Below are positions 1 to 64,000 of a stretch of 64,000 nt of DNA, piece by piece. The stretch covers positions 32,001-96,000 of the forward strand of contig CAWGYA010000006.1 of NCBI GenBank assembly GCA_963826715.1. The letters run 5' to 3'. The notes beneath the pieces are model-generated. The model was not told the DNA's origin. It saw only the letters and a list, made by a program, of their open reading frames with translations, and made no database searches. The stretch comes from Candidatus Bathyarchaeota archaeon (GTDB lineage Archaea > Thermoproteota > Bathyarchaeia > Bathyarchaeales > Bathycorpusculaceae). How positions within the stretch are numbered: position 1 is the first letter of the stretch; each line of letters opens with the position of its first letter. The position numbers and the translations under genes were made by a program.

Positions 1-222
1 AAAAATTTCGATTACGTTCTATTTGCTTTGGGGGCATTGTTGATTGTTGTTGGAGTCTACTTAAGCACGTATACCACAATGGAAATGGTCAATTCATCTG
101 TTTCATTCTACAGCAGCCCAACGCCCCAAGAGGTTCATCCATATCAGGCGGCAGGCATCTTTTGCATAATCTCAGCACTTTCTTCCGTTGCAATGGCATT
201 CTATGATATCTACCAAAAATAA
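1..222 (+). CDS. small membrane protein (probably 5'-truncated by the window edge)
   Basis: Frame is open from position 1; two hydrophobic segments. Confidence 0.55.
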   Translation, partial: KNFDYVLFALGALLIVVGVYLSTYTTMEMVNSSVSFYSSPTPQEVHPYQAAGIFCIISALSSVAMAFYDIYQK

Positions 223-246
223 GGGCGTTGTTGCAAAAGAAATTGG

Positions 247-423
247 AACCAACAACACGTTACCCTATTAAAAATTAGTGAAGAACCACCATTAGACCTT
301 TTTACTGAATCCTTACCTGTATTGAACAGGATGGGCGTGAAACATGGCTGTCCTTGGGCAGGGATAATGGGCAACCATGCTTCCGCTCACCAACCATAAC
401 AATGTTATATCAACATATTAGCT
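247..423 (-). ncRNA. candidate structured ncRNA, unassigned
   Basis: Minus strand: 11-bp stem AAGCAUGGUUG/CAGCCAUGUUU extended by GGUGAGCG/CGCCCAUC; CCUGU/ACAGG hairpin; terminal pairing; TTTAACC box at 442-448. Confidence 0.5.
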
Positions 424-736
424 TTGCCCCTTACAATTACGGGTTAAACTCCAAAAATTGAATAAAAAATGTAAAAAAATCATTCTGTATTACTTAAAAC
501 TTGCATTCCTAGTTGGCATCGCATTGATAATATAACCATAATTAAAAGTAAATTCAATTAAAAAAAGAAAAAGAAGAAGCAACCCCCCACCAAGTCATTT
601 CTTCTATTGAAGAAAAATAAATCTCTTACAAATACAGCTACGCCACCATCAATTTATAAGATCATATTTTCTAGAAAAGTTTTCCTGAGTATTAATTACT
701 GACATATCTGTAAGGTATCAAGGAGAAAAACCAAAA

Positions 737-934
737 TTGACAGGCGAATTTGAGAAACAAGTTAAAAAGTTAAATCTTGACCCTAAATTCGAAAAAACAC
801 TAATAGACATGTTCAACAAAGCCTCCGGCGAAGACCCCTGCACTAAATGCGAATCAAAAGGCGGCTGCGAGAATTTTAAATGGCACAAAAAATATCTTAA
901 CACCGACAGCTGCAACTGCAATTGCTCTCCCTAA
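737..934 (+). CDS. small Cys-rich protein (CxxC, C, CNCNC)
   Basis: 65-aa ORF, TTG start after AAGGAG, TTTATAAG box at 653-660. Confidence 0.6.
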   Translation: MTGEFEKQVKKLNLDPKFEKTLIDMFNKASGEDPCTKCESKGGCENFKWHKKYLNTDSCNCNCSP

Positions 935-1213
935 ACCCTTTTTAATTTTAGGCTACAAAAACTCTTGAATAGTTCTAAGGAGCATCCCTTTCAAGTCTTC
1001 AAAAATACAAATATCAAAATAACAAGATGGCACAGCAAGAATCTTCAAAATTATTGAAGAAAACTCATTAAAAAGACAGTTTCACATGCTTTAACAAACA
1101 CTTCTTTTATATTCCACAAATTTACTGGTATTATAATGGAAAACAAGAACCCAAGATAAGAGCACACTTAAATGGGTTAAACAATAAGCAACAGAGCATT
1201 TTGCGGTGAGGAG

Positions 1214-2224
1214 CTGAAAAATACGCCTAAAATAATTGAAGTTAAAGACCTTGTTTTAGTTTACTCCGATGGAACAAAAGCAGTTAACGACATTTCATTT
1301 GATGTACAAGAAGGCGAATTCTTCGGTTTCCTCGGTCCAAACGGCGCTGGAAAAAGCACCACCATCAAAATATTAACAACCCTACTCAAAAAAACCTCAG
1401 GAACCGTAACAATTGCAGGGTATGACCTCGATAAAAATCCATCAGATATCCGCAAAATAATAGGCGTTCAAAGCCAAGAAACCACCTTAGATGGAGATCT
1501 TACAGGCAGAGAAAATATTGAGTTACAAGGGCACTTCCAGCAAATGAAAACAAGCGAAATCAAACAACGAGCAAACGAACTAATGAACCTAGTCGGACTG
1601 GAATCCGCAGCTAATAGACGCGCCAGAAACTATTCTGGAGGCATGAAAAAAAGGCTCGATTTAGCTACTGCCCTAGTTCACAAACCTAAACTACTCTTCT
1701 TGGATGAACCAACAACAGGTTTAGATCCCCAATCACGCGCAACCATTTGGACTTACTTAGACAAACTAAACAAGGAAGAGGGAATAACAATTTTTTTGAC
1801 TACCCAATACCTTGAAGAAGCAGACAAACTATGCAAACGACTTTCCATAATCGACTATGGCAAAATAGTAGCCAGCGGCTCTCCTGCCGAGCTTAAAAAC
1901 CAAATTGGAGCAGATTCCATTCGCCTTTCCCTAGAAAACTGCAAAAAAGACAATGCTAAAACAAAAGAAATCATCAAGAGTATGAACGGCGTAACTGACG
2001 TCTTAGACTCAGAGGAATGTTTAACTATTTACGCAAAGAACGCAGGCCAATTAGTCGCAGATATTGTACGAGCACTGGACAGCAGCGATATCCGACTCAA
2101 ATCAGTCACATTCTCTTCGCCGTCCCTTGATGACGTTTTCATGAAACATACTGGCAGGCGCATAAGAGCAGAAGAACACGTTAAAGCTCCAAGCGCTACA
2201 TCTGGAGGATTTGGGAGGAGATAA
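1214..2224 (+). CDS. ABC exporter ATP-binding protein (DrrA-like), probable CTG start
   Basis: Walker A GPNGAGKS lies upstream of the track's 1544 start in the same open frame; YSGGM signature and LFLDEPT Walker B; CTG at 1214 follows GGTGAGG. Confidence 0.9.
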   Translation: MKNTPKIIEVKDLVLVYSDGTKAVNDISFDVQEGEFFGFLGPNGAGKSTTIKILTTLLKKTSGTVTIAGYDLDKNPSDIRKIIGVQSQETTLDGDLTGRENIELQGHFQQMKTSEIKQRANELMNLVGLESAANRRARNYSGGMKKRLDLATALVHKPKLLFLDEPTTGLDPQSRATIWTYLDKLNKEEGITIFLTTQYLEEADKLCKRLSIIDYGKIVASGSPAELKNQIGADSIRLSLENCKKDNAKTKEIIKSMNGVTDVLDSEECLTIYAKNAGQLVADIVRALDSSDIRLKSVTFSSPSLDDVFMKHTGRRIRAEEHVKAPSATSGGFGRR

Positions 2225-2226
2225 AA

Positions 2227-3000
2227 ATGACCTTACTTTCTGACACAAGATACATTTTCATAAGGTACATGAAAAAACTCATCCGAACCCCTATCCTGCT
2301 TTTCTTTTCACTCTTTCAACCTATCCTATTTCTAGTGCTTTTCACACAACTACTCACAAGACTTAGTAATTTCCCAGGCATATTGCCCCCCGGAGTTAGC
2401 TATTTAGAGTTTGCAACAGCAGGAATTTTGATGCAAAACGCATTTGGAAGCGCATTACAATCAGGAAACTCCATAGTCGCCGATATTGATACGGGCTATC
2501 TACAAAAAATGCTCGTGACACCATTGAGCCGCCCAGCAATTCTTTTAGGACGACTAAGCAGCGATGCCTTCAGAGTAGTCGTACAATCAGCCATAATCTT
2601 GGGACTATCATACGCGTTAGGTGCCTATGTCACAACCGGCATTCTCGGAATTCTGGGAATATTCTTCACTCTTGCATTCTTTGGACTTGCTTGGTCAGGA
2701 ATTTCCCTATTTTTGGGTATGAAAACAAGAAGTTCTGAAACAGTTTTCGCAATAGGCGGAATCTTAACCTTTCCATTGCTTTTCTTGAGCCCTGCATTAT
2801 TTCCAATTGACTTCCTACCTGAATGGGTTAGAACCGTCTCCATGTTTAACCCTGTAAGCTACGCGGTGAACGCTAGCAGGGCATTCATGATTACCGGCTA
2901 CGATTGGGGGACGATACTTCCAGCTTGGGGAGTAATCGGGCTTGTCGCCTTGATAACGCTGAGCGCCACATTATACCAATTCAGAAAAGTAGTCAGCTAA
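2227..3000 (+). CDS. ABC-2 type permease (DrrB-like)
   Basis: Six hydrophobic segments, NPVSYAVNASR motif, adjacent to the ATPase. Confidence 0.9.
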   Translation: MTLLSDTRYIFIRYMKKLIRTPILLFFSLFQPILFLVLFTQLLTRLSNFPGILPPGVSYLEFATAGILMQNAFGSALQSGNSIVADIDTGYLQKMLVTPLSRPAILLGRLSSDAFRVVVQSAIILGLSYALGAYVTTGILGILGIFFTLAFFGLAWSGISLFLGMKTRSSETVFAIGGILTFPLLFLSPALFPIDFLPEWVRTVSMFNPVSYAVNASRAFMITGYDWGTILPAWGVIGLVALITLSATLYQFRKVVS

Positions 3001-3373
3001 AAGAAACAAGAAACGCTGATTGAATGCATGCGAAGACAATAACTCGAGTAGCCAATTGATACCCTAAGAAAAACTCTAATAATCCAGTCGGTTCCTTAAA
3101 ATGCCACCAACAAAGCTGAAAAAATCCTAAAAAACAAAACGCACATACACAAACGAAAACGCTTTTCTAAAAAACTATGAAAAATTGCGTTGTTCATAGC
3201 AAATTAACACATTTATGTCAAAAACCAAAATCGAACAACTGAACTCTTGGACAAAATTGACCACACACACCACACAAATGTCTCAAAAATTTAAATCAAA
3301 GCCCATATATGTAAGGCAATTGACCATTTTTTGCACAAAACCACCTATATTTCGCCACTGTACATTATATATT

Positions 3374-3592
3374 GTAGGCCGGGAAGTACGCTTTAAATGC
3401 GATGCACCAAGGCAAAGAGTGAATCGATCAAAACAGCGAAAAATCGATTCGCGACTAAAAATCTGCTTTGATGGGCTGAAACAGCACGTTGCAGTAAGGC
3501 TTGAGCGACAGGGTCAAAACGGTGAAAGACCCCGAAGCGGCAAAGAAAAGTCTTAATGGACCGCACAACACTAAGGCTTAGACCCGGCCTGC
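3374..3592 (+). ncRNA. novel structured ncRNA candidate, copy 1 (homolog at 36430-36659)
   Basis: 10-bp terminal stem GUAGGCCGGG/CCCGGCCUGC; two stem-loop/pseudoknot modules; covariation with copy 2; CTATATTT box at 3345-3352. Confidence 0.8.
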
Positions 3593-3612
3593 TCTTCTAA
3601 TTATTTTACCTA

Positions 3613-4146
3613 TCAACCAAATTTTTTAACGATCTCTTTAATAACATTAAAGTTCCGTGTAGTTGCCTTCAATCCCAGCGTCTTCTCCAAAAAAGGGTTA
3701 GGTAAGGCACCTTCACCTCCACCATGAGTAACACTGAACACCTCTGAGGTTTCATACGAGATTATTTCAGCTGTAGATCTTGGAATAATTCGGGGAAGCG
3801 AAAGCGGAAAAATATTTGGCATAGAGTCAGTGAAGGTTACCAGAAAACTTGAACCCTCACTCTGTTGACCTTGAAATGGGTTTAATTCAATGATAAATTT
3901 TAACCGAGATATGGTTCTAAGAAAAATAGGAACATCATAACCCAAGATTTTTTTAAGGCAGCACTCAATTTCAGCTTTAATCACCCAGCTGTTTTCTACT
4001 TGAGTTTTAAAAATTACATTCCCGCTTTGCTTATAGGTTGAAACTTCAAGGTACCCCAAACTTTGGAAAGCTTTTTTCAGTATATCTTTAGTTACGATGT
4101 GTCCGCCGACATTGATTCCACGCAAAAAAGCTATGTAACAGGTCAT
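3613..4146 (-). CDS. DUF1697 family protein
   Basis: YIAFLRGINVGG, TYKQSGNVIF and C-terminal TTRN motifs. Confidence 0.85.
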   Translation of the reverse strand: MTCYIAFLRGINVGGHIVTKDILKKAFQSLGYLEVSTYKQSGNVIFKTQVENSWVIKAEIECCLKKILGYDVPIFLRTISRLKFIIELNPFQGQQSEGSSFLVTFTDSMPNIFPLSLPRIIPRSTAEIISYETSEVFSVTHGGGEGALPNPFLEKTLGLKATTRNFNVIKEIVKKFG

Positions 4147-4373
4147 AAAGAAAGCTTTAGCATTATATAGTAATAAAACTGCCTCAAAACTTCAAAAAAA
4201 AGTTGCCGCAAACATAATCAATGAACTATAACCCCAGAAACCCTTCAATGAACAATACATAATTCTTCGAAGAAAAAAGAAAAACAGAAAGCTAAAATTC
4301 AGACGAATTTATTGTAAGTTTTTTGGCTGCTTCTTTGGCAATGACTAAAATCATTTTACAAATCCTTAATCGT

Positions 4374-4469
4374 TTAAGGAGTTATTTCCTCAGAGTCTTT
4401 TTTGGCTTCCTTAGCAGTTTTTTCCTTACCACCATAGTAATAGTTCATTTTCTTTTTATCCTCAGTCAA
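4374..4469 (-). CDS. small 31-aa ORF (MTEDKKKMNYYYGGKEKTAKEAKKDSEEITP)
   Basis: TTG start preceded by an AGGTGAAG Shine-Dalgarno-like sequence; too short for the ORF track. Confidence 0.4.
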   Translation of the reverse strand: MTEDKKKMNYYYGGKEKTAKEAKKDSEEITP

Positions 4470-4547
4470 ACAACTTCACCTTTAATTTAATGCAGAATAC
4501 TTCCGCTAATTAAGATATGTGACTACATCAAGCTACCAATAACTTCC

Positions 4548-5291
4548 CTACATAATCGTATAACCGCCATCAGACACAATAGTTTGCCCAGTGATGAAAC
4601 TCGCTTGAGCACTAACCAAAAACAGAACCAACGAAGCAATATCCGATGGATTACCCATCCGCCCAAGCGGAATCCCCCTAACTATTTGACTATACATTGC
4701 TTGATTTGCTTCAACTCCACTAACGTCAATAGGACCAGGAGCAACTGCATTAACGTTGATACTATGCGGCGCCATCTCAAGGGCCAATGCACGAGTGAAA
4801 CCTGATATGGCTGCTTTGCTTGAGGAGTAGTGAACTAAACTGGGGAAGGCAACGAAGGGGCCTGAGATAGAGGATAAATTCACGATTTTGCCGTATTTGC
4901 GCTCAACCATTCCAGGTAGGAAAGCTTTAGTGCAGTTAAATACTCCATAGAGGTTGATTTGGATAACCCGGTCCCAGTCATCTGTGGTCATTTCAAGAAA
5001 AGGCTTCTGGGGGTAAATTCCTGCATTATTTACCAAAACATCGATTTTCCCGAATTTCAGGTAGGCTTGGTTTTTTGCGTCCTCTACTTCGGCAACCTTT
5101 GTTACATCACATTTTATGGCGGAAACTTTTACGTTTAATGCTTCAACCGTTTTTGCTGTTTCAAAAATTGAGTCAGCAACATCGGTAACAACAATGTCCG
5201 CACCTGCCTTGGCAAGTGTGAGAGCAATTTCTTTTCCTATGCCATGCCCGGCGCCAGTAACAAGGGCGACTTTATCTGTTAAATCCAACAT
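4548..5291 (-). CDS. short-chain dehydrogenase/reductase (FabG-like)
   Basis: TGAGHGIG, NNAG and YSSSK motifs. Confidence 0.92.
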   Translation of the reverse strand: MLDLTDKVALVTGAGHGIGKEIALTLAKAGADIVVTDVADSIFETAKTVEALNVKVSAIKCDVTKVAEVEDAKNQAYLKFGKIDVLVNNAGIYPQKPFLEMTTDDWDRVIQINLYGVFNCTKAFLPGMVERKYGKIVNLSSISGPFVAFPSLVHYSSSKAAISGFTRALALEMAPHSINVNAVAPGPIDVSGVEANQAMYSQIVRGIPLGRMGNPSDIASLVLFLVSAQASFITGQTIVSDGGYTIM

Positions 5292-5354
5292 AAAAATACC
5301 TCAAAAGAAAATAAAAAGAACTAACTATTTTAGCTTTGCCACAAACAGCTTACG

Positions 5355-5591
5355 CTAAATTAAATTACCCACAACTTTCATGCGTTCCAGGACTTCTTCG
5401 CTATGCGGCGCGATCTCTATTATCTCAGTTAGATCTTCGCCCGCCATATGTCCAAGGTGCTCACCATCGCCCCATTGCAAAGAATCAGTTACATCGTATA
5501 CCTTACCTTTGAAGCCCACATAGGCCGGTTTACCGTTTTTTCCATTGAACTGAGCTAACTCAGCCTCTGAAAAAGTCTTATTTTCAACCAT
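5355..5591 (-). CDS. cytochrome b5-like heme/steroid-binding protein
   Basis: ELAQFNGKNGKPAYV..GKVYDVT..H..H.AG.DLT..APH pattern. Confidence 0.85.
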   Translation of the reverse strand: MVENKTFSEAELAQFNGKNGKPAYVGFKGKVYDVTDSLQWGDGEHLGHMAGEDLTEIIEIAPHSEEVLERMKVVGNLI

Positions 5592-5747
5592 TTTATAATC
5601 TCCCAATTAATTGTATGAGAACTTTTGGGTGTAATAAAACCTTCTGTAATTGAACAGGGCGTCAAAAATATCTTGATTCAAGTCCATCTTGTAAAAGAAA
5701 AATCTTTTTACATCCGAAAGCCTACTGGAATTTGGAGAATACCACTT

Positions 5748-6458
5748 TTGTCAAGCGCCCCATCTGAATCAACGCATGATACTTCAATCAATGTCATCAA
5801 GAATGGACCATACCTCGTAAAAGGAAATGTACCCCTCTATGAAATGATCATCAAATGCGGTGAAGGAAATATCCCCTCAGAATGGAAAATTGGCAAAAGG
5901 TTCAACACCTCCAAAACCTATACTCTATGCAGATGCGGCCACAGCAAAAACAAACCTTTCTGCGACGGTACTCACGCCAAAATCAATTTTGATGGAACAG
6001 AAACCAACCCAAACACCCCCTTTGACCAGATAGCAAAACAAATCGATGGCCCAAAACTGTTGCTAAAAGACGCAGAGGTTCTCTGTGCCTCCGCCCGCTT
6101 CTGCCACAGAGGGGGCGACATCTGGGATCAAATCCCCAAGTCAGATAACCCCCTTTTAAAGGAAAATAGCATTCGTAACGCTTCCGACTGCCCCTCAGGT
6201 CGTCTGGTTCTCATGGATAAAGAAACAGAAAAAATACTGGAACCGGTGCTTGAGAAATCAATCGGAGCCATATTGGATCCAAATGTTGGCACTGAAGGAC
6301 CGCTATGGGTTAGAGGCGGAATTCCAGTTTTCTCCGCTGATGGGAAACCCTATCAGGTTCGCAACCGCATAACACTATGTCGTTGCGGAAAATCAACTAA
6401 CAAACCATTTTGTGACAGTAGCCATTACCCAGAAGAGTACCAAGAGGTGAAACGATGA
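5748..6458 (+). CDS. CDGSH iron-sulfur domain protein (two CDGSH domains flanking a divergent 4Fe-4S domain)
   Basis: LCRCGHSKNKPFCDGTH, LCRCGKSTNKPFCDSSH, C..ARFC and CPSGRL; TTG start after GGAG. Confidence 0.88.
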   Translation: MSSAPSESTHDTSINVIKNGPYLVKGNVPLYEMIIKCGEGNIPSEWKIGKRFNTSKTYTLCRCGHSKNKPFCDGTHAKINFDGTETNPNTPFDQIAKQIDGPKLLLKDAEVLCASARFCHRGGDIWDQIPKSDNPLLKENSIRNASDCPSGRLVLMDKETEKILEPVLEKSIGAILDPNVGTEGPLWVRGGIPVFSADGKPYQVRNRITLCRCGKSTNKPFCDSSHYPEEYQEVKR

Positions 6459-6775
6459 AACAAAACGAAAAAAACGAAGTTGAAATTGAAGAAAAATTGA
6501 AAAACAAAGACAAAGCCTACGTGCTATTCTATGCATCTTGGTGTCCTCATTCTCAGCGGTTTCTACCCATTTTTGAGGAGTATTCTAAAACAAATCCTGA
6601 TGAATGCATGAGCATTATGATTGATTCCAAACCTGATGTGTGCGACAGATATGATATAGAGTATTACCCCACCGTGCTGCTTTTTAGAAAAGGGAAAGTA
6701 CAAAAAAGGCTCGACGCAAAACCAGGAGTTGGATTAACTAAACAGCAACTCTATGAACTTACAGCTAACCCATAA
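6455..6775 (+). CDS. thioredoxin family protein (CPHS active site)
   Basis: FYASWCPHS and cis-Pro YPT motif; overlaps the upstream stop codon. Confidence 0.85.
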   Translation: MKQNEKNEVEIEEKLKNKDKAYVLFYASWCPHSQRFLPIFEEYSKTNPDECMSIMIDSKPDVCDRYDIEYYPTVLLFRKGKVQKRLDAKPGVGLTKQQLYELTANP

Positions 6776-6920
6776 ATGAGGTTTGCTTGAGTTCTTTTTC
6801 CAATTTTCTTTGGAATTAATTTTTACGCTATTTAAGTTAGGGCTTTGAAGATCCTCTTTTGGCGTTTCCTACAAGCTTTTTGTTTATTACATGGAGAAAT
6901 AAAAAAAGACCAAAGAAAAA

Positions 6921-7313
6921 TTAATGCATTAGCTCTGCTTCTGCGGGCAACGGAACTTTACTGTAGATTATATTGCTGATATGGTTAGTTTCTTCTTTTT
7001 GAGCATAACAGTTACAAAGCACTTTTTTTTCTGGTTCATCCACTTTCAATTTACATTCATGCAACATCTTAAAGGTCGTTAATTTAATAGCGTCAGCCAA
7101 GCGGAACCAAACGGTATATTGACCTTGCTCGTCCTTAACAATAGCAACTATATCCGATTGCATCTTGCCAGATTGATGAACATACTCTCTTATTGTTTGA
7201 TTATGCGGCACTAAAACCTTCAACTTCAAGGTGTTATACTTGCAGTTCCAACAGGTGTTTTCCGTGAATAGTTCCCCTCTCAGGTGCCCTTTAGGCTTCC
7301 AGTATAATAACAT
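6921..7313 (-). CDS. hypothetical protein with Cys motifs
   Basis: 130-aa ORF with CWNC and CNC. Confidence 0.6.
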   Translation of the reverse strand: MLLYWKPKGHLRGELFTENTCWNCKYNTLKLKVLVPHNQTIREYVHQSGKMQSDIVAIVKDEQGQYTVWFRLADAIKLTTFKMLHECKLKVDEPEKKVLCNCYAQKEETNHISNIIYSKVPLPAEAELMH

Positions 7314-7462
7314 TTTTTGAGAACGCTAATTTGCTTGATTGTGAACCACATTTGACAAAACTTTAAACACCAAAAACCTTCTTCAAGCAAAACGTCTTAA
7401 CCTCGTCAAGCATGTAACTAATTTTCAACTTCAACCTAACAAACAATAAACGCCGAATACCC

Positions 7463-10400
7463 CTACTGCCGCGGTAGCAGATCCACATACTCAGGATTTA
7501 CTTCACCGTGCTTGCTAAGAAGTATCTGGTTTATTTTTCGCCATTCACCGCTAATGCTTGGCCAGATAGGTCCGGCGATTATACTTTTCTTAACATACTC
7601 ATCTAAGGCCCCCTCCCGCTTGAGCATTCTTGTCTTCCAATCCACACTAATTAAATTCGAGCGACGCAAATACTGGATATTGCGGGCCATCTGATTTTGG
7701 TTAATCGGGTAAGCAAGAGCGCTGTTTAAGTCATCAGCTAAGGATTCAATAGAAAACTCTTCTTCCGCACGCAAACTAATAGCAGCTATCATATCCTGCA
7801 TTAGCTTCGCGGTTCGGGTCACATAGAAAGCGCGTTTCGGCATCAGCACTTGCTCAAGGCGATAAGCGTGACGCTTGTAAAACCAACCTTTGACCAATTC
7901 AGCCACCAATAAGTAAGCACCTAAAAGCAATGCCAAAACAGCATAGAACAACAGGGGAGGCGCCACGAATCCAAAGATTTCACCAAGCGGAGTAAAGGGC
8001 ACAAGCATTGCAAAGGAAATGATAGCTATACTACTGATTACAAGATATTTACTTGGCTTACTCTTCCAAAAAGGCCGACGTCTAGTCCGTATGACAAAGA
8101 CAACTAGAATTTGTGAAACAAGAGATTCGATGAACCACGCCGTCTGAAACAGATGTTCCGGATATCTTGGGTCAGCTAGCAACGCTACAGGAATTATGGG
8201 TAAGAAAACAAAAAGCATGCTAAAGAAAGTTAAAAAGTCAAAGAGTGAACTGACAGGACCAAGAGAAATCATAAATCGCCTAATGAAAGTGATGTCCCAA
8301 CGTTTAGGGCGCTCAACATATTCGTCGTCAACCTTGTCGGTTGTAATCGTTGATTGAGAGAAATCATAGAGCAGATTGTTCAACAAAATTTGTACGGGAA
8401 GCATGGGCAGAAAAGGCAGAAAAATGGCCGCGGCTGCGACGCTAAACATGTTACCAAAGTTTGAACTGACACCTATCATGATGTATTTCATTGTGTTACC
8501 GAAAGTCTTTCGACCCTCTAAGACACCTTCTGCGAGCACAGTTAGGTCATTTCGGGAGAGAATGATATCCGCAGATTCTCGCGCCACATCAACCGCATTA
8601 TCAACCGAGATTCCTACATCGCTTGATTTGAGTGAAGGCGCATCATTGATGCCATCGCCCATATAACCGACAACATGCCCATTCTTTTTGAGAAGCGTGA
8701 TGATGCGATCTTTCTGAACAGGATTAACGCGACAAAAAACATTAGCTTCCTCCACAATCGCCATCAAAGCCTCATCAGTAATATTTGCTATTTCACTACC
8801 TAAAGCGACACCTTTAATTTCAAAACCTAACTCATCGCAAACTTTGCGTGTAACAAGTTCGTTATCGCCCGTTACAATCTTAAGTTCTATTCCTGCTTTA
8901 CTAAGTAACCCAAGGGATTGCTTTGCGGTTTCTTTGGGCGGATCCAAAAAAGCCACAAAACCCAAGAAAACCATTTCTTTTTCATCATTAATGGAGTAAA
9001 CAGCTTTGTCTTCTTTTAACCGCTTATACGCAACCCCGAGAACACGTAGACCCTCAACGCTATAATCATGATATTTCTGCTCGATTTTTTTGCGGGTTTC
9101 TTCATTTAGATCAGAAATTACTCTATCAAGTTCATAGTAAGAGCAAACCTTTAGAATTTCTTCTGGCGCACCTTTGGCAATAAAGAATCTTTCCTCTTCA
9201 CATTCAACCACGACAGAAACACGGCGGCGAATAAAGTCAAAGGGCACCTCATCAATTTTCTGATATTTTGAAACGTCAACTTCTTTGTGCTTTAAAATAG
9301 CCTCATCAAGGGGACTGCGTAATCCAGTTTGAAAGTTACTGTTTAAAAAGGAGTACATGAAGACTTTTTCATCTTCCTCACCCTCCAAATTTACGTTTAA
9401 GATGAGTTTTATACGGTTTTCAGTAAGCGTCCCTGTTTTGTCGGTGCAGAGCACGTTCATGCTCCCGAAGTTCTCAATGGCAGTAAGGCGCTTGACAATA
9501 ACCCCCTTCTTGGACATTGCCATGGCACCACGAGAAAGGTTAATTGTGATAATCATCGGCAACAATTCAGGAGTTAAACCTACAGCAAGCGCCACCGCAA
9601 AAAGCAGCGCACTCACAACACCGGTATCAGTAGGGTTACGGAGCGAAATTGTTAGAAACACAAAAATAACTAACAGGAACGTAACTTGCATAATTAGAAA
9701 ACCAAAACCCTTGATTCCCCGCTCAAACTCAGTTTCGGGTGATTTCTCTGTCAGTTTCTTGGCTATTTTACCATATTCAGTGGCACTCCCTGTTTTAACC
9801 ACAACAGCTGATGCTGTGCCGCTGACCGCTGACGTCCCCATGAAGCAGTAGTTGCTCCAGTCAACTGTTGACCCTGTTTTAGCTTTCACGGAGTTAGAAG
9901 TTTTTTCAACAGGGAATGATTCACCTGTCAAAGCGGATTGGTTGATGAAAAGGTCTTTGGCGCTAATTACGCGACAATCAGCAGGTGCAATGTCACCGGC
10001 GGATAGAAAAATCACATCGCCGGGAACAAGCTCAGGCAGCTTTATCTCCTGCCTTATCCCATCGCGGAATACAGTGGCGGTTGAGGTAACTTTCTGTTTT
10101 AAAAGTTGAGCAGCCTTCTCCGCCTTATTTTCCTGGTAATAATCTAAAATTACACTAACAAAAATAATCGTGAAGATAATTGAGGTATTAGCGATTTCGC
10201 CAAGGTAACCTGAAACTAACCCCGCAATTAAAAGTATGATTACTAAGGGGCTTTTGAAATGCAGCAGAAATTCTTTAACTGCAGAGTGTTTGTGTTGGCG
10301 CGCAAGCTCATTTGGGCCATAGTATTCAAGGCGCTCAATCGCTTGCTCTGAGCTGAGTCCTTGCGGAAAAGTTTCTAGACGACTTAAAAGTTCCTCAATC

Positions 10401-10495
10401 GGCAACGTCACGAGTTCTTCGCTGGTGAAAGCTGACTTCATGTTGGCAGCTGCATCTCCATTTTTATTGTTGCCGTTCTGGATTGGTTTTGCCAT
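7463..10495 (-). CDS. mgtA: Mg2+-translocating P-type ATPase with C-terminal extension
   Basis: TGES, PELLP, DKTGTLT, GDGINDAP, SSNFGNMFS and LLNNLLYD (P3B type); ATG at 10495 after GGAGTG. Confidence 0.92.
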   Translation of the reverse strand: MAKPIQNGNNKNGDAAANMKSAFTSEELVTLPIEELLSRLETFPQGLSSEQAIERLEYYGPNELARQHKHSAVKEFLLHFKSPLVIILLIAGLVSGYLGEIANTSIIFTIIFVSVILDYYQENKAEKAAQLLKQKVTSTATVFRDGIRQEIKLPELVPGDVIFLSAGDIAPADCRVISAKDLFINQSALTGESFPVEKTSNSVKAKTGSTVDWSNYCFMGTSAVSGTASAVVVKTGSATEYGKIAKKLTEKSPETEFERGIKGFGFLIMQVTFLLVIFVFLTISLRNPTDTGVVSALLFAVALAVGLTPELLPMIITINLSRGAMAMSKKGVIVKRLTAIENFGSMNVLCTDKTGTLTENRIKLILNVNLEGEEDEKVFMYSFLNSNFQTGLRSPLDEAILKHKEVDVSKYQKIDEVPFDFIRRRVSVVVECEEERFFIAKGAPEEILKVCSYYELDRVISDLNEETRKKIEQKYHDYSVEGLRVLGVAYKRLKEDKAVYSINDEKEMVFLGFVAFLDPPKETAKQSLGLLSKAGIELKIVTGDNELVTRKVCDELGFEIKGVALGSEIANITDEALMAIVEEANVFCRVNPVQKDRIITLLKKNGHVVGYMGDGINDAPSLKSSDVGISVDNAVDVARESADIILSRNDLTVLAEGVLEGRKTFGNTMKYIMIGVSSNFGNMFSVAAAAIFLPFLPMLPVQILLNNLLYDFSQSTITTDKVDDEYVERPKRWDITFIRRFMISLGPVSSLFDFLTFFSMLFVFLPIIPVALLADPRYPEHLFQTAWFIESLVSQILVVFVIRTRRRPFWKSKPSKYLVISSIAIISFAMLVPFTPLGEIFGFVAPPLLFYAVLALLLGAYLLVAELVKGWFYKRHAYRLEQVLMPKRAFYVTRTAKLMQDMIAAISLRAEEEFSIESLADDLNSALAYPINQNQMARNIQYLRRSNLISVDWKTRMLKREGALDEYVKKSIIAGPIWPSISGEWRKINQILLSKHGEVNPEYVDLLPRQ

Positions 10496-10517
10496 GAAGC
10501 CCACTCCTTTGAAGCCT

Positions 10518-10659
10518 AAAGTAGAACACACTACTTTTAAAGGGGTTTCTCAATCCCCAACTGGTGTTCCCTGAAACTAAAAAGAACAGCAACCTCTGCA
10601 CGGTTTATTGTTTTCGGTAAAAATTCATGTAGGTAGCCGAAATCAGGGCATTTTCAGCT
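10518..10659 (-). promoter_or_regulatory. structured intergenic region upstream of mgtA
   Basis: Nested pairs AGCUG/CAGUU, CCCUGA/UCAGGG, UUUCGG/CCGAAA; GGGG..CCCC hairpin followed by UUUU; inverted repeat AAAGTAG-N6-CTACTTT. Confidence 0.45.
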
Positions 10660-11404
10660 ACTTCCATTTGGTTAGGATTTCTTCTCTTTGGAAAGTTGCC
10701 TTACTCAAATAGAATAACCCTAAATCCGCAGCGGCTAAAGCGACTGTAACAATTAACGCCAACCAAATGGTTGCAGAGAATATTGAACCAAGCAGCACCA
10801 CTAAAACCAAGGGCATAACCACTATCCCCCCTAACTGCTGAGCAGCTCTGATGTCGTTTACTCTGGAAGAGACAATAACATTCGTTAAAACGCTCAAAAT
10901 GCACCCTAACGGTGCTATAGCAAAAGTTGTTAGCGCCCAGTTCCAATTAGGTATCAAAGGTATGCCGATGGTGTTATACGACCAAATGTCAATTATAGGG
11001 GCAAGTATGGCTGCAGCTATGAATGTAACTGCCATGCAAGGTAGAAATGAGGCCAAGCATTTACCAAGTAACAATTCACCGTCAGTTGTCGGGGTTGCAA
11101 GCAAGGGCTCTAAGCTTTTCTCTATTTTTTCTCCAACTATGCTATAGGAGGCAATGATAGATGGTAATACAACTGGTACAAGAACAAGGTACATAGAAGC
11201 CAAACCTCCAACTTGGATAACTGTCTGATAGAGCTCTTCACTTGTCATTTGACTGGCACTAGCTGCTATGGTCTGTGTAAGAAACAGAGGCAAAACAACG
11301 CCCAGTATAATAGGCATAGCAATTAGAGAGTAGAAAACGTACTTGTTTCGTCGGATTACACTAAGGTCTTTTTTAGTAACTATCCATGCTTTATAGAATC
11401 TCAT
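10658..11404 (-). CDS. ABC transporter permease
   Basis: SIVGEKIEKSLEPLLATP and LLGK motifs; multiple TM segments. Confidence 0.88.
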   Translation of the reverse strand: MRFYKAWIVTKKDLSVIRRNKYVFYSLIAMPIILGVVLPLFLTQTIAASASQMTSEELYQTVIQVGGLASMYLVLVPVVLPSIIASYSIVGEKIEKSLEPLLATPTTDGELLLGKCLASFLPCMAVTFIAAAILAPIIDIWSYNTIGIPLIPNWNWALTTFAIAPLGCILSVLTNVIVSSRVNDIRAAQQLGGIVVMPLVLVVLLGSIFSATIWLALIVTVALAAADLGLFYLSKATFQREEILTKWK

Positions 11405-12330
11405 TGCGCTGGAACCTCCCGAATTAATTTCAAATAAACATCCTCAAGCGTAGAACGTAACTCAGTCACATACTGAACGTTGCCGCCTGCCAACACAATC
11501 GCCCGCACAACCTCAGGATTATCACGTTCAGGATTATCCATGTCCAATATCAGCTTGTTATCGCTTGGACGCACTTCTTTAACAACCCCAAGTTTTTTCA
11601 CCGCAGAAACAATCCCATCGGAAACACTGGAAAGGTGAACAATGGTTTTTCTGTGGTAAAGACTGCGCTCAAGATTCTTTGGAGAATCCACAGCAACGAG
11701 TTTGCCTTTAAGGATAGCGATGCGATCACAAAGACGTTCGGCCTCATCGAGATTATGAGTATTTAGGAATATGGTACGTTTCTCTTTTTTCAGGTCCAAA
11801 ATGAAGTCACGAACGGTTTTAGAAGCTTCAGGATCCAAGTTTGCGGTGGGTTCATCAAGAAATAGCAGTCGAGGGTCATGGATTAACGCACGAGCAATAG
11901 CAATTTTCTGTTTGGTGCCTTTGCTAAAAGTTCCTACTGCGTCTTCTCGGCGATCCCAGATATCCAGAAGCTTAAGGAGACGTTCGATGTTTTCTTTGCG
12001 TCTTGCCTCAGGAACCTCATAAAGTTGCCCATAGAAATCTAGATTGTGGTAAGCACTTAGGCTATCATATAGGCCTACGTTTTCAGGCAGAAAACCCACC
12101 ATTTTGCGGATTTTAAGGCAATCATCTTGGTTGCTAATGTTGTAGCCACCGATTGTAGCTTCGCCGCTGGTTTTGCTAATTAGGCAACAGAGCATGCGTA
12201 CAGTTGTCGTTTTGCCTGCACCATTGGGACCTAGAAAACCGAAGACTTCACCTTTTTCGACATGTAGGGTGACGTTGTCTACGGCAGTAAGATTGCCGAA
12301 TGTTCGCGTGAGGTTAGTGGTGTCTATCAT
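11401..12330 (-). CDS. ABC transporter ATP-binding protein
   Basis: GPNGAGKT, FSKGT, LFLDEPT; likely start is ATG 12330. Confidence 0.92.
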   Translation of the reverse strand: MIDTTNLTRTFGNLTAVDNVTLHVEKGEVFGFLGPNGAGKTTTVRMLCCLISKTSGEATIGGYNISNQDDCLKIRKMVGFLPENVGLYDSLSAYHNLDFYGQLYEVPEARRKENIERLLKLLDIWDRREDAVGTFSKGTKQKIAIARALIHDPRLLFLDEPTANLDPEASKTVRDFILDLKKEKRTIFLNTHNLDEAERLCDRIAILKGKLVAVDSPKNLERSLYHRKTIVHLSSVSDGIVSAVKKLGVVKEVRPSDNKLILDMDNPERDNPEVVRAIVLAGGNVQYVTELRSTLEDVYLKLIREVPAQ

Positions 12331-12407
12331 TTTTATCCTATCCGCTGGAGAGGTGGTAGAGATTAATACGAATAAGTATTTAAATTCGGCGAAACCGTTT
12401 TCACTAT

Positions 12408-12929
12408 ATGAAACTAGTAAAAGTTCTCGACCCCCAAACCTCAAATCTTGTCAACGATTCCTTAAATCAAACTATTCTCCGAGAACTCGTAACTAAACCC
12501 TTCTCAACATCTGACCTCGCCTCAAAACTCAAAGTACCCAAACTTAGCATATGGCGCCGTATACAAAAACTCCAAAAAGCAGACCTCATTGAGCTCGCAG
12601 ACACCCAAAAAGTCGGCAACCTAGAAAAGAAACTATACCGGGCAGTCGCCGCCTGGTATACGCCACAGCAACTCTTTAACTTTAAACCCAAAGACGTTAA
12701 CCTAAAAGAAGCGTTTGAAATCTATCAAGGCATTCAAAACCGAATGATAGCGCAGGTAGCTACCTACAATGAAATCCCCAAAAATGCCGAACCAGTCGAT
12801 TTTTCGCTGTTCGTTAACATGTTAGTATTTGCGGAAGTCTGTGGAAGACCCGAAGTGCAAGCAAAAATTGTGGAATTAAAAGAAAGACTTGCTCAATTTA
12901 AGTTGCAACAAACAAAGCAGTTTTTCTAA
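12408..12929 (+). CDS. winged-helix (ArsR-like) transcriptional regulator
   Basis: STSDLASKLKVPKLSIWRRIQKL..ADLIE..EKKLYRA; divergent from the ABC operon. Confidence 0.8.
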   Translation: MKLVKVLDPQTSNLVNDSLNQTILRELVTKPFSTSDLASKLKVPKLSIWRRIQKLQKADLIELADTQKVGNLEKKLYRAVAAWYTPQQLFNFKPKDVNLKEAFEIYQGIQNRMIAQVATYNEIPKNAEPVDFSLFVNMLVFAEVCGRPEVQAKIVELKERLAQFKLQQTKQFF

Positions 12930-13288
12930 GGTTTCTCGTATTTAGAGTCTTCAATTCGTTTATTTTCCAACTCTTCATCGGTTAAGCTTGATGTTCCCTG
13001 TTGTCTTGGTTCATTGGGAGGATAATTAATGGGGTTTTTAACGTAAGTATTCATGAAGCTGGATTTACTGCAGGAGGGACATCGTAACTGCTTAATTGGT
13101 CCTATATGAATTCCCGAGAAGCTATGGGAGGCATCAAATACCGCCCCGCATTTTTGGCACTTCGCCCTCATCATACCCGGATGCTTGATCATATATAGAC
13201 GAAGAAAAATAGTCGCAGCCAAAACTACTCCAACTACAGCTATACCCACATAGGGATTGTTAGTTAAGTCGGATAGTATTTGAACCAT
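12926..13288 (-). CDS. membrane-anchored zinc-ribbon protein
   Basis: One TM segment, CQKC and CPSC, C-terminal EELENKRIEDSKYEK. Confidence 0.75.
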   Translation of the reverse strand: MVQILSDLTNNPYVGIAVVGVVLAATIFLRLYMIKHPGMMRAKCQKCGAVFDASHSFSGIHIGPIKQLRCPSCSKSSFMNTYVKNPINYPPNEPRQQGTSSLTDEELENKRIEDSKYEKP

Positions 13289-13301
13289 CGATCATCGCAG
13301 C

Positions 13302-13568
13302 TTAGGTTGCCTTTTCATATTTTGAGTCCTCGATGCGTTTGCGCTCAAGTTCATCTTCAGATAACTGCGGCGACTCTACCTGTTTCGCTTGAGCTTCAGG
13401 GGGCCACGTTACGGGATCCTTAACTGAGCTATAGATATTCATCCAACTTCTTTTTCCGCATGCGGGACATTTAATGTAATTAAGCGGACCAATATGTGGC
13501 GCCATCGCTGCACCAGCATATCCCTGTTCGAATACATTGCCGCATTTTTTACATTTCACTCTGGTCAT
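13302..13568 (-). CDS. zinc-ribbon protein (paralog of the neighbouring gene)
   Basis: CKKC and CPAC, C-terminal DELERKRIEDSKYEK. Confidence 0.75.
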   Translation of the reverse strand: MTRVKCKKCGNVFEQGYAGAAMAPHIGPLNYIKCPACGKRSWMNIYSSVKDPVTWPPEAQAKQVESPQLSEDELERKRIEDSKYEKAT

Positions 13569-13677
13569 GACTAATCACGATTTAGTTTGTACGGAGAGTA
13601 TTAAGGATTTTACAATAAATAATTGAAAATCCCCAAGAGCAACATTAACCTATGTAAGCTTTTTTAGAAGCTTCCGA

Positions 13678-14931
13678 TTGACTTGTCCTATGTCAGCCCA
13701 TCTAGTTTGGCGCAGAAGAACCCTACCCAACGGCTTAACAACCATAGTTTATCCAAGACAAAACGCAAACACCACCCAGCTTTCCCTTGCCGTAAAATAC
13801 GGTTCCATCCAAGAACCAAAAAAAGTCGCAGGAATCGCTCATTTCCTAGAACATATGTTAGCCGGTGGCTCAGCACAAAAAATCAAACGGTCTCGAAGCA
13901 TCGAAGAAGCCGGAGGTATCTTGGACCTCTACACGGACCGCGAACACGTTTTAGGTGTGGCCGACGTTTTGCCCCAAAAAATCACGGAAGCCGCGCGGAT
14001 TCTCTCTGACTTATTCTTCACCGGCGGATTTGAAAAGGAAAAATTCGAGCTTGAACGCAAAATAATACTTAATGAATTAGCCGAAGTAGCTGACGACCCA
14101 ACTGTAAAAATCGAGGAATTACTCATGGAAAGCCTCTACAAGCGCCACCCCATCAGCCGCCCCGTCGGCGGCTACCCCAGAACTATTAAAAAGCTCACAA
14201 TTAACCAACTCGAGACAGAACATAAACACAATTACATACCAAAAAATATGATTCTGGTTTTAACAGGCAAAGTCGATGAAGTTGAAGAAAAAGAGGTTTT
14301 GGATACCTTCAAAGACCACTACGCCCCAGATAATCCTCCCGAACCGACACATCCCCCTGAATCGAAAAAACCTAAAGCGGTGGTAGTTGATGAAAAAGCT
14401 GGAATTACACAAACCTACCTCTCTATCGGCGCCCGTACCGTTTGCGCCACCGACAAAAAAGCACCTGTCTTGGATTTAACCGCCACCATCTTAGGTGGTG
14501 GTACTAGTTCGCGACTCTTCATTGAGCTTCGGGAAAAACACGCGGTAACCTATGATGTAAGTTCAGCACATTGCAAAGGTAAAGATTTCGGCTATTTCAG
14601 CATAAATTGCGCAGTTAATAACCGAAAAGTGGAGAAAACTAGAAAACTCATTTTTAAGGAACTGACGGATTTGAGCAAGCTTAAAGTTTCAGAGGTGGAA
14701 TTGGAACGTTCCAAAGCGATTATGCTCGGCAGCGTATTACGGGGCTTGGATGACCCTCGGGGCACATCTGAAATCATCACTTATATGGAAATGCAGTTTG
14801 GCAGCGCCTTGGGCCTGAAGGATTATGTAGATAAAGTAAAGGCGGTTACAAGTGAGGACATTAGGGAAGCAGTATTAGATACCCTCAATGAAAACAGCCT
14901 CTGCAGTGTTATCCTAAAACCCATAAAATAA
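13678..14931 (+). CDS. M16 (pitrilysin) family zinc peptidase
   Basis: GIAHFLEHM inverted zinc motif; GGGTSSRLFIELREK. Confidence 0.92.
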   Translation: MTCPMSAHLVWRRRTLPNGLTTIVYPRQNANTTQLSLAVKYGSIQEPKKVAGIAHFLEHMLAGGSAQKIKRSRSIEEAGGILDLYTDREHVLGVADVLPQKITEAARILSDLFFTGGFEKEKFELERKIILNELAEVADDPTVKIEELLMESLYKRHPISRPVGGYPRTIKKLTINQLETEHKHNYIPKNMILVLTGKVDEVEEKEVLDTFKDHYAPDNPPEPTHPPESKKPKAVVVDEKAGITQTYLSIGARTVCATDKKAPVLDLTATILGGGTSSRLFIELREKHAVTYDVSSAHCKGKDFGYFSINCAVNNRKVEKTRKLIFKELTDLSKLKVSEVELERSKAIMLGSVLRGLDDPRGTSEIITYMEMQFGSALGLKDYVDKVKAVTSEDIREAVLDTLNENSLCSVILKPIK

Positions 14932-14955
14932 AAAAAGTTAAAATTAATAATATGC

Positions 14956-15077
14956 CGTTTGGCAAATACCAATGCTTTCGTTAGTGATCACCCAAAGATT
15001 CAAACTTATGAGCCTAAGCCCATAGGGGTAAGGGGAAAATAAAACCTCTACACGTCAGCATAATTATCTGCCAAACG
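14956..15077 (-). ncRNA. candidate structured ncRNA, unassigned
   Basis: 13-bp terminal stem CGUUUGGCAGAUA/UAUUUGCCAAACG; inner AUGCU/AGCAU and UAUGGGC/GCUCAUA; GTTATATC box at 15102-15109. Confidence 0.5.
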
Positions 15078-15246
15078 TCGTCGCTTTCTCCTCGACAAGA
15101 GGATATAACCAAACAAAACGGTATAAGAATATGTGGTAGTATTCAACCAACCACAAAAAAGATTTTGTCTTAAAAATTCTGATTTTTCGCAAAATTCGTC
15201 AAGTGCAAAAAAAATAAAGGGTTGGGACAAAGTCCCTTGGTTTGTT

Positions 15247-17886
15247 TTATGGTCGTTTTCTGAGCAACAGAATGGTCACAACGAACATAATGGCCACGAA
15301 TATGAAAAGCCCAGCGATTGCTGGAACAAAGTACATATCAGCCATTGATGGGGGTTGAGTTGCCGGTGGAGCTGCTGTTGGCGCTGGCTCTGCTACGGTG
15401 AAAACGGTTTCCTGATATGACGGCCAGTAACCGTTTGTGCCTCCGAATGCTGCGATCACGTAGTATGTTCCTGATATGTCTGGTGTCCAGACAAGGTTAT
15501 AGTTGCCTTTTGAATCAGTCATTGCAGTGCCAATGTCTCTGTAGTTACCGTTTGCATCTACTACACTGATGCCAACTTCAACTCCTTGGAAGGTGCTGGG
15601 CAATGGTTGCTGCTGGTAGATATAACTCATCCAATCGCCCATGTTTGCATCAGAGGAGACTGGTACGCCGTCTGGGAAGCGGGCTGCTTGTTCAATTTGA
15701 GCTGTTCCGGCTGAGAGATCAGTGACAGATCCTTCGATGATTACTGCGCTGCCAAGAACTGAAGCTTTGGGTCCAGCTTGTACTGTGGTGTAACTTGGTC
15801 CTCTGCCTAGAGTGTAGATTTGGTGGTCGTAGCTGTTGAAGAAGTTAGTGTAGCCGTCTGCAATAGCAAAGCTTTCGCCAGCGAATTCACCGGTGGCTGC
15901 GGGTAGAGTAAAGATTTCTGTTCCGTCTGTTGCATTGACTGCTCGCAATAATGCTCCTTTGTAGATTGGAGTTTGGAAAGTGTGTTCTGAAGTTACCAGA
16001 TATACCACCCCATTACCTATTGCGTTGATGAAGGTTGGATATGGTCCGGGAACTTGGAATCCGCTGTTTGTGGTGTTGCCGGGGGTGTTACCGTTTCCGT
16101 AGGTCCAAAGTACATTGCCAGTTGACATGTCATAGCAATAGAGTATGCCTGAGTAGGCACTGCTGTAGCATCGACCGTAAGCTACAACGTTAGACAATGA
16201 GCCAGGTCCGTTGCTACCATAATAGTCAAGTGCCGCTTGTGGTTCTGCAACTTTAATGAGTGCACCTGTGCGCAGATTGAAGAATGCAAATTGTTGAGTC
16301 TGTCTGTATGATTCGCAGAAGTATCCTGAGGGGTCAAGTCCAGCAAATGAGACTGTTGTGATATTGCCAGGGGGGTTGTTTACGTTTTGTCTCCAAAGAA
16401 CCGAGCCGATCATGCCTTTAGATGCATTGAGGTTGACTGCAAAGTATGTGTAGTATGTAGAGGATCCGCCTAGTGATGGGTATGAACCGTTTCTGCAAAG
16501 CAGAATATCACCGTAGATCGCGCCGAGAATGCTCGGGTTATTCGGCATTGTATTGCGCCAAGATATTGATTGGTTTTGGGTTGTTGGGTTAATCCAGTCG
16601 TACATAAAGCCGCTATTTGCTTGGATGTAAGTGCCCGTTTCATCCGTAGTTGTCATGTAATTGAGTGCGCCCATAATTGCTTGGCTCCAGAATCTGCTAG
16701 AATTCCATTGATACAGAATCCAGTCTGGGTTAGTGTTGTTGCCTTGGTTATAGAAGTTGTATTTTATCATCTCACCGCTAGGTCCAATCACACTTGTTCC
16801 AGAGGGAACATTGGTTACGTTGAATATCCAGTTGCCTGTGGCAGCATCGAAGACTTGCCCAAAGTTACTTGTGCAAAGGAATGCGGGTCTGGTTCCGTGG
16901 TAGTCGGGAGTATCCATGTCCTGTATGTAAGCAAACGAGAATGTTGGTAGGTCGCTTCGTCTCCAAATTTCTTGGCCTGTAACGAGGTCAACGCAGACGG
17001 TTGGTAAGATAAGACCAGCAGGAGCGCGGAATCCCATTGAGCCTGTAACCGAGAAGGGTTCTTGGTAGTAGATTCTTCCGTTTACGATTATTGGGTTTAC
17101 ATATCTTTGAGAGTAAGCAGTTCCTTCAAACCATGTATCACCTGGCACTTCTGAGAGGCTTCCGCCTACGACTCCGCCGATTTGACCATCCGGCTTAGTC
17201 CACATAATGTGAGAAGTCTGTGAACCAATGGCGTCTGGTGCAAACTGTCTTTGGTTTGGTCCGTTAGAGCCTCCATATCCTGGCATCCCACTACCTAACC
17301 AGTTCGAACTAATCGACCACCACATACTGTTTTGCCCAAAGATTGGTCTAGTCCAGAATTCAGATGGAAGTGGTGATAGCGGTATGTACGAGATTTGTTC
17401 GTCTTGAACTGTCAGAGTTGTTGTGGCATTGCTTGGTAGGAAGTAGTCGTTGAGGTACGCAGAGGTTGGAGAGTGTGAATAATCATTGACTTTTTGTCCG
17501 TCGAAAATAAATTGTAATGTATAGTCGCCTACTTGGTCAGGGGTAAAGGTTGCAATTTGGTTTGAGGTTGTGTCCCAAACGGTCTCAAATGTTTGGGTAG
17601 TTTTAGTGCCGTCGGGGGCTGTGATGACAAGTTTGTAATTGTGGAATCTGTAATCATTTTCGATGTTTGTATCAGGGTAGGTTGGTGTTAGAAACAGGTA
17701 TATAGGCTCTTGCTGTCCTATGCCGATTGGGTTTATTGTGGCGTATATATGCGCAAACGTTGGAACCTCCCATGAAGGTGTATGTGCTGCGGCGTCTGGC
17801 ATCATAATTGCTGAAGCTGATATCGATACAATAAGCAATATTGCAATACTAATAGTAGATAATTTTCTAAAATATTTTGTTTGCAT
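15247..17886 (-). CDS. secreted PQQ-binding-like beta-propeller repeat protein with C-terminal membrane anchor
   Basis: Signal peptide; propeller motifs CVDLVTGQEIW and YCYDMSTGNVLWTY; Pro/Thr linker and TM ending in RKRP. Confidence 0.85.
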   Translation of the reverse strand: MQTKYFRKLSTISIAILLIVSISASAIMMPDAAAHTPSWEVPTFAHIYATINPIGIGQQEPIYLFLTPTYPDTNIENDYRFHNYKLVITAPDGTKTTQTFETVWDTTSNQIATFTPDQVGDYTLQFIFDGQKVNDYSHSPTSAYLNDYFLPSNATTTLTVQDEQISYIPLSPLPSEFWTRPIFGQNSMWWSISSNWLGSGMPGYGGSNGPNQRQFAPDAIGSQTSHIMWTKPDGQIGGVVGGSLSEVPGDTWFEGTAYSQRYVNPIIVNGRIYYQEPFSVTGSMGFRAPAGLILPTVCVDLVTGQEIWRRSDLPTFSFAYIQDMDTPDYHGTRPAFLCTSNFGQVFDAATGNWIFNVTNVPSGTSVIGPSGEMIKYNFYNQGNNTNPDWILYQWNSSRFWSQAIMGALNYMTTTDETGTYIQANSGFMYDWINPTTQNQSISWRNTMPNNPSILGAIYGDILLCRNGSYPSLGGSSTYYTYFAVNLNASKGMIGSVLWRQNVNNPPGNITTVSFAGLDPSGYFCESYRQTQQFAFFNLRTGALIKVAEPQAALDYYGSNGPGSLSNVVAYGRCYSSAYSGILYCYDMSTGNVLWTYGNGNTPGNTTNSGFQVPGPYPTFINAIGNGVVYLVTSEHTFQTPIYKGALLRAVNATDGTEIFTLPAATGEFAGESFAIADGYTNFFNSYDHQIYTLGRGPSYTTVQAGPKASVLGSAVIIEGSVTDLSAGTAQIEQAARFPDGVPVSSDANMGDWMSYIYQQQPLPSTFQGVEVGISVVDANGNYRDIGTAMTDSKGNYNLVWTPDISGTYYVIAAFGGTNGYWPSYQETVFTVAEPAPTAAPPATQPPSMADMYFVPAIAGLFIFVAIMFVVTILLLRKRP

Positions 17887-18112
17887 TTTTTCGTTTCCTG
17901 AATTTTTGTAATTGCCTATATCGTTCCATTTTGTTTATAAATTTATGGTAAAAGCGTTTTAAGATTAGCAATTTTACTCTTAGTATTGTAATATATTGGA
18001 CGGTTAATTATGTAAAGAACAGTTTTTTTGGGAAATCAAATTGTATTTCGTCAGCTTTTTTCTTTAAATATTAGAGTTATTTGCTTTCTAAGCAAAAGAG
18101 GACACGATACAA

Positions 18113-18421
18113 ATGCAACTAGAAGAGATGAAAAAGGAAATCGAAAAACTCGTCTTATCCAAAGGTTTTTACAACCGCCCCGAAGACATTCCCAAAAAAC
18201 TGCTCTTCGCATTCATAGAGCTAGGCGAAGCCAGCGACGCATGGAAAAAAGGGATGTCACAAGAGAAAATCGCCGAGGAATTAATCGATGTGCTCTTCTA
18301 CATCCTAGACACCAGCCGATTAGCCTGCCCAGACCTGAATATGGACGAAGTATTCCAGAAAAAACTTGAGAAGAATCTAAACCGGCCCTTCCAATATGGG
18401 GAGGGACACCGCCAAAAATAG
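18113..18421 (+). CDS. MazG-like nucleotide pyrophosphohydrolase
   Basis: ELGEASD..K..EELIDV, KLEKN..R. Confidence 0.85.
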   Translation: MQLEEMKKEIEKLVLSKGFYNRPEDIPKKLLFAFIELGEASDAWKKGMSQEKIAEELIDVLFYILDTSRLACPDLNMDEVFQKKLEKNLNRPFQYGEGHRQK

Positions 18422-18487
18422 TGATAAACATCAAGAAGCAGCGACATACATTTTTATCGTAAAATTACCATTTGGCAGTGACACAAA

Positions 18488-18913
18488 GTGGACTACACTT
18501 ATCCAACAAACGTCGCCTTCAGCTGCAATTGCTGTGGGTTATGCTGTGGCAACACTCCCAACAAGACACGTCATATTCTACTTTTGGAGCGTGAAGCAGA
18601 TGAGATTTCCGAGCAGACAGGTTTACCTATTGAAGAGTTCGCAGCTGAATCCTCAAACAGCACACCATATATGTATGAGATGAGAAAACCCTATGATGGT
18701 AAATGCTTTTTTCTCAAGGACAACCGGTGTAGCATCTATGATGCGAGACCATTAATCTGCCGATTCTACCCATTCGAGCTCCGGTACAATAAAGACAAAA
18801 ACACTCATGTTTTCAATTACACACTCGAATGCCCAGTTATCAACAAAGGCAAAACAGTGACAAAGAAGGATTTTGACGAGCTATTTTTTTTGGCTGAGCA
18901 ACGATTACGTTAG
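18488..18913 (+). CDS. YkgJ family cysteine cluster protein
   Basis: CNCCGLCC, CFFL..CSIYDARPLICRFYPF. Confidence 0.88.
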   Translation: MDYTYPTNVAFSCNCCGLCCGNTPNKTRHILLLEREADEISEQTGLPIEEFAAESSNSTPYMYEMRKPYDGKCFFLKDNRCSIYDARPLICRFYPFELRYNKDKNTHVFNYTLECPVINKGKTVTKKDFDELFFLAEQRLR

Positions 18914-19386
18914 ATTTGCCCCAAAACATCATTTTGTTCTATTGTGACTCCGCAATAGTAGCATTTGAGTAGCAACGGATCTTCGGTTTTAACTTGGAAT
19001 TTGGATACAATAGGTTCGTTGCTATTGCTTACACAACTGGGGTTAGTACATTTTACTATACCCTCAATGTTTTGAGGAAGTTTAACCTCCAACTTTTTTT
19101 CCACCAAGTAATTGTGAATAATGTTTATGGAGGCATGAGGTGCTACCAAGGCTATGCGGTTAACTTCCTGAGCGTTGAGTTCTTTACGCTCGATTTTTAT
19201 GATGTCTTTTACACCGAAGCTCTTGCTAGGTACATTAATTGCGATGGTCATCACCCGCCGTTCTTTTCCGGTTATCCCCAAAATTTTTACCACATCCAAA
19301 GCAAAACCGCCGCGTATGTGGTCAATAACTGTACCATCCTTGATTTTTGAAACCCGCAATTCCCGCTCGCTCAAGTTAACTCCCAA
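18910..19386 (-). CDS. pyrI: aspartate carbamoyltransferase regulatory subunit
   Basis: LRVSKIKDGTVIDHI, KDIIKIE, CTNPSCVSN, CYYC. Confidence 0.95.
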   Translation of the reverse strand: MGVNLSERELRVSKIKDGTVIDHIRGGFALDVVKILGITGKERRVMTIAINVPSKSFGVKDIIKIERKELNAQEVNRIALVAPHASINIIHNYLVEKKLEVKLPQNIEGIVKCTNPSCVSNSNEPIVSKFQVKTEDPLLLKCYYCGVTIEQNDVLGQI

Positions 19387-19441
19387 TTAGGCTATGCAGA
19401 GCTACCAAATAAGAATTTACTTACACAAGAAGAGAGAAAAG

Positions 19442-20155
19442 TTAAGAACGCAGATTAATAACAGTTGTACCTGCGAACTTGTCAAAGTACCGCATAAATG
19501 CGGGACTTCTTATGCGCCAACCCAGCAACAAATCAAAAGGCAAAAGAGGTAAAACCTTGCCAAAGTTGCGCACTGCAGCGTGGTCATAAGACATTTTTTT
19601 CCCATCAGTTCGAACCACCTTTAATCCTAGAAGACGTTTTCCAATACTTTGACCGTTAAAACCTTCTAATAGAGTTGAATAGAACCAAAGCACACCCACA
19701 GTAATGAAAAGAACTGTACTGATTTCTCCGCCTAAAAAGTCAGCCGACGAAAACGAGAAAATCTGTGGAATAATTGTGATTGCCACAGTTATGGCGAAGA
19801 TAAACGCGAAGTCAAAAACAAAAGCGAAAGCACGCTTTTCGATAGAAGCAAGCGGAAGCGAAAAGGCTTTACCCTGTACATCAGCGACTTCTGCCCAGCT
19901 ACCAACATCGTGGATAACACGGACAGCACTTTCTCCTGCTCTGCTAAGCCTATATTTGCCATTTGATGTCTGCTCTATGAAGGGCGCAAGAGAACGGAGA
20001 TGAAAGCTAAGTTTACCTGTATCAACCTTGAGCAAATTCAGCAGATCTGTGAAGGAGGATTCGCCATTGTCGCTAAGGTCAAGTAGAATTTCCCTTCGAA
20101 GAGGATGTGAAAGGACAGAAAGAACCTTTGAAACGTTTTCTTCATTCACTGCCAT
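19442..20155 (-). CDS. ArsR-type HTH fused to an RDD membrane domain
   Basis: LSHPLRREIL..LSFHL at the N-terminus; KRAFAFVFD and GQSIGKRLLGLKVV RDD motifs. Confidence 0.85.
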   Translation of the reverse strand: MAVNEENVSKVLSVLSHPLRREILLDLSDNGESSFTDLLNLLKVDTGKLSFHLRSLAPFIEQTSNGKYRLSRAGESAVRVIHDVGSWAEVADVQGKAFSLPLASIEKRAFAFVFDFAFIFAITVAITIIPQIFSFSSADFLGGEISTVLFITVGVLWFYSTLLEGFNGQSIGKRLLGLKVVRTDGKKMSYDHAAVRNFGKVLPLLPFDLLLGWRIRSPAFMRYFDKFAGTTVINLRS

Positions 20156-20315
20156 GCTTTAAAACCATGCACTAACCTACTAATGATACCTTTTTGAGGT
20201 AGCTCTAGCCTATAACATCTAAAGTTATAGACTCTCCCATATAAGGAACACTCAAAAAACTCTATTAAACATGAACTTAATGTGAATAATCAAAAACCCC
20301 CTAATAAACGGTTAG

Positions 20316-21221
20316 TTGATTATGTCAAGCGCCGAAAACGCAGTTCAAGTATACAGAGAGCTAGAAAGCGAAGACCTCAGAGTACTCCATATCATTGAAG
20401 CTGCCATGGCAAAACGGGAATTCGTTCCAACTGAGCAAATCCTCAAATACGCCAAAGTGCCCCTCGACCGCATCACCTTCACCTTAAGCAAACTACACAA
20501 ACTCGGCATAATATACCAAAGCAAAGGCGCCTATGTTGGCCATACTCTTAACTATGCAGGATACGATTGCCTCGCCATAAATACACTAGTTAAAGCTAAC
20601 ATCATCTCTTCATTTGGACATATCCTCGGTGTAGGCAAAGAGGCGGACGTGTACGATGCATTAAGCCAAGATGAGAAACGTATTGCCGTCAAATTCCACC
20701 GGTTAGGCAGAATCAGTTTTCGACAAACCCGCCGTAAGCGTGGTTACATCCGTGAACATTCCACCTGGCTTTTTCAGTCACATCTTGCGGCAGAGAAAGA
20801 ATTCCAAGCCATGAAGATAGTTTATGAATGTGGAGTTTCCGTGCCAGAGCCCATCAGCCAAAACCGCCATGTAATAGCAATGGGTATGATTGAAGGCGCC
20901 CAGCTGATCAAGTACAAAGATATCGGGAACCCCCAAACTGTTCTTAGGGAAATATTGAGAAACGTCAAAAAAACATACACAAAAGCGCACATTATTCATG
21001 CTGACCTTAGCGAATACAACATCATACTCGAGCCTGAAGGACACATACTGATTATCGACTGGCCACAGGCGGTTAAGACCGACCATGCCAACGCTAAGGA
21101 ACTAATGGAACGCGATCTAAAAAATGTACTTACTTATTTCAGCCGCAAATTTAGCATAGATCTAACTGTGAAAGAAGCATATGAATATGTAACAGGGGAA
21201 GCTAAAAAGCTACCCGTTTAG
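20316..21221 (+). CDS. rio2: RIO2 serine/threonine protein kinase
   Basis: N-terminal wHTH, GYDCLA, GVGKEADVY, KFHRLGRISF, HADLSEYNI, IDWPQ. Confidence 0.93.
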   Translation: MIMSSAENAVQVYRELESEDLRVLHIIEAAMAKREFVPTEQILKYAKVPLDRITFTLSKLHKLGIIYQSKGAYVGHTLNYAGYDCLAINTLVKANIISSFGHILGVGKEADVYDALSQDEKRIAVKFHRLGRISFRQTRRKRGYIREHSTWLFQSHLAAEKEFQAMKIVYECGVSVPEPISQNRHVIAMGMIEGAQLIKYKDIGNPQTVLREILRNVKKTYTKAHIIHADLSEYNIILEPEGHILIIDWPQAVKTDHANAKELMERDLKNVLTYFSRKFSIDLTVKEAYEYVTGEAKKLPV

Positions 21222-21481
21222 TGTATATTCGCGTTTAAAACTATGTAAAGGATGTTGTTTCCGCGGAGCAACACGTTACCATAGTTAGTCATGAGCTGGT
21301 CTTCTTTGAATTCAGTGGCGCCTTCCAAGAGAAGGTTCATGTGCCCGTCGCACTTAATCATTTTACCTTTGTATTCATAGCCGTTTTTGAGAACAACTTC
21401 AATGTTACCATGCAATTGTTTAATGAGCACGTTTAATGGTTTTTTACTTGGTTCCATCATCATGTCGATGACCTTGTCCAT
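21218..21481 (-). CDS. Sm-like archaeal protein (Lsm/SmAP)
   Basis: EVVLKNG..YKGKM..CDGHMNLLL, LLRGNNI; start uncertain. Confidence 0.92.
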   Translation of the reverse strand: MDKVIDMMMEPSKKPLNVLIKQLHGNIEVVLKNGYEYKGKMIKCDGHMNLLLEGATEFKEDQLMTNYGNVLLRGNNILYIVLNANIH

Positions 21482-21643
21482 TCCTTGTATTACCCATGAT
21501 CCTCTTACCAAATATAAAAGGCTTATGAAAAACATTCCAAAACGGTATAAACAAAAGAGTGCTTCATAAGCATAAAATGCTTAATTTGAAAAAATACGCA
21601 ACTAAATTTTTTCTGAGGTCCTTTAAAATAAAAAATGGTGGTT

Positions 21644-21898
21644 CTAAAGTTTTGAAAGTATCGATAGGGCAGCAACCACAAGGAATGCTATACCAGTCCA
21701 AAACAAATCTCCACCTGTTAAAAAATAAACAACTATTGCAACAAGAATCGCTGGTATAAGCACTATGAAGAGCTTGATGAGGACAATTATCACTAAACCT
21801 ATGATTACAAGGATAATTAGAAATGTTAAGTCCAATCCTCCGAGCCCCAGACTACTAAGTATGGAGTAGACCATTGCCATCAGAATAGGAAGTGTCAT
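21644..21898 (-). CDS. small membrane protein
   Basis: 84 aa, almost entirely hydrophobic; AAGGAG upstream. Confidence 0.7.
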   Translation of the reverse strand: MTLPILMAMVYSILSSLGLGGLDLTFLIILVIIGLVIIVLIKLFIVLIPAILVAIVVYFLTGGDLFWTGIAFLVVAALSILSKL

Positions 21899-21961
21899 AT
21901 TTTTTCTCCTTAAAGAAAAATCAATAATATGAAAGTAATATAGTTTTCCAAACTGGCTACG

Positions 21962-22432
21962 CTAACTCATTTTTCCGTGCAGTTTAGTAAGAACCTCTTG
22001 CTCAACCCATTTTTCTCCCTGCAGTGTCAATTTAAAGTCAGGTTTGCTGGGATCAGGCTTAAAAACTTGACCACGCTTTGTCATCTCGTTAACCCGCGCT
22101 GGAACCATAACTTTTAAACCGCTTGACTCAAGGAGCTTTTGCACCTGCGCCGCCGTGTTCTTCCTATCATCTGAAGCATACAAAATGAGTCCAACAGATT
22201 CGTAATGCGTAAGATTTTCTCGAGTAACTATAACGGGACCTTCAGTTGTTGCTTCAACTATGCCCTTAAGCTGGGCACCTGAGGGTGTTAAGCGGTTCGC
22301 AACGAAGTCGGAGAGTTTCTCAACGAAGTCTTCAGGCATGTCAGCAAGCACATCGAGAATTTCCCTTGGAGTATCAGCTTGTATAACGACTTCGCCAAAA
22401 GCAGTTTTTACACGAGCTTCAATATACTTCAA
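21962..22432 (-). CDS. hypothetical protein, possible C-terminal winged helix
   Basis: 156-aa ORF downstream of gatE; GAGGT upstream. Confidence 0.75.
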   Translation of the reverse strand: MKYIEARVKTAFGEVVIQADTPREILDVLADMPEDFVEKLSDFVANRLTPSGAQLKGIVEATTEGPVIVTRENLTHYESVGLILYASDDRKNTAAQVQKLLESSGLKVMVPARVNEMTKRGQVFKPDPSKPDFKLTLQGEKWVEQEVLTKLHGKMS

Positions 22433-22500
22433 ATAGACGACCTCGATTAAAGTTATACGTCTAGATTACTTTTAGGATTTGCGGCTAAAACAAAAAGATA

Positions 22501-24399
22501 TCATTTGAGCCTCTCCCGAAGCAACTTCCCAACGAGTTCGGGGTTAGCTTTGCCTCGAACTTCTTTCATAGCGGCACCCATCAGCATACCAAAAACATTC
22601 TTTCCAAGGTTTGCAATTTGAATTTGGTTGGCCAAGATTATACGATCAATCACCGGCACTAAATCTTCTTCAGTGAACATTTTCAATCCCAAAGCAGCAG
22701 TTGCTTCGACTACGGTTTTACCTTCATTTTTAGCAATCCAGCTAAACACATCTGAGAGAGCTTCTTTAGCAAGTTCACCGGAGTCTACTGCTGCAAAGAT
22801 GCCACGAATTTGGTCGTCGGAAACATTTTCCACTAGAACACCATCGCGTTTAAGTGCCTTCAAGGTTTCTGTTAGAAACGCAGCCACTGAAGATGTTGCA
22901 ACCCTGCTAGTTCGAGCAGTTTCCTCAAAGATCCCTATGTATTCAGAGTCGACAAGCTGCTTGGCAAGTTTCTCGTTTAACCCATATTGCTCGACTAGCC
23001 GCGCAAGTTTTTTGTCGGCGGGGTCAGGCAAATTATCCTTAATGGCTTCAACAAGCTCAGTAGTTATCTCTTGTGGCGGTATATCAGTTTCAGGATACAT
23101 GCGAGCGGCACCAGGGCGCGGACGCATATACCGGGTCGTACCATCATCCTTAGCGGTACGCGTCTCCTGAGGTATTCCCAAGCAGGCTTCCTGCGCCCGG
23201 TCCACGACAGCTTTGAGAGCGCCACTAGTATTTTCTACGGTGTCAGCCACGAAAATCACAGCGTCACGCTCTCCTGCAAAGGCTGCCTTTCGAAGTGCAG
23301 CTATCTCTTCGGAGGTAATGCCGTAGTTCGCGAGGTTTTCGTCAGTATGAAAAATGCCGCCAACTCTACCCCAGAATTTAGCGCGATCTGAGAGTTCGCT
23401 CCCAAATCTGAAGTTAGGCATCAACTCTTTTCCGGTTAAACCTGCAAACCCCGGGAGCTTTACAGCAAGAACCTTTTGTTTTTTATCTACTGCCTTGCGG
23501 ATAACCTTACTCTTAGTTTCCTTAAAAATAGCAGTTACGTCTACAAAGTCCGCCTTAAGCGATTCTGCGGTGATACCGCGCTTGGCGAGTTCCCCTATGA
23601 TGGCGATTAAGCCTAGCTGCCGTTGAACCTCATAATCAACCACCGTAGAAATAAGCTCAAGCTCCTGCACACCTTTGATTTCGATAAGGGCACCATTTGG
23701 CAAAGAAACGTTTAGGTCCTGACGAATAGTTCCCAATCCCCGCATAACCTTACCTGTGTCACGCAATATTCTACCTATAGCAAACGCGACTTCTTGGGCT
23801 TCCTGTGGAGAGTAAATCACAGGTGCTGTAGCGACTTCAATTAGAGGGATCCCGAGACGGTCAATGCGGTAGCGAATAGTTTTCCCTTCATCCTGCGTTC
23901 CAGTTTTGCGAGCAGCGTCCTCTTCAAGACTAGCGGCTTGCATAGGGATGGTTTTATCGCCAACTTTTATCCAGCCATCAAGAGCAATAATAGCAGTACG
24001 TTGAAACCCCGTTGTATTGGAACCATCTATAACGGTTTTACGCATTACATGTACTTCGTCAACAGGCTGCATATTCATCATCAAAGAAGCCGTTAAAACA
24101 ACTTTCACCGCTTCAAAATCAATTGGATGCGGCGGTTCCTCGTCCATCTCAACAAGACAGCTGCTTTGACTATTGGCTTCGTAGAGGATTCTAACGCCTT
24201 TCTGGAACTCAAAGTAAGCGGCAGGGTCCACTTGCCCAAGTTCGCTCTGGGTGGGTCTTAGGCGGCGCAGAAAAGTTATTTCGGGTTCTTCCTTGAACAA
24301 AATAGGGGGACAACTACAGAATAGTTTGCTGTTAACTGCAAGTTGCTGATGTATCTCTAAACCGACTTTTAAGCCAACTTTGGCATAATCAATGGTCAT
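22501..24399 (-). CDS. gatE: Glu-tRNA(Gln) amidotransferase subunit E
   Basis: GLKVGLEIHQQL, DGSNTTGFQRT, RGLGTIRQD, RPGAARMYPETD. Confidence 0.97.
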   Translation of the reverse strand: MTIDYAKVGLKVGLEIHQQLAVNSKLFCSCPPILFKEEPEITFLRRLRPTQSELGQVDPAAYFEFQKGVRILYEANSQSSCLVEMDEEPPHPIDFEAVKVVLTASLMMNMQPVDEVHVMRKTVIDGSNTTGFQRTAIIALDGWIKVGDKTIPMQAASLEEDAARKTGTQDEGKTIRYRIDRLGIPLIEVATAPVIYSPQEAQEVAFAIGRILRDTGKVMRGLGTIRQDLNVSLPNGALIEIKGVQELELISTVVDYEVQRQLGLIAIIGELAKRGITAESLKADFVDVTAIFKETKSKVIRKAVDKKQKVLAVKLPGFAGLTGKELMPNFRFGSELSDRAKFWGRVGGIFHTDENLANYGITSEEIAALRKAAFAGERDAVIFVADTVENTSGALKAVVDRAQEACLGIPQETRTAKDDGTTRYMRPRPGAARMYPETDIPPQEITTELVEAIKDNLPDPADKKLARLVEQYGLNEKLAKQLVDSEYIGIFEETARTSRVATSSVAAFLTETLKALKRDGVLVENVSDDQIRGIFAAVDSGELAKEALSDVFSWIAKNEGKTVVEATAALGLKMFTEEDLVPVIDRIILANQIQIANLGKNVFGMLMGAAMKEVRGKANPELVGKLLRERLK

Positions 24400-25752
24400 T
24401 TATCGGTCTCCTTCAAACGTAAGCGACCCCTCTTGGGGTAGCGTGCGAGATGAGTATTCTCCTGCGATATTGGTTTTCAGTAATTTGATTGCTTCTTGAG
24501 GGTCTTCGGTTTGTCCCAATGACCACATAAGTTTTACTAACGCTGTTTCAGGAAACATGTTCTCAAGTGGCACCACGCCAAACGATTGCAGATCTCGACC
24601 TGTGTCATAGACGTTCATATTCACCCTACCCCAAATGCACTGAGAAGCCAAAGCAATCACCAAACCTTCTGCTGAGGCGCGTTTGATGGCGTCAAAGCAG
24701 TATTTGTTCACATGCCCCAACCCCGAACCTTCCAAAAGGATACCTTTCATGCCTCGTTTAACGTAGAAGTCGATGACTGCTGGATCAAGTCCCGGATGGA
24801 ATTTAACTAATGCTACTTTGTCGCTGAATTTTGGTTTTAGGGTTAGTTTGCGGTTCGGGTCTCTTTTCTGGTAGTTACCGTTTATCATGGTTACTTGGAG
24901 GTTTTGGACTTTTGCTATGGGGAAACCGTTGATGGATTTGAAGGTGTCTCTGCGGCTAGTATGACATTTGCGCACCTTGACTCCACGATGTACTACGATT
25001 GCGGTGTCAGAAACCGTCTGGTGCATGGCTAAGCCGACTTCGGCAAACGGTGCTTGGCCTGCAGCTTTTACTGCGGCTATGAGGTTGGTTGCTGCGTCGC
25101 TACTTGGGCGATCAGAAGAGCGTTGAGCACCAACCAGGATAACAGGAACAGGTAAGTTCTGAATTGCAAAACTCAATGCCGCTGAAGTATATGCCATTGT
25201 GTCGGTACCATGTGCAATCACAACACCGTCCACGCCCTCGTCTATGCGCTGTGACACTTTTTTTGCGAGTTCTGTCCAGTCTTGCGGACGGAGGTTTTCG
25301 CTGTAGATGCTGAAAACAATTTCTGTGTCCACACGTGCGACATCGGCTAGCTCAGGCACTACACCGTAGAGGTCACTTGCAGACATGGCGGAACGGACGG
25401 CTCCCGTGCGGTAATCCACGCGGCTGGCTATGGTTCCACCGGTACTCATTATAACTACATGTGGCAGGTTAGGGTTCTGCTTTGGCAATGGAGGCGCGAC
25501 AAAAGTGGGTTTTGGTCCAATACCAATTTTCTCAACCTTAACTTCGGATGTGGCTTCTATACCGATGTTGTAACCGCTCTTCATTTTGATTATTATAGCT
25601 GAGCCTTCCCCGAAGCGGGGGATAAGGATACCCTCCAAGGTTTTACCTTTACTATTGACTTTTAAAATGTCGCCGACACTACAATCTGCCATCTTTAACA
25701 TCTCTAGTGCCTTGCCTCGGTAACCTGAAGCTTCAAGATCACTCATATTCAA
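24400..25752 (-). CDS. gatD: Glu-tRNA(Gln) amidotransferase subunit D
   Basis: TGGTIASRVDYRTG, HGTDT, GAQRSSDRPSSD. Confidence 0.97.
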   Translation of the reverse strand: MNMSDLEASGYRGKALEMLKMADCSVGDILKVNSKGKTLEGILIPRFGEGSAIIIKMKSGYNIGIEATSEVKVEKIGIGPKPTFVAPPLPKQNPNLPHVVIMSTGGTIASRVDYRTGAVRSAMSASDLYGVVPELADVARVDTEIVFSIYSENLRPQDWTELAKKVSQRIDEGVDGVVIAHGTDTMAYTSAALSFAIQNLPVPVILVGAQRSSDRPSSDAATNLIAAVKAAGQAPFAEVGLAMHQTVSDTAIVVHRGVKVRKCHTSRRDTFKSINGFPIAKVQNLQVTMINGNYQKRDPNRKLTLKPKFSDKVALVKFHPGLDPAVIDFYVKRGMKGILLEGSGLGHVNKYCFDAIKRASAEGLVIALASQCIWGRVNMNVYDTGRDLQSFGVVPLENMFPETALVKLMWSLGQTEDPQEAIKLLKTNIAGEYSSRTLPQEGSLTFEGDR

Positions 25753-27341
25753 TTAAGCCTCTTTGAAACGTAAACTCCATCACGCCTGTAACCCAAACGC
25801 ATGTAGTATCGTCTTGTTCCTAACGCACTAATAACTAAAAGCTTTTCCAATCCAAAATCCACTCGTGCAATCCGCTCAGCCTCAGCCAAAAGTTCCTTGC
25901 CAAAACCCCGATGCTGCCATGCGCTGGCTGAATGTTTGCCAACAGGAACAAGAGGACCATAAACATGCAATTCCCTCACGATAGCACATGAGACTTCGGT
26001 AATTTCAGGTCTATGTGCCTTCTCGGAGGGTATACGCATACGCACATAACCTAAAAGCACATTATTTTCGGGGTCTTCAGCCGAAATGAAAACTTCGGTG
26101 CCCCCTGAAGCGCTATACCGTTGAGTTAAGATTTTAACTTTTTCAATATCAGGCCTCACATGATCAACTGCTAAGCGGTGCCCCACTTCACGACAACGGA
26201 TACACTGGCACTGCCCACCTTGCTCTTTTAGTCGTTTCTGCGCAAGCTCCCGCACATCACTTCGTTTTACCCCAGCTAAAATCAATCTTGCAGGGATATC
26301 ACGTTGCACACGCATCACCCTCACCCACGGGGGGATTGTTTTTTTGATTTCTGCAATCAAAGAAGTAGCTTCCTCGGTTGTATAAGGCGTGTAGGTGCCC
26401 TGATGGTACCATTCATAAGCTTTGGTGCCTGCGATGGCTAGACATGGATAGATTTTAATCATGTCTGGCTTAAACATAGAATCAGTAAAAATTCGATGAA
26501 ATGCCAATTCATCTTTTGGTTTATTGGAACCTGGCATTCCAGGCATCATGTGGTAAACAATCTTTAATCCTGAATCTTTAGCGATTTGAGTTGCCTCAAT
26601 CACGTCTGCGACGGAGTGGGTTCTGCCTACTAAGTTGTAGATTTGGTCATCTGGGTTTTGAACACCAAGTTCAATGCGAGTTACGCCCATTTCAAGCATA
26701 GCATCAATGTGAAGTTGCTTTGCCCAGTCAGGGCGAGTTTCAACTGTAATGCCGACAATACGGATTTTACTGACCTCTGCGTTTGCTTTGGCTTCCTCCA
26801 AACTATCTGAGTTTTTGCCGGTGATAGCATCAAGGCAACGCTGAATAAACCATGTTTGATAATCTAAGGGTGTCGCAGGGAAGGTTCCGCCCATAATAAT
26901 GAGTTCAATTTTGTCGACTTTGTGCCCAATCGCCGTAAGTTGATGTTTGCGATTCTGTACTTGCATGTAGGGATCAAAAGAATTTTGGCTACCACGCAGC
27001 GCTGCTGGTTCATATCCTGTGTAACTTTGGGGCGAACCAATTGTCGGTCCACCGGGACAGTAAGCGCATGGTTCAGGCTGAGGGCAGGGATAGGGTTTGG
27101 TCATGGTGGCGATAACGGTTACTCCACTGATGGCTCGAGTGTTTTTTCGCCTAATGATTGGGAGTAGCTTCTTGGCTTCTGATGCTGACAAAGCCTTAAT
27201 CAAATCAGCGTTAGAAGGCACTGCTTCAAGTCGATATTTGGCTGCGACCTTGATCTTTAGGCGATTAACATCATCACTTGTAGGTGAGGACGCAGAAAGT
27301 AGAGTAGTTATGATTTCTCGGAGCGCAATTTGATTAGTCAA
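25749..27341 (-). CDS. elp3: Elp3 tRNA uridine(34) carboxymethyltransferase (radical SAM + KAT)
   Basis: CPQPEPCAYCPGG, ETRPD, RVQRDIP, RELHVYG, QHRGFG. Confidence 0.95.
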   Translation of the reverse strand: MTNQIALREIITTLLSASSPTSDDVNRLKIKVAAKYRLEAVPSNADLIKALSASEAKKLLPIIRRKNTRAISGVTVIATMTKPYPCPQPEPCAYCPGGPTIGSPQSYTGYEPAALRGSQNSFDPYMQVQNRKHQLTAIGHKVDKIELIIMGGTFPATPLDYQTWFIQRCLDAITGKNSDSLEEAKANAEVSKIRIVGITVETRPDWAKQLHIDAMLEMGVTRIELGVQNPDDQIYNLVGRTHSVADVIEATQIAKDSGLKIVYHMMPGMPGSNKPKDELAFHRIFTDSMFKPDMIKIYPCLAIAGTKAYEWYHQGTYTPYTTEEATSLIAEIKKTIPPWVRVMRVQRDIPARLILAGVKRSDVRELAQKRLKEQGGQCQCIRCREVGHRLAVDHVRPDIEKVKILTQRYSASGGTEVFISAEDPENNVLLGYVRMRIPSEKAHRPEITEVSCAIVRELHVYGPLVPVGKHSASAWQHRGFGKELLAEAERIARVDFGLEKLLVISALGTRRYYMRLGYRRDGVYVSKRLN

Positions 27342-27422
27342 GACGGCTATACCAAAATCAAGTTCTATTTACAAATAAATAAACCGTTACATATACAAAA
27401 ACTGAAAATAAAAGAAAAGAGG

Positions 27423-27584
27423 TTACATCCAGTTTTGGCCTGCTTTGCGCTGCAGAATCACACGCTTCTCATAGTTGCGTCTGGTTCTGTTTTTTGGGCT
27501 TGGAGCAGTCCTTTCTTGAGCTTGAATTTTAGGTGTTTGAGACCTAACTTTTCCAGCTTTTGAGAGTGAACCGTGAGTTGGCAA
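27423..27584 (-). CDS. rps30e: 30S ribosomal protein S30e
   Basis: Manual translation [20 protein letters not shown]...RRNYEKR...NWM (53 aa, TTG start); not in the ORF track. Confidence 0.95.
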
Positions 27585-27980
27585 TACATTACACCTTTGA
27601 CGGATAAATCCTAAACGTTGCCTTTAAACCTTTAGCTACCCAGACGTACTTTAAAGAAACAATGTAGCCTCAAACGCCTAAAAAATAGCCCCATCCTTCC
27701 TCAGGTTTGCTACATCAATATTTAGCCCTTAAACTTGAACGTTTTAAAATTTCAAGGCATCAAATAAGTCGAAGATTTAAGAGGGTGAATAAAAGATTGG
27801 AAAAAGAATTCGGTGGCAGGAAAGCGTGGATAATAATGGACACTGACTATCTTTGAGTTTGAAGTTTGGTCGAAGAAGAAAAGAAATACCGTTAGTAACA
27901 CCTCTACCTTAGAGTATGCATAACCTTTATGCAATCCTCTTGTAGCAACAATATTAAGCCAATGGATCGTTGAGGTAATC

Positions 27981-30900
27981 TTGAGTGCCCCTTTCAATTC
28001 TGTAATGGATGGGAAAAAAATTTCCGAAGGAAAGATAGAAGCGGTCAAGCAATCTGAGAAAAATAGTCCAACTCAAAATAGAGAAAGTTTTCCAATTGTT
28101 GGAATTGGCGCTTCAGCAGGCGGCTTAGAAGCCATCACATTAATACTCCAACATCTTGATTTAGATACGGGCTTAGTTTTTGTTTTCATACAGCACTTAG
28201 CTACAGGACAAGAAAGCATGCTCCCAAACATTCTTGCCCGAGCAACCAAAATGCCTGTGCTCGCAGTTACAAATGAAATGCAGGTAAAACCCAATACCGT
28301 TTACGTTATCCCATCAGGAAAAATAATGACTCTTGATGGAGAATACCTCAAGCTAATTCCAAAAGGAGCATCACTAAGACCCATAGATGCCTTTTTTGAC
28401 TCTATAGCCCGTCAACGAAAAACTCAAGCTGTAGGTATAGTGCTTTCGGGAACCGGTACTGATGGAACCGAGGGGCTGAAAGAAATCAAAAACGAGGGCG
28501 GAATAACTATCGCCCAAGACCCAAAAACCGCCCAATCACCGGAATGCCTCAAAGCGCCATATCAGCTGAGGCAACGGATTTAGTGCTTTCACCAAGCCAA
28601 ATAGCTCAGGAACTTTCAAAAATAGCCAGCAATCCCAGTTAATTCGAGCCGAAATCGAAGCTGCCGAAAACAAAAATCAACCAGTTTCGGGGGCGCTATT
28701 TTCTTTGTTGAAGTCTAATTTCAAAGTTGACTTCTCTCACTACAAAGAAGCCTTTCTGAATCGTCGTATCAAACGACGTATGGTACTAAACCACATGGAA
28801 AACATCAAGGAATATTCTGATTATGTTCGTACGCATCCTGAGGAGCTTCAGAAACTCTTCGACGACCTGCTTGTGGGAGTCACAAACTTCTTTAGAGAAC
28901 CAAACACCTTCACTCTTCTAAAAGAAAAAGTCTTTCAAGAACTTATCAAAGGCAAAACAGCCCAACAATCTATCCGAGTTTGGATAATAGGGTGCTCATC
29001 AGGCGAAGAAGCATATTCGTTCACAATAGCTTTACTGGAATTCTTGGAGGAGAAAGCGTTGACTAGTATCCCAATCCAAGTTTTTGGTACAGACGTCAAC
29101 CAAAAAAATATCGACAAAGCGCGCCAAGGAATATACCCAAAGACCATCGAGACATCGGTCTCAGAAGCACGCCTTAGAAAATACTTCAACAACTTCAATG
29201 GTGGCTATCGAATATCAAAAGGAATTCGTGAACTTTGCGTATTCTCAAAGCAAGATGTAACCGCTGATCCCCCCTTCTCGAACTTAGATTTGTTAGTTGC
29301 CGAAACATCCTCATCTATTTTGATTCCGAGCTTCAAGAAAGAGTAATTCCCATATTGCATTATGCCTTAAAACCCAATGGTTTCCTTGTTTTGGGCGAAT
29401 CTGAAAGCATAGGCAAACTAACGACATTATTTGAACCACAACGGCAAGGGGAATAGTTTACGTTAAAAAGAAGGGGCATCCTCAGGTAATATTTGGCTTT
29501 GAAACTTATGATAATCAACAAAAAAGAGTGAATACTTTGCCTGAGCGAAAAGAGTCTGTTTCGCTTATCCGTGAACAAATTGACAAATTACTTTTAACTG
29601 AATACGTTCCTGCTTCCCTTCTGGTTAACAATAACTTGGATGTAATCATTACCCGCGGAAATGTTGCACCCTACATAAAACTTGAATCAGGAGAAACATC
29701 TCTTAACTTGGCTAAGGTTCTTCATAGAGAAGTCAGGGCAACGGTTCAAACTTTAATTTATAAGGCCAAAAAAGATAACAAAGCAACTAGAGAAGAAGCA
29801 ATCAGCTTTGAATATCAATCCCATCCATTAACAGCCAATATTCGAGTCACTCCAATTAACATAGTCCAGTTTGAAGAGCCTTTCTTTTTGGTTCTTTTTG
29901 AGGATGTAAGTTCAGCAGCTGCTCATTTGAGGCAGGTAATTGAGCTTACATCGACTCCTGATGGTCGAGAAAGTGCTAAAGACCGCCAAATTATTGAACT
30001 CAGAGATGAAGCAGACTCAGCCAAAATAGCTTTTCAGTCAATTATTGAGGCGCAGGAAGCAACTAATGAAGAACTAAAAGCATCAATGGAAGAAGTTCAA
30101 TCAACCAGTGAAGAATTGCAGAGTACTAATGAAGAGCTTGAAACGGCTAAAGAAGAACTCCAGTCAAGTAATGAGGAGTTGACAACGCTCAATGATGAAC
30201 TTAAAGACCGAAATCAAACAATCTCTCGTCTTAATGCCGACTTAACTAACATTAATGAGAATGTTGATTCAGCGGTTGTTTTGGTTAATTGTGATTTGAA
30301 TATTAGGCTTTTTAATCCTGCGGCTGTAAGAATTCTAAAGCTCTTGCCTCAGCAGATTGGGCTTCCAATAGCTAGTGTAAGCTTGGGCTTACTTTTTGAG
30401 GATTTAGAGAAAATAATTTCAGATGTTATTGCAGCAAAAGAAAGGATTGCGCGTGCTGTTAGATATAGGGAGGGGCATGTGTATGAAATGCGTGTTAGGC
30501 CTTATCTTGATGAAAAGGGCAAAGTTGATGGTGCTGTTTTGGCGTTTAATGATGTAAGTGAGTTGGATCAGGCTCGGCGGTTGGCGGCTGTTGGCGAGAC
30601 AGCTGGCATGGTTGGGCATGATATTCGCAATCCTCTACAAGCTATAACCAGCGATGTATACTTGCTGAAATCTGAGCTATCTTCTTGCCTTGAGGGAGAG
30701 AAGAAAAAGAATGCCCTTGAGAGTTTGCAAGAAATAGAGCAGAATGTTGAGTACATTAACAAGATCGTCGCTGATTTACAGGATTATGCTAGACCGCTTA
30801 AACCTGATGTCAGAGAAACCGATTTAGAAAAAGTAATCGAGAACCTACTACTCAAGTACACGTTTCCGACAAACATCAAATCAGCATGTATTGTAGATAA

Positions 30901-31243
30901 AGATGCAAAAAAAATTATGACTGATCCTGACTTATTAAAGCGTATCTTGGGTAACTTGGTGACTAACGCAATTCAAGCGATGCCAAATGGCGGCGATTTG
31001 TCGATTAGGGTTTTTAGAGAGATAGATGAGGTGGTTTTAGTTGTTGAGGATACAGGCGTTGGAATTCCTGATGAAGTTAAGCCTAAGTTGTTTACGCCTT
31101 TGTTCACTACAAAATCTAAAGGTCAAGGCTTTGGGTTGGCTGTTGTTAAACGAGCTACTGAAGCATTGGGCGGAACAATAAATTTTGAGAGCCAAAAGGG
31201 CAAAGGGACTAAATTCGTTTTACGTTTCCCCCCCAGTTGCTAA
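27981..31243 (+). pseudogene. CheB-CheR-PAS-coiled coil-histidine kinase fusion, broken by several frameshifts
   Basis: GIGASAGG and LSGTGTDG (CheB); VTNFFR and GCSSGEEAYS (CheR); EELQS repeats, HDIRNPL and GQGFGL; split into 27981-28583, 28705-29346 and 29528-31243 with further motifs (LKPNGFLVLGESESIG) in other frames. Confidence 0.85.
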
Positions 31244-32023
31244 ACAGTAAATGGACCTATAAATAAGATCTAGTTTTCTAATTCTTGTTTGGCGAAAAAC
31301 ATAGCTTTAAAATTCAGTTCGACAAATTCGTTTCTCGATCTCTCCTGTTTAAGCTTCTTTGTCTATTTCCTCAGGCATTAAATTAGAAGGGGTATACTGA
31401 CTGGTTGTTTTTCTCGTCGTCAAATCCAGAGGCTCATGATAGTTAACAATTAATTTTAAACCTTAACAGAGCTTAAGAACAGCCTTTTCATCAGAATAAG
31501 CCCATTTATGGCTTAATGGTTTCACCACGAGTGAAAAAGATTCTGCCAAGTAGAGAAACTGAAGACAGAGATGTCAGCGGTTAAGACCAAACTCAACGAA
31601 GCAGAAAACCTCGCTGGATCGTCTTATTATAAAATAGCGCCAAACTGAAAGGACTGAGCTATACTACTTCCTAAAATACAGAAAATGGACAAAGATAACA
31701 TATATCTGCATCCCGGAGTTGTCAAGGCGATTAAGGCAACAGTTTTGCTCATTATTGACGATTCAAACAAGAGCATCCTGTACATACTTCGTCTGTTTGG
31801 TGGAGGTAGCTGGTGATATAGCTGGACTTCCACATTCACAACTTGTTATTCTTCAAGGTACAACCCATTATACACTCTTCGAATGAGTCGATTGGCTAAG
31901 CTCCATGGTTGAGATCCCTTGTTTATCTCTTCCTTAAAGAGGTATATTTATTTTGACGATTAAATAGCGGCTTCTTTTACAAAAAACAATAAGAAACATT
32001 TTCATAAAAATTATAGAAAAAAT

Positions 32024-32428
32024 TTAGGGAAAGAATATGGAGGGATAACTCACTCCAAACAGTGCTCCGACAATAAAGCTTAGTACGATAAAGATAACCC
32101 ATGCCAGGACTGCAATCATTATGGCACGAATCCAACCTGTTTGGAAACTAGCTTTGTAAACCCAAATCCAAGCTACAAGCGCAAGTATATAGCCAAATAC
32201 AAATGCACTGGTTCCAATGACTGCACTCAAGAAAAAGTCCACTACAAAAGTTACAATAAAAAATATTATTGGTCCCGCCAAAGTAGCTAGTAGAGCATCG
32301 CCGAAAGTTGCTTTTCCACCTGTTATGGCTTTACCTGCCAACCAAACAGGTATAGAGATGACAATCCAGAGAATTATCAAACTTATTATTGTAAAAAGCA
32401 CATTTGGGACTGATAACTCAAAAACCAA
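32024..32428 (-). CDS. membrane protein
   Basis: 134 aa with four hydrophobic segments. Confidence 0.75.
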   Translation of the reverse strand: MVFELSVPNVLFTIISLIILWIVISIPVWLAGKAITGGKATFGDALLATLAGPIIFFIVTFVVDFFLSAVIGTSAFVFGYILALVAWIWVYKASFQTGWIRAIMIAVLAWVIFIVLSFIVGALFGVSYPSIFFP

Positions 32429-32506
32429 GCAAAATCCTCAACTACAGTAACAAGCGCAAATATATAAGCGTACCTTGATTGACAAACTAGCTTTTCAATT
32501 TTGAGA

Positions 32507-33032
32507 TTAATAAATCACATTCCAATTGTTATTCTCTGCTAACGGTTTTTGCTGCATTGCCGCAACGAGTTCTTCAAGTCTATCATAAGAATCAGTGACG
32601 CCTTCCTCCGTGCCACTTTGCACCATTCCATCCCTGTCGGCAACAGACAAAAAAACATCTTGAGCAGCCAATTTGGGCCGCCCACCGGGTAACTCTTCAA
32701 ATTTCGTAATTTCTAAACTTACATGCCCTTTTTCTGATAAGCCTTCATATTCAAAAGTACCAATAACACGCTCTGGTGCAAGAACTTCATGGTAGAAACC
32801 ATGGAAAGCGAATTTGTTTCCTTTTTCGTCTTCATTTATAAATCGATAGCTTCCACCATTTTTTGATTCGAGCTTTTCAAATTCTGTTGTAAGGCCTTCT
32901 TGGTCCAAGCCACTGTGAATAGAGCTTTGGATCAGTAAATGCTTTGAAAACAAGTTCTCTTGGAGCATCAAGTTCTCTGACGATAAATCTCCTGTTTCCA
33001 GGCTCAACAATCATTTTAGTTTTATTTACCAT
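32507..33032 (-). pseudogene. SRPBCC/AHSA1 family protein, frameshifted near the 5' end
   Basis: N-terminal [21 protein letters not shown] is in a different frame from GGSYRF..FHGFYHEV..SYDRLEEL. Confidence 0.8.
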
Positions 33033-33112
33033 AAAAGATCACTAACTTATTGTAATTAACAAAATATCAATAATGACAATAGTCTTAACTGTCCTAAAAA
33101 AAAGAATTGGTC

Positions 33113-33637
33113 CTAACGTTTTGTAGATAGGAGCTTTATGGTTGCTTTGCAAAAATCGGGCAAGTCATGAGGAGAACGCGAAGTCACAATATTTCCGTCC
33201 ACGACGGCAGGTTCATCTACAACCGTGGCGCCCGCATTTTTAAGATCTGTTCTAACTGAAGGCCAGCTTGTGACTGTCTTTCCTCGAACAATATCCGCTT
33301 CAATGAGCATTTGAGGACCATGACAAACTGCAGCAATAACTTTGCCTTTACGATTTGCTTCCTCTACCAGTTTGACTATATCTGAATAAATCCTCATACG
33401 GTCGGGCGCTTGACCTCCAGGAATAATTATTGCATCGTAATCATCCAAATCAATGTCACTTGGTGAAAACTCTGATGTGAAAGAGACACCACGTTTACCA
33501 ACATATTCTTTTTTTGAAAGCGGCGCAACAATGTCCATTTTGAAGCCCTCCTCTTGAAAACGGTAATAAGGATAGATAAATTCTGAATCCTCAACACCTT
33601 TTTCTAAGAGAATTAATATTTTCTTCAACTTTTTCAC
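33113..33637 (-). CDS. DJ-1/PfpI family protease/deglycase
   Basis: EDSE..YPYYR, IPGG..PD, AAVCHGP, TSRSPHDL. Confidence 0.92.
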   Translation of the reverse strand: MKKLKKILILLEKGVEDSEFIYPYYRFQEEGFKMDIVAPLSKKEYVGKRGVSFTSEFSPSDIDLDDYDAIIIPGGQAPDRMRIYSDIVKLVEEANRKGKVIAAVCHGPQMLIEADIVRGKTVTSWPSVRTDLKNAGATVVDEPAVVDGNIVTSRSPHDLPDFCKATIKLLSTKR

Positions 33638-33993
33638 CAGAAATCGGTAAAAAATTTAAGGATTCTTTGAATTTAGTCTTTGTTTTTACGCCAAGTTGAA
33701 TAACAAATCGCTGAAATTTGCTCGTTTGACCGTTTTTCACCATCAGACTTGCTATTATTCTCTTCGTGCATGAACTTTTCGCATCTTGAAATATAATCTC
33801 TCTCAGACTCATCTGTTTTCGGTTTAGGAACAGGCATATAAACACCAAATTAATGAATTCAATTCTTGATTCATTAGGATATGTGATTGGTATACCACAG
33901 TAACAATCGGTTATATCTGGCTAACTCATTTGATAGTGTAACAAGAAGTGCTTGTGGAAGATAGAAGCATACTAATTAAATGGAGATTTGTGA

Positions 33994-34398
33994 GTGGGAA
34001 AAGCAAGGGCAATACTATCTATAGTTGCAATAGTAATATTATTAGTCGCAGGCTTCGCTGTATATGCTGGAGTAACTTATCCCAGAACAACTGCTGATAT
34101 ACAAGTCTCGTTTACGGTGGGCGCAGACGAGAAAAAAATAGCCTTTGATCAACCATTCCTAGACGACAAGGCTCAGATTCAAGTAACTGTAGAGACGGGT
34201 GCTGCTCTGTGGCGAGCCCAAATCTTAAACGGTGATGAAATCATCTGGGAACATTCGGCAGCACAAGGTGAGCAACAAAGTTACAACAGCGGCTGGATTT
34301 TACTTCAAAGCGAAAACTACAATTTCACTTTCGGAACCATAGGCATCGGATCACTTGATGCAACTGCCACTGTTTCTTCTAAAGGCGGCTTCTGGTAA
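33994..34398 (+). CDS. exported hypothetical protein
   Basis: N-terminal TM/signal segment, beta-rich remainder. Confidence 0.7.
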   Translation: MGKARAILSIVAIVILLVAGFAVYAGVTYPRTTADIQVSFTVGADEKKIAFDQPFLDDKAQIQVTVETGAALWRAQILNGDEIIWEHSAAQGEQQSYNSGWILLQSENYNFTFGTIGIGSLDATATVSSKGGFW

Positions 34399-34426
34399 AA
34401 ACAGGTTTTTGGGAGAGAACTATGAC

Positions 34427-34741
34427 ATGTCTGGAACTTCTGTTTCTATATTATCTTATTATCTAGTACTTATTGGCGGAATATTGATGATTCTTTTCGG
34501 ATTGCTGGGATTAATTGCAGATTTTGGCAGTTTCATCTTTCATTGGAGTTTTTCTTACGGAGGAATCGTGACCTTGATAATGGGTGTTATTGCTATTATT
34601 GGTTCAAGAAGTGTGAAAATACTTGTTTGGGCGGTTGTGCTGATTATCGTTGGCCTAATTGGTGGTGGAGTAGGCGGATTGCTTGTTGTTCTTGGGGGAT
34701 TAGTCGGCTTAATATCATCGCTGATAAAAAAAGTCGGATGA
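34427..34741 (+). CDS. Gly-rich membrane protein
   Basis: Hydrophobic 104-aa ORF from ATG 34427. Confidence 0.7.
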   Translation: MSGTSVSILSYYLVLIGGILMILFGLLGLIADFGSFIFHWSFSYGGIVTLIMGVIAIIGSRSVKILVWAVVLIIVGLIGGGVGGLLVVLGGLVGLISSLIKKVG

Positions 34742-34750
34742 TGAAGAAAT

Positions 34751-34960
34751 GTGGGATTCGGTAGCTATATTGGAGGTTTGGCAACCTGCGTGCTACCAGT
34801 ACTAATAGCGGTTCTCGGATTCGCAATCTTGCGGGGATTTTTTCCATTGATACCAAATAGCTTTAACATTATTTTAGGAATTGTTGTTTTAATTATAGCC
34901 TTGGTTACCTTCCCTTCGGAAGGTATCTGTATTCTTCCGCAAAACCAAAAGGAACTATAA
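34751..34960 (+). CDS. small membrane protein (uncertain)
   Basis: Two hydrophobic segments; follows the previous gene closely. Confidence 0.4.
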   Translation: MGFGSYIGGLATCVLPVLIAVLGFAILRGFFPLIPNSFNIILGIVVLIIALVTFPSEGICILPQNQKEL

Positions 34961-35111
34961 ACGTTCACAAAGTATAATTGGGGTATTTCGCTGAAAGCAT
35001 GTTGTTCGTTCTTGTTACTGCCATTTGCTCTCCCGAAATCGCGTCAATTTCGTATGAACTATCACCATTAACTTAATCTTTAAACCTGAAATCATAAAAC
35101 CCACCCATAAT

Positions 35112-35460
35112 TCAGCTCACCGCTTTCTTCAAGAGGGCGACGATCCTTGCCTCTTCGGCGGCAGTCAACTTCTTCAGTGCAAAGGCGACCGTCCACATTG
35201 CCGTTGTCAAGATTTGCCTCGTGCTGAAAACCGAACGTAACGTACCTCGTTTTGAACTTCTCTGCGCTTTGGAAGAAGCAGACGACCTTGCCGTCCTTGG
35301 CAAACGCGGGCAGCCCATACCAGGTTTTCGGCGGAGAACTGGTGCGTTGACTTTGATGATCGCATGGAGCTTCTCGCCAATAGCGCGGACCGGTTCTGAC
35401 ATGGCAGCAATCACTCTAGCACGGCACTTTCGCCAGTCGTCTTGTCCATCGGCTTAGTCG
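35112..35460 (-). pseudogene. DUF1801/YdhG-like protein, frameshifted
   Basis: Joined frames read [54 protein letters not shown]; visibly GC-richer than its flanks. Confidence 0.75.
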
Positions 35461-35487
35461 ATTCTTTCTTTGAAGTTTTCATTTTCT

Positions 35488-35994
35488 CTAGCCTTCATAT
35501 GCTTTTTCTAGGTCTTTGATGACAATCTTTTTCATCTTAAGCATTGCATCCATGACTCTTTTTGCTTTAATTTTATCTTTGTCAGTTAGTAGTTCGCCCA
35601 TTCGCTTAGGAATAATCTGCCATGAGAGGCCGTACTTATCTTTCAGCCAACCGCATACCTCAGACTCTGGAACCGCCGATAGCTTTTCCCAATAGTAATC
35701 AACCTCTTCTTGATCCGCGCACTCTACATAGAAAGATGTCGCCTCTGTGAACTTGAATATTGGGCCTCCATCAAGTGCCATAAAACGCTGTCCGTTAAGC
35801 TCAAATATAGCTGTCAGAATCTTTCCTTCCATCCCCTTAACTGGAATGTTCGATGGTTCCTCCGGGTAACGTTGAATGCTTACTATCACTGAGTTTTTAG
35901 AGCTCTTAGGAGAGGAATTAAAAATTGATATATAGAATTTTATAGCTTCCTCAGCTTCTTTATCAAACCATAAACAAGGAACAATTTTTTGCAC
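35488..35994 (-). CDS. VOC family protein (PhnB/3-demethylubiquinone-9 methyltransferase-like)
   Basis: QKIVPCLWFD..AEEA, FMALDGGP, CGWLKDKYGLSWQI. Confidence 0.9.
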   Translation of the reverse strand: MQKIVPCLWFDKEAEEAIKFYISIFNSSPKSSKNSVIVSIQRYPEEPSNIPVKGMEGKILTAIFELNGQRFMALDGGPIFKFTEATSFYVECADQEEVDYYWEKLSAVPESEVCGWLKDKYGLSWQIIPKRMGELLTDKDKIKAKRVMDAMLKMKKIVIKDLEKAYEG

Positions 35995-36181
35995 AGTTCA
36001 TCAACCTTTTTTTCGATAAAATTCGATGAATTGCTTGTTGACGTTTTATTATTTTAGGCTTTGTAGTTGTATTCTTACAGTCACAGGTTAAGGTTCTGTT
36101 TAACGTTTTTCAGGGGTTATTTTTTCGCTGGGTTGCTTAACAATCGTTTCACAATCAAAATGATCCTGTTTTTATTTCTAT

Positions 36182-36341
36182 GTCCCGCACGTAGGTAGTC
36201 ACTAATACGCCAGTTGTTGAAATCTTGCGTTCTAGGAGCTTAAAAGAAGCTGCCATAATGATACCTATAGGATCATTTCAAGGTCAAAGTTTTGGCTTGA
36301 AACTCCATTAACGTTTACACTAAAATGCAAAACCGTGGGAC
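36182..36341 (-). ncRNA. candidate structured ncRNA, unassigned
   Basis: Terminal GUCC-CACG/CGUG-GGAC; UAGGUA-UCAUUA/UAGUGA-UACCUA; GUUUCAAG/CUUGAAAU; CTTAATC box at 36362-36368. Confidence 0.5.
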
Positions 36342-36429
36342 CCTCGTTATGAATTCAGAAGGATTAAGTTTGATATCAAAAAAGAGGGGAAAATGGGAAA
36401 ACCTAAATTTCTTTTTCTTCCACTCAATA

Positions 36430-36659
36430 TTGCAGATCTGGTCTGAGCCTTATTGTCGAACGCAGCCCATCTAAACCACGTCTTAGCTGCAACAGATTCG
36501 TTCGCCGCTTGGAATCGCTGCATCATGGAGTAGATGCTTCAACAGCACATGACCAGCCCACAAAGGCAAAGACTTAGTCGCGGGCCAATCGTTCGCTGTT
36601 TAGAGTGGCTCACATCTGTGCCTTGTGCATGCGTCTAAAGCTTGCTCCCAGACCTGTAA
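36430..36659 (-). ncRNA. novel structured ncRNA candidate, copy 2 (homolog of 3374-3592)
   Basis: Terminal stem UUACAGGUCUGG/CCAGAUCUGCAA; shares GCUUUA, AUGCAC-AAGGCA, AAACAGCGAA, CGCGACUAA, UGGGCUG and UAAGGCUyAGACC with copy 1; TTTATAGC box at ~36680-36688. Confidence 0.8.
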
Positions 36660-36878
36660 CTACAATTAGAGCAGGGTCTGCTATAAATTTTGTGACATAT
36701 ATGCTATAAAAGCAAACAAAAATGTATCATTTAGTACAACAGTTTGGGTAAACTCAGAAAAAAAATTTAATACCAACCCGGTAACTATACATATAGTTAT
36801 CCAAACGGCAAAAAATTACTTGTCAACTCTAAAGGTTTAGATTCTTCACAACTCAAGCAAGCAATTGATTCCAAAAAT

Positions 36879-37223
36879 TTATTCTAAATCTTTTACAATA
36901 CAGCTCATCTGTGAGATAACTTCTTTCTGCAGAGTATTCACAAGTTCGAAAGTTAAATCGTCGATAACTTGATGAATGTCAGGATCCACAATGGAGTACA
37001 TGCGTTTGGTTCCATCTTTACGACAACGGATTATGCCTACGTCCCGAAGGATTTTTAGATGTCTAGATACAACGGGTTGAATGAGGTTCAGGTGAGGAAC
37101 GATTTCACAGACACATTTTTCGCCGTCACGTAGAAAAGAGAGAATTTCTAAGCGGTCAGCTGAGGATAGAGCGTGGAATACTTGGGCTTTGAAGCGGAGT
37201 CGGGTAGAAGTTTGTAGGGTCAT
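36879..37223 (-). CDS. ArsR/SmtB metalloregulator
   Basis: VFHALS..DRLEIL, EKCVCEI, QPVVSRHLKIL. Confidence 0.92.
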   Translation of the reverse strand: MTLQTSTRLRFKAQVFHALSSADRLEILSFLRDGEKCVCEIVPHLNLIQPVVSRHLKILRDVGIIRCRKDGTKRMYSIVDPDIHQVIDDLTFELVNTLQKEVISQMSCIVKDLE

Positions 37224-37278
37224 AGTTTTAAAAGAAATTCATAACAATATTAAAATATATTGATGGTTAAATGATTTT

Positions 37279-37584
37279 TTGAAGTTGAAACCAATGCCAA
37301 AAGAAGAAACCTACCAAGGAATCCCACGAGAACTAATCCCTTGGGAACCAAAAATTAACTACACAAAATGTACTACCTGCGGCAAATGTGTAGACTTCTG
37401 CCATAATCAAGCGTTCGGATACGAGGAAGAAAATGGAAAAAGAAAAACCGTCGTAACAGACCCAAACGCTTGTGTAATCTTCTGCCACGGATGCGAGGAT
37501 ATCTGTCCCTCAGGCGCAATCACCCATCCCTCAGATGAGGAAACGCAACATCTCATTGAGAAACTAAAACAGAACAAAAAGTGA
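37279..37584 (+). CDS. 2x[4Fe-4S] ferredoxin family protein
   Basis: CTTCGKCVDFC and CVIFCHGCEDICP; divergent from ArsR. Confidence 0.88.
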   Translation: MKLKPMPKEETYQGIPRELIPWEPKINYTKCTTCGKCVDFCHNQAFGYEEENGKRKTVVTDPNACVIFCHGCEDICPSGAITHPSDEETQHLIEKLKQNKK

Positions 37585-37743
37585 TTTGAGGGCAGGAGCA
37601 GGAAAAAGCTCTTGTTCATTCACATTGAAAATTCTGGTAAAAGGCATTACATCATTTTCTTGAACTAAATAACATCGTTCATTATATATTTAGGAAGTTT
37701 TGTCATGAAAAAAATAGAAAACAAGTTCCCAAAAATAAAGAAA

Positions 37744-38337
37744 TCAGGAAATATGGGTATGTTTCTGGGTGTTCATACCATACCAAAAGAAAACTTTAAC
37801 AACAACCGCAGTTAAAACGGCAGCAAGCATGCGCGCCAAAACTGTTAAAGCAAATCCAAGGACACCCGTTACAACGTTTGCAGTTGACATTTGGAATACA
37901 ACAAACAAAACTAATCCCCCAATTGTTGAAGCAACCAAACCCGAAAGGAGCAGTCTTTTGAAGTTATCTGACCGCTTATTTAACGCGCCAGCCATATAGC
38001 CGATTAACATTGGACTGACGATGTATGCTAAAAGAACCGTCCCTGAATCAGGATATCCATGGAAACTGTTTGCCCAATATAATGCATAGAATGTACCCAT
38101 TAGAAAGCCTGAGGATCCACCAGCCCATTGATTCCACAATAAACCAAGTGCCAATGGAACACCGACTATAATTACAAGTTCTAGTATTTCCATTGTAAGC
38201 CCAGTAACTATTCCAAAGCCGCCACCAATTAGTGCTGGGAGTTTTGAAATTAATATAATTACAAAAACTGCAATCACAGGGAGGATAATTCCGAAAAGGA
38301 GATCGTTTTTTGTCCATTTTTTCCAATCCAAGCTCAT
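37744..38337 (-). CDS. integral membrane protein
   Basis: 197 aa with about six hydrophobic segments. Confidence 0.75.
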   Translation of the reverse strand: MSLDWKKWTKNDLLFGIILPVIAVFVIILISKLPALIGGGFGIVTGLTMEILELVIIVGVPLALGLLWNQWAGGSSGFLMGTFYALYWANSFHGYPDSGTVLLAYIVSPMLIGYMAGALNKRSDNFKRLLLSGLVASTIGGLVLFVVFQMSTANVVTGVLGFALTVLARMLAAVLTAVVVKVFFWYGMNTQKHTHIS

Positions 38338-38491
38338 AAATGATGCACCGTGTTAGAAACAATGTACTTTATAGTTACATATGAATATTGCTATGGGCTC
38401 TATAAAGCATTGAACGCACAAAAATTGATTTGCAAATAAGACAGTACGTATTTATTTGTAAAGCCCATTCAATACTAAAATAATATTCAAT

Positions 38492-38576
38492 GCAGGGGTC
38501 GCCAAGCCAGGTCAAAGGCGTAGGCTTCAGGAGCCTATCCCGCAGGGGTTCGTGGGTTCAAATCCCACCCCCTGCA
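38492..38576 (+). tRNA. tRNA-Leu(CAG)
   Basis: GCAGGGG/CCCCTGC acceptor stem, TAGGC-TTCAGGA-GCCTA anticodon arm, long variable arm, GTTCAAATC T-loop; CCA follows. Confidence 0.97.
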
Positions 38577-38714
38577 CCAAATAGCAGACTATTGGGGGTC
38601 AACCTCAAAGAAACCTTGGCAAAACAGTTTATAAAAAAATTTTACGTATTTGTTTCTTTTTTACCATGTACTAGTTTCCCAGTTTATTGGACAAGTTCAA
38701 TAATTCTAAATAAA

Positions 38715-39020
38715 TCAGGGAATATTCTCTTCAACTAGTTTCTCGGCTTGTTCTTCAGATAGATAGTCAGATAAGTACAGTTTGATGAGATCTCTTAGAG
38801 CTTTCCGTCTCACTTCCTTGTTCTTTTCAGTGTTTGACGCATCATTAATACAACTATTTTGATTGTTAATTATGCTAGTTGGGTTATTGACGTCGTAATT
38901 TTGATTGTGGAGGTCACTTTTTGGATCATTCAGGTAGCTATTGAGATTGCTGTCTTGAGTTTGCAAATCTTTGACAATTTTTCTAAATAATGCACCGATT
39001 GTTATAGGCATAAAAAACAC
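38715..39020 (-). CDS. hypothetical protein (Asn-rich)
   Basis: 101-aa ORF only. Confidence 0.5.
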   Translation of the reverse strand: MFFMPITIGALFRKIVKDLQTQDSNLNSYLNDPKSDLHNQNYDVNNPTSIINNQNSCINDASNTEKNKEVRRKALRDLIKLYLSDYLSEEQAEKLVEENIP

Positions 39021-39238
39021 TTCCTGTAACTGGGCTATATTAAAAGTAAACCGAGCTTATTAGACTATTAGGTTCTTTCCTTCACGAATATATCAATTTC
39101 TTTTTTTAATCAATCATCTACCAGATCTCCTCACTAACACACAGACAAAGAAAGAAGAGTTAACTGAAGGTTTTGTTTCTTCATGGGTGCCAATGCATGA
39201 ACACGAATTTTTGGGTTTCAATGAAATTCCTGATTTTC

Positions 39239-40135
39239 TTAAACTAATGCTTTTCTTCCGCCTCTGGTACTAAGCCGCCAAACGAAAAAGGCTTCAACAA
39301 ACAAAAGGAAGCAGGCAACAGCAACAAAAGTAAGACCTAACGGAAACACATATCCCGAAACATTGTTCAGTGACAGCACAGCCGACAAAATCATGAACAC
39401 ACCACCAACTGCGAAGAGCGCGAAGTACCCTTTTCTGGTTTTCTTTTTCTTTTTAAGCCAGCCTCCGAGATAAACCAGCACTATACCTGTTAAGAGACTC
39501 ATCGGAGGAATGATGCTGGTTGAGAGAATTAGGTTTTTGCCACCCATAGCAAAGTCAGGATTAATCAACGCATAAAGGATTAGCAGTGAAAAAGAAGCCA
39601 AAGCAAGCCATCTATCAAATAGTTGCCCGTTCGCCGCTGGCCCGTAGGTCCGACGCCAAGGGACAGCTTTTGACTCTTTCAAGTCAGGATCAGACAGCTT
39701 GGTTGTTTCTCGAGATTTTTCATTGATGAAGCAAACTCGGTCAGGCGGATTCTGATCTATTAGTTCAGGTTTGCAGGCACCATCTCTTAATGTTGCAGTC
39801 AAGGTGTAGCGACCCCTCTTCACAAGTCTGGAAAAGGGGAAAAGCCACTCGACACCTCTGTCTTTCTCCGTGGTGAAGGAATCTATAAAGCTATGGAGGA
39901 ATGCGCCTACTGCAAGCCAAACGTTCACAAAAAACAATCCCGACAGGAAAAGAAGGTTATGAAAAAGCGCCCGATGATACTGTTCTTCTCGAAAAGCTTT
40001 AGGACTTACGAATAGGTATTCGCGGTCCAGATCGGGGATAAAACTACCTATGCCCGCCAACAAAGTGAAGTAAGGGTTGCCAGTTAAGACAGCTGTGACA
40101 ACGCCAGCAAAAAAGATGTGAGTCCCAAGATTCAA
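39239..40135 (-). CDS. membrane-bound metal-dependent hydrolase (YdjM-like)
   Basis: TH, GSFIPDLD, HRALFHNL, HSFIDSFT, GV..LFPF. Confidence 0.85.
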   Translation of the reverse strand: MNLGTHIFFAGVVTAVLTGNPYFTLLAGIGSFIPDLDREYLFVSPKAFREEQYHRALFHNLLFLSGLFFVNVWLAVGAFLHSFIDSFTTEKDRGVEWLFPFSRLVKRGRYTLTATLRDGACKPELIDQNPPDRVCFINEKSRETTKLSDPDLKESKAVPWRRTYGPAANGQLFDRWLALASFSLLILYALINPDFAMGGKNLILSTSIIPPMSLLTGIVLVYLGGWLKKKKKTRKGYFALFAVGGVFMILSAVLSLNNVSGYVFPLGLTFVAVACFLLFVEAFFVWRLSTRGGRKALV

Positions 40136-40376
40136 AACTAAAACCTAATAAAAAATAGGCTGTTGCTAAAATAAAAAGATTTTTCAGTTTTGCAGGCGGA
40201 AGCAATTAGAATAAAATCAAATCATATTACCAGCTTCTCTAAAAGTTTCGACTCTTAGTTTCTTGTCCAGCACTTAGAATTATTAAGAAATGCTCAACCT
40301 TCATAATGTGGGTGTGGCTTCACAGTCACATACGTTTAACTCCTTAAAAGGCCATCTAAAGATTAGAGAGTTTATT

Positions 40377-40535
40377 ATGAATACATGGTTAACGATTGCT
40401 ATTATTATTGTAATACTTTGGGCTATTGGATTCTTTGCTTTGCCGGGCATAGGTTCACTAATACACATACTACTCGTGATTGCAGTAATCTTAGTGCTTG
40501 TTTGGTTATTCACAGGCAAAAAATTATGGAAATAA
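40377..40535 (+). CDS. small membrane protein (DUF5670/lmo0937-like)
   Basis: IAIIIVILWAIGF..GSLIHILLVIAVI. Confidence 0.75.
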   Translation: MNTWLTIAIIIVILWAIGFFALPGIGSLIHILLVIAVILVLVWLFTGKKLWK

Positions 40536-40578
40536 ACCCCGCTCTCTTTTTTCCCCTAAAAAATTTGGAGAAGTAAAA

Positions 40579-41277
40579 ATGTTTGGCCAAAGATATCAAC
40601 CCACACAATCAGTCAACATATTTATTGCCGCACTCAACGAAGAAGAAGGAATAGGTGCGACAATCTCTGAGCTTTCAGAGAACATCAACGCGAATCGCAT
40701 TCTATTAATCGATGGTCACAGCCAGGACCGAACAGTTGAAATTGCCAAAGAAAATGGCGCAGAAATCTTTTTCCAAGAGGACAAAGGCAAAGGCGATGCG
40801 TTGAAAAAGGCAGTGCAGTGCATGGGTAAAGATGTCGAGTATGTAGTTATCACTGACGCTGACTTTACTTATCCATCCGAAAATGTGCCTGAAATGATAC
40901 AAATCCTTCAAAATAATCCCCAGATAGGTATGGTTTGCGGGAACAGATTCAGTAAACAAACAGCAGGAAATGCCTTCAAAGGTCGGTTTACATTTGGAAA
41001 CAAATTATTGGCTTTTGCTCACAATATTCTTAACGGAATAGATTTGAAAGATCCATTAACTGGATTGAGGGTTATTCGTGCAGATATACTCAGGAATTGG
41101 GTTATTAAATCGAAAGGTTTTGACATAGAAGTTGAATTGAATCATCAGGTTGATAAGCAAGGATTTGAGACAATTGAAGTTCCGATTGAGTATCGTGAGC
41201 GATTAGGCAAGAAAAAATTGAAAATGAAGCATGGCGCATCCATTCTGAAAAGAATCGTATTAGAAAGCTTCAATTAG
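40579..41277 (+). CDS. family 2 glycosyltransferase (DPM1-like)
   Basis: AALNEEEGI, IDGHSQDRT, TDADFTY, GFDIEVE, YRERLG. Confidence 0.92.
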   Translation: MFGQRYQPTQSVNIFIAALNEEEGIGATISELSENINANRILLIDGHSQDRTVEIAKENGAEIFFQEDKGKGDALKKAVQCMGKDVEYVVITDADFTYPSENVPEMIQILQNNPQIGMVCGNRFSKQTAGNAFKGRFTFGNKLLAFAHNILNGIDLKDPLTGLRVIRADILRNWVIKSKGFDIEVELNHQVDKQGFETIEVPIEYRERLGKKKLKMKHGASILKRIVLESFN

Positions 41278-41599
41278 CACAATTTAATATGACGCCTGTA
41301 GAAATATTTGGCGGGGTATATCGCGCCGATGCAATAAAATCCTGAAAGCCCTAGGCAAAAGATTTTTTCCTCTTGACCGCACTAAGTGTTGACCAAGAGT
41401 GTGCTTCTTCTACTTGACATAGAACAATGTTTTTTTAATGTCTGATGATTAGATTCTAAGTTTAAAACCTCTTTCTCTGTGGAATCAAATTTTGAAAGAG
41501 GTCGGTAGCACTGTAAGGTCATGATTCTGATTTCTAATCCAGCTGAAAATATTTTATTAACACTTTGATTTTAAATAAATCTAATTATAGAGAAGGCAG

Positions 41600-41833
41600 T
41601 TATTCTGAATACGTTGGTTCATAAGGTGTGAGAATTTGCTCTGAAATTAAATAAACACCATCATCTAATAACATATTGAGGTTATTCTTTTTGATAAAAT
41701 CTTCAACAGCGTCAAGAGATTCACTATCTACTATATTATTATCCATGAACTTTAAGACAAGACCATCATGTAGAGTCTCAAGGATTTGCACATCTATTTT
41801 GCACTTTTTATTTAATTCTCTTTTTAAAATCAT
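41600..41833 (-). CDS. hypothetical protein
   Basis: 77-aa ORF with plausible composition. Confidence 0.5.
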   Translation of the reverse strand: MILKRELNKKCKIDVQILETLHDGLVLKFMDNNIVDSESLDAVEDFIKKNNLNMLLDDGVYLISEQILTPYEPTYSE

Positions 41834-42225
41834 CGCATCAAATATTCTAATTCCTAAGTCACCCCCAACAATTTTTTAAATAACACAAAAACTGGTTGGT
41901 TATTGTTAAATCAATAATGTTGTTTGACCCTTAAGTTTGTTTCCATTATATCCAAACACACAATTTTAATAATAATAGTGAACGCAGACCTTATTCGAAA
42001 AAAGAATCTAAAAAAATCAAAATGTTCTTTATCACATTATTGTCGTCAATATTCAAAACTCAAATTCTTAAAAATATTCTCAATGAAATTGCCGACAAAA
42101 ATAATTTCAAATATGAATAAAAATCAATACGATGAATATAGAAATAATTGTAGCTATAATGGCAGTAGAAAAATAGGCGTTGGGGTTGAATCCCCCTTCA
42201 AAAAAATAGTTATTCTTGGTTATAA

Positions 42226-43491
42226 CTATACGTCTAAGATTTCGTTTCTTTCAGGGATATAGACATCAGTCAAACCCGAAATCTTTTCCGTCAAGAGTTC
42301 CGCCTGCTCCAAATCGCCGTGAACTAGGACCGTTTTCTTTGGTCTAAGTTTATTGACAAATTCAATAAGCTCGGTCTGATCAGCGTGCCCAGAGAGCTCA
42401 TACTGCTTAACTTCAGCCTCCACATCGAATGCTTCATCGTCGTTTTTGAAGATGTGGTCTTCCTTTGCAAGTTTCAGCGGGCTGTCAGGAGGAAGATAAC
42501 CCGAGGTTAAGATTATAGAATTGTCTTTGTTTGGTGCCCACTTTCCTAGTAGGTTAAGGCTTGCTCCAGCATGGCCAAAACCTGAAGTACATATGACAAC
42601 TGCAGGTTCATCGATTTGGCTTGTTCTATATAGATGTTTAACATGACGATAACTGAAGGGGTGTTTTTGTTGCCTAATTTTCTTAGTGAACAATGGTTTA
42701 TTCTGGTTAAAATAACCGTTTATCCGATGTGCAAGGTTAGATATTGTATAAACATTGTAACGTGGCAAAAGACCCGATTCGATAGCAGTGTCGAGTCTTT
42801 TGGCCATCTCTTGGCTTCTGTGAAACGCGAACGTTGGAATCAAAACGTTTCCCCTACGCTTCATGGTTAACCGCATCTGATCCATAAATTCGTCGATTAA
42901 CTCTTCTCGGGGGCGTCTAATTTTTCCGCCGTAGGTTGATTCTGAAATTAAAACATCAGGTTTCTTATGGAGCGTTTCGAGTTTGCAGCCCTGTAGAATC
43001 TCTGTATCATGAAGGCAGAAATCACCCGTATAAACAATCGTTTTTCCCTCAGACTGAAGAGTGGTCATTTTTGCGCCAGCAACGTGACCTGCAGCTTGAA
43101 GCTGAATATTCAAACCGGGCATTGCAACAGCATCGCGACTCCACCAACAGGCCCCTATACGTTCAGCGTGGCTGTCCTGATAGTCAAAAACGCCTTTTTC
43201 ATTTTGAATTTTTATCATGTCATATAAAAGGTCAACCGTAACATCGCGGCTAATATCTGACCCAATTATAACGGGATTATTTTTGCTTAAACTCAATAAA
43301 CTTCCAGTATGATCCAGATGCGCATGGCTAATGACAACAGCATCAAAATCCTTAGGTAACTTCTTTGCTTCACCATCAAGCTTTATGCCATAGTCTAATG
43401 CAATCTTGGCCGAGTCTGTTTCAACTGAGATGCAGGAGCCACCTACTTCTCGGGCTCCACCGAGTACTTCTATTTTCACTTTATTTTTCAT
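42226..43491 (-). CDS. MBL-fold beta-CASP ribonuclease (aCPSF2-like)
   Basis: GGAREVGGSC, SHAHLDHTG, AGHVAG, YTGDF, ESTYG, SGHAD, LVHGD. Confidence 0.92.
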   Translation of the reverse strand: MKNKVKIEVLGGAREVGGSCISVETDSAKIALDYGIKLDGEAKKLPKDFDAVVISHAHLDHTGSLLSLSKNNPVIIGSDISRDVTVDLLYDMIKIQNEKGVFDYQDSHAERIGACWWSRDAVAMPGLNIQLQAAGHVAGAKMTTLQSEGKTIVYTGDFCLHDTEILQGCKLETLHKKPDVLISESTYGGKIRRPREELIDEFMDQMRLTMKRRGNVLIPTFAFHRSQEMAKRLDTAIESGLLPRYNVYTISNLAHRINGYFNQNKPLFTKKIRQQKHPFSYRHVKHLYRTSQIDEPAVVICTSGFGHAGASLNLLGKWAPNKDNSIILTSGYLPPDSPLKLAKEDHIFKNDDEAFDVEAEVKQYELSGHADQTELIEFVNKLRPKKTVLVHGDLEQAELLTEKISGLTDVYIPERNEILDV

Positions 43492-43764
43492 CCGATTATC
43501 TTAAAACGTTAGTCTTCCAAAAATTGGTTAATTCCAACCCAAAGACAGGTAAACCAAAAGTGCTTACCCCTTTCCGTTTAACGCGTAAAGTACGGATGCG
43601 AGATATTAAGTTATTGACCAATCAATCCAACTTGATTCATGCAAATCGAAATTCATAGTAAAAAATAGAGTATTTAATAATGGAATTATGTAGAGTTCAA
43701 ATCAATCCGAATAATTTTTGAGTTTGCCTAAGACTTAAAAGCAGAAAATTGCTTACATGACAGC

Positions 43765-44436
43765 ATGAATAACACTGTAAAGCTATTGGCATTTGCAGTT
43801 GCTATTTTAGTAGTTTTAGCTGCCGTAGAAGCCTATATGCTTGTAGAAACAACAAAAGACGTACATCCCGTACCCATCCGAGTTGCCTGCGTCGGAGATA
43901 GCATCACAAGGGGCACCGAATACACCATAGAGCTCGGACACAAGCTAGGCAACAACTACTTAGTAGGTAACTTTGGGATAGGAGGAGCCACAGTTGACGC
44001 TGACTCAGGCAGCGGATACATCAACGAAACCGCCTTTACAGTGGCAAAGGATTTCCAGCCAAACATCGTGGTCATAATGCTGGGAACAAACGATGCGAAC
44101 CCCACACTCAACGAATCAGCTGACGCTTTTATATCGGACTACAAAAAATTAGTGGTTGCTTTCCAAGAACTCGACACCAAACCCCAAGTTTGGTTGGTTG
44201 AACCACCACCTATTTACATGAATTCCGGAAACCTCAACAATAAAGAGTTGACACAAAAGATTATCCCCAGCATCCGACAACTAGCCCAACAAATGAACCT
44301 GCCCATTATTGACGTTAATTCGCCACTTTTAGGGCATCAGGATTACTTTATCGATGGAATCCATCCTAAGGTTAATGGCGCAAGAATAATCGCGGAAACA
44401 ATCTATTCGGCTATAATTACAACCGAACATAGATAG
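43765..44436 (+). CDS. exported SGNH/GDSL esterase
   Basis: GDSIT, G, GTND and DGIHP blocks. Confidence 0.9.
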   Translation: MNNTVKLLAFAVAILVVLAAVEAYMLVETTKDVHPVPIRVACVGDSITRGTEYTIELGHKLGNNYLVGNFGIGGATVDADSGSGYINETAFTVAKDFQPNIVVIMLGTNDANPTLNESADAFISDYKKLVVAFQELDTKPQVWLVEPPPIYMNSGNLNNKELTQKIIPSIRQLAQQMNLPIIDVNSPLLGHQDYFIDGIHPKVNGARIIAETIYSAIITTEHR

Positions 44437-44486
44437 AACTCCGACATTAACGCTTTTAACTTGATAAAGCAATATTTAGAATAAAG

Positions 44487-45149
44487 ATGAAAAATAAAGT
44501 TAAGCTGCTCATAATAGCAGCTCTCGTATTAATTGTAATTACAGGAGCCTTCCTCATTCAAACTATTAACAACTCCCCAAACTCAGTTGCACCCATTAAG
44601 GTCGCATGCATCGGCGACAGTTTAACTGAGGGCTCCAATTATCCAGAGGATCTCTGGATACTTCTTGGAGCTAATTATACTGTGGGCAATTTTGGGTATA
44701 GCGGAACAAGTGTTTCTCTACACGCACCAACGCCCTACATGAGTGAAGGGGTCTTCCAAGAAGCGCTTAAGTTTGAGCCAACTATTGTCATAATTATGCT
44801 TGGCACTAACGACGCCCTACCCAGCCTCAAGAATTATAGCGAATTATTTGTCGATGACTATCTAACCCTCATCACAAGGCTTAAGACCCTTGAAAGCGAA
44901 CCCAAAATTTGGTTGGTGCTACCACCCCCCATTTGGCATAACGGCACAGGACTGAGCACCGAATTTCTTGAGCAGCAAATAATCCCCGGTGTCAAACAAG
45001 TTGCCGAGAAAGCACAACTTCCCACGATTGATGTTTACTCAGCGCTACTCAGTCATCCCGATTTCTTTCCATATGATGGCGTTCATCCAACAGAGGAGGG
45101 AGCTCAATTTATTGCCAACGAAATATACAAGGCAATAAGCGGAAAGTAA
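44487..45149 (+). CDS. exported SGNH/GDSL esterase (tandem paralog)
   Basis: GDSLT, GTND, DGVHP. Confidence 0.9.
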   Translation: MKNKVKLLIIAALVLIVITGAFLIQTINNSPNSVAPIKVACIGDSLTEGSNYPEDLWILLGANYTVGNFGYSGTSVSLHAPTPYMSEGVFQEALKFEPTIVIIMLGTNDALPSLKNYSELFVDDYLTLITRLKTLESEPKIWLVLPPPIWHNGTGLSTEFLEQQIIPGVKQVAEKAQLPTIDVYSALLSHPDFFPYDGVHPTEEGAQFIANEIYKAISGK

Positions 45150-45165
45150 AGAAATATTGCGATTT

Positions 45166-45903
45166 TTATGTTTCAGTGTCTTTGCATACTTTGTCCTTGT
45201 AGGGTGTGCTCAGCACTTCTTTGACACGATTGGTTATTACAGGTCCCAACCCATGCACAGAGCTCTCCCAATCAGCTACGTTAATCAAAGCGTTGAGTGG
45301 TGTCTGATAAGATTCTAAAATGGCAATGGCTTTCTCGCGTCCAATGCTAGGTAAACTGGCAACAAAATACACCTGTGCATCCGAGAGGGTATCACATTTC
45401 TTAAACGCATGAACCACTGCACTCCGCTTTTCTACAATTTGCTCCTGTCGCGCTGCAGTATAGAGAAAATCCACAGTTTCTTTTTGACTAGCAGTGTTAA
45501 CGATTGCGATACCGTTTTTGGCGAGATTAAACATGGCCCCCCAAACAGAAGCGGGCGATATGCTACTGTACTTATAGATAATTGGTAGGTACCCCTCTAG
45601 AACTATGAGAGATTTGGGGTAGACATCTTTTAGACGGAAAAGCTGTTCGAAAAGGTAACGCCGAGTCAGCGTATAAACAAAATCATTAACAGTTTTACGT
45701 TCCACGGCGCATTGGTCACTTAGGATATAGTCACCCTTTTCCAGCATCTCGGTCTTTACAGTTACACCGCGCTCAACTAGACCCGCCACAATTTTTTTAG
45801 CACTGCTAGCTTCACGGCTATCCACTATGATTGTGGGCTCTTCACCCTTTCTCTTGTTTTGAATAAAGGGCACAAGCGTTTCTGTTCCAGACATAGATTC
45901 CAC
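45166..45903 (-). CDS. xpf: XPF/ERCC4 3'-flap endonuclease (short form)
   Basis: VDSRE, GDY..VERKT..DF, HhH motifs SIG and GLG. Confidence 0.9.
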   Translation of the reverse strand: MESMSGTETLVPFIQNKRKGEEPTIIVDSREASSAKKIVAGLVERGVTVKTEMLEKGDYILSDQCAVERKTVNDFVYTLTRRYLFEQLFRLKDVYPKSLIVLEGYLPIIYKYSSISPASVWGAMFNLAKNGIAIVNTASQKETVDFLYTAARQEQIVEKRSAVVHAFKKCDTLSDAQVYFVASLPSIGREKAIAILESYQTPLNALINVADWESSVHGLGPVITNRVKEVLSTPYKDKVCKDTET

Positions 45904-46301
45904 TATGCTTAGGTAACCAGAATTTGAGACTTATTTTACTATCGGCTATAAAACGAACTTTAAAAAAAACTAGCCACGACAAAAATAAAGCAGATATGGA
46001 AATGGAAGATAAAAACTCTAATTTGTAGTGAAGTAAGTGAAGTTTTGTGCTACTGTACACCGAACTTCAAAAGTCACAGCTTCAAGTAAACCATATTTAG
46101 AGAAATATCCTTGCTTAGGAATTTCTTTTTGGGCAGGTCAACTTTGCTATAGAGGTAATCCAACTGCCATACAATGGGATACATACAAAAATCAAAAACT
46201 GATACACGAAAACGTAACAAACGAATCACAAAAACAATAACATATGAGAATTATCTAAGATTTAAATTTACTAAAAATAAAAATAAAATTGAAAAGGGGT
46301 T

Positions 46302-47606
46302 TTATTGACCCTTTTTGGTAATTTCTTTAATTGCGCCTGCTGCGACGGTGGTGCCCATGTCTCGGATTGCGAATCTGCCGAGTTCTGGGAAGTCATTGAA
46401 TGTTTCGACGGCGATTGGGTGTAGTGGTTCCATTCGTACCCAAGCTGCATCTCCTGTTTTGAGGTAGCTGGGGTGTTCTTCGGATACTTGACCAGTTCTC
46501 GGGTCAATTTTCTTTATGAGTTCGATGAATCTGCATGCGATTTGTCCTGTGTGGTAGTGTAGTACTGGTGTATAGCCTGCTGCGATTGCTGTTGGGTGGT
46601 AGATTACGATAATTTGCCCAATGAATTCTTTGGCGACTGTTGGGGGGTTGTCAACTGGACCTGCGACATCTCCGCGGTGAACATCGTTCTTTGATATGCC
46701 TCGGACGTTCATACCGATGTTGTCTCCTGGTTCTGCTTGTGGGATAGTTGTGTGGTGCATTTCAATTGATTTGACTTCAGCAGTTTTGTTTGATGGCATA
46801 AAGACTATGCTTTGACCTGGTTTGAGAATACCTGTTTCAACTCTGCCTACTGGAACTGTACCGATACCGGTGATGCTGTAGATATCTTGAACTGGAACGC
46901 GGAGGGGTTTGTTTGTTGGTTTCGCTGGGAGCTCAAGGAGGTCGAATGCTTCCATCAGGGTTGGACCAGTGTACCATGGCATTTTCTCGCTCTTGGTGAG
47001 CAAGTTATCGCCTGTCCAGCCTGAGACGGGGATAAAGTGAACTTTCTCAATCTTGTATCCGACCATTCGGAGCATTCTGGAGATTTCGTTTTTCATTTCG
47101 TCATAACGATCTTTGCTCCAGTTAACAGAGGCATCGTCCATCTTGTTGATGGCAACGATTAGCTGGCGTATACCTAAAGTGAAAGCTAAGAATGCGTGTT
47201 CACGAGTTTGACCGCCTGCACCAATTCCTGCTTCGAACTCGCCTTTCTTGGCTGAGCTGAAAAGGACTGCTGCATCGGCTTGGCTTGCGCCGGTAATCAT
47301 GTTTTTGATAAAGTCTCTGTGTCCGGGGGCATCGATGACGGTCATGTTATATTTCTTGGTTGGGAACTGGAGGAATCGGAGGTCGATGGTGACACCTCGT
47401 TCTCGTTCTTCCTTTAGGTTGTCTAGAACCCATGCAAAGTGGAATGTTGTTTTGCCCATGCTTTCGGCTTCTGCTTTGTAAGCATCAATTGTTCGCTGGT
47501 CAATTACGCCTGCTAGATATAGTAAGTGTCCTGTGGTTGTTGATTTGCCGTTGTCAACGTGCCCCATAATGATAATATTTAAGTGGGGTTTTTCGGATTT
47601 GCTCAT
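46302..47606 (-). CDS. tuf: translation elongation factor EF-1 alpha
   Basis: [39 protein letters not shown]. Confidence 0.98.
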
Positions 47607-47761
47607 TTTAATTCCTTCTATTATTCTATCTAAATTTTGAAATTCGTTAACACATCAGTCCTCCAATTATTAAAAGCTTATGATAACAGCTGAGCATGGG
47701 GCATGACTAAAAATCCCAACTTAAGCTTGCACTTTAAACAAAGTTAGAACATAGGGTAACA

Positions 47762-48625
47762 CTACCTGCGTTCGATGAGCTCGATTAGGGTTCCATCTGG
47801 GTCTTCCACGAAAGCAATTGTAGTGTTTTCGTTAAATTTTCGAGGTTCATCGGTTATGGTAACATCTGCTTTCGTCATAGCTAAAATTGTTTTATTGATA
47901 TCAGCAACCTCGAAGCCTAAATGGTCGAACAAGCGCTGCTCGTATTTAGCTTGTAGAAACTCTTTTTGATTTCTGTATTGGGTTAATTCGAGTGTGCAAC
48001 CTTTGCCCTTTGGGTCTTGCAAGAAAACTATTTCGGCATTGGTCTGCTCAATTACGTGACGCCCCTGGATTTTTAAGCCGAAGTAAATGCTATAGAAATC
48101 AATAGATCGCTGCATATTGCTTGTTCGAATACTTGCATGAACAAAAGCACCAAAAAAATCATTATCACAGCCGCTACTATGAGAGGCATTATTTTTTTTC
48201 TTCAAGCCCTTACACACTTGCTCATCCAACTCCAGATTAACAAGTTCATCCGCGCGTTGAATCTTAGGGTGCGTTCGCCGAACATTAACGAAACTAACTT
48301 TGCTAAAGCAGCTCAACAAGCTTCGGACTTGCATTTTGAGCTTTGCCAACTCTGTATTTTTTACAGCGTATTGCCCGTTAAGCTGCTTGACTACTAATTC
48401 GCTATCTAAGTGACAAATGAGTTCCTGTGTTTTTTGGTCAACGGCAAATCGTAGGGCTAGGAGAAGCGCTTCATATTCGGCTTGGTTATTGGTGCGAATA
48501 CCCAAAAAACGTGAGTCTTCCTTAACCAAGGCACCATTTGCATTTGTTGCTATGAAGCCAATAGCTGCTGGTCCAGGGTTGCCTCTCGCGCCGCCGTCGC
48601 TGTAAATCATAAGACACTGACTCAA
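47762..48625 (-). CDS. RNase HI domain fused to a glyoxalase/VOC domain
   Basis: DGGARGNPGPA, TNNQAEY, DSELVVKQ, ADEL; then HASIR..SIDFY..HLGFEV..EDPDGTLIELIE; TTG start after GAGGTGA. Confidence 0.85.
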   Translation of the reverse strand: MSQCLMIYSDGGARGNPGPAAIGFIATNANGALVKEDSRFLGIRTNNQAEYEALLLALRFAVDQKTQELICHLDSELVVKQLNGQYAVKNTELAKLKMQVRSLLSCFSKVSFVNVRRTHPKIQRADELVNLELDEQVCKGLKKKNNASHSSGCDNDFFGAFVHASIRTSNMQRSIDFYSIYFGLKIQGRHVIEQTNAEIVFLQDPKGKGCTLELTQYRNQKEFLQAKYEQRLFDHLGFEVADINKTILAMTKADVTITDEPRKFNENTTIAFVEDPDGTLIELIERR

Positions 48626-48784
48626 CAAATCACCTCTCAAACTATCAGCTACGAGGTTATTTAAACTGTTAAGCAATCCTCGGATAGTTAATTTTGCAGA
48701 GTTAATTAATAAGGATAAGAAATCAAATAAACCCAAGAATAACTGCCGCTTCTTTGAGTTATTCACAAAATTAAAATGGACAAG

Positions 48785-49008
48785 TTACGTAGTAGCTGTC
48801 AAGTGTTTTTGCCAAGCGGTTTTTAACTCCAAAACAAACCCTTCTTCATCCTCAGTAAGGCGCTTTCTGATTTGGCGCCAGACAGGGGGCAGTCGCCATC
48901 ACCCAATATTCCTTTTATGATCATGTTAAGTTCCCTTTTATTTTCTTTAGTGACTTCTATCTCGGCCTTTGCAAATACGCCATTTAGGTGACGAAAATAA
49001 CAAGTCAT
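48785..49008 (-). pseudogene. small hypothetical protein with an apparent frameshift in a C-run
   Basis: MTCYFRHL..DCP continues in another frame as VWRQIRKRLTEDEEGFVLELKTAW. Confidence 0.5.
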
Positions 49009-49116
49009 AGTTTAACCTCAAGTAACTATTTGGATTGAAGGTTAGTAAATTTATTGCCATTCCAAAATGCAAACGTCTAATTAGCAAATACTAAATAATC
49101 GCTAAACGATAACCGC

Positions 49117-49536
49117 ATGGGGAAAAGTTTGAGCAAACCCACGCCGCCGACCTTTAGGGGCAGAAGCATAGGAATTGTTGCCTTGACGACTGGGCAACTA
49201 CTCATCGGCATCATCCATGCCTTTTTCGGAGGATTGCTATTAGTTTCAGAAAATTTTTTGGCGCTTCCCACAACCGTAGCTTATGATATCTACACTCTGG
49301 TTTATGGTTTATTAGTGATAGTTTTCGCCGCTTATTTCTGGGCAGGCAGAACTGCTGGGTGGGTTGGCACAATTGCGGTTTCGATATTTGTTATCACCGC
49401 TGATTCATTGACCCTTCTGGATTTACCCAGTATACCGGGTATTCCCAAACTGCCTGGATTCGCTGAGATAAGCTACAGCCTTCTGTTGCTTACGTACTTG
49501 CTTTTGCCGAAAGTCAAAAAGAAATATTTTAAGTAG
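49117..49536 (+). CDS. membrane protein
   Basis: Four hydrophobic segments. Confidence 0.7.
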   Translation: MGKSLSKPTPPTFRGRSIGIVALTTGQLLIGIIHAFFGGLLLVSENFLALPTTVAYDIYTLVYGLLVIVFAAYFWAGRTAGWVGTIAVSIFVITADSLTLLDLPSIPGIPKLPGFAEISYSLLLLTYLLLPKVKKKYFK

Positions 49537-49541
49537 CTACT

Positions 49542-50216
49542 TTATCGGAGGCTAGCATCATTGGGGTACCCACGGCTTTCCCAGAAGCCAAGATAGTTCG
49601 GGTTGTCGGTTAACTCGATATTTGTTATCCACTTTATCCATTTGTATCCATACTGACTCTCCGATACCAATTGGAAGGGAAAACCACGCTCAGGTGGCAG
49701 TACCAGCCCGTTCATTTTGTAAGCTATAATGATGTGGTGGCTGGTTAAGTAGTCAAGCGGAAGCTCAGTGGAGTAGCCATCGTATGCATAAAAGATGACG
49801 CCTACCGTGTTGGGGTCTATTCCCGCATCATTTAACAAATCCGTTACAAGAAAACCTTCCCAGAGAATCGTAACTGACCAACCTTCTACACAATGCAATG
49901 TGGTAACTTTTTGATAGCTTTGGAATTTAGTTAAAACCTCATTGTAAGTGTATTCGATGGTTCTATTCACTAACCCTGTGATTTTTAAGCTATATGTGGA
50001 TTCGTTAATGTGCTGTGGTCCTTTAATGGAGTTCTCTCTAAAATCAGCAATGGATGAAAGGTTTACTCCCTGATAATCACGGATTTCTCCTGGGTAGAGC
50101 ATCATGGGAGAATTCTGCTGCGAATAGTAGGCTCCTATAGCAACTATCACTAAGAGCATGATAACAAAGGAAGCCGCAGCAATCTGAACCGCGCGCTTCC
50201 TTTTTGTTTTCTCCAT
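49542..50216 (-). CDS. membrane-anchored molybdopterin-dependent oxidoreductase (sulfite oxidase/MsrP family)
   Basis: LHCVEGWS, LPPERGFPFQLV, YGYKWIKW, GFWESRGY. Confidence 0.9.
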   Translation of the reverse strand: MEKTKRKRAVQIAAASFVIMLLVIVAIGAYYSQQNSPMMLYPGEIRDYQGVNLSSIADFRENSIKGPQHINESTYSLKITGLVNRTIEYTYNEVLTKFQSYQKVTTLHCVEGWSVTILWEGFLVTDLLNDAGIDPNTVGVIFYAYDGYSTELPLDYLTSHHIIIAYKMNGLVLPPERGFPFQLVSESQYGYKWIKWITNIELTDNPNYLGFWESRGYPNDASLR

Positions 50217-50327
50217 TATCCTCAAAAACAAACAGTAAACGCAGGCTTTAAAGATGCCTATTAAGTCACAAAACAAAAGCCTGAAAATTTTGAGCAGAAA
50301 AAGCGCGCTTACTTTAGCAGTTTGTCG

Positions 50328-50741
50328 TTAACGAGTAGACTTCTGTCGCGACGTCACTAAATATGTGGGAAGGCTTTCGATGCACTGCACATCCCGACCA
50401 ATTAATCCGTACAACTCACGCCACACTCTAACATTCACTTTCACTTTGCAACGTTCCAGATTCTGCTGTAAGCACTTTGTTCCTTCCTGACCTCGCCTGT
50501 CATAGTCAAGTAATAAAACAACTTCGTCAACATCAAGCGCCTCTATTTGCGCGATGGCTTGCAAAAATGATTTGCCACCTGTTTTCAAAGTAAGAATTGT
50601 TCCGATGACGCCCAATTCAGCAAGTGCCTGGGCATCTTTTTTGCCCTCCACTACAACGGGTTTACCTCTAGCTACCTCAGCTGCCAGTTTAGCTATGATT
50701 TCTTGGATTTTCTCTAAGCGTTCTTGCAAATGTGTGGACAA
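50328..50741 (-). CDS. stand-alone Toprim domain protein (UPF0292-like)
   Basis: VVVEGKKD and LLLDYDRRG. Confidence 0.85.
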   Translation of the reverse strand: MSTHLQERLEKIQEIIAKLAAEVARGKPVVVEGKKDAQALAELGVIGTILTLKTGGKSFLQAIAQIEALDVDEVVLLLDYDRRGQEGTKCLQQNLERCKVKVNVRVWRELYGLIGRDVQCIESLPTYLVTSRQKSTR

Positions 50742-50746
50742 AGCAG

Positions 50747-51835
50747 CTACCTTGTGATTTTGGCCTGCTGCACCGTTTCAAGGCAGTTTTTGGCTTCTTT
50801 GTTGTTAGCGAAGTAACGGCGTACAGGTTCAAGGATGTTGCCAAGTTCAGTCGCTACACCATTTTTGAGGTCCATTGGATGTAGTTTACCCTCGCTATAA
50901 TCGGTTTCAAGCTGCTGGAAGCTTTCGAATTGGATGTTTCCGCCGAATTTTGCAGGCCGTTCAATGGTTAAGGCGTTTCTCTCTCGGAAAATAATGTATT
51001 TGCAGACATCCATTATTGGATTGTATTTGACTGTTTTATCTGGACAGAACGCTTTTGACATTTTCTGCTTGATTTCCTCGGGAGAGTCGTATATGAATAT
51101 GCAAGTGTCAGGTTTACTCTTGGACATCTTCGCTGAAGCAACAGCTTCTTTTTCCTGTCCTTCAGGAATCGGCCATAAACTGGGCTTTGCTAGTCCCTGC
51201 AATAAGTGATGATGAATGCAAACAGGTTTCCAATAACCGATTTTTTCACCTATCTCGCGGGCAACCATGTTTGCTTTCCTTTGATCCATGCCAAGCTGGC
51301 ACATTTTAACGTTCATCTCAAAAATGTCGGCTACCTGCATGGGGGTATAGAGATAGTCGCTGACATAGTGAGCTTCTCCTTCCTTGCGCCCAGCGATTTC
51401 CAGGGTGCGTGTTGTTCGTTTAATAGTGAGTTCTTTTGCGATTTTTACGGTTTTAGCCCAATAGTCGATGTCATTGTAGAGTTCATCGCTATAAATGAAT
51501 TCAATTTTGTCGCCTGGTACTCCGAGTGCGAGCCAGCTGTGGCGGAAAAGGTCTGCGGCTTTGCGGATAAGTTCCTGGTCGCCGCCGAGCTTGTTGTTAA
51601 GCCATGCATGCCACGTAGCCAAAAAAGCTTTGAAGTGAATGCCGGCTTCGGCGAAGTCCTTCATTTTGTAAGCGCAGATAACGCCTGTACCAAGGTGTGC
51701 AAGTCCTGAAGGTTCCCACCCGTTGTAGGCGATTGGTTGCTCCTCGGCTTCAAGGAGGGCACGGAGGTCCTCTATGGTTACGATTTCTTCGGTTGGCGGT
51801 CTGCAGATGAGTTCGATTTTTTTCTCAATATCCAC
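50747..51835 (-). CDS. tyrS: tyrosine--tRNA ligase
   Basis: YNGWEPSGLAHLG, YTPMQVAD, GMDQRK, KMSKS, LHPMDLK. Confidence 0.96.
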   Translation of the reverse strand: MDIEKKIELICRPPTEEIVTIEDLRALLEAEEQPIAYNGWEPSGLAHLGTGVICAYKMKDFAEAGIHFKAFLATWHAWLNNKLGGDQELIRKAADLFRHSWLALGVPGDKIEFIYSDELYNDIDYWAKTVKIAKELTIKRTTRTLEIAGRKEGEAHYVSDYLYTPMQVADIFEMNVKMCQLGMDQRKANMVAREIGEKIGYWKPVCIHHHLLQGLAKPSLWPIPEGQEKEAVASAKMSKSKPDTCIFIYDSPEEIKQKMSKAFCPDKTVKYNPIMDVCKYIIFRERNALTIERPAKFGGNIQFESFQQLETDYSEGKLHPMDLKNGVATELGNILEPVRRYFANNKEAKNCLETVQQAKITR

Positions 51836-51919
51836 GTAGTTCCAGCTCTCTCAAAGTAGCTATAAATGATTTGGGAATTTAAGAATTTACTTGATGAAGA
51901 AAATATTTTACGGGCGGTT

Positions 51920-52120
51920 TGTCTCCCGACGTAACCTAACACTTCACCTCACAGCTAAGCGTCGCTATAAGCTTGGTGAAGCTCTCTCGGCGCGGGAATT
52001 TATGCCCGAGTCTCCCTGTACCATAATTGGGTAGAACTCGCAGGTCACTGGTGCAAGATTTGTGTTTCTTGCGTTCCTCGGTTGAGTCCGTCGTTATGGA
52101 TGCTCAAATATTGGGAGACA
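51920..52120 (-). ncRNA. candidate structured ncRNA, unassigned
   Basis: Terminal UGUCUCCC/GGGAGACA; GUGACCU/AGGUUAC; GCAAGA/UCUUGC hairpin; CUUCACC/GGUGAAG; CATAAAT box at 52143-52149. Confidence 0.6.
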
Positions 52121-52454
52121 TCTACAAGAGAGAAGTAGCTGAATTTATGTTTACTTCCTTCTTTAAGGGATTTTAACGCCATTGAACGCTAAATTTAGGT
52201 AAATTGAGTTTGAGAAAATAAAAACTTAGAAAATTTGATTCACTCTTCAATTAAATTGTTTTTTAAATAAGTTTTATACGCAACTGTAAATTCAAAACCT
52301 TCTAAGCCGTTTCTTAGAAGGCCCTCTCTATTGTAAACCTCCAAAAAATCGCCGCTAAAGACAACTTTAACCAAGGGATTATTGATTAGTTAAAGTTAAG
52401 TCATTTGTAAAGTAACACAGTATATGCCTCAAAAATTTGAAGAGTTAATAAAAT

Positions 52455-53018
52455 ATGGATATTGGCAAAACAGTTTATTTTAGTGACCGCCAAAGTTGGC
52501 GTAATTGGCTTGCGCAACATTACAATAAGGAAAAAGAAATTTGGTTAGTTTACCCCAAAAAGTCAAGTGGCAAACCGCGCATAGTCTACAATGATGCAGT
52601 TGAGGAGGCCTTGTGTTTTGGCTGGATTGACAGCACAACAAAAAGAATAGATGAAAATAGTTATGCTCAACGATTCTCACCGAGAAATCCTAAAAGCACC
52701 TATTCTGAAACCAACAAGCAAAGGTTAAGAAAACTTGTCGCGGAAGGCAAAGTTATACCCTCAGTGCAAGCAGCAATCAAAGATTTTCTGGAGGAAGAGT
52801 TTGTGATGCCAATGGATATTTTGGAAGCAGTTAAAGCAAATAAACAGGCATGGGAGAACTTCCAGAAATTCTCGTTTTCATACAAAAGAATCCGCGTAGC
52901 TTACATTGAGGGTGCTAGAAACAGACCAAACGAGTTCAAGAAACGATTAGAGAACTTCATTAAAATGACTGAGAAAAACAAGCAATTTGGCTTCGGAGGA
53001 ATTGAAAAATATTACTAG
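52455..53018 (+). CDS. YdeI/OmpD-associated family protein
   Basis: WRNWL..H, AVEEALCFGWIDS, RFSPR..S.YS..NK. Confidence 0.9.
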   Translation: MDIGKTVYFSDRQSWRNWLAQHYNKEKEIWLVYPKKSSGKPRIVYNDAVEEALCFGWIDSTTKRIDENSYAQRFSPRNPKSTYSETNKQRLRKLVAEGKVIPSVQAAIKDFLEEEFVMPMDILEAVKANKQAWENFQKFSFSYKRIRVAYIEGARNRPNEFKKRLENFIKMTEKNKQFGFGGIEKYY

Positions 53019-53028
53019 ATTATCGGAG

Positions 53029-53102
53029 GGCCGGGGCCGAGATTTGAACTCGGGCGAAAGGCTCCACAGGCCTCTATGCTGCCAAGCTACATCACCCCGG
53101 CC
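53029..53102 (-). tRNA. tRNA-His(GTG), G-1 encoded
   Basis: G-GCCGGGG/CCCCGGC-C acceptor stem, GAGGC-CTGTGGA-GCCTT anticodon arm, GTTCAAATC T-loop. Confidence 0.96.
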
Positions 53103-53108
53103 ACTTTT
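53088..53108. repeat. att direct repeat copy 1 (tRNA-His 5' end)
   Basis: TACATCACCCCGGCCACTTTT, identical to 58888-58908. Confidence 0.9.
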
Positions 53109-53191
53109 CCATAGATTTCTTGCACCTCGGCCGGTTTTACTTATTTCCGACCAAGATTCGCTTGGCGCTGTTATTGTCATGTCAAACACCT

Positions 53192-54095
53192 TTATTTGCG
53201 TTTTCTGAAAATTTTGCGGCCATCGTTGTACTCTCCTGTTATTTACTCAAAGCCAACGTCTATGAACTCGCATGCTTGTTGTGTATTGAGCGCTAAGCGT
53301 GTTATGTATTGGTCATTTGGTAAGTCTTTGAATAGGCTCTTTTCTAGCTGAACGTATAACCTGGTGTTTTCTATGCTTTTATGACTAGGAACTCTGCAAC
53401 GTATGAATATCGGGTTTATGATGGTATAGCATTGTTCCCTTCCAATAACGGAAAGTATGCATGTGTATAGCTTCTAATCGAGGGTTTCCAAGTTTGAAAG
53501 CTAAGCGTTTTCTAGTTCGACCAAGTTGGTTTTTTAATCCGTATTGGCTGACATTTCCTAATAGCATATTGTTTTCTTTTGGCAAGTTGCTAAGCATGTT
53601 TAGCAGTTTTCCAGACAGGTCGTTGAATATTCGGGGGGTGCTTCCTTTCTCGGGATAGTTGCACATAATAATACGTCTTTCTAAGTCAACGTCTTTCCAG
53701 GGAACAGCTATTGCCTCACCTCTACGCATCCCGTTTCCGTTAGTAATTGCAGAAAAGCCGCTAGTATGTTGGGTGATCCAGCGATTAAATCATCGATTTC
53801 TTGTTCCGTAGGTATGAAAGGCAGTTTTCTAACAATCGAATATCTAGGCGCATTCCAAGAAATACCTAAATATTTCAAGAATTGCGTATATGCGATTATT
53901 ACGTTTCTTTGCCGGTTACCGCTCCATTTCTGTTTTGCCATTACTTCTTTGACGCTTTCAGGGTTTGCTAAGTCTGCGCCTCTTTTCATTAATGTTCTTA
54001 ATGCGGATTTGCTTAGCGGATTGTTGAGGGGTTGTAGTTTTGCAGCTCCATTTTTCCGTGGTGTTTAGCGATTTTTATTTCGATATTTTCCAAGT
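53192..54095 (-). pseudogene. tyrosine recombinase/integrase, multiple frameshifts and a nonsense codon
   Basis: LPFIPTEQEIDDLI, ETG/MRRGEA, HTFRYW, FL-(G)-HKSIENTRLY, GFE*ITGEYNDGRKIFRKRK across frames; 5' limit approximate. Confidence 0.88.
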
Positions 54096-54764
54096 TACTC
54101 GTAACAGTCTTTGTTTCTGTTAACTTAGTAGGTTATTATTGGTTGACTATTCACTTTAGCATTTAAAAGGTTAAGCTAAAGTCTCAGAAGCCACCGTAAC
54201 AGACAATGAAACATAAGACATGGTTTTAATTAGGAAATAACTTGAAGAATAATATTTTAAATCAATTATTGGTTTAGGAGTCTCTTTCTTTTCATTTTTG
54301 CAATGAGCCCTAACAAAGTATGGGTAAAATTTTTGATTCTGTTTTCAGAAGATATTCAAATCTACTTTCCGATCTAACTTGCAAAACAACTCAGGAAACA
54401 TGGACACTGGAAAATAGAGTCTGTTTTTGGAATGCAAGTCGGGTAAGAGGCAACTCGATATAAATAATGGAATAGTTCTTAACCGTAAAGGAATATCTAT
54501 CTCTGCCTTTTCAGCTAGAAAAATAAATTTATAGGTAGCGACTTTGCCGTTGCTGGTTTCTAAAGTTTTAATACGGGTGTACCTGAATACGCAAATCGAT
54601 TAAATCAAAAATTTTTCAGATTGAGGAAAATTCTTAAGCTTAAATGTGTTGCTGCCAAAAAGATTAAGGTAATGATCGTGTTGCGTTTTTCTTTGGTTTT
54701 TCAGATAACCATGAAAGAAGGAAGATTAAAGAATCCACTCATTCTAACAAACAGGGTGTAGGCT

Positions 54765-55364
54765 GTGGATTCTATATTTGTTTTATATGAGCTTATTTGG
54801 TACACCGTATTTGTGTTTACCTTAATTTTCTCGCTGAAAAGACAAGGGTTCATGCACTCACTTATTTTCTTCTTACCCGGAATAGTTTGGGGGCTATTAC
54901 TTGAATATGCGACCCAAGAAGTCTTTCACAGATATTTTTACGGTGAAGGTTTTCTTGTATACATTGCAAATGTCCCTTTATGCGTATCGTTGGCTTGGGC
55001 AGCTTTAATGTATATCAGCTATTATTTTGTTACTCAGAAACTTCAGTTAAAAAATTCAATAGCTGTTGCGGTTGTTGCAAGTATTCCTCTGCTTTTGGTG
55101 GATGCTATTATTTTAGAGCCGACTGCTAAAATCTTTGGTTTTTGGGTGTGGACACCTCAAGGTTTATGGTTTGGCTCTTCTATAGGCAATTTTTACGGTT
55201 GGTTCTGGGTAATCGTGTTATATCTTTCTTTTTACCATTTTTTGCTTTGGAAAATAACCAATTTGAGAAGAGCACTATTGCTAAATCTTGGGCTTATCAC
55301 CCTAAGAGTTATCATTCTCGTTGCATTGCTCCAATTATATAGTGTCACATTTGGAAATCTTTAA
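54765..55364 (+). CDS. DUF422/CruF-like membrane protein
   Basis: E..YFY..VPL..AW, D..LEP, W.W, NFYGWF motifs. Confidence 0.75.
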   Translation: MDSIFVLYELIWYTVFVFTLIFSLKRQGFMHSLIFFLPGIVWGLLLEYATQEVFHRYFYGEGFLVYIANVPLCVSLAWAALMYISYYFVTQKLQLKNSIAVAVVASIPLLLVDAIILEPTAKIFGFWVWTPQGLWFGSSIGNFYGWFWVIVLYLSFYHFLLWKITNLRRALLLNLGLITLRVIILVALLQLYSVTFGNL

Positions 55365-55527
55365 CATATTGGCGTTAAATTAAGTAAAACTATTTCTCTT
55401 TATCTTCAGCCGTTACATTTTAATTGTTGCCGTCTATCGATCGTCCATTTTGTCTTCAACCAACTATCGCTAATAACTGTTTACTTCAAATTGACTACTG
55501 TAGGATGCGTAAGAATAAAAATAAAAT

Positions 55528-55829
55528 ATTATCGAGTCAGCTGATGAGTCGTTGTACCCCGATTATCAAGGCATCAGTTTAGGCAAACGATTTCTAAACT
55601 TCATCGCTGAACTCTACACTTCACAAACGAAAATGCCTTTCTATATCCTAAAAAGTACCCTCAAATCATTAGAGGAACCATGAAGAATTGGCGAATAGTA
55701 CGTTTTGGGCATGTAAGCAAAGGTAATGGAGCTACACTAATTAACAATGAGATAAGAAGTAGCCTAAGCCGAAATCGTATAACAGTTTCTCTTCAATATG
55801 CTAATTCGAAGTCTTCTCTCAAATCTTGA
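55528..55829 (+). pseudogene. GNAT acetyltransferase C-terminal fragment
   Basis: Manual translation PDYQGISLGKRFLNFIAELY (acetyl-CoA motif A), then MKNWRIVRFGH..SRNRITVSLQY in another frame. Confidence 0.65.
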
Positions 55830-55830
55830 C

Positions 55831-56058
55831 TTAGATCAACGAGTTAGTGTTAACAATAGTATTCGTGCTAGTAGTGATGTTGGAAACATAGGAACCTTTG
55901 TTTACAATCTCCATATGTTTTTGAACTAATTCGAGCCTTGACATTCCCTCATTCAATCCACAATTACTGCAAAACTTAATTTTCTCTTCTTCTGTTGGTG
56001 AAATAGCACAAAATCCGCCACCTACAGGAGAAGCTGTACAGAAACCACCCCTATTCAT
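55831..56058 (-). CDS. small Cys-containing hypothetical protein
   Basis: GGFC repeated twice and CSNC; overlaps the upstream stop codon. Confidence 0.5.
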   Translation of the reverse strand: MNRGGFCTASPVGGGFCAISPTEEEKIKFCSNCGLNEGMSRLELVQKHMEIVNKGSYVSNITTSTNTIVNTNSLI

Positions 56059-56501
56059 GTGGAATAGTGTTGAAACAGTTCAGTGACCTTGAAATCTTTG
56101 CTCACAAAGAAATTAGCGCCGCCAGTTTCATAGTCATAAACACTAACTACATAGGGGTCATCAATCGAAAAATGTGTGAAATATTGAAAGCCTCTAAAAT
56201 CCCTACTTGGAAACGTCACCGTCATTGAACCAAAACCCTTATCGTCAAGTGCTACTGAACCCAAACATGCACCGCCGCCTTCCTCTCCACACTTAACCTT
56301 AATATTGACGGCTTGGGTAAGATATGCGTCTGTTCTGAAATTGATAAATTTGACTGTGATTTCTACGGATTGAGGAAGGTTTGTTTTATCGATTATTATT
56401 TTGACCTGAGGTTTTGGTGAAGCTAATGCAGGAGTTATGAAAAGAGAAAATGTTATTGCAGCTATTATTAAAAATATAGATAAATGTTTTAATCCATGCA
56501 A
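56055..56501 (-). CDS. secreted hypothetical protein
   Basis: Signal peptide ending PALA. Confidence 0.65.
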   Translation of the reverse strand: MHGLKHLSIFLIIAAITFSLFITPALASPKPQVKIIIDKTNLPQSVEITVKFINFRTDAYLTQAVNIKVKCGEEGGGACLGSVALDDKGFGSMTVTFPSRDFRGFQYFTHFSIDDPYVVSVYDYETGGANFFVSKDFKVTELFQHYST

Positions 56502-56731
56502 AACTTCAAACCTCGCTATAGTTTACAAGCAATTTATCTGTAATCTGGTAGTTAACCTTTACGTGTTGTTTGAATTTAGTGTGACGGCGGTTATGTGATT
56601 AGTCGCATTGATATCGGGTTGGCTCAAACAAGTAATTGCCGTACAGCCTCGGTTTCCGATGACAATTTCAACAGCTTCGTAGAGCTACAAGAATAGCCGT
56701 ATTTTTCTATTTTTCGTTTGAGGTATATCAA

Positions 56732-56950
56732 GTGAGTTATGGAACTAAAGGTGGTCACGGTTACGGAAACACCCTTTTGCGAAAAGCTAGAAGAGTTCAA
56801 TCTCGACGCAGTCTTCACGCTAAAGCTATTGATGATCGTTTGAAAACGCCTAAAGCTGTTGTCTGGATAGATGCAAACCCATCTTCGCTTAGTTTTGTGT
56901 ATGGTGTATGTGCCGTGACCGCTTATAGGTCTATTGATTTAGAAGTGTGA
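56732..56950 (+). CDS. small basic hypothetical protein
   Basis: GTG start after GAGGT; Arg/Lys-rich. Confidence 0.45.
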   Translation: MSYGTKGGHGYGNTLLRKARRVQSRRSLHAKAIDDRLKTPKAVVWIDANPSSLSFVYGVCAVTAYRSIDLEV

Positions 56951-57060
56951 GATACATAATCATGACTCTGCAAGGCCGTAAAAGCGTGAATAATGCAACT
57001 AAAAAATAAAAAAAGTGGATAACTTATTGTTTGAGTTGGTGGCTTGACTGAGTTGAGCAG

Positions 57061-57477
57061 CTATGGCATTACTGGACACAAGACATCAGCGTTTGGCATT
57101 CTAGCAATACTCACGTCGCTACTACCCGCTGCAGTCATTAGTTCGCCATAGGATTCAATTAAGTAAGGCGCTACATTCCAAGTGACAAAATAGACCATCC
57201 AGTGCCCGCCATTATATTGAGGGTCTCCAGGAGCAAATTGAATAACGCTACTTTGTTCTTCGTTTGGAAAAGCATAGAGAGGGTCAGTTCCTGGATTATT
57301 CAGTGGATGCCCATTAGGAACAAAAGTCCTTACCTGATACCCTTCATACCAAAGTGCGCCAAATTCGCGACCACCAGCATTGGAATGCGCAGGAGAAGCT
57401 GCCATAACCGCAGAAGCTTGAATTGCAACAATAGAAGCTAAGAGAACTGCTATTAAAACAAAAGATAATTTCTTCAT
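57061..57477 (-). CDS. secreted hypothetical protein
   Basis: Signal peptide; PGDPQYNGGHW and C-terminal CPV. Confidence 0.75.
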   Translation of the reverse strand: MKKLSFVLIAVLLASIVAIQASAVMAASPAHSNAGGREFGALWYEGYQVRTFVPNGHPLNNPGTDPLYAFPNEEQSSVIQFAPGDPQYNGGHWMVYFVTWNVAPYLIESYGELMTAAGSSDVSIARMPNADVLCPVMP

Positions 57478-57572
57478 TGTTTATTACCTATAAAAGGTAG
57501 CGATAAAAATACATTTAAAAGCAGACGGACAGAACTTGAAACAAACTAGTACAAATCTCGAATTAAGATAGG

Positions 57573-58157
57573 TTACTCTTTACTGTTTGTTTTGGAAGTA
57601 TCTTTAATTTTTGGTTGTTTTTCGGGTAAGATTTTGAAGTCTGTTTCCATAAATGAACGCAAGACTTTGCTGATGAGCTTGTCGGTGAAGCTTGACTCAG
57701 CCATAAGAAGGGCTTTTCTGACGTTTTTGTTTTGAATTGAATAGATGCTTTCGTAGCCTATCTGTTTTTTATTTAAGACGTAATTATCCGTCAAATATTT
57801 GAGATAATATGAGAGTGTAGAAGAGGGAAGATGAAAATAATCCTTTAAATCTTGAAATTTTACTATTTTTTTCTCAAGAACGATTAACACGATTTCTCGC
57901 ATCTTTTCATGTCTTAATGCTGAAATTAGGATATGTTCCTCTTCTGTAGGGTGCTGAGAAAAATATCGTGTGAACCCGCCCTCTCTTTCTCGATATATAA
58001 CGTTATGTCTAACCATATAGTCAACATGATATTCTAGTGACGAAAGGGGAATTTTTGATCTTCTTTGAAGTTCTCTGAGATGGAGTCCTGGGTTACTTTT
58101 GATAAGATCAAAAACTCTTTTTCTTATTGAATTCGCAAGCACAATTTCTTTAAACAT
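57573..58157 (-). CDS. double winged-helix transcriptional regulator
   Basis: NPGLHLRELQR..SSLEYHV and SSTLSYYLKYL; real start probably ATG 58157. Confidence 0.85.
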   Translation of the reverse strand: MFKEIVLANSIRKRVFDLIKSNPGLHLRELQRRSKIPLSSLEYHVDYMVRHNVIYREREGGFTRYFSQHPTEEEHILISALRHEKMREIVLIVLEKKIVKFQDLKDYFHLPSSTLSYYLKYLTDNYVLNKKQIGYESIYSIQNKNVRKALLMAESSFTDKLISKVLRSFMETDFKILPEKQPKIKDTSKTNSKE

Positions 58158-58162
58158 ATATT

Positions 58163-58438
58163 CTAATCCTTTAGCACACCGACAACTATGAAAATTAAAC
58201 CTATTAGTTGAAAGAGAAGAAACACGTTTTCGGGCATCATAAAGCTGTATTGTTGACTTAGAATTTTTGGCAGGTGTAAAATTGCCCCAATAAAGAAAGT
58301 TCCGAAGCCCAATGTTATGAATAGCATTCGAGTTGTTCTTATTCTGCAATATGCCAACAGAACAATTACAAACAAAAGTGTTGTTGTGGCTATCAATCCA
58401 ATTCCAATAGCCATTTCAACCATTATTTCAAAGCTCAT
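58163..58438 (-). CDS. small three-TM membrane protein coupled to the regulator
   Basis: LAYCR..RMLFITLGF pattern; stop codon lies 5 nt before the regulator start. Confidence 0.7.
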   Translation of the reverse strand: MSFEIMVEMAIGIGLIATTTLLFVIVLLAYCRIRTTRMLFITLGFGTFFIGAILHLPKILSQQYSFMMPENVFLLFQLIGLIFIVVGVLKD

Positions 58439-58672
58439 TTACTTCCCTATAGTATTTTTTCAAGCGTCATTAAAATCTGTTGAGTAATCTGGGCCTCTCA
58501 TCCCTAATTTTAAACTCTTCAGCCCTCGTGAATACTATTACAACTTTACATCCACCCTGAGCCACATATAATTTAGAGTTTAGAAAACACTGAAAATTTT
58601 TTATCAATCCTCAAAAAAGAAAAAAGGGATTGCATGTTTCTTAAATACAAAAACTGTTGGTGATGTCACCAA

Positions 58673-58796
58673 TTGAGGGTATGCCGTGCTAGGCTACGAT
58701 CCCTTTTCAATCACTTTACAATGGGTTACGTACCTATCTATGAAGTCTCGGGGGTAACTCCGAGTTTTTTGCGTGGCCTAAAACCTGAAACCTCAA
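58673..58796 (+). ncRNA. candidate structured ncRNA inside the integrated element
   Basis: UUGAGG/CCUCAA ends; GGGUUACGUA/UGCGUGGCCU; CUCGGGG-GUAA-CUCCGAG GNRA hairpin; CTTAAATA box at 58640-58647. Confidence 0.5.
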
Positions 58797-58887
58797 CATC
58801 GGAACTAACCAATTTTAGAAGCCTCCAAAAAAAAGAAAAGGGAAAAGGTTACGAGATACTTGGAAAAAAGCCTAAAATCGCCCGAGA

Positions 58888-58908
58888 TACATCACCCCGG
58901 CCACTTTT
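58888..58908. repeat. att direct repeat copy 2
   Basis: TACATCACCCCGGCCACTTTT, identical to 53088-53108. Confidence 0.9.
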
Positions 58909-59288
58909 TGATGTTTTCGTCTACTTTGCCTGCGCCTAAAGCTTGGTTATTACCTATTTTCGCTTCTTCATAAATATTAAGTTGTCCTTTTGACAAACGT
59001 TTTCGAATCCAAATTCTCATAGGGCTTTTATTTACACGAGACTTTCAACAACTTTTAATTTTACTCGTCTGTAGTTGTTTCAAATTTTGTATTGAATATA
59101 GATTTCATTACAGGAACATGCATTGTGTTTGTAGTTGCCTTGATATGTGAAGGTGAAAAAATAGACAAAATTAGCAAAAGTCATGTAAGTATATTTAATC
59201 TGCAAACGAGGAAAATAGACATAGATTTTTAAATTAAGGCTATATTTTTATTGGGTCAATTATAGTATTAACCCATGATTGGTGTAGC

Positions 59289-60395
59289 ATGTCGGTAGCA
59301 ATTGTAGATGGAGTTTCTAGTCTGTTAACTGGTTTAGTTTCTGGAACAGTCGCTTTTTTCCTAGTTATGCTACTATCGATAGTATATAGGTATTTTACAA
59401 ACGAAAAATTGTCCTCTTTCATTGGCATCGTATTTGGATTAGGATTTCTAGGATTTTCAGGAGGACTACTAGCAATCTTAGAACAGCCTTCCTTGGGCGG
59501 TGTCATTCAAATTGTCGCGGTAGCCATATTCATAGTTTGGGGACTAAATACTGGCGATAAAATAGCTGAAAAGATTCCCAGAAAAAGCCCTACCTCAATT
59601 TTAAATGGTATTCGAGGAGGAAAAACGACATATAAAACAATCAAAATGCCAATTTCAAGGCTAATACACGACATGGTGGGAAAACCCCGAGTCCCTGAAT
59701 CGTTAAAATCTGAACTATCGGAGCGAGAATTCACTCTTCCAGCTGACATTCCCGTTGAAGAAATTATAAATCGAGTAAAGAGGCGATTGATTACAGATTG
59801 GGGAATTGGTGAAGTTGAACTTGAATTGGATCAAGAAAGTAAAGTCATCCACCTAGCAATAGCGGCTAAGGAACGAGGCTTGAGCGTCACAATACCAAAA
59901 GGCAGTGTGGCCATACCCATTGAATGCCAAGTAATCCCATCTAACCTCGTTTCCGGTGATTTAGTGAGGATTTACTTTGAAAACGACAAAGTCATAGAAA
60001 AAATCGAGGTAAAAGGTATAGATGAAGAGCACAGAGTAATAACAATTATCGCAGATTTGAATGCATTGGATTCAATACGTGGGAAAAAATCAGCTTTGGT
60101 AGTTGCTCTCCCTTCTGATTTGCCAAGCCATCAGATAATCAGTGTAGAACAAAAATCAGGGGAAATTGAAGATTTTAAATTTCAAAGAATTGTAAGTTAC
60201 TTAAGAAGAGTGGAGGTAACTAATGAAACTGCAAAAAGGATCGTAATGAGTGTTCAGGCGAAACTAAGCAAAATGGACCCTCCAATTTCCACGCGGATAA
60301 TCAAAGCAGCAGTAGTTGAAGAATTGGAAAAAGAAGATCCAGAAGCAACAAAGAAATTAAGGAAACGAAAATTGCCGGATCTAAAGGGGCACTAA
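59289..60395 (+). CDS. membrane protein with C-terminal ATP-cone-like domain
   Basis: Three N-terminal TM segments; C-terminal VEQKSGEIEDFKFQRIV..ISTRIIKAAVVEEL resembles an ATP-cone. Confidence 0.7.
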   Translation: MSVAIVDGVSSLLTGLVSGTVAFFLVMLLSIVYRYFTNEKLSSFIGIVFGLGFLGFSGGLLAILEQPSLGGVIQIVAVAIFIVWGLNTGDKIAEKIPRKSPTSILNGIRGGKTTYKTIKMPISRLIHDMVGKPRVPESLKSELSEREFTLPADIPVEEIINRVKRRLITDWGIGEVELELDQESKVIHLAIAAKERGLSVTIPKGSVAIPIECQVIPSNLVSGDLVRIYFENDKVIEKIEVKGIDEEHRVITIIADLNALDSIRGKKSALVVALPSDLPSHQIISVEQKSGEIEDFKFQRIVSYLRRVEVTNETAKRIVMSVQAKLSKMDPPISTRIIKAAVVEELEKEDPEATKKLRKRKLPDLKGH

Positions 60396-60702
60396 ATTGG
60401 TTGGGTGGATCAATTTAAGTCTCTTTCAAAAATTATTGATTATTCTAACCCTCATTACAAAAATCAGAATCTGTAAAGAAATAAAACATAACGAAAAAAA
60501 TAATTGGCAAATTACTTTGACCAATTATGATATTGGCAATTACTGACAGAGCAATAAAAAAAGAAAAAAGTAGCAATACAAGCTTTTTGCGTTGATGATG
60601 AAATGAGAATAAACACCCAACAATATACAGTGTCTGAATTTCATGAAGACAGCAAAAAATATATTCTTAAATGAATTAAGTTAAAGGTAGGTGCTCATTT
60701 TT

Positions 60703-61254
60703 ATGGAGAAAAATAAAACAGAAAATAAGGAAACATCTAAATCCAGTAAAAAATCTGTTTCTAAAAATAAACTTGCTACAAAAAAACCAAAGAAAACCAC
60801 ACCGATTAAGCAAGCAAACCAACAAGAAGCCCTAAAAGTCTTCGATAACGCTTTTGAAAGATTCCGCGATGATTTTGAAAACCTGCTTTTCCCAAGCGAC
60901 ATAGACGAAATGCTTGAAGAAGTTCCCGAAGTCCGCGTTCCCATGGTTGACCTTGAAGATAGAGAAAAAGACTATCTGCTGAAAGCAGAGATGCCGGGTT
61001 TCAAAAAAGAAGAAATCGAAATCGTTGTTCAAGATGACGCAGTTGAAATTACAGGAACCGCGGGATGGAAGTATAGTGAAAAGGACGAAGACTACGTATG
61101 CAAAGAGCGAGCTTGTAAATCCTTCTATCGCTACATCGATCTACCTCAAGATATAAAAATTGATGAGGTTGATGGAAAAATAAGCGACGGAATACTGGAA
61201 TTGATGCTCCCTAAGAAACAACCTAAACGAACACGGAAAATCTCCGTGAAATAA
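60703..61254 (+). CDS. Hsp20/alpha-crystallin small heat-shock protein
   Basis: PMVDL, AEMPGFKKEEI, ER..FYRYIDLP, DGILELMLPK, ISV tail. Confidence 0.92.
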   Translation: MEKNKTENKETSKSSKKSVSKNKLATKKPKKTTPIKQANQQEALKVFDNAFERFRDDFENLLFPSDIDEMLEEVPEVRVPMVDLEDREKDYLLKAEMPGFKKEEIEIVVQDDAVEITGTAGWKYSEKDEDYVCKERACKSFYRYIDLPQDIKIDEVDGKISDGILELMLPKKQPKRTRKISVK

Positions 61255-61346
61255 TCCCTTTTCCTTTACTTTTTTTAATATAAATGGCAGAGGATTTGCT
61301 AAAGGCTTTTAGGAGTAAAAGCTTGTAATAGCTGCTTGGTGTACTG

Positions 61347-62261
61347 TTGGATAAAACCGACTTAATAATATGTCAGCTTCTCCTTACCAATTCGCGAATC
61401 TCCTATAGAGAACTTGCGGAGAAACTGGATTTATCCGTAACCGCAGTGCATAACCGCATCCAAACACTTTTGGATATGGGGATTATTCGCAAATTTACAG
61501 CGAGCTTGAGTATTCTAGCCCAGAACGCAATTCACATCCTAATCTTCGGCAACAGCAAAGTCATCTCCATCAACAATCTAAAACCCAAACTGGAAAAGCA
61601 TGGGTCAATCTATTGGCTGGCGGTTGCAGGCGGAAACAGTCTATACATAGGCGCATACATTAGAAACATCGCTGAACTCGACGAGTTGGTGAAGTTTGTC
61701 AGAGAAACCGCGGAGATGCCTGAACCAACGGTTGGGATAACAGGTTCACCAATTCCAGCGGTCTTGAAAAACATCCACCTCAAAACCGATCTCTGTGAGC
61801 TTGATTACAAAATAATTCGCTCGCTCAAAGATGATTCCCGAAAACCCATCTCGGATATCTGCAATGAAATTGGAGGCTCAGCAAAGACAGTTCGCCGTAG
61901 ACTCGACTATATGCGCAAGAACTTTCTTATTCAACTTTCCATCGAATGGTACCCTGACGAGTCAAATGACATCATCAGCATTTTCCATATCCATTTTAAA
62001 AATGAATCTAACCCAAACTCGGCCGATATAATCTTGCAAAAGTATTATCCCAGAACCCTCTTTTACTGGAGCTTTAGCAATATACCTGGAAGCTACGTTT
62101 TTTTGATTTGGACACCAACCAGCAAAGAGCTGAGAGAAATCCGGGAAAGCCTTGAACAAGAGCCCTCAATCCAATCGGTTGTCCCAAACGTGATTTATAC
62201 AGGCTATATTCTCACGAGTTGGCGAGATGAAATCCCTAAACCAGCAAGTCTAGTTTCTTAA
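61347..62261 (+). CDS. duplicated Lrp/AsnC family regulator
   Basis: Two AsnC HTH motifs: DKTD..NSRISYRELA and ELDYKIIRSL..DSRKPISDI. Confidence 0.88.
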   Translation: MDKTDLIICQLLLTNSRISYRELAEKLDLSVTAVHNRIQTLLDMGIIRKFTASLSILAQNAIHILIFGNSKVISINNLKPKLEKHGSIYWLAVAGGNSLYIGAYIRNIAELDELVKFVRETAEMPEPTVGITGSPIPAVLKNIHLKTDLCELDYKIIRSLKDDSRKPISDICNEIGGSAKTVRRRLDYMRKNFLIQLSIEWYPDESNDIISIFHIHFKNESNPNSADIILQKYYPRTLFYWSFSNIPGSYVFLIWTPTSKELREIRESLEQEPSIQSVVPNVIYTGYILTSWRDEIPKPASLVS

Positions 62262-62365
62262 CCCCTTAATTAAGAAAAAGAACTTTTCTATGGTTTTGAG
62301 GACCGCTTTTTCAATTCGGTAGTAAACATGAATCTAAATGCTTAAACACAAACTCAAGTTAATCG

Positions 62366-63127
62366 ATGGAGGATACAAAATTGAGCCAATATGCGATATT
62401 AATTGAGAATTTAACTAAGAAATTTGAGGACAAAGTAGCCCTCGAAAACTTAACCCTAAAAATTGCTAAAGGTGAACTCTTCGGGCTTCTCGGTCCCAAC
62501 GGCGCAGGCAAAACAACCGCTATTAGCATCGCCTGTGGACTTCTGACACCCACAAGTGGCACCGTCAATATTCTAGGCTACGACAACCAAAAAGAAACCC
62601 AGAAAGTTAAAGAACAAATCGGTGTATGCATCCAAGAAACAGCCATTTATCCTTACTTGACTGGCAAAGAGAACCTGGAACTCTTTGGCAAACTCTACGG
62701 GATGAATAAAAAAGCAATCAAAGAAAGAAGCACTATGCTTTTGGATAAGATGGGACTTAGTGACGACGCAAAACGGGTAACTGCGAAATACAGCGGGGGT
62801 ATGAAGCGACGATTAAGCCTTGCATTAGCACTTATTCATGATCCCCAAATCGCGTTTCTTGACGAACCTACAGTTGCCATGGATCCCCAATCGCGCCATG
62901 CCGTCTGGGATTTCGTAAAAACTCAAAAAGCCCAAGGCAAAACGATAATCCTTACAACCCATTACATGGAAGAAGCTGAAGAACTCTGTGATAGAGTCGG
63001 CATAATAGACCACGGTAAACTTATCGCACTTGGCACTACAAAAGAGCTCATTGCCAAAAACAATGTCAATAATCTAGAAGAAGTCTTCATCGAGATCACT
63101 GGCAGAAATATGAGGGAGGAAATTTAA
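62366..63127 (+). CDS. ABC transporter ATP-binding protein
   Basis: GPNGAGKT, YSGGM, FLDEPT, TTHYMEEA. Confidence 0.93.
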   Translation: MEDTKLSQYAILIENLTKKFEDKVALENLTLKIAKGELFGLLGPNGAGKTTAISIACGLLTPTSGTVNILGYDNQKETQKVKEQIGVCIQETAIYPYLTGKENLELFGKLYGMNKKAIKERSTMLLDKMGLSDDAKRVTAKYSGGMKRRLSLALALIHDPQIAFLDEPTVAMDPQSRHAVWDFVKTQKAQGKTIILTTHYMEEAEELCDRVGIIDHGKLIALGTTKELIAKNNVNNLEEVFIEITGRNMREEI

Positions 63128-64000
63128 ATGAATCTACAAAGAGTCTCAGCACTAACCAAAAAAGAACTGAAGAAAACCATTCGCGAACCCGCTGTCTTAT
63201 TTATGATCTTTCTGTTCCCCATTGTTTTCGTATTCGCATTCGGCGCGTCGTTCGGAAGCTTCGGAAGTAGCGGAACAACAACTTATCAAGTAGGAATTGT
63301 CAACTTTGATAACACAAACCAATACTCACAAATATTCATTGACAGTTTAACCGCTACAAAAATCGTTAACGTCAATATCTATAACGACAACACAACCGCC
63401 CAAACTGATTTGAGCCAAGGAAAAATGCAAGCACTTGTTATCATTCCAAGCATGTTCGGAAGTAGTATCCAAAGCTACTTCAACTCCCCATCCGACGCAA
63501 ACAAATGGATTAACACAACAGTTGCTCTCTATCTCGACAAGGGCTCGTTAATTGCAACACAGGCAGTCCCTCCCATCATTCAACAAGTCCTATCCTTTAC
63601 TGTGAACCCAAATCAAACTAAACAACAAAACTCCATTCAACTTCAAACTGCTTCATTAGTTGAAGTTAAGCAGGCATCAACTCTTGACTTCATCGCACCG
63701 GGAATGTTTACTTTTGCATCGATATTCCTGATCATGATGGTAGCTCAATCGTTTACTCAAGATCGCGAAAATGGAATGATGAAACGGATTCGCATATCAC
63801 CGGTGACACCCACAGAGTTCATGGCAAGCCAAGTTGCCTCCTATATGGTCATTGCTTTAATACAAGCTGCTCTCGTCTTTGGTATGACCTACGTTATGGG
63901 CTTCCAGCCAAACGTCGGCGTACCAAGCTACATCTTTGCGTTCATGCTAGTAGTTGTATTCTCTATTTCCAACGTAGGCTTTGGATTGATTACAGCAACG
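63128..64000 (+). CDS. ABC transporter permease (3'-truncated by the window edge)
   Basis: MNLQRVSALTKKELKKTIREPAVLF..DFIAPG..DRENGMMKRI..SP by manual translation. Confidence 0.88.
   Translation, partial: MNLQRVSALTKKELKKTIREPAVLFMIFLFPIVFVFAFGASFGSFGSSGTTTYQVGIVNFDNTNQYSQIFIDSLTATKIVNVNIYNDNTTAQTDLSQGKMQALVIIPSMFGSSIQSYFNSPSDANKWINTTVALYLDKGSLIATQAVPPIIQQVLSFTVNPNQTKQQNSIQLQTASLVEVKQASTLDFIAPGMFTFASIFLIMMVAQSFTQDRENGMMKRIRISPVTPTEFMASQVASYMVIALIQAALVFGMTYVMGFQPNVGVPSYIFAFMLVVVFSISNVGFGLITAT

Follow-up and report, generated by a model that had tools for sequence, protein, structure and literature searches.

A structured RNA of Bathyarchaeia with tandem pseudoknotted modules, excised at a bulge-helix-bulge motif and closed to a circle

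A conserved structured non-coding RNA of Bathyarchaeia, made of two copies of one pseudoknotted hairpin module, is encoded in the genome of a Candidatus Bathyarchaeota archaeon (assembly GCA_963826715.1, here G000). It lies on a stretch of 64,000 nt of contig CAWGYA010000006.1, called the window below, which holds a second, paralogous copy on the opposite strand (Table 1). The interior of copy 1 is cut from its transcript and closed head-to-tail as a circle of 192 nt. [quoted passage not shown]

Table 1. Positions of the parts of both RNA copies in the window
Feature	Position	Strand	Remarks
Copy 1, promoter	3329..3352	+	BRE-like TTTTGCACAAAA, then TATA-like CCTATATTT; centre ~27 nt upstream of P1
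Copy 1, P1 5' strand (outer helix h of the BHB)	3375..3383	+	pairs with the P1 3' strand, 3583..3591
Copy 1, central helix H of the BHB, 4 bp	3384-3387 / 3576-3579	+	AAGU / GCUU; 99.4% of cells paired (89 sequences)
Copy 1, 5' three-base bulge	3388..3390	+	ACG; cut between 3389 and 3390; A-N-G in 86/89 sequences
Copy 1, 3' three-base bulge	3580..3582	+	AGA; cut between 3581 and 3582; AGA in 81/89 sequences
Copy 1, excised, circularised RNA, 192 nt	3390..3581	+	RNA-library contigs
Copy 1, P2	3390..3395 / 3572-3577	+	GCUUUA / UAAGGC; 6 pairs, 95.6% paired
Copy 1, module A	3403..3478	+	outer stem 3405-3414/3464-3473; GA junction 3417-3418; inner stem 3419-3429/3442-3452; loop 3430-3441; 3' bulge 3453-3463; pseudoknot CAGC 3434-3437 / GCTG 3475-3478
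Copy 1, module B	3490..3563	+	outer stem 3492-3502/3548-3558; GA 3503-3504; inner stem 3505-3515/3528-3538; loop 3516-3527; 3' bulge 3539-3547; pseudoknot CGGT 3520-3523 / ACCG 3560-3563
Copy 2, paralog	36432..36656	-	~72% identical to copy 1 over the blastn-aligned part; model R1, 183 bits
Copy 2, BHB		-	P1 36648-36656/36433-36441; H 36644-36647/36445-36448; bulges 36641-36643, 36442-36444; mapped from the alignment
Copy 2, module A	36554-36629	-	mapped from the alignment; pseudoknot CAGC 36595-36598 / GCTG 36554-36557
Copy 2, module B	36463-36538	-	mapped from the alignment; pseudoknot CGGC 36504-36507 / GCTG 36463-36466
Copy 2, circle, predicted, 199 nt	36443..36641	-	same BHB geometry as copy 1
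Copy 2, promoter	36681..36696	-	TGTCACAAA, then AATTTATAG

A tandem module with a covarying pseudoknot

In both window copies the parts of a module follow each other in the same order: an outer stem, a GA junction, an inner stem with an apical loop, and an A-rich 3' bulge. Four core bases of each apical loop pair with the four bases directly 3' of the outer stem. A preliminary description of this DNA had proposed that each copy holds the same stem-loop/bulge/pseudoknot module twice in tandem, and this is borne out for 3375-3592 on the plus strand as well as for 36432-36656 on the minus strand; the positions that it gave for the two pseudoknots of copy 1 are exact. The four module instances of the window can be aligned in register, together with 153 module instances of homologs, and the motifs UGCA, NGA, AAAC(A/G)G(C/U), GCGA(C/U)NAAGAC and UGG(G/A)CYG are common to the aligned modules. 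The last of these had been placed after the outer stem; the motif is indeed conserved, but its UG is part of that stem. A covariance search with a single module (model R2, built from a single-module relative) finds two matches in each window copy (3375-3509 and 3472-3592 in copy 1, 36524-36656 and 36432-36560 in copy 2), and both pseudoknots show covariation.

Over 89 distinct homologous sequences, 94.1% of the cells of the whole fold are paired and 53 of 60 pairs have changed on both sides, a value that none of 500 shuffles attained. Such changes affect all nine pairs of P1 (97.1% of cells paired). In module A they are seen in 10/10 pairs of the outer stem, 11/11 of the inner stem and two of the four pseudoknot pairs (pseudoknot 98.4% paired). 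The pseudoknot of module B is paired in 99.6% of cells, with both-sided changes in three of four pairs (CG 58/AU 5; GC 51/AU 12; CG 26/UA 26/UG 13). P2 is longer in the single-module relatives, where six of its 11 pairs have changed on both sides.

The compensatory changes in the pseudoknots, claimed before for the four window instances, thus extend to the family: five of the eight pairs are changed on both sides across the 89 homologs, and 0/500 shuffles reach the observed values. Nor do the homologs break the complementarity between loop and downstream segment, since the eight pseudoknot pairs are standard in 99.0% of cells, compared with 11–39% when the partner strand is slid by one to three columns as a control. 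One pair (32:74) is formed in all of the 153 module rows which have letters at both columns (AU 72, GC 61, GU 12). In the 21 single-module RNAs the pseudoknot is paired in 95.2% of cells, and two of its four pairs have changed on both sides. The variants encountered include CAGC/GCUG, CGGC/GCCG, CGGU/ACCG, AGGC/GCCU, UGGC/GCCA, CGAC/GUUG and CAAC/GUUG. A loop that pairs with the strand 3' of its own hairpin, and is kept in this state by compensatory change, is an H-type pseudoknot. A fifth pair, described for module B of copy 2 (the G of GCGGC with the C of GCUGC), did not hold up: it is unpaired in 41 of 66 family cells, and therefore the pseudoknots have 4 bp.

Two competing pairings were considered and rejected. 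The local hairpin GCUG-N-CAGC can form in 18 of the 89 sequences and is absent in 71, and the pairing of GGGCUG with an upstream GCGAUGC, which RNAalifold gives, shows no both-sided changes (pairs 26:106, 27:105, 29:103).

The junction between the two stems is not a K-turn as bound by L7Ae. On the 5' strand the outer stem runs directly into the GA (pairs 11:61, 13:59), and the seven to nine unpaired bases lie on the other strand, 3' of the GA. In a K-turn the bulge precedes the GA of its strand on the 5' side; here it follows on the 3' side, and the bend is therefore no canonical K-turn. The GA junction and the A-rich 9-nt bulge may bend the inner stem back against the outer one and thereby bring the loop within reach of its pseudoknot partner. 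In SAM-I riboswitches the sharp bend of a K-turn in P2 lets a hairpin loop form a pseudoknot with a junction strand. The module resembles this generally known fold-back of SAM-I in that the two stems are of nearly equal length (inner 11 bp, outer 10–13 bp) and meet at tandem G-A with an asymmetric bulge, and the loop pairs at the foot of the outer stem; it differs from the SAM-I K-turn in the position of its bulge.

A circular form in RNA libraries

Contigs from RNA libraries, three at least 99% alike to copy 1 (X1, X2, X3) and one 90–95% alike (X4), cover only 3390-3581 within the region 3250-3750; runs with small word shares (X5-X24) were left out of this reading. A back-joint leading from 3581 to 3390 is present in the contigs of X3 and X1, the latter from a library that carries the label 'RNA? 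(probably DNA)', and the same joint is found in the relative X4. The X1 contig of 222 nt corresponds to the 192 nt of the circle plus 30, whereas in X2 the contig reaches 3581 and then goes on in a loose end identical to 3390-3403. X4 differs in the inner stem of module A in a compensatory manner (3422/3449, 3423/3448). In the window's genome, 16-, 20- and 24-mers that span the joint have no occurrence.

The same permuted joint, from a further relative, was found at the end of a metagenome contig (L283). It came from a scan of metagenomes for the joint pattern with at least 116 matches; of the 80 loci tested with R2, 79 were chance matches on long contigs and one, L283, was real. Contigs no longer than the circle seem to be scarce in the scanned collection. 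14-mers resembling the junction also occur at genomic loci (L050, L080 and seven GatD/GatE loci) and were dismissed as coincidences. The circular joint was seen for copy 1 and two relatives only, in assembled contigs rather than raw reads; such contigs say nothing on abundance and leave room for a linear form beside the circle.

None of the three frames of the circle is free of stop codons, and multiples of three are not favoured among the circle lengths. A coding reading was discarded as well: neither of the open frames that overlap the RNA, 3215-3556 (+) and 36347-36526 (-), has a Pfam match.

The bulge-helix-bulge motif and the processing enzymes

A canonical BHB is present at the ends of copy 1, with a 4-bp central helix and 3-nt bulges on opposite strands on either side. 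By the definition given in an excerpt of PMC7714728, the outer helices h and h' should have at least two Watson-Crick pairs. Here, h is the 9-bp helix P1, and h' consists of 3 bp (96.9% paired), which are followed by one bulged U and the rest of P2. The central helix occurs as GAGC/GCUU (33 sequences), GAGC/GCUC (26), AAGU/GCUU (14), AAGC/GCUU (6), GAGU/GCUC (4) and GAGU/GCUU (2), with an A at its first position only where U stands opposite. Judged from the joint, both cuts are symmetric and fall after the second base of each bulge, which we take to be the canonical positions, following the geometry of tRNA introns at 37/38.

The window's genome has two tRNA_int_endo open frames (184 and 185 aa) and one RtcB (503 aa). 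The ends of the transcript pair as P1 and, together with the 4-bp helix and its two bulges, make up the BHB; from the geometry and the presence of the genes, EndA would then cut the motif and RtcB would ligate the excised piece. Once the circle is closed, P2, as a slipped helix, would end in a loop UUAG that, going by the joint, would be made by the ligation itself. The joint at the cut sites of a BHB, together with endonuclease paralogs and RtcB in the same genome, thus argues for a dedicated, promoter-driven gene for a circular RNA.

Gene setting

A promoter element like that of copy 1 also stands upstream of homologs: a TATA-like hexamer starts between -40 and -31 in 44 of 84 homologs, versus 3–14 of 84 in each of the remaining 10-nt bins. 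Beyond P1, the flanks of homologs cannot be aligned, and oligo-T occurs within 45 nt downstream in only 65 of 89 sequences, a count without control. A convergent DUF1697 gene begins 21 nt beyond copy 1, and copy 2 has no same-strand gene within ~430 nt downstream. No universal neighbour gene exists among about 90 loci. The largest neighbour clusters cover 19 of them and comprise a convergent DNA ligase, an unnamed protein, a glycosyltransferase, an MFS transporter, a rhomboid protein and a pyrophosphatase.

One sister genus has eight diverged single-module copies in a different setting: they precede the start signals of small genes by 16–55 nt. These genes code for dodecin (3), Zn-ribbon proteins (2), a cold-shock protein (1), Hsp20 (1) and an unnamed protein (1). 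The copies of this genus are flanked by an intact BHB motif and lie just upstream of Shine-Dalgarno-like sequences, and the part predicted to be excised is a conserved pseudoknotted fold of 106–112 nt.

Distribution and number of modules

Model R1 detected the RNA in 96 of the 120 genomes searched from the genus and, at the level of the order, in 76 of 151. With model R2, 28 of 151 genomes of the class were positive. A sample of the phylum gave nine matches in 151 genomes; all nine belong to the window's class, which leaves 0/131 for genomes of other classes. Among the genomes searched, the RNA thus appears, as far as such sequence models reach, to occur only in Bathyarchaeia. R2 found no match in many families of the class, e.g. 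in 0/14, 0/10 and 0/11 genomes; therefore the RNA is either not essential for the class or has diverged beyond the models.

Genomes carry one to four diverged copies, and the relatives have one module (132–138 nt), two or three; the RNA of one genome (G013) is a three-module sequence and is matched three times by R2. This variation makes the module the true duplicating unit. The view of a pseudo-symmetric two-domain RNA hence stands in part: two homologous domains in tandem are present in the window copies, but the number two is not fixed in their relatives.

Comparison with known RNAs

At gathering score, Rfam recognises only two tRNAs in the whole window. Six weak, unrelated hits appear in 3000-3700 at E up to 10; the sole riboswitch model among them is a sub-threshold PreQ1 at 3153-3184, outside the RNA. 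A permuted or divergent RNase P or SRP RNA was also considered and rejected, as the canonical genes lie elsewhere (RNaseP_arch, 170.2 bits, on contig C2; Archaea_SRP, 151.9 bits, on C8).

To our knowledge, circles made by the archaeal splicing endonuclease are mostly by-products such as introns and rRNA intermediates, plus a few repaired or permuted housekeeping RNAs. BHB-dependent circles described in archaea, according to the available sections of PMC4731332 and PMC7714728, include excised tRNA introns, circular pre-16S and pre-23S rRNA and the circular permuted SRP RNA of Thermoproteus tenax. The RNA described here shares with them the succession of helix, 3-nt bulge, 4-bp helix, 3-nt bulge and helix at the base of the terminal stem, the symmetric cuts in the bulges followed by ligation of the excised piece, and the splicing endonuclease and RtcB genes in the genome. 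It differs from them in that the excised piece is no intron, spacer or rearranged housekeeping RNA; it makes up the entire product of a promoter-driven gene of its own and has a fold that matches no Rfam family.

In our literature search, no description of a family of circular or structured non-coding RNAs from Bathyarchaeia turned up; supplements and the catalogues of viroid-like circles (10.1101/2022.07.19.500677) were outside this search and may hold such circles unrecognised. The accessible part of the preprint 10.64898/2026.10.21.760802 mentions neither a BHB nor the RNA of the window.

Possible functions

Taken together, we consider it probable that this stand-alone, BHB-processed gene makes a circle which is a functional, exonuclease-resistant platform with one to three binding units for a single partner. 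The circle would present one to three copies of the same unit to this partner and could act as a scaffold or decoy, perhaps linked to stress physiology. We think that the partner is more likely a protein than a small ligand. As to a stress link, it rests on the leader copies at dodecin, Zn-ribbon, cold-shock and Hsp20 genes in one genus. A cold-shock protein as obligate partner was rejected, as genes with a cold-shock domain do not track the RNA (0/12 genomes of the genus, 0/34 in family f11).

In such a gene, the circle would be the whole purpose of a conserved, independently transcribed unit with an elaborate, covarying fold and a copied module. If confirmed, the RNA represents a new class of structured RNA from a group of archaea that is abundant and for the most part uncultured, a naturally occurring modular, multivalent circular RNA design and a concrete, testable substrate for work of EndA and RtcB other than on tRNA.

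A more far-reaching reading, which we regard as speculative and rather doubtful, is that circular riboregulators encoded in the genome form a dedicated class in Bathyarchaeia: rings with one to three pseudoknotted 'sensor' modules, whose leader copies are switchable BHB introns that couple the production of circles to the expression of stress genes. Here, a promoter-driven transcript would become a closed ring by means of the tRNA-splicing machinery. In the leaders, folding of the module, or its occupancy by a ligand or protein, could choose between the slipped P2 and the BHB register and in this way decide whether the leader is spliced.

It also seems unlikely that the RNA is a tandem riboswitch-like sensor, with modules serving as aptamers for small molecules or ions, either in cis control or for buffering or sensing the ligand in trans. 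Glycine and ydaO riboswitches, presumably RF00504 and RF00379 (the latter for c-di-AMP), consist of homologous domains in tandem, in which junction bases are conserved and a pseudoknot or tertiary closure is present. The preliminary description drew an analogy to tandem aptamers for glycine or c-di-AMP, which implies a leader in cis and two cooperating sites. The likeness in the two tandem homologous domains and conserved junction bases, as these riboswitches are commonly known, is one of architecture only, and the analogy itself could not be upheld: the window copies are stand-alone with their own promoter and match no Rfam riboswitch, and the RNA is circular, archaeal, outside a leader and has one to three domains. 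Sensor modules would fit the highly conserved unpaired junction bases, next to which the stems vary freely, and the single-module copies near Shine-Dalgarno-like sequences in small-gene leaders of one genus. A precedent for such leader copies, in the portion of PMC7714728 at hand, is the 46-nt BHB intron in the 5' UTR of Haloferax volcanii HVO_1309; like it, the sister-genus copies lie in mRNA leaders within an intact BHB, and unlike it, they have a conserved pseudoknotted fold that is predicted to be excised and exists as a stand-alone gene too. Against a sensor stand the missing same-strand gene close downstream of both window copies, a module number that varies from one to three, and the lack of any expression platform found; a leader position applies only to the eight diverged copies of another genus. 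Moreover, an element that is excised as a circle is removed from any mRNA, which argues against a riboswitch in cis.

We give only a slim chance to a trans-acting base-pairing or guide RNA, in which conserved unpaired segments (A-rich bulge, loop flanks and the ACA after each module) would pair with rRNA, tRNA or mRNA. Invariant single-stranded stretches exist indeed, namely GANAAAGAC and a (G/A)(A/U)CA after each pseudoknot, and archaeal guide RNAs are often circular, as stated in parts of PMC9014305. However, inspection of the alignments by eye revealed neither C/D boxes nor a two-sided H/ACA pocket, and the best-conserved loop bases are taken up by the intramolecular pseudoknot.

Very improbable is a processing by-product, in which case the circle would be a functionless excised spacer or intron and the functional product the ligated flanks, or nothing. 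Although excised tRNA introns and rRNA spacers circularise too (extracts of PMC7714728), the interior is far better conserved and structured than the flanks, with 53/60 covarying pairs in the order-wide sample, and a dedicated promoter drives a transcript which is almost wholly circle.

Finally, the idea that the RNA is a viroid-like element or another mobile circular replicon, with no more than a resemblance to a chromosomal locus, can hardly be credited: it does appear as a small closed circle in metatranscriptome assemblies from several habitats, but it has a chromosomal gene with a promoter at loci shared within lineages (96/120 genomes of the genus), no match to a ribozyme family, ends defined by a host BHB motif, and G-U pairs kept in one strand only, whereas viroid- and Obelisk-like elements lack a cellular DNA copy and have self-cleaving ribozymes or a replicon protein; all frames of the circle hold stops. 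Small closed circles in metatranscriptomes can be host-encoded archaeal RNAs rather than viroid-like replicons.

A conserved two-module RNA

The pseudoknot modules that a preliminary description had placed at 3409-3563 are part of a longer conserved element (copy 1), of which blastn and pairwise alignment revealed a diverged second copy (copy 2; see table). No Rfam family matched either copy, and neither did any riboswitch or ribozyme model. The genome carrying the window (G000) is archaeal, 2.64 Mb in size with 41% G+C; GatE is encoded in the window, where two tRNA genes were the sole Rfam or ARAGORN matches. A divergent or permuted RNase P or SRP RNA was ruled out, since both are present at other sites in the genome.

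Relatives from the same genus fall into two paralog classes by blastn. RNAalifold folded an alignment of 19 of them (A2) into stem P1, which closes the structure, helix P2 and two hairpins that are each divided into outer and inner stem. R1, a covariance model built from this structure with the pseudoknots left out, found matches in 96 out of 120 genomes of the genus (1-4 per genome) and in 76 out of 151 genomes of an order-wide sample. By family, these were 33/34 genomes in f11, 19/35 in f7, 4/4 in f5, 2/3 in f12, 2/25 in f6 and 15/35 in f1, with no match in f2, f3, f4, f8, f9 and f10 of this sample. When 90 matches, 89 of them distinct, were aligned (A3), standard pairs occupied 94.1% of cells and 53 of 60 pairs had changed on both sides. 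None of 500 shuffles came as high, and slid pairing gave 26-40%. The strand of the RNA is settled by its G-U pairs.

Anatomy and number of the modules

The preliminary description had each loop core pairing with a segment downstream. Loop cores are absent from the structure model of R1 and this pairing was scored separately: 99.0% of 583 cells are paired between the core and the 4 bases that immediately follow the outer stem on its 3' side, and the tetranucleotides of the two pseudoknots are all four where they had been reported. The pairs are CG 73/UA 1, AU 62/GC 10/GU 9, GC 75/GU 4 and CG 80/UG 1 in module A (the first), and CG 58/AU 5/UG 2/UA 1, GC 51/AU 12/GU 3, GC 64/GU 1 and CG 26/UA 26/UG 13 in module B (the second). 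Shuffles never scored as high (0/500), and slid pairing reached 11-39%. A fifth pair read in copy 2 had to be abandoned, 41 of 66 cells being unpaired. Of the 89 sequences, 18 are able to form the rival local hairpin (GCUG-AAA-CAGC type).

A single register accommodates all 153 module instances, and a mutual-information scan of them recovered the stems and the pseudoknot, with the outer stem reaching directly to an invariant GA. The A-rich bulge GA-C-N-AAGAC (7-9 nt) is confined to the 3' strand, by which the junction differs from a K-turn. The inner stem (11 bp) is matched in length by the outer stem (10-13 bp), which makes the geometry consistent with a sharp fold-back.

In many R1 matches from other families the whole model fits into 132-138 nt, with P1, P2 and one module. 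In the alignment of 21 such RNAs (A4), 89.7% of cells are paired and 36 of 45 pairs changed on both sides; their P2 has 11 pairs, 6 of them covarying. A model of the single module (R2) matches twice on each window copy, which together with pairing and covariation bears out and extends the earlier observation of a duplicated module. On one RNA of genome G013 it matches three times, and the sequence read out there indeed contains three modules. Single-module RNAs matched by R2 also occur in another six families of the class (28/151 genomes); all 9 genomes matched among 151 of a phylum sample belong to the window's class, and 0 of 131 genomes from other classes of the phylum matched.

A module tree was computed from 127 rows (153 minus 26 near-identical ones; L123 and the second copy of L080 had been excluded earlier). 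Second modules occupy two starred clades, of 42 and 12 rows, and may have more than one origin. The first modules of both window copies share one clade and their second modules another; because they thus cluster by module type, the duplication of the module predates the gene duplication behind copies 1 and 2, on a tree that is coarse, having only 81 columns. The partial copy at L080, about 1.25 kb from an intact one on the opposite strand, is probably a decayed duplicate.

The RNA is circularised through a bulge-helix-bulge motif

[quoted passage not shown] A search of sequencing runs with 3250-3750 returned three libraries with 20-28% of the sampled words (X1-X3) and a fourth with a share of 0.06 (X4). 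Contigs from all four cover 3390-3581 only, and k-mers spanning the joint were not found in the G000 genome. The same permuted joint, from another relative, lies at the end of metagenome contig L283, the sole real match of 80 loci checked with R2 among at least 116 joint-pattern matches; this contig resembles an assembly chimera that started from the circular RNA. As the evidence consists of assembled contigs, it allows no statement on abundance or on linear forms. Predicted circles measure 106-112 nt in 21 single-module and 192-207 nt in 66 two-module RNAs.

The internal loop separating P1 from P2 holds both circle ends and, with the register shifted by one base, is a canonical BHB motif as defined in PMC7714728. 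It comprises P1 (9 bp), a 3' bulge AGA, a 4-bp helix, a 5' bulge A-N-G, and CUU/AAG leading into P2. The 4-bp helix is GAGC/GCUY (AAGU/GCUU in copy 1), with 99.4% of cells paired and an A at the first position only where U stands opposite. Each cut follows the second base of its bulge; tRNA introns at 37/38 imply the same position for the archaeal splicing endonuclease. G000 encodes two paralogs of this enzyme (184 and 185 aa) as well as RtcB, and genome-wide the BHB signature occurs in the two window copies only, apart from a marginal match whose outer helix has 5 bp. The ligated joint UAAGGC-UUAG-GCUUUA is invariant. After ligation P2 could form, capped by the UUAG loop, and we infer that the RNA slips between the BHB and P2 registers. 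Anatomy and biogenesis, read as a whole in this way, are in our view very probably correct.

BHB-dependent circles described in PMC4731332 include tRNA introns, pre-rRNAs and the permuted SRP RNA of Thermoproteus. The biogenesis found here agrees with theirs, but the RNA itself has no match among known RNAs, and our literature search found no paper on such an RNA in Bathyarchaeia. We conclude that it represents a new gene family dedicated to a modular circular RNA, with biogenesis of a known type.

Possible function

The alignments leave the stems free to vary but show hardly any change in the GA junction, A-rich bulge, loop flanks and pseudoknot letters, which argues for specific recognition. 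A module number that ranges from 1 to 3 is more readily explained by a multivalent binding platform than by a cooperative sensor with two fixed sites. Tentatively, the circle might serve as a stable platform with repeated binding units, a protein being a likelier partner than a metabolite. A cold-shock protein as obligate partner was ruled out, as cold-shock genes do not track the RNA's distribution.

Promoters and genomic context

In the window, each copy is a gene of its own. Nearly all copies are preceded by a conserved BRE-like GCAAAAG and a TTATAT-type box; the bin -40..-31 holds the start of a TATA-like hexamer in 44 of 84 sequences, versus 3-14 of 84 in other bins. In 65 of 89 sequences the 45 nt downstream contain an oligo-T run, a count without control. 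Which genes lie next to the RNA depends on the lineage, and their orientation is often divergent or convergent. The earlier interpretation is borne out in part: its two homologous pseudoknot domains in tandem are real, but the proposed analogy to riboswitch-like tandem aptamers is, for the window copies, contradicted by their context. A GAGUGGAAGAAAA-like motif is conserved among copy-2-type genes outside the predicted circle, at the same place in loci L040, L042, L056, L070 and L073, with the short hairpin ACGG-AAAAA-CCGU behind it in several relatives.

The sister genus g16 has eight diverged copies of the single-module form, their BHB motifs intact, placed 16-55 nt ahead of Shine-Dalgarno-like sequences and the start codons of small genes. 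Since a promoter precedes the RNA and a gene start follows it, these copies would be putative BHB introns of mRNA leaders, and would match the BHB leader intron reported for Haloferax HVO_1309 (PMC7714728). Such a position would tie production of the RNA to stress genes in g16.

Furthermore, RNAs of 160-167 nt share promoter, P1 and BHB sequences with the family around a different interior. The same frame for processing might be used by circles of different kinds.

Table. Location of copies, joints and neighbouring features
Feature	Location	Strand	Remark
Copy 1	window 3375-3592	+	218 nt
Copy 2	window 36432-36656	-
Predicted circle, copy 2	window 36443-36641	-
GAGUGGAAGAAAA-like motif	window 36395-36431	-	directly after P1
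tRNA-Leu(CAG)	window 38492-38579	+
tRNA-His(GUG)	window 53028-53101	-
X1 contig	joint 3581 to 3390		222 nt = 192 + 30; shorter side 68 letters; library type uncertain
X2 contig	contig end at 3581		14-letter loose end = 3390-3403
X3 contig	joint 3581 to 3390		shorter side 35 letters
X4 contig	same joint		relative, 90-95% alike; module A inner-stem differences compensatory
Permuted joint	L283:272-393	-	1427-nt contig; end of module B, joint, module A, fused to unrelated sequence
Three-module RNA (G013)	L225:1322-1636	-	one P1/BHB frame; first module doubled, then usual second module
Degenerate partial copy	L080:2980-3202	+	first module only, then unrelated sequence
g16 leader copy	L115:2001-2134	-	cold-shock protein gene downstream
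g16 leader copy	L116:2001-2134	+	unnamed 46-aa frame downstream
g16 leader copy	L117:2001-2135	-	Hsp20 gene downstream
g16 leader copy	L118:2001-2136	+	dodecin gene downstream
g16 leader copy	L119:2001-2137	-	32-aa Zn-ribbon protein gene downstream
g16 leader copy	L120:2001-2137	+	dodecin gene downstream
g16 leader copy	L121:2001-2138	-	dodecin gene downstream
g16 leader copy	L122:2001-2138	-	32-aa Zn-ribbon protein gene, then cold-shock gene downstream
Further copy	G204:C7:914-1050	-	cold-shock frame at 465-617 (-)
RNA with other interior	L228:1501-1667	+
RNA with other interior	L229:1501-1660	-
RNA with other interior	G172:C24:21068-21229
RNA with other interior	G212:C22:144208-144368
RNA with other interior	G190:C33:390779-390939

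Follow-up and report, generated by a model that had tools for sequence, protein, structure and literature searches.

A modular, pseudoknotted RNA family of Bathyarchaeia, apparently undescribed, and its candidate nuclease-fold partner protein

Two sites in a 64,000-nucleotide stretch of a Candidatus Bathyarchaeota genome (contig CAWGYA010000006.1, positions 32,001 to 96,000; hereafter the window) carry diverged copies of a structured RNA that, judged by sequence and database comparison, represents an apparently undescribed, strongly structured class of non-coding RNA (ncRNA) with no relative in Rfam. The RNA is built from homologous pseudoknotted modules held within common closing helices, and in many lineages its gene lies next to that of ProtX, an uncharacterised, Bathyarchaeia-specific protein of ~215 aa.

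In a global alignment, window positions 3374-3592 (plus strand; copy 1) and the reverse complement of 36430-36659 (copy 2) are identical at 155 of 208 aligned bases (74.5%), with 33 gap columns. This alignment scores 58.5, compared with -8.1 +/- 5.1 in 300 shuffles (maximum 8.5, z=13), while the wrong-strand alignment scores -4. The end-to-end homology proposed in an earlier, sequence-only reading of the window is thus borne out, and the conserved blocks listed there are found in the same order in both copies. The two sites are confirmed as diverged homologues in which compensatory stem changes have preserved pairing. Both are two-module RNAs; copy 1 belongs to paralogue type 1 and copy 2 to type 2, which are old clades inside the genus. 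A BLAST search of the genome with copy 1 missed copy 2 and gave chance matches of 14-28 nt only, and an nhmmer profile of the two copies recovered both in the 2.64-Mb genome. A marginal nhmmer match (C2:196000-196101, E=0.076) was rejected as a third copy because the genome holds four module matches, equal to two units; the module covariance model (CM) did not support it. The flanking genes are unrelated, as had been stated: copy 1 lies between an upstream ABC-2 transporter gene and a convergent downstream DUF1697 gene, copy 2 between an upstream ArsR-type HTH gene and a downstream PF06983-family gene. The parts of the two copies are as follows.

3330-3352, plus: copy 1 promoter-like region; A-rich BRE-like stretch TTTGCACAAAA at 3330-3340, TATA-like box at 3345-3352
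3374-3592, plus: copy 1 two-module RNA (MFE z=-5.2; covariation in homologues)
3374-3383, plus: copy 1 P1 5' strand, pairing with 3583-3592 (helix 1; 8 of 12 pairs compensatory)
3384-3389, plus: copy 1 conserved internal loop, 5' side AAGUAC, opposite UUAGA at 3578-3582
3390-3395, plus: copy 1 P2 5' strand GCUUUA, pairing with UAAGGC at 3572-3577
3405-3478, plus: copy 1 module A (CM R1, 76.6 bits)
3405-3414/3464-3473 and 3419-3428/3443-3452, plus: copy 1 module A outer and inner stems
3415-3418, 3429-3442 and 3453-3463, plus: copy 1 module A J5' (AAGA), loop and J3'
3434-3437/3475-3478, plus: copy 1 module A pseudoknot, CAGC with GCUG
3492-3563, plus: copy 1 module B (CM R1, 63.9 bits)
3492-3500/3550-3558 and 3505-3515/3528-3538, plus: copy 1 module B outer and inner stems
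3501-3504, 3516-3527 and 3539-3549, plus: copy 1 module B J5' (UUGA), loop and J3'
3520-3523/3560-3563, plus: copy 1 module B pseudoknot, CGGU with ACCG
3572-3592, plus: copy 1 3' end (P2 3' strand, UUAGA loop side, P1 3' strand)
3601-3607, plus: copy 1 T-rich stretch TTATTTT, likely terminator (stop codon of the convergent DUF1697 gene at 3613)
36680-36687, minus: copy 2 TATA-like box TTTATAGC, preceded by CACAAAA, 22 nt before P1
36430-36659, minus: copy 2 two-module RNA (from alignment and covariation)
36648-36657 and 36636-36641, minus: copy 2 P1 and P2 5' strands
36554-36627, minus: copy 2 module A (CM R1, 67.1 bits)
36619-36627/36559-36568 and 36606-36613/36580-36587, minus: copy 2 module A outer and inner stems
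36595-36598/36554-36557, minus: copy 2 module A pseudoknot, CAGC with GCUG
36463-36536, minus: copy 2 module B (CM R1, 61.8 bits)
36528-36536/36468-36477 and 36512-36521/36489-36499, minus: copy 2 module B outer and inner stems
36504-36507/36463-36466, minus: copy 2 module B pseudoknot, CGGC with GCUG
36432-36452, minus: copy 2 3' end (P2 3' strand UAAGGC 36447-36452, loop UCAGA 36442-36446, P1 3' strand 36432-36441)

The ends of the RNA pair as helix P1; next comes an asymmetric internal loop, itself conserved, and then helix P2. In 32 one-module RNAs the 3' side of this loop and the bases around it, GGCUUAGA, do not vary. Within P2 lie between one and three homologous modules of ~80 nt, two in each window copy, so that lengths run from ~130 nt for the one-module form through ~225 nt for the window type, within a family range of about 130-320 nt. 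Modules A and B share 64-85% mutual identity, and a one-module RNA can be aligned with either half of the two-copy profile. Between the 10-bp outer and the 11-bp inner stem of each module lies an internal loop, purine-rich and conserved (5' side nUGA, 3' side GACnAAGACnU). Four bases (C-R-G-Y) of the 12-14-nt terminal loop pair with a tail (G-R-C-Y-G) one base past the outer stem, and because the loop pairs with this tail, the inner stem must fold back. By its predicted fold, the module is a compact knot displaying invariant A-rich strands. The sequence-only reading had seen neither the duplication inside the RNA nor its two pseudoknots, and had missed the wider family.

Covariation supports this architecture. 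While the two copies alone provide 9 of 37 RNAalifold pairs changed on both sides, an alignment of 36 two-module RNAs from the genus shows double-sided change in 44 of 72 pairs, and 89.8% of its cells are paired, compared with 81.0% in shuffles, 0 of 500 shuffles being as high. The stems proposed earlier are all real, and this larger alignment upholds them. Among 32 one-module RNAs, double-sided change affects 37 of 48 pairs (96.2% of cells paired versus 84.6% in shuffles), and among 73 modules 22 of 26 pairs. In the module alignment, the pseudoknot pair 33/82 (loop/tail) is AU in 41, GC in 30 and GU in 2 modules and never unpaired, and pair 35/79 is CG in 50, UA in 14, UG in 5 and otherwise in 3. 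A fifth pseudoknot pair (31/84) was rejected, as 48 of 72 cells are unpaired. The long-range GCUUUA/UAAGGC pairing (P2) noted earlier is made up of standard pairs throughout the 36 genus sequences; it shows no covariation there, just U-A to U-G at two positions, but covaries in the one-module relatives (pair 35/131: AU 16, GC 14, for example). An inter-module helix P7 and a short helix closing module A are partly supported (helix 6 63% and helix 7 90% paired) and we do not claim them. The MAFFT register of the inter-module helices differs between the paralogue types, and in copy 1 these helices are mutually exclusive because of an 8-nt deletion. An all-against-all column covariation scan was too noisy to be used.

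Several features suggest a separate RNA gene. TATA-like boxes lie upstream of both copies, as the sequence-only reading had seen (3345-3352, and 36680-36687 on the minus strand; 22 nt before P1), and across 107 units an A-rich stretch and a TATA-like box form a consensus that begins some 27-29 nt ahead of P1. In the same units the first TTTT is commonest 30-39 nt past the last module, just after P1 (34/107). From the conserved promoter-like box and the T-runs, and solely from these, we infer that the RNA is independently transcribed. Five sequencing runs, all of DNA and from two studies, contain the stretch. An open reading frame of 113 aa (3215-3556, plus strand) overlaps copy 1; a frame stays open through the RNA in only 4 of 36 homologues, whose lengths fall in all classes modulo 3, and on this pattern the family is not coding.

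MITEs are marked by many near-identical copies, terminal inverted repeats, target-site duplications and variable insertion sites. P1 superficially resembles the terminal inverted repeat of such an element, and genomes hold from 0 to 8 module matches; with the overlapping 113-aa frame, these are the points that could suggest a mobile repeat (MITE- or SINE-like), the decayed remnant of a gene, or a leader or protein-coding sequence. We consider all of these scarcely credible. The genome holds two copies in 2.64 Mb, only 74.5% identical and with no abutting target duplication, the supposed inverted repeat P1 evolves by compensatory change, the paralogue types are old clades in the genus, and the frame is rarely kept. 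Moreover, one-module relatives occupy a conserved chromosomal site. A convergent DNA ligase gene lies beside the RNA in 29 of 112 units (median distance 49 nt), and 26 units are flanked by both the ProtX and the ligase gene. A MITE, which had been named as a possible refutation, was rejected on these grounds.

A comparison of the whole window with Rfam 15 (4227 models) at gathering scores returned two tRNAs elsewhere and nothing at either copy. At E<=10 the best matches of the copies reach 13-19 bits, far under gathering, and one- and three-module relatives gave 0 matches at E<=1. The families that had been singled out for comparison (raiA, ROOL, GOLLD, HEARO and ribozymes) are absent from the matches. 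Abstracts and listings yielded no paper on such an RNA, supplements and subscription journals being outside this coverage; the earlier suggestion that the RNA is possibly undescribed thus holds for Rfam 15 and for the literature so covered. With raiA, OLE, HEARO, ROOL and GOLLD it shares the character of a complex orphan ncRNA supported by covariation, but it matches none of their models, is archaeal and smaller (about 130-320 nt), and consists of repeated modules.

Established archaeal RNAs were likewise rejected, in agreement with the sequence-only reading. RNase P RNA carries a CR-I motif and is present as one essential copy per genome; neither window copy has CR-I, and the RF00373-type gene lies elsewhere in the genome (G000:C2:42497-42795, 170 bits). 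The SRP RNA is also separate (G000:C8:1251245-1251560, 152 bits), with no RF01857 match at either copy. Although a size of a few hundred nucleotides and long-range pairings recall both of these RNAs, their motifs are absent and many Bathyarchaeia lack the new RNA altogether. Box C/D sRNAs have a C box (RUGAUGA) near the 5' end and a D box (CUGA) near the 3' end; RUGAUGA is found in neither copy, and CUGA occurs once, internally, in copy 1 and not in copy 2.

As far as searched, the family appears confined to the class Bathyarchaeia. Homologues were found in 84 of 101 genomes of the genus sample, in 74 of 151 of the order sample, including other families of the order, and in 25 of 151 of the class sample, including other orders. 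The earlier description of a multicopy, structurally complex archaeal ncRNA thus extends from two genomic copies to covarying homologues across Bathyarchaeia. One of five pattern matches in viral contigs (L219) is a true family member. Two contigs from MAGs labelled as bacteria also carry the RNA.

Compact pseudoknotted modules with many invariant unpaired purines, repeated in tandem, could also point to a trans-acting sensor or catalytic RNA, whose individual modules would be ribozymes, or aptamers binding an ion or small molecule. The helix with a purine loop that folds back, its terminal loop pairing with a basal strand, is reminiscent of SAM-I and c-di-GMP-II aptamers, and the tandem repetition of units of glycine aptamers. 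However, a riboswitch belongs to the 5' UTR of the gene that follows on its own strand, a gene of recurring function; here the gene after copy 1 is convergent, as is the ligase gene in 29 units, and the 15 largest neighbour clusters include no gene that recurs downstream on the same strand. A riboswitch or cis leader was rejected on this basis. The RNA also has its own promoter-like box and T-run, matches no Rfam riboswitch or ribozyme family at E<=1 to 10, and offers no pointer to a ligand, which together make a sensor or ribozyme improbable.

A protein gene recurs in the neighbourhood of the RNA. In 30 of 112 unique units, all from families f11, f12 and f23, the ProtX gene is divergent and upstream of the RNA (median distance 109 nt), and the adjacency recurs in other orders (G194, G241, G276 of f23; G197, G202 of f25; G278 of f27). 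The RNA is present at each of the 16 ProtX loci with the best scores, a sample biased towards f11. The two genes are not adjacent in the window's genus, g16, f5 and f21. Co-occurrence was tabulated in three samples, with the reservation that such tables overstate the link because related genomes are not independent samples, and that the joint absences lie partly in incomplete genomes. The order sample (n=151) comprises 70 genomes with both, 4 with the RNA only, 19 with ProtX only and 58 with neither; the corresponding numbers are 81, 3, 9 and 8 in the genus sample (n=101), where the genes are unlinked, and 23, 2, 51 and 75 in the class sample (n=151). The three RNA-only genomes of the genus are 52%, 56% and 90% complete. 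ProtX is by far the more widespread of the two (f24, 27/27 versus 1/27; f20, 6/7 versus 0/7; f14, 3/3 versus 0/3). In RNA-negative lineages, 20 ProtX loci searched with the CM at full sensitivity, all filters off, yielded no RNA (best E-value 0.77); ProtX therefore does not need the RNA. The adjacency could also be inherited synteny, given that the convergent ligase gene is kept there as well. Another lead, a divergent DUF2096/KH-like neighbour in G040, was dropped because it is unrelated to the g18 neighbour (BLASTP E=2) and the DUF2096 gene of the window's genome lies elsewhere.

The structure prediction for ProtX (pLDDT 89.7) places H50-65, E69-76, E79-87, E90-96, H109-127 and E130-135 in the order of the alpha-beta-beta-beta-alpha-beta core of the PD-(D/E)xK superfamily, whose catalytic signature is D ... 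(D/E)-x-K. ProtX is thus predicted to have a PD-(D/E)xK (restriction-endonuclease-like) fold. VIA-align of the model (residues about 50-203) matched 3dnx (Z 9.5), 2okf (9.2), 1y88 (9.1) and NucS 2vld (7.3). E56, D82, E95 and E97 are invariant in 13 ProtX sequences, and the third motif reads E-V-E, not E-x-K. Foldseek on the PDB gave nothing at E<=1e-3, the top weak rows being mostly nucleases; a PDB sequence-profile match (best E=0.053) was judged to be chance. In Pfam at E<=1, the 13 members gave one weak match, UPF0102 (E=0.0069), and no ToxN/AbiQ-type family, and in NCBIfam three members gave no match. In the ESM Atlas, ProtX meets unnamed Bathyarchaeota clusters; the nearest named one, PDDEXK_14 at 0.85, is a lead only. 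The protein is single-copy, with a mean column identity of 64% in the 13 sequences, and looks vertically inherited rather than patchy like a toxin.

As a plausible though tentative reading, we suggest that both window sites are genes of a stable, separately transcribed structured ncRNA, whose knots and P1/P2 loop would serve as protein-binding platforms, and that the RNA may act as scaffold or regulator of a ribonucleoprotein (RNP). ProtX, whose gene divergently adjoins the RNA gene in many lineages, would be the best candidate partner, and module number might set the number of bound protein units. A bolder version, which we hold to be rather doubtful, has ProtX docking one per module, with the RNA gating, scaffolding or localising nucleic-acid cleavage in a new archaeal RNA-nuclease partnership. 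The RNA would then be a structured allosteric cofactor, neither guide, classical antitoxin nor riboswitch, with the number of modules (1, 2 or 3) tuned in evolution; its role might lie in DNA replication or repair, given the DNA ligase gene retained next to the two genes.

The partner of such an RNP could instead be L7Ae, bound at GA-flanked loops, or another housekeeping factor, with the ProtX neighbourhood reflecting synteny. In a K-turn, two helices are separated by a 3-nt bulge with tandem sheared G.A/A.G pairs beside it. In 73 modules the G-A on the 5' and 3' sides of the inner stem is nearly invariant, pseudoknot formation needs a sharp bend at the module internal loop, and the 3' strand of the P1/P2 loop (GGC-UYA-GA-CCC) resembles the bulged strand of the K-turn consensus. 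RNA and ProtX are, moreover, unlinked in several lineages, and ProtX is widespread without the RNA. However, the loops are not canonical for a K-turn in size, since GA is preceded on one strand by 1-2 nt where a K-turn has 3, and the opposite strand carries 8-9 nt more; another partner would leave unexplained both the presence of ProtX in 70/74, 81/84 and 23/25 RNA-positive genomes and the keeping of the divergent pair across orders. We therefore regard a different partner as unlikely.

Repeated pseudoknot units beside a predicted nuclease gene, with the RNA rarely found without ProtX and ProtX often without the RNA, also recall type III toxin-antitoxin systems, in which a ToxN/AbiQ/CptN-type endoribonuclease gene directly follows tandem RNA repeats on one strand. 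The RNA might then inhibit the ProtX nuclease or serve as its substrate; this narrower form of the RNP reading we consider very unlikely. The ProtX gene is divergent instead of downstream on the same strand, and its product matches no ToxN/AbiQ-type family, so that membership was rejected despite the 1-3 modules. ProtX is also single-copy, highly conserved and apparently vertical, and a toxic ProtX is hard to square with its many RNA-free lineages. Compared with ToxI and CptI, the repeats here are framed by shared closing helices, single-module forms are frequent, the fold predicted for the candidate partner is restriction-endonuclease-like, and the RNA gene, like that of ProtX, seems to be inherited vertically.

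The reading of the RNA as an RNP scaffold or regulator has a non-homologous analogue in Y RNAs and YrlA, small ncRNAs partnered by Ro60 (Rsr) whose genes often adjoin the partner gene. Alike are a long end-stem with a conserved internal loop, a variable modular domain, several paralogues per genome and, for the candidate partner, a neighbouring gene; different are the fold-back pseudoknot modules, the PD-(D/E)xK candidate partner and the lack of an Rfam match. PF05731 (TROVE/Ro) gave no match in the window's genome (96% complete), while the control genomes, Deinococcus and Bacteroides, matched.

Few uncultured archaea of sediments and soils are as abundant as Bathyarchaeia, and to our knowledge almost nothing is known of their ncRNAs. 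The family described here adds a well-supported class of RNA that has two pseudoknots, covarying pairs by the dozen and a modular design of 1-3 repeats, is conserved in several orders and is tied by neighbourhood and co-occurrence to an uncharacterised protein with a predicted nuclease fold. It offers RNA structural biology a compact new fold, and a concrete, testable archaeal RNA-protein pair. Should the partnership with ProtX prove false, the RNA would still be an apparently new orphan ncRNA class, fit for Rfam and useful as a marker for Bathyarchaeia contigs; should it prove true, it would reveal a new mode of nuclease control by structured RNAs.

Our analysis confirms and extends a sequence-only reading, in which two stretches of the window were described as diverged copies of one structured RNA; both were present as described, and every conserved block and stem pair it listed was found in the copies. 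In a global alignment, copy 1 matched the reverse complement of 36430-36659 at 155 of 208 aligned positions (74.5%), with a score of 58.5 vs -8.1 ± 5.1 in 300 shuffles (z = 13); the wrong-strand alignment scored -4. The predicted fold of copy 1 (-73.5 kcal/mol, z = -5.2) was equaled by none of 200 shuffles, while copy 2 was less clearly set apart (z = -2.9; 2 of 200 as good).

Features of the two copies
3330-3352, + strand: boxes TTTGCACAAAA/CTATATTT of copy 1
3374-3592, + strand: copy 1
3601-3607, + strand: T-run of copy 1
36430-36659, - strand: copy 2
36680-36687, - strand: box TTTATAGC of copy 2

Each window copy is a tandem duplication of a single module, as the same bases of a one-module RNA about 130 nt long (locus L028) aligned with each half of the profile built from the two copies. 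An alignment of 73 modules (88 columns) yielded a consensus with a 10-bp outer stem, a 5' junction (nUGA), an 11-bp inner stem, a 12-14-nt loop (roughly NAAAC-R-G-Y-N-RAARA), a 3' junction (GACnAAGACnU) followed by the outer stem's 3' strand and, one base further on, the tail G-R-C-Y-G. Four loop bases pair with this tail to form a pseudoknot; pair 33/82 is AU in 41 modules, GC in 30, GU in 2 and unpaired in none, and pair 35/79 is CG in 50, UA in 14, UG in 5 and other in 3. Because the tail begins one base past the outer stem, the inner one has to double back alongside it; we therefore infer that the purine-rich internal loop must be a sharp turn.

The earlier proposal that stems change sequence while still pairing was borne out, with compensatory changes on both sides in 9 of 37 consensus pairs in the two window sequences alone and at larger scale in the wider alignments. 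None of 500 shuffles reached the observed pairing in any of the three sets, and slid registers of the modules were only 33-38% paired.

Pairing and double-sided change in three alignments
73 modules: 87.6% of cells paired vs 71.2% shuffled; double-sided change in 22 of 26 pairs
32 one-module RNAs: 96.2% vs 84.6%; 37 of 48 pairs
36 two-module RNAs: 89.8% vs 81.0%; 44 of 72 pairs

RNAalifold, run on the well-aligned set of 36 non-identical full-length sequences, yielded 53 pairs and showed compensatory change in 33. P2, the second helix, which encloses the modules, showed no covariation in the genus, whereas in one-module forms it covaries and is extended into an 11-bp helix. The first pseudoknot hardly varies within the genus; the second covaries there (166/212: GC 28, AU 5; 168/210: UA 14, CG 13, UG 5). 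Linker helices between modules had only partial support, and we make no claim for them.

Searching the whole window against Rfam 15 at gathering thresholds recovered only two tRNA genes, both outside the copies and unrelated to them (38492-38576, + strand, 54.5 bits, with a long variable arm; 53029-53101, - strand, 53.3 bits). At E ≤ 10 the copies gave chance rows only (13-19 bits), and one- and three-module relatives had no match at E ≤ 1; with neither copy matching a family, the claimed novelty stands. RNase P RNA was rejected, the CR-I motif being found in neither copy, in line with the earlier observation; the genome has a conventional archaeal RNase P RNA (170 bits) and, arguing against SRP RNA, its own archaeal SRP RNA (152 bits), both on contigs other than the window's. 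The reported lack of C/D boxes held for the C box, absent from both copies, but CUGA occurs once, internally, in copy 1; we rejected a box C/D RNA. Among the listings and abstracts from a full-text literature search, none described a bathyarchaeial RNA of this kind.

In the 107 units whose flanks were long enough, an A-rich run plus a TATA-like consensus begins some 27-29 nt upstream of P1, the helix pairing the RNA ends, and the commonest position of the first TTTT is 30-39 nt past the last module, directly behind P1 (34 of 107), suggesting that the RNA is transcribed. In the one-module lineage g18 (L070-L096), a conserved TTTGTGCAAAAG element lies before the RNA gene's TTTATATA box, about 60-75 nt before the module start, and a sequence like it, TTTGCACAAAA, is present in copy 1 at 3330-3340; the g18 element could represent an extended BRE, or else a regulator site used in common with the divergent gene for ProtX, a Bathyarchaeia-only protein. 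Elsewhere in the window, an ABC ATPase ORF (1544-2224, + strand) matches only positions 80-137 of 137 of ABC_tran, from its residue 5; its N-terminal half (Walker A part) seems missing or upstream in another frame, possibly reflecting a frameshift, pseudogene or miscalled start.

The copies' terminal "inverted repeat" could suggest a MITE. However, it is P1 and covaries, only two copies occur in 2.64 Mb, and the RNA site is kept in relatives; the target duplications that the earlier note had named as a sign of a MITE were not found abutting the copies, and the ncRNA reading stands. As for a coding origin, some frame is open through the RNA in only 4 of 36 homologues, whose lengths (223-238 nt) cover all classes modulo 3. 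A mobile or coding artefact is thus highly improbable. What the data show is a genuine RNA family that is conserved, modular in build and pseudoknotted, carries gene-like signals and has no relation to any Rfam family; we regard the RNA-gene part of our reading, taken alone, as nearly certain. The RNA class is new.

With each copy as query, BLAST recovered homologues over the full length (66-82% identity) from 21 of the genus's 36 other genomes, along with partial matches in two other families. A tree of the 36 RNAs has two deep clades that separate copy 1 from copy 2, and G000 (the window's genome), G002, G022 and G024 each have one RNA from either clade; the duplication therefore dates far back in the genus and is not recent. 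Bacteria and archaea, each species represented by one genome, were scanned with a strict motif, which matched 69 contigs, all with modules by nhmmer: 65 carry a Bathyarchaeia or Bathyarchaeota title, one is called "uncultured archaeon" and another "Crenarchaeota archaeon", and two come from MAGs labelled bacteria. The latter two, with two-module copies (L102, Limnocylindrales bacterium; L162, Candidatus Acidoferrum sp.), are probably misbinned archaeal contigs. Units on the 69 contigs had one (27), two (39) or three modules (3), counts made with a motif pattern that favours some forms. Three-module units, with three tandem matches to the module covariance model R1 (80-86 bits, about 90 nt apart), include L068/L181 (G013:C12:34772-35031, - strand), L098, L137 and L139. 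A further three-module unit ends a 4273-base IMG/VR contig filed as viral (L219:1-268, - strand; 83, 74 and 72 bits, the last one cut off), which may be a misclassified host fragment or mobile element; the other four viral pattern matches were false.

Counts with R1, under stricter filters for searches covering more than 40 genomes that can lose weak members, placed modules in 84 of 101 genomes of the genus (usually 2 or 4 matches, maximum 8), 74 of 151 in the order sample and 25 of 151 in the class sample, other orders included. By family, the order sample gave f11 33/34 (g18 20/20, one match per genome), f7 19/35 (all in g16), f5 4/4, f12 2/3, f6 2/25 and f1 13/35, with none in f2, f3, f4, f8, f9 and f10; the class sample gave f21 4/5, f23 3/3, f25 2/5, f24 1/27, f26 1/6 and f27 1/5. 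The phylum sample outside the class gave a single match (E = 0.0099), taken as chance. As far as searched, the family is confined to Bathyarchaeia. Lineage expansions include the closed 2.2-Mb genome G052 (g16), with four dispersed one-module matches, G123 (g16) with 6 module matches, and G440 and G471 (both g1) with 7 and 8 module matches.

The ProtX gene was the divergent upstream neighbor of 30 of 112 unique units (median 109 nt away), a convergent ATP-dependent DNA ligase gene adjoined 29 (median 49 nt), and both flanked the RNA in 26. The divergent pair recurs in other orders (G194, G241, G276, G197, G202, G278), and the RNA was present at 16 of 16 best-scoring ProtX loci, a sample biased towards f11. 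In G040 (f5), the gene divergent from the RNA (L074:1827-2534, + strand) encodes a DUF2096 protein whose C-terminal domain is KH-like, and ProtX lies on another contig.

ProtX has about 215 residues and is strongly conserved, with a mean column identity of 64% among 13 sequences from several families and E56, D82, E95 and E97 invariant. It matched no Pfam or NCBIfam family and, by sequence, nothing in the PDB; its 2061 database homologues, where named, are all "hypothetical protein" of Bathyarchaeia or Bathyarchaeota. In an AlphaFold model (pLDDT 89.7, pTM 0.86), a helical hairpin at the N terminus leads into an alpha-beta-beta-beta-alpha-beta core. A restriction-endonuclease-like fold is common to all of the best structural matches (3dnx, Z 9.5 over 103 residues, rmsd 2.4; 2okf, 9.2; 1y88, 9.1; 2ph7, 7.7; NucS 2vld, 7.3), and the weak top Foldseek rows are consistent with it.

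Co-occurrence in samples with equal per-family denominators
Order (151 genomes): both 70, RNA only 4, ProtX only 19, neither 58
Genus (101): both 81, RNA only 3, ProtX only 9, neither 8
Class (151): both 23, RNA only 2, ProtX only 51, neither 75

Relatedness among the genomes keeps them from being independent samples, and the association looks stronger in these tables than it is. Within the genus, RNA and ProtX genes are found on separate contigs. The three RNA-only genomes of the genus are 52%, 56% and 90% complete. Against a strict link, ProtX of the window's genome (C8:317483-318169) has no module nearby, f24 has ProtX in 27 of 27 genomes and the RNA in 1 of 27, and a full-sensitivity search of 20 ProtX loci of RNA-negative lineages found no module (best E-value 0.77). 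ProtX matches that are broken by stop codons or divided in two, and may be decaying copies, occur in G466 (C12:7142-7744), G004 (C22:118592-119213), G436 (C15:178582-179127) and G447 (C9:427274-427369), all of which still have the RNA.

We tentatively suggest, at somewhat less than even confidence, that the RNA is stable and trans-acting and would bind protein through its knots and P1/P2 loop, with ProtX as the best candidate partner: the RNA almost never occurs without ProtX, and the genes are kept head-to-head across orders. The partner could instead be another protein, such as L7Ae bound at K-turn-like loops, which we consider rather unlikely. A trans-acting sensor or ribozyme is less likely still; the modules recall, in fold logic and not by homology, aptamers with a kinked helix and loop-tail pseudoknot, but the RNA is not in a leader position. 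As a special case of ProtX partnership, the RNA might be an antitoxin-like inhibitor or substrate of ProtX, which we think quite improbable: type III toxin-antitoxin RNAs are alike in their repeat-plus-nuclease layout, again not by homology, but RNA/ProtX has neither their defining toxin family nor their gene order. Y RNAs, which partner Ro, have a conserved loop along with paired ends, exist as paralogues and are encoded beside their partner; our RNA shares this genomic logic, not homology, although a TROVE protein was not found in the window's genome. The finding supplies a concrete protein, ProtX, against which the RNA can be tested.

Follow-up and report, generated by a model that had tools for sequence, protein, structure and literature searches.

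A stand-alone RNA gene of an undescribed pseudoknotted family in Bathyarchaeia and its possible protein partner

A 228-nt element on the minus strand of a Candidatus Bathyarchaeota archaeon genome, here called copy 2, is very probably a genuine stand-alone gene for a structured RNA, and the RNA belongs to a new family (Table 1; the window is the whole stretch of 64,000 nucleotides that was analysed). The family, undescribed until now, is a complex RNA class under strong constraint; it occurs in the majority of genomes of one genus, which has at least 120 species, and also in several sister families. Full-text searches of the literature, covering main texts, and passages of PMC5069720 gave no description of it, and the searches found almost nothing on non-coding RNAs of Bathyarchaeia. 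The reading that we modestly favour joins a stand-alone RNA gene to a partnership in trans with a conserved protein, k1, whose gene is the fixed neighbour of the RNA gene in other lineages.

Table 1. Positions of the two RNA copies, their parts and their surroundings (window numbering unless a contig is named).
Feature	Position	Strand	Remarks
Copy 2 RNA core, 228 nt, paralogue subtype 2	36431..36658	-	model R1 191.2 bits, E 2e-42 (rough)
P1 5′ strand, CAGGUCUGG	36648..36656	-	partner 36433-36441; 9/9 P1 pairs covary across the family
P1 3′ strand, CCAGAUCUG	36433..36441	-	partner of 36648-36656
Handle internal loop, 5′ side, GAGCAA	36642..36647	-	near-invariant across all family forms
Handle internal loop, 3′ side, UCAGA	36442..36446	-	GGCUYAGAC near-invariant across all family forms
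P2 5′ strand, GCUUUA	36636..36641	-	partner 36447-36452 (UAAGGC)
P2 3′ strand, UAAGGC	36447..36452	-	partner of 36636-36641
Arm A, bent hairpin	36554..36631	-	helices 3-6 of family structure
Arm A pseudoknot	loop CAGC 36598-36595 with GCUG 36557-36554	-	98.1% of cells pair
Arm B, duplicate of arm A (the “rewritten second module”)	36463..36537	-	helices 7-11 of family structure
Arm B pseudoknot	loop CGGC 36507-36504 with GCUG 36466-36463	-	96.8% of cells pair
Copy 2 TATA box, TTTATAGC	36680..36687	-	centre ~26 nt upstream of P1; same spacing in 74 aligned upstream regions
BRE-like CACAAAA and upstream element, partial dyad (TTTTGT..CA....TGTCACAAAA)	36688..36715	-	conserved upstream of subtype-2 loci
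3′ extension, hairpin starting GAGUGGAAG, ending CUC + U6 (36383-36378)	36378..36425	-	degenerate in copy 2
ArsR/SmtB-family regulator, upstream neighbour (context)	36879..37223	-	NF033788, 3e-25; same neighbour in 5/76 loci
PF06983 (3-demethylubiquinone-9 3-methyltransferase-like), next downstream gene (context)	35488..35994	-	
Copy 1 RNA, 221 nt, paralogue subtype 1, without 3′ extension	3373..3593	+	model R1 199.7 bits
Copy 1 TATA box, CTATATTT	3345..3352	+	
k1 gene of this genome, outside the window	G000:C8:317543-318172		

All forms of the family share a terminal handle, which consists of P1, where the 5′ end of the RNA pairs with its 3′ end, an internal loop rich in purines, with G(G/A)AG(C/U)A facing U(U/C)AGA (consensus GGAGCA/UYAGAC), and P2, where GCU... 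pairs with ...GGC. The interior that the handle encloses differs between lineages. In this genus the interior is a tandem duplication of one arm. Each of the two arms is an extended hairpin that carries an asymmetric internal loop, with GAYNAAGAC on its 3′ strand, and an apical loop C(A/G)G(C/U); the apical loop pairs over 4 bp with (G/A)C(C/U)G, the segment directly following the arm on the 3′ side, to make a pseudoknot. The duplication is apparent at other loci, where arm B fits the arm-A positions of the profile.

Covariation carries this structure. Across 97 sequences, 95.4% of cells pair as compared with 82.0% in shuffles, 53 of the 58 pairs show both-sided (compensatory) changes, and none of 500 shuffles reached the observed values; sliding the partner columns lowers pairing to 28-41%. 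RNAalifold, run on a MAFFT alignment, returned 53 pairs, and 29 of these have compensatory changes. The two pseudoknots covary and pair though they are absent from the covariance model: one pair of the arm A pseudoknot occurs as AU (67 sequences), GU (14) or GC (12), and one pair in arm B as CG (41), UA (20) or UG (13). The U-G pair of P2 is essentially invariant (95 of 96 sequences). Copy 2 is a member of this family and has its structure, with both pseudoknots, and G-U pairs assign it to the minus strand, being compatible with that strand only. Taken singly, copy 2 folds just slightly better than its shuffles: z is -2.13 for the minus strand and -0.53 for the plus strand (copy 1 has z = -3.77). 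An earlier note, made from the letters alone, had proposed the pairings CAUCUA/UAGAUG and UGCAGC-GAUUC/GAAUC-(U)GUUGCA with the loop CAAGCGGCGAAC, and all are present in the minus-strand RNA (36658-36431). The CCAUG/CGUGG pairing that it also listed is present in copy 2, but it corresponds to no helix of the family consensus and overlaps the conserved unpaired AAGAC motif.

Copy 2 had been described as sharing the architecture of a second element at 3374-3592, with its second module rewritten. The alignment agrees on both points, since copy 2 aligns over its full length with the plus strand of 3374-3592 and arm B is the least similar part of the alignment of the two copies. BLASTN of each copy against its own genome returned the self-match only; the copies are too diverged for BLASTN, and a covariance model was therefore needed. 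Model R1, built from 24 homologues and with E-values that are rough because its calibration was shortened, has exactly two matches in the 2.64-Mb genome, namely copies 1 and 2 at the scores given in Table 1. The copies are two old paralogues, each belonging to a separate paralogue clade that is kept in other species of the genus. Covarying helices are retained in both copies, and together with the conservation of each clade in other species this upholds the suggestion that both are under selection.

The gene has signals of its own on both sides. The box reported upstream is the TATA element of Table 1, a second copy of the same sequence lies at 36710-36703 on the minus strand, and a TTTATA/TTATAT box stands at a constant distance in 74 aligned upstream regions of the family. 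The 3′ flanks of the RNAs are T-rich or carry a hairpin and a U-run, and an extension of the form GUGGA...CCAC-U(4+) follows 30 of 76 loci, all within the clade that holds copy 2. The copy 2 transcript probably ends with this hairpin and U6, which would make it ~280 nt long, or ~228 nt without the extension. The same hairpin and U6 (36425-36378) account at least in part for the further element that had been placed between copy 2 and the next gene, and the distance of ~430 nt quoted for that gene is close to what we find, with a same-strand ORF start at 35994, ~437 nt from the 3′ end of P1. Placement in an “accessory region” is not established: G+C is unremarkable, and the flanks differ between congeners, yet the upstream ArsR and ferredoxin genes are common to four or five species.

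Gene context also speaks against a cis riboswitch or leader of the downstream gene, which for copy 2 would be the PF06983 gene. Such a reading could appeal to the aptamer-like architecture, to the order of P1, hairpin and U-run followed ~380 nt on by a same-strand gene, and to the 21 of 76 unique loci at which the nearest downstream gene is on the same strand. Those 21 genes lie 24-799 nt away and belong to many families unrelated to each other, however, and 53 of the 76 loci have their nearest downstream gene on the opposite strand (two have none). There is no space for an ORF in the sister family f11, where 16-93 nt separate the end of the RNA from the stop codon of a DNA ligase gene running towards it, or past copy 1, where a convergent DUF1697 gene lies 21 nt away. 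Since most loci have a convergent gene downstream and no single gene class recurs there, the RNA is not a 5′-UTR riboswitch; the cis reading is largely refuted and retains only the slightest probability. The mostly convergent downstream genes, a TATA/BRE-like promoter at fixed distance and the T-rich 3′ flank agree with the earlier view that this is not a cis riboswitch, and gene organisation suggests, as also proposed there, that the RNA would act in trans. Judged from sequence, the family consists of stand-alone genes with their own promoters rather than gene leaders. A metal/cofactor theme among the neighbours (CbiM, CobD, HypD with an adjoining AIR-synthase-related protein, VIT1 and ArsR) was considered and set aside, as these genes have no consistent orientation or class.

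The arms do resemble known aptamers. SAM-I and c-di-GMP-II aptamers are bent hairpins with a loop-to-junction pseudoknot, and in the arms, too, a purine-rich asymmetric loop breaks the helix, the apical loop pairs with a strand at the base, and tandem G-A steps flank the upper helix; unlike those aptamers, the family RNA is not upstream of genes. K-turns, the motif that L7Ae binds, are built from a C helix, a 3-nt bulge, tandem sheared G-A/A-G pairs and an NC helix. On a reading of the consensus, P1 and each upper helix are flanked by tandem G-A steps; the internal loops nevertheless seem at odds with the simple K-turn rule, in that the non-bulged strand has 4 (handle) or ~9 (arms) extra nucleotides, where the rule allows none.

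Comparison with known RNA classes returned no identity. At gathering score, Rfam 15 finds two tRNAs only in the window, no Rfam 15 match at E <= 10 overlaps copy 1 or copy 2, and 20 related loci gave only six unrelated sub-threshold rows. Box C/D sRNAs are defined by boxes C (RUGAUGA) and D (CUGA) next to a terminal stem, and both boxes are absent from the family consensus. H/ACA sRNAs are hairpins whose pseudouridylation pocket is two-sided and whose lower stem is immediately followed, on the 3′ side, by an ACA box; here an ACA follows each arm (columns 212-214 and 376-378), but 7 nt past the stem and beyond the pseudoknot strand, and the internal loops, 1-2 by 8 nt, offer no pocket. The RNase P and SRP RNAs of the genome are found at C2:42497-42795 (RNaseP_arch, 170.2 bits) and C8:1251245-1251560 (Archaea_SRP, 151.9 bits). 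A 6S RNA forms one long rod that opens into a central bubble, whereas the family consensus is branched, with two arms and pseudoknots; 5S rRNA and tmRNA were considered as well and are presumably not its identity. A self-cleaving or other ribozyme would suit the compact pseudoknotted domains and the invariant unpaired purines, and one of the 20 loci has a weak Pistol match (22.1 bits, E 2.7). This match is below gathering score, is confined to that locus and was judged to be chance, other ribozyme families gave no match, and the context gives no hint of processing, so we regard a ribozyme as highly improbable. In kind the family resembles OLE, raiA, ROOL and GOLLD, bacterial stand-alone, multi-domain, covarying RNAs that are clade-restricted and whose function was unknown at discovery. 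The present family is likewise stand-alone, strongly covarying, multi-domain and clade-restricted, with many invariant unpaired nucleotides; it differs in being archaeal, in its smaller size (135-230 nt) and in its constant terminal handle with an exchangeable interior.

Counting copies per genome with model R1, as had been suggested, gave 96 positive genomes among the 120 of the genus, with one copy in 64 of them, two in 26, three in 5 and four in 1. R1 is positive in 64 of the 73 high-quality genomes of the genus and in 75 of 151 sampled genomes of the order. Relatives have ~135-nt one-arm or ~165-nt forms on the same handle. Besides Bathyarchaeia-type archaea, the family reaches a small number of other lineages within their phylum; a scan of genome contigs, with a sequence pattern that recovers 59 of 110 family sequences, gave true Bathyarchaeia/Bathyarchaeota and chance bacterial matches among the matches listed. 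The family thus puts RNA domain evolution on display, with a constant handle, swapped interiors and a duplication from one arm to two. Glycine riboswitches, which have singlet or tandem domains, offer a parallel in that related organisms carry one domain or two tandem duplicates inside one closing helix; the present family differs from them in its unrelated sequence and fold, in not being cis-regulatory and in having a pseudoknot of its own in each domain.

A tally of flanking genes for a recurring partner protein, as the earlier note advised, found none that is consistent within the genus and, outside it, the conserved neighbour k1. In a phylum-wide sample searched with the handle model R2, each of the 21 matches outside the genus points away from k1 at a distance of 82-294 nt, among them matches in f14, f19 and f40, three families outside the order of the window. 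The RNA also adjoins k1 at loci of the sister families f5, f6 and f12, and by coordinates 32 of the 33 f11 genomes positive for the RNA have the two head-to-head. At 13 of 14 loci where k1 had seemed to be without an RNA, a diverged ~165-nt RNA appeared beside it once filters were switched off. Outside the genus, the RNA and k1 stand in stable synteny with the DNA ligase gene. Even where no function joins two genes, a head-to-head arrangement can be retained for a long time.

The RNA genes do not adjoin k1 in this genome, in the greater part of its genus or in a second genus (g16), so that other lineages and co-occurrence have to carry the link. With the two genes unlinked, 93 genomes of the genus have both, 12 have neither, 3 have the RNA only and 12 have k1 but no two-arm RNA that was detected, counts that, like those of adjacency, come from related genomes and are not independent observations. 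Two of the three RNA-only genomes are just 52-56% complete, and 3 of 10 k1-only genomes (the 12 minus G082 and G050) have a handle-type RNA beside k1. The RNA and k1 are thus syntenic outside the genus and co-occur within it. At Nitrosopumilus, Sulfolobus, Pyrodictium, Aigarchaeota, Brockarchaeota and Geocrenenecus-type loci, no RNA was found beside k1 at E <= 0.1.

The k1 protein is conserved, is ~220 aa long and is predicted to have a PD-(D/E)xK fold, on a confident structure model (pLDDT 88.2). The marks of that nuclease superfamily are a restriction-endonuclease-like alpha/beta core, conserved acidic residues and a lysine. Residues 46-202 are restriction-endonuclease-like, with Z scores of 9.6 to 3dnx, 9.3 to XisH (2okf), 8.8 to AF1548 and 7.5 to NucS, which are moderate matches, since Z 7-8 is a common best score according to the structure aligner's notes. 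E54, K59, D81, E94, E96 and K119 are invariant in 16 sequences, and we infer from this pattern that they may serve catalysis. Searches of k1 against Pfam and NCBIfam gave no match, Foldseek none at E <= 0.001, and PDB by sequence a best E of only 0.21; in the ESM Atlas k1 falls in unnamed clusters only, the nearest named one being PDDEXK_14 (score 0.85, a lead only). Homologues of k1 reach Nitrosopumilus, Sulfolobus, Pyrodictium, Aigarchaeota and others. As k1 is without a Pfam model, its fixed RNA neighbour is a concrete way into its study.

A nuclease-fold gene beside an RNA made of repeated pseudoknotted units invites comparison with mobile or defence modules, in which the RNA would be a type III antitoxin-like neutraliser of k1 or the guide or scaffold of an RNA-dependent nuclease. 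ToxI/ToxN toxin-antitoxin systems and the omega-RNAs of TnpB/IscB are ncRNA genes linked to nuclease genes, and they share with our family a pseudoknotted RNA that lies beside, and co-occurs with, the gene of a nuclease-fold protein. A type III antitoxin RNA is a series of short tandem repeats that immediately precedes its toxin gene and shares its strand and operon, whereas the present RNA has no short direct repeats and is transcribed away from k1 or unlinked to it. An omega-RNA is encoded at the 3′ end of its nuclease gene or overlaps that end, has the same orientation and lies inside a transposon end; here the layout is head-to-head, the RNA lies outside the nuclease gene, and no transposon features were seen in the flanks. 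Nor is a variable guide-like segment evident, the variable parts of the RNA being paired. Both genes are, moreover, vertically conserved core genes, single-copy in most lineages and syntenic with the DNA ligase gene outside the genus, and, judged from gene context and RNA structure, a defence module is very unlikely.

A more serious alternative is a stand-alone RNA that has nothing to do with k1, for example a trans-acting sensor of small molecules or ions, a protein sponge or the scaffold of some other RNP (with L7Ae, for instance), in which case the k1 neighbourhood would be inherited gene order. The RNA genes left k1 in two genera while k1 stayed put, k1 occurs in many lineages without a detectable RNA, and the arms are riboswitch-like in their conserved unpaired nucleotides, their pseudoknots and their one-arm and tandem forms; the metal/cofactor neighbours in the genus would also fit. 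These neighbours are without consistent class or orientation, however, all 21 genomes sampled outside the genus show the adjacency to k1, across several families and at least two orders, and 12 genomes of the genus are without either gene although the two are unlinked there. On balance we consider this alternative unlikely.

The reading that we modestly prefer is partnership with k1. The ancestral layout would have been an RNA gene head-to-head with k1, and the RNA would act in trans as the partner of k1, whether as cofactor, regulator or decoy. The constant handle could serve as the platform to which the protein binds, and the pseudoknotted arms as an interchangeable module for sensing or for some other function. 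Y RNA with Ro60 and box C/D sRNA with L7Ae combine a protein-binding terminal stem with a variable interior, and in the present family the ends likewise pair and the adjoining internal loop is constant while the interior varies; it differs in the absence of RUGAUGA/CUGA boxes and in its candidate partner, a PD-(D/E)xK-fold protein. The symmetric loop of SRP RNA helix 8 sets AGCA opposite CAGG. The handle, with AGCA against YAGA, is similarly purine-rich and near-symmetric, a likeness that is a lead only, as the topology of the handle is permuted and its loop is 5-6 by 5 nt rather than 4 by 4. From genomic sequence we infer that the RNA would be expressed, that it may bind k1 and that it may have an activity of its own, and we put forward its working with k1 as a tentative proposal. 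If the two do cooperate, they would form a new kind of archaeal RNP. A bolder and rather doubtful version is that RNA and k1 are a previously unrecognised ancient archaeal RNP, in which the nuclease activity or targeting of the PD-(D/E)xK protein would be under a dedicated RNA whose handle binds it and whose arms sense a cellular signal; in the genus, the RNA gene would then have left the k1 locus, doubled its sensing arm and multiplied into specialised paralogues, copy 2 among them.

A search of sequencing runs for the copy 2 locus listed no RNA run and four soil DNA runs, all from one study. Bathyarchaeia are among the most abundant archaea of anoxic soils and sediments.

Copy 2 of the structured RNA has all the pairings that the earlier note listed for it, on the minus strand and with the TTTATAGC box upstream, and it aligns end to end with copy 1 (3374-3592, plus strand), diverged helices being interspersed with conserved blocks. 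The second module, described as rewritten, corresponds to arm B, which is the most diverged part of this alignment. Each copy alone folds only moderately better than its shuffles (z = -2.13 on the minus strand and -0.53 on the plus strand for copy 2; z = -3.77 on the plus strand for copy 1), and the case therefore rests on comparison across genomes.

BLASTN searches of 24 congeners with the two copies found homologues (66-82% identical) in 16 and 13 of them, and each query retrieved its own paralogue. An RNAalifold consensus on a MAFFT alignment of 24 sequences contains 53 pairs, 29 with compensatory changes, and a trimmed version of this alignment gave the covariance model R1. In the genome itself R1 matches exactly the two window copies (199.7 and 191.2 bits), which are old paralogues. 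Counting copies per genome with R1, as had been proposed, returned matches in 96 of 120 congeneric genomes (64 of the 73 of high quality), with one copy in 64, two in 26, three in 5 and four in 1. Across 97 sequences aligned to R1, 95.4% of cells pair versus 82.0% in shuffles, and both partners vary in 53 of 58 pairs; this alignment favours the nested helices of R1, to which it was fitted, and the MAFFT-based RNAalifold result agrees. None of 500 shuffles attains the observed values, and sliding the partner columns by 1-3 lowers pairing to 28-41%. Near-invariant U-G pairs (for example in P2, in 95 of 96 sequences) fit the stated strand only.

The family is new, as the earlier note had supposed, and strongly constrained. 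Rfam 15 holds no counterpart for the window copies or related loci, with no match at gathering score and none at E <= 10 over either copy. Full-text literature searches found no description of this RNA; the passages concerned in PMC5069720 deal with other RNAs. Archaeal RNase P RNA and SRP RNA are located elsewhere in the genome, so the element is neither. Among the matches listed, the named records carrying the motif are Candidatus Bathyarchaeia/Bathyarchaeota MAGs. Together with the largely bathyarchaeal named homologues of the neighbouring protein, they place the genome very probably within Bathyarchaeia. A 113-aa ORF that overlaps copy 1 is probably spurious and could lead to this RNA being annotated as a hypothetical protein.

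Features of the window, with positions and strands
Feature	Position	Strand	Remark
113-aa ORF	3215-3556	+	overlaps RNA copy 1
RNA copy 1	3373-3593	+	
MgtA-type P-type ATPase	7463-10531	-	TIGR01524, 951 bits
879-aa ORF	15247-17886	-	no NCBIfam match at all
gatE, gatD, elp3 in a row	22501-27341	-	encode archaeal GatD/GatE and Elp3
RNA copy 2	36658-36431	-	
Copy 2 pseudoknot, first arm	CAGC 36598-36595 with GCUG 36557-36554	-	
Copy 2 pseudoknot, second arm	CGGC 36507-36504 with GCUG 36466-36463	-	
TTTATAGC box	36687-36680	-	upstream of copy 2
Dyad element of copy 2	36688-36715	-	just upstream of TATA box; equivalents in subtype-2 loci
tRNA-Leu(CAG), 88 nt	38492-38579	+	RNA copy 2 is about 1.8 kb away
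tRNA-His(GUG)	53028-53101	-	

The RNA is built of a handle and pseudoknotted arms. The handle comprises P1, a 9-bp helix joining both RNA ends, a purine-rich internal loop that hardly varies (G(G/A)AG(C/U)A-N opposite U(U/C)AGA), and P2 (GCUUUA/UAAGGC), which encloses arms A and B. These arms are duplicates of one another, and at several loci the sequence profile aligns arm B to its arm-A positions. Each consists of a lower helix, then an asymmetric loop whose 3' strand holds a conserved GAYNAAGAC, an 11-bp upper helix and an apical loop of about 13 nt (AAAAC(A/G)G(C/U)GAAA), whose tetramer C(A/G)G(C/U) can pair with the (G/A)C(C/U)G that directly follows the arm on its 3' side. The two resulting pseudoknots are absent from the R1 model and still show pairing in 98.1% and 96.8% of cells, with covariation (one pair is AU in 67, GU in 14 and GC in 12 sequences, another CG in 41, UA in 20 and UG in 13). 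Possible likenesses, as leads only, are with pseudoknot aptamers bent at a K-turn, with glycine riboswitches in tandem, with the handles of Y RNA or box C/D RNA and with the helix-8 loop of SRP RNA.

The RNA genes stand alone and have independent promoters. In 74 loci the upstream region shares a TTTATA/TTATAT box, its centre about 26 nt ahead of P1, preceded by a purine-rich BRE-like stretch; subtype-2 loci also carry, just upstream of this TATA box, a conserved element that is partly dyad-symmetric (TTTTGT..CA....TGTCACAAAA) and could be a transcription-factor binding site. An ArsR-family gene lies directly upstream of the RNA in 5 of 76 loci. At the other end, 30 of 76 unique loci have a conserved hairpin (GUGGAAG...CGG-aaaa-CCG...UCCAC) followed by at least four U residues, ending 53-69 nt past P1; in 31 of the remaining 46, a T-rich stretch lies no more than 30 nt away. 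Copy 2 belongs to the clade with this extension, its own hairpin being degenerate, and the extension accounts for at least part of the further element placed between copy 2 and the next gene.

A cis leader, which would place the RNA consistently in the 5' UTR of one gene class, is largely excluded, as the earlier note had held: of 76 loci, 53 have a convergent gene as the first one downstream and 21 have one on the RNA's own strand, at 24-799 nt, and tabulated neighbours belong to many unrelated families. Metal and cofactor genes (CbiM, CobD, HypD, VIT1, ArsR, CxxCxxCC proteins) often adjoin RNA copies in the window's genus and in genus g16, at loci including L016, L018, L022, L063, L111 and L116; an AIR-synthase-related protein lies beside HypD. 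No consistent orientation of these neighbours was found.

In an order-level sample R1 matched 75 of 151 genomes, distributed (the window's own genome left out) over families f11 (33/34), f5 (4/4), f7 (19/35, all 19 of genus g16), f1, the window's family (14/35), f6 (2/25) and f12 (2/3). Many of these matches are a short form of about 135 nt, in which a single arm accompanies P1, the loop and P2; short and long forms occur within one genome in g16. Only the handle is shared by a third form (about 165 nt), whose different, rod-like interior covaries in its own right (46 pairs, 33 compensated). R2, a model built on the handle, matched 23 of the 151 genomes sampled across the phylum and also detects the RNA outside the order (f14 2/2, f19 11/13, one f40 genome); R1 matched only same-order genomes there.

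Deep synteny and co-occurrence tie the RNA to k1, a protein with a predicted nuclease-like fold. Outside the window's genus the RNA gene is flanked by a convergent ATP-dependent DNA ligase gene and divergently transcribed k1, head-to-head by coordinates in 32 of 33 RNA-positive f11 genomes. In the order sample k1 is present in 71 of 75 RNA-positive genomes and in 18 of 76 without a match, and 13 of 14 k1 loci examined among those 18 have the 165-nt form beside k1 (model search, filters off); all such RNA-k1 counts overstate the evidence, because related genomes are not independent. All 21 R2 matches outside the genus in the phylum sample sit 82-294 nt from k1, pointing away. Within the genus RNA and k1 genes are unlinked, and no RNA lies beside k1 in the window's genome (C8:317543-318172, outside the window). 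Their presence correlates there even so (both 93, neither 12, RNA only 3, k1 only 12). Three of 10 k1-only genomes examined (all but G082 and G050 of the 12) keep a handle-type RNA beside k1 without the two-arm form, which suggests that relocated two-arm genes replaced the ancestral one.

We infer an expressed, trans-acting RNA that partners with k1; the handle would be the platform for binding k1 and the arms an exchangeable module. The main rival is a sensor or scaffold unrelated to k1, with the synteny merely inherited; a ribozyme, or part of an antitoxin-like or guide-like module, are further rivals. Searches of Pfam, NCBIfam and PDB sequences found no match to k1, and its confidently predicted structure (pLDDT 88.2) has a restriction-endonuclease-like core and an N-terminal helical hairpin. 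Residues 46-202 match the folds of 3dnx (Z 9.6), XisH (2okf, 9.3), AF1548 (1y88, 8.8) and NucS (2vld, 7.5), the matches being weaker with Foldseek, and E54, K59, D81, E94, E96 and K119 do not vary across 16 sequences. Of 151 genomes sampled from the phylum, 59 encode a member of this family. Named homologues are mostly Bathyarchaeia and include Nitrosopumilus, Sulfolobus, Pyrodictium, Aigarchaeota and Brockarchaeota, at whose loci no RNA was found beside k1. At about 220 aa, PD-(D/E)xK-like in fold and covered by neither a Pfam nor an NCBIfam model, k1 (loci L260-L314) deserves a family description of its own.

Local duplication seems to be one route by which RNA paralogues arise, given two tandem copies about 860 nt apart in G015 (L023:634-869 and 1492-1727) and, in G055, a full copy with a degenerate one (81 bits) inverted 1.2 kb away (L095:1501-1731 and 2979-3204). 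In one congener, G013, the RNA has an internal partial duplication, profile positions 1-111 being followed directly by 21-231 in a locus of about 318 nt (L043:1506-1823).
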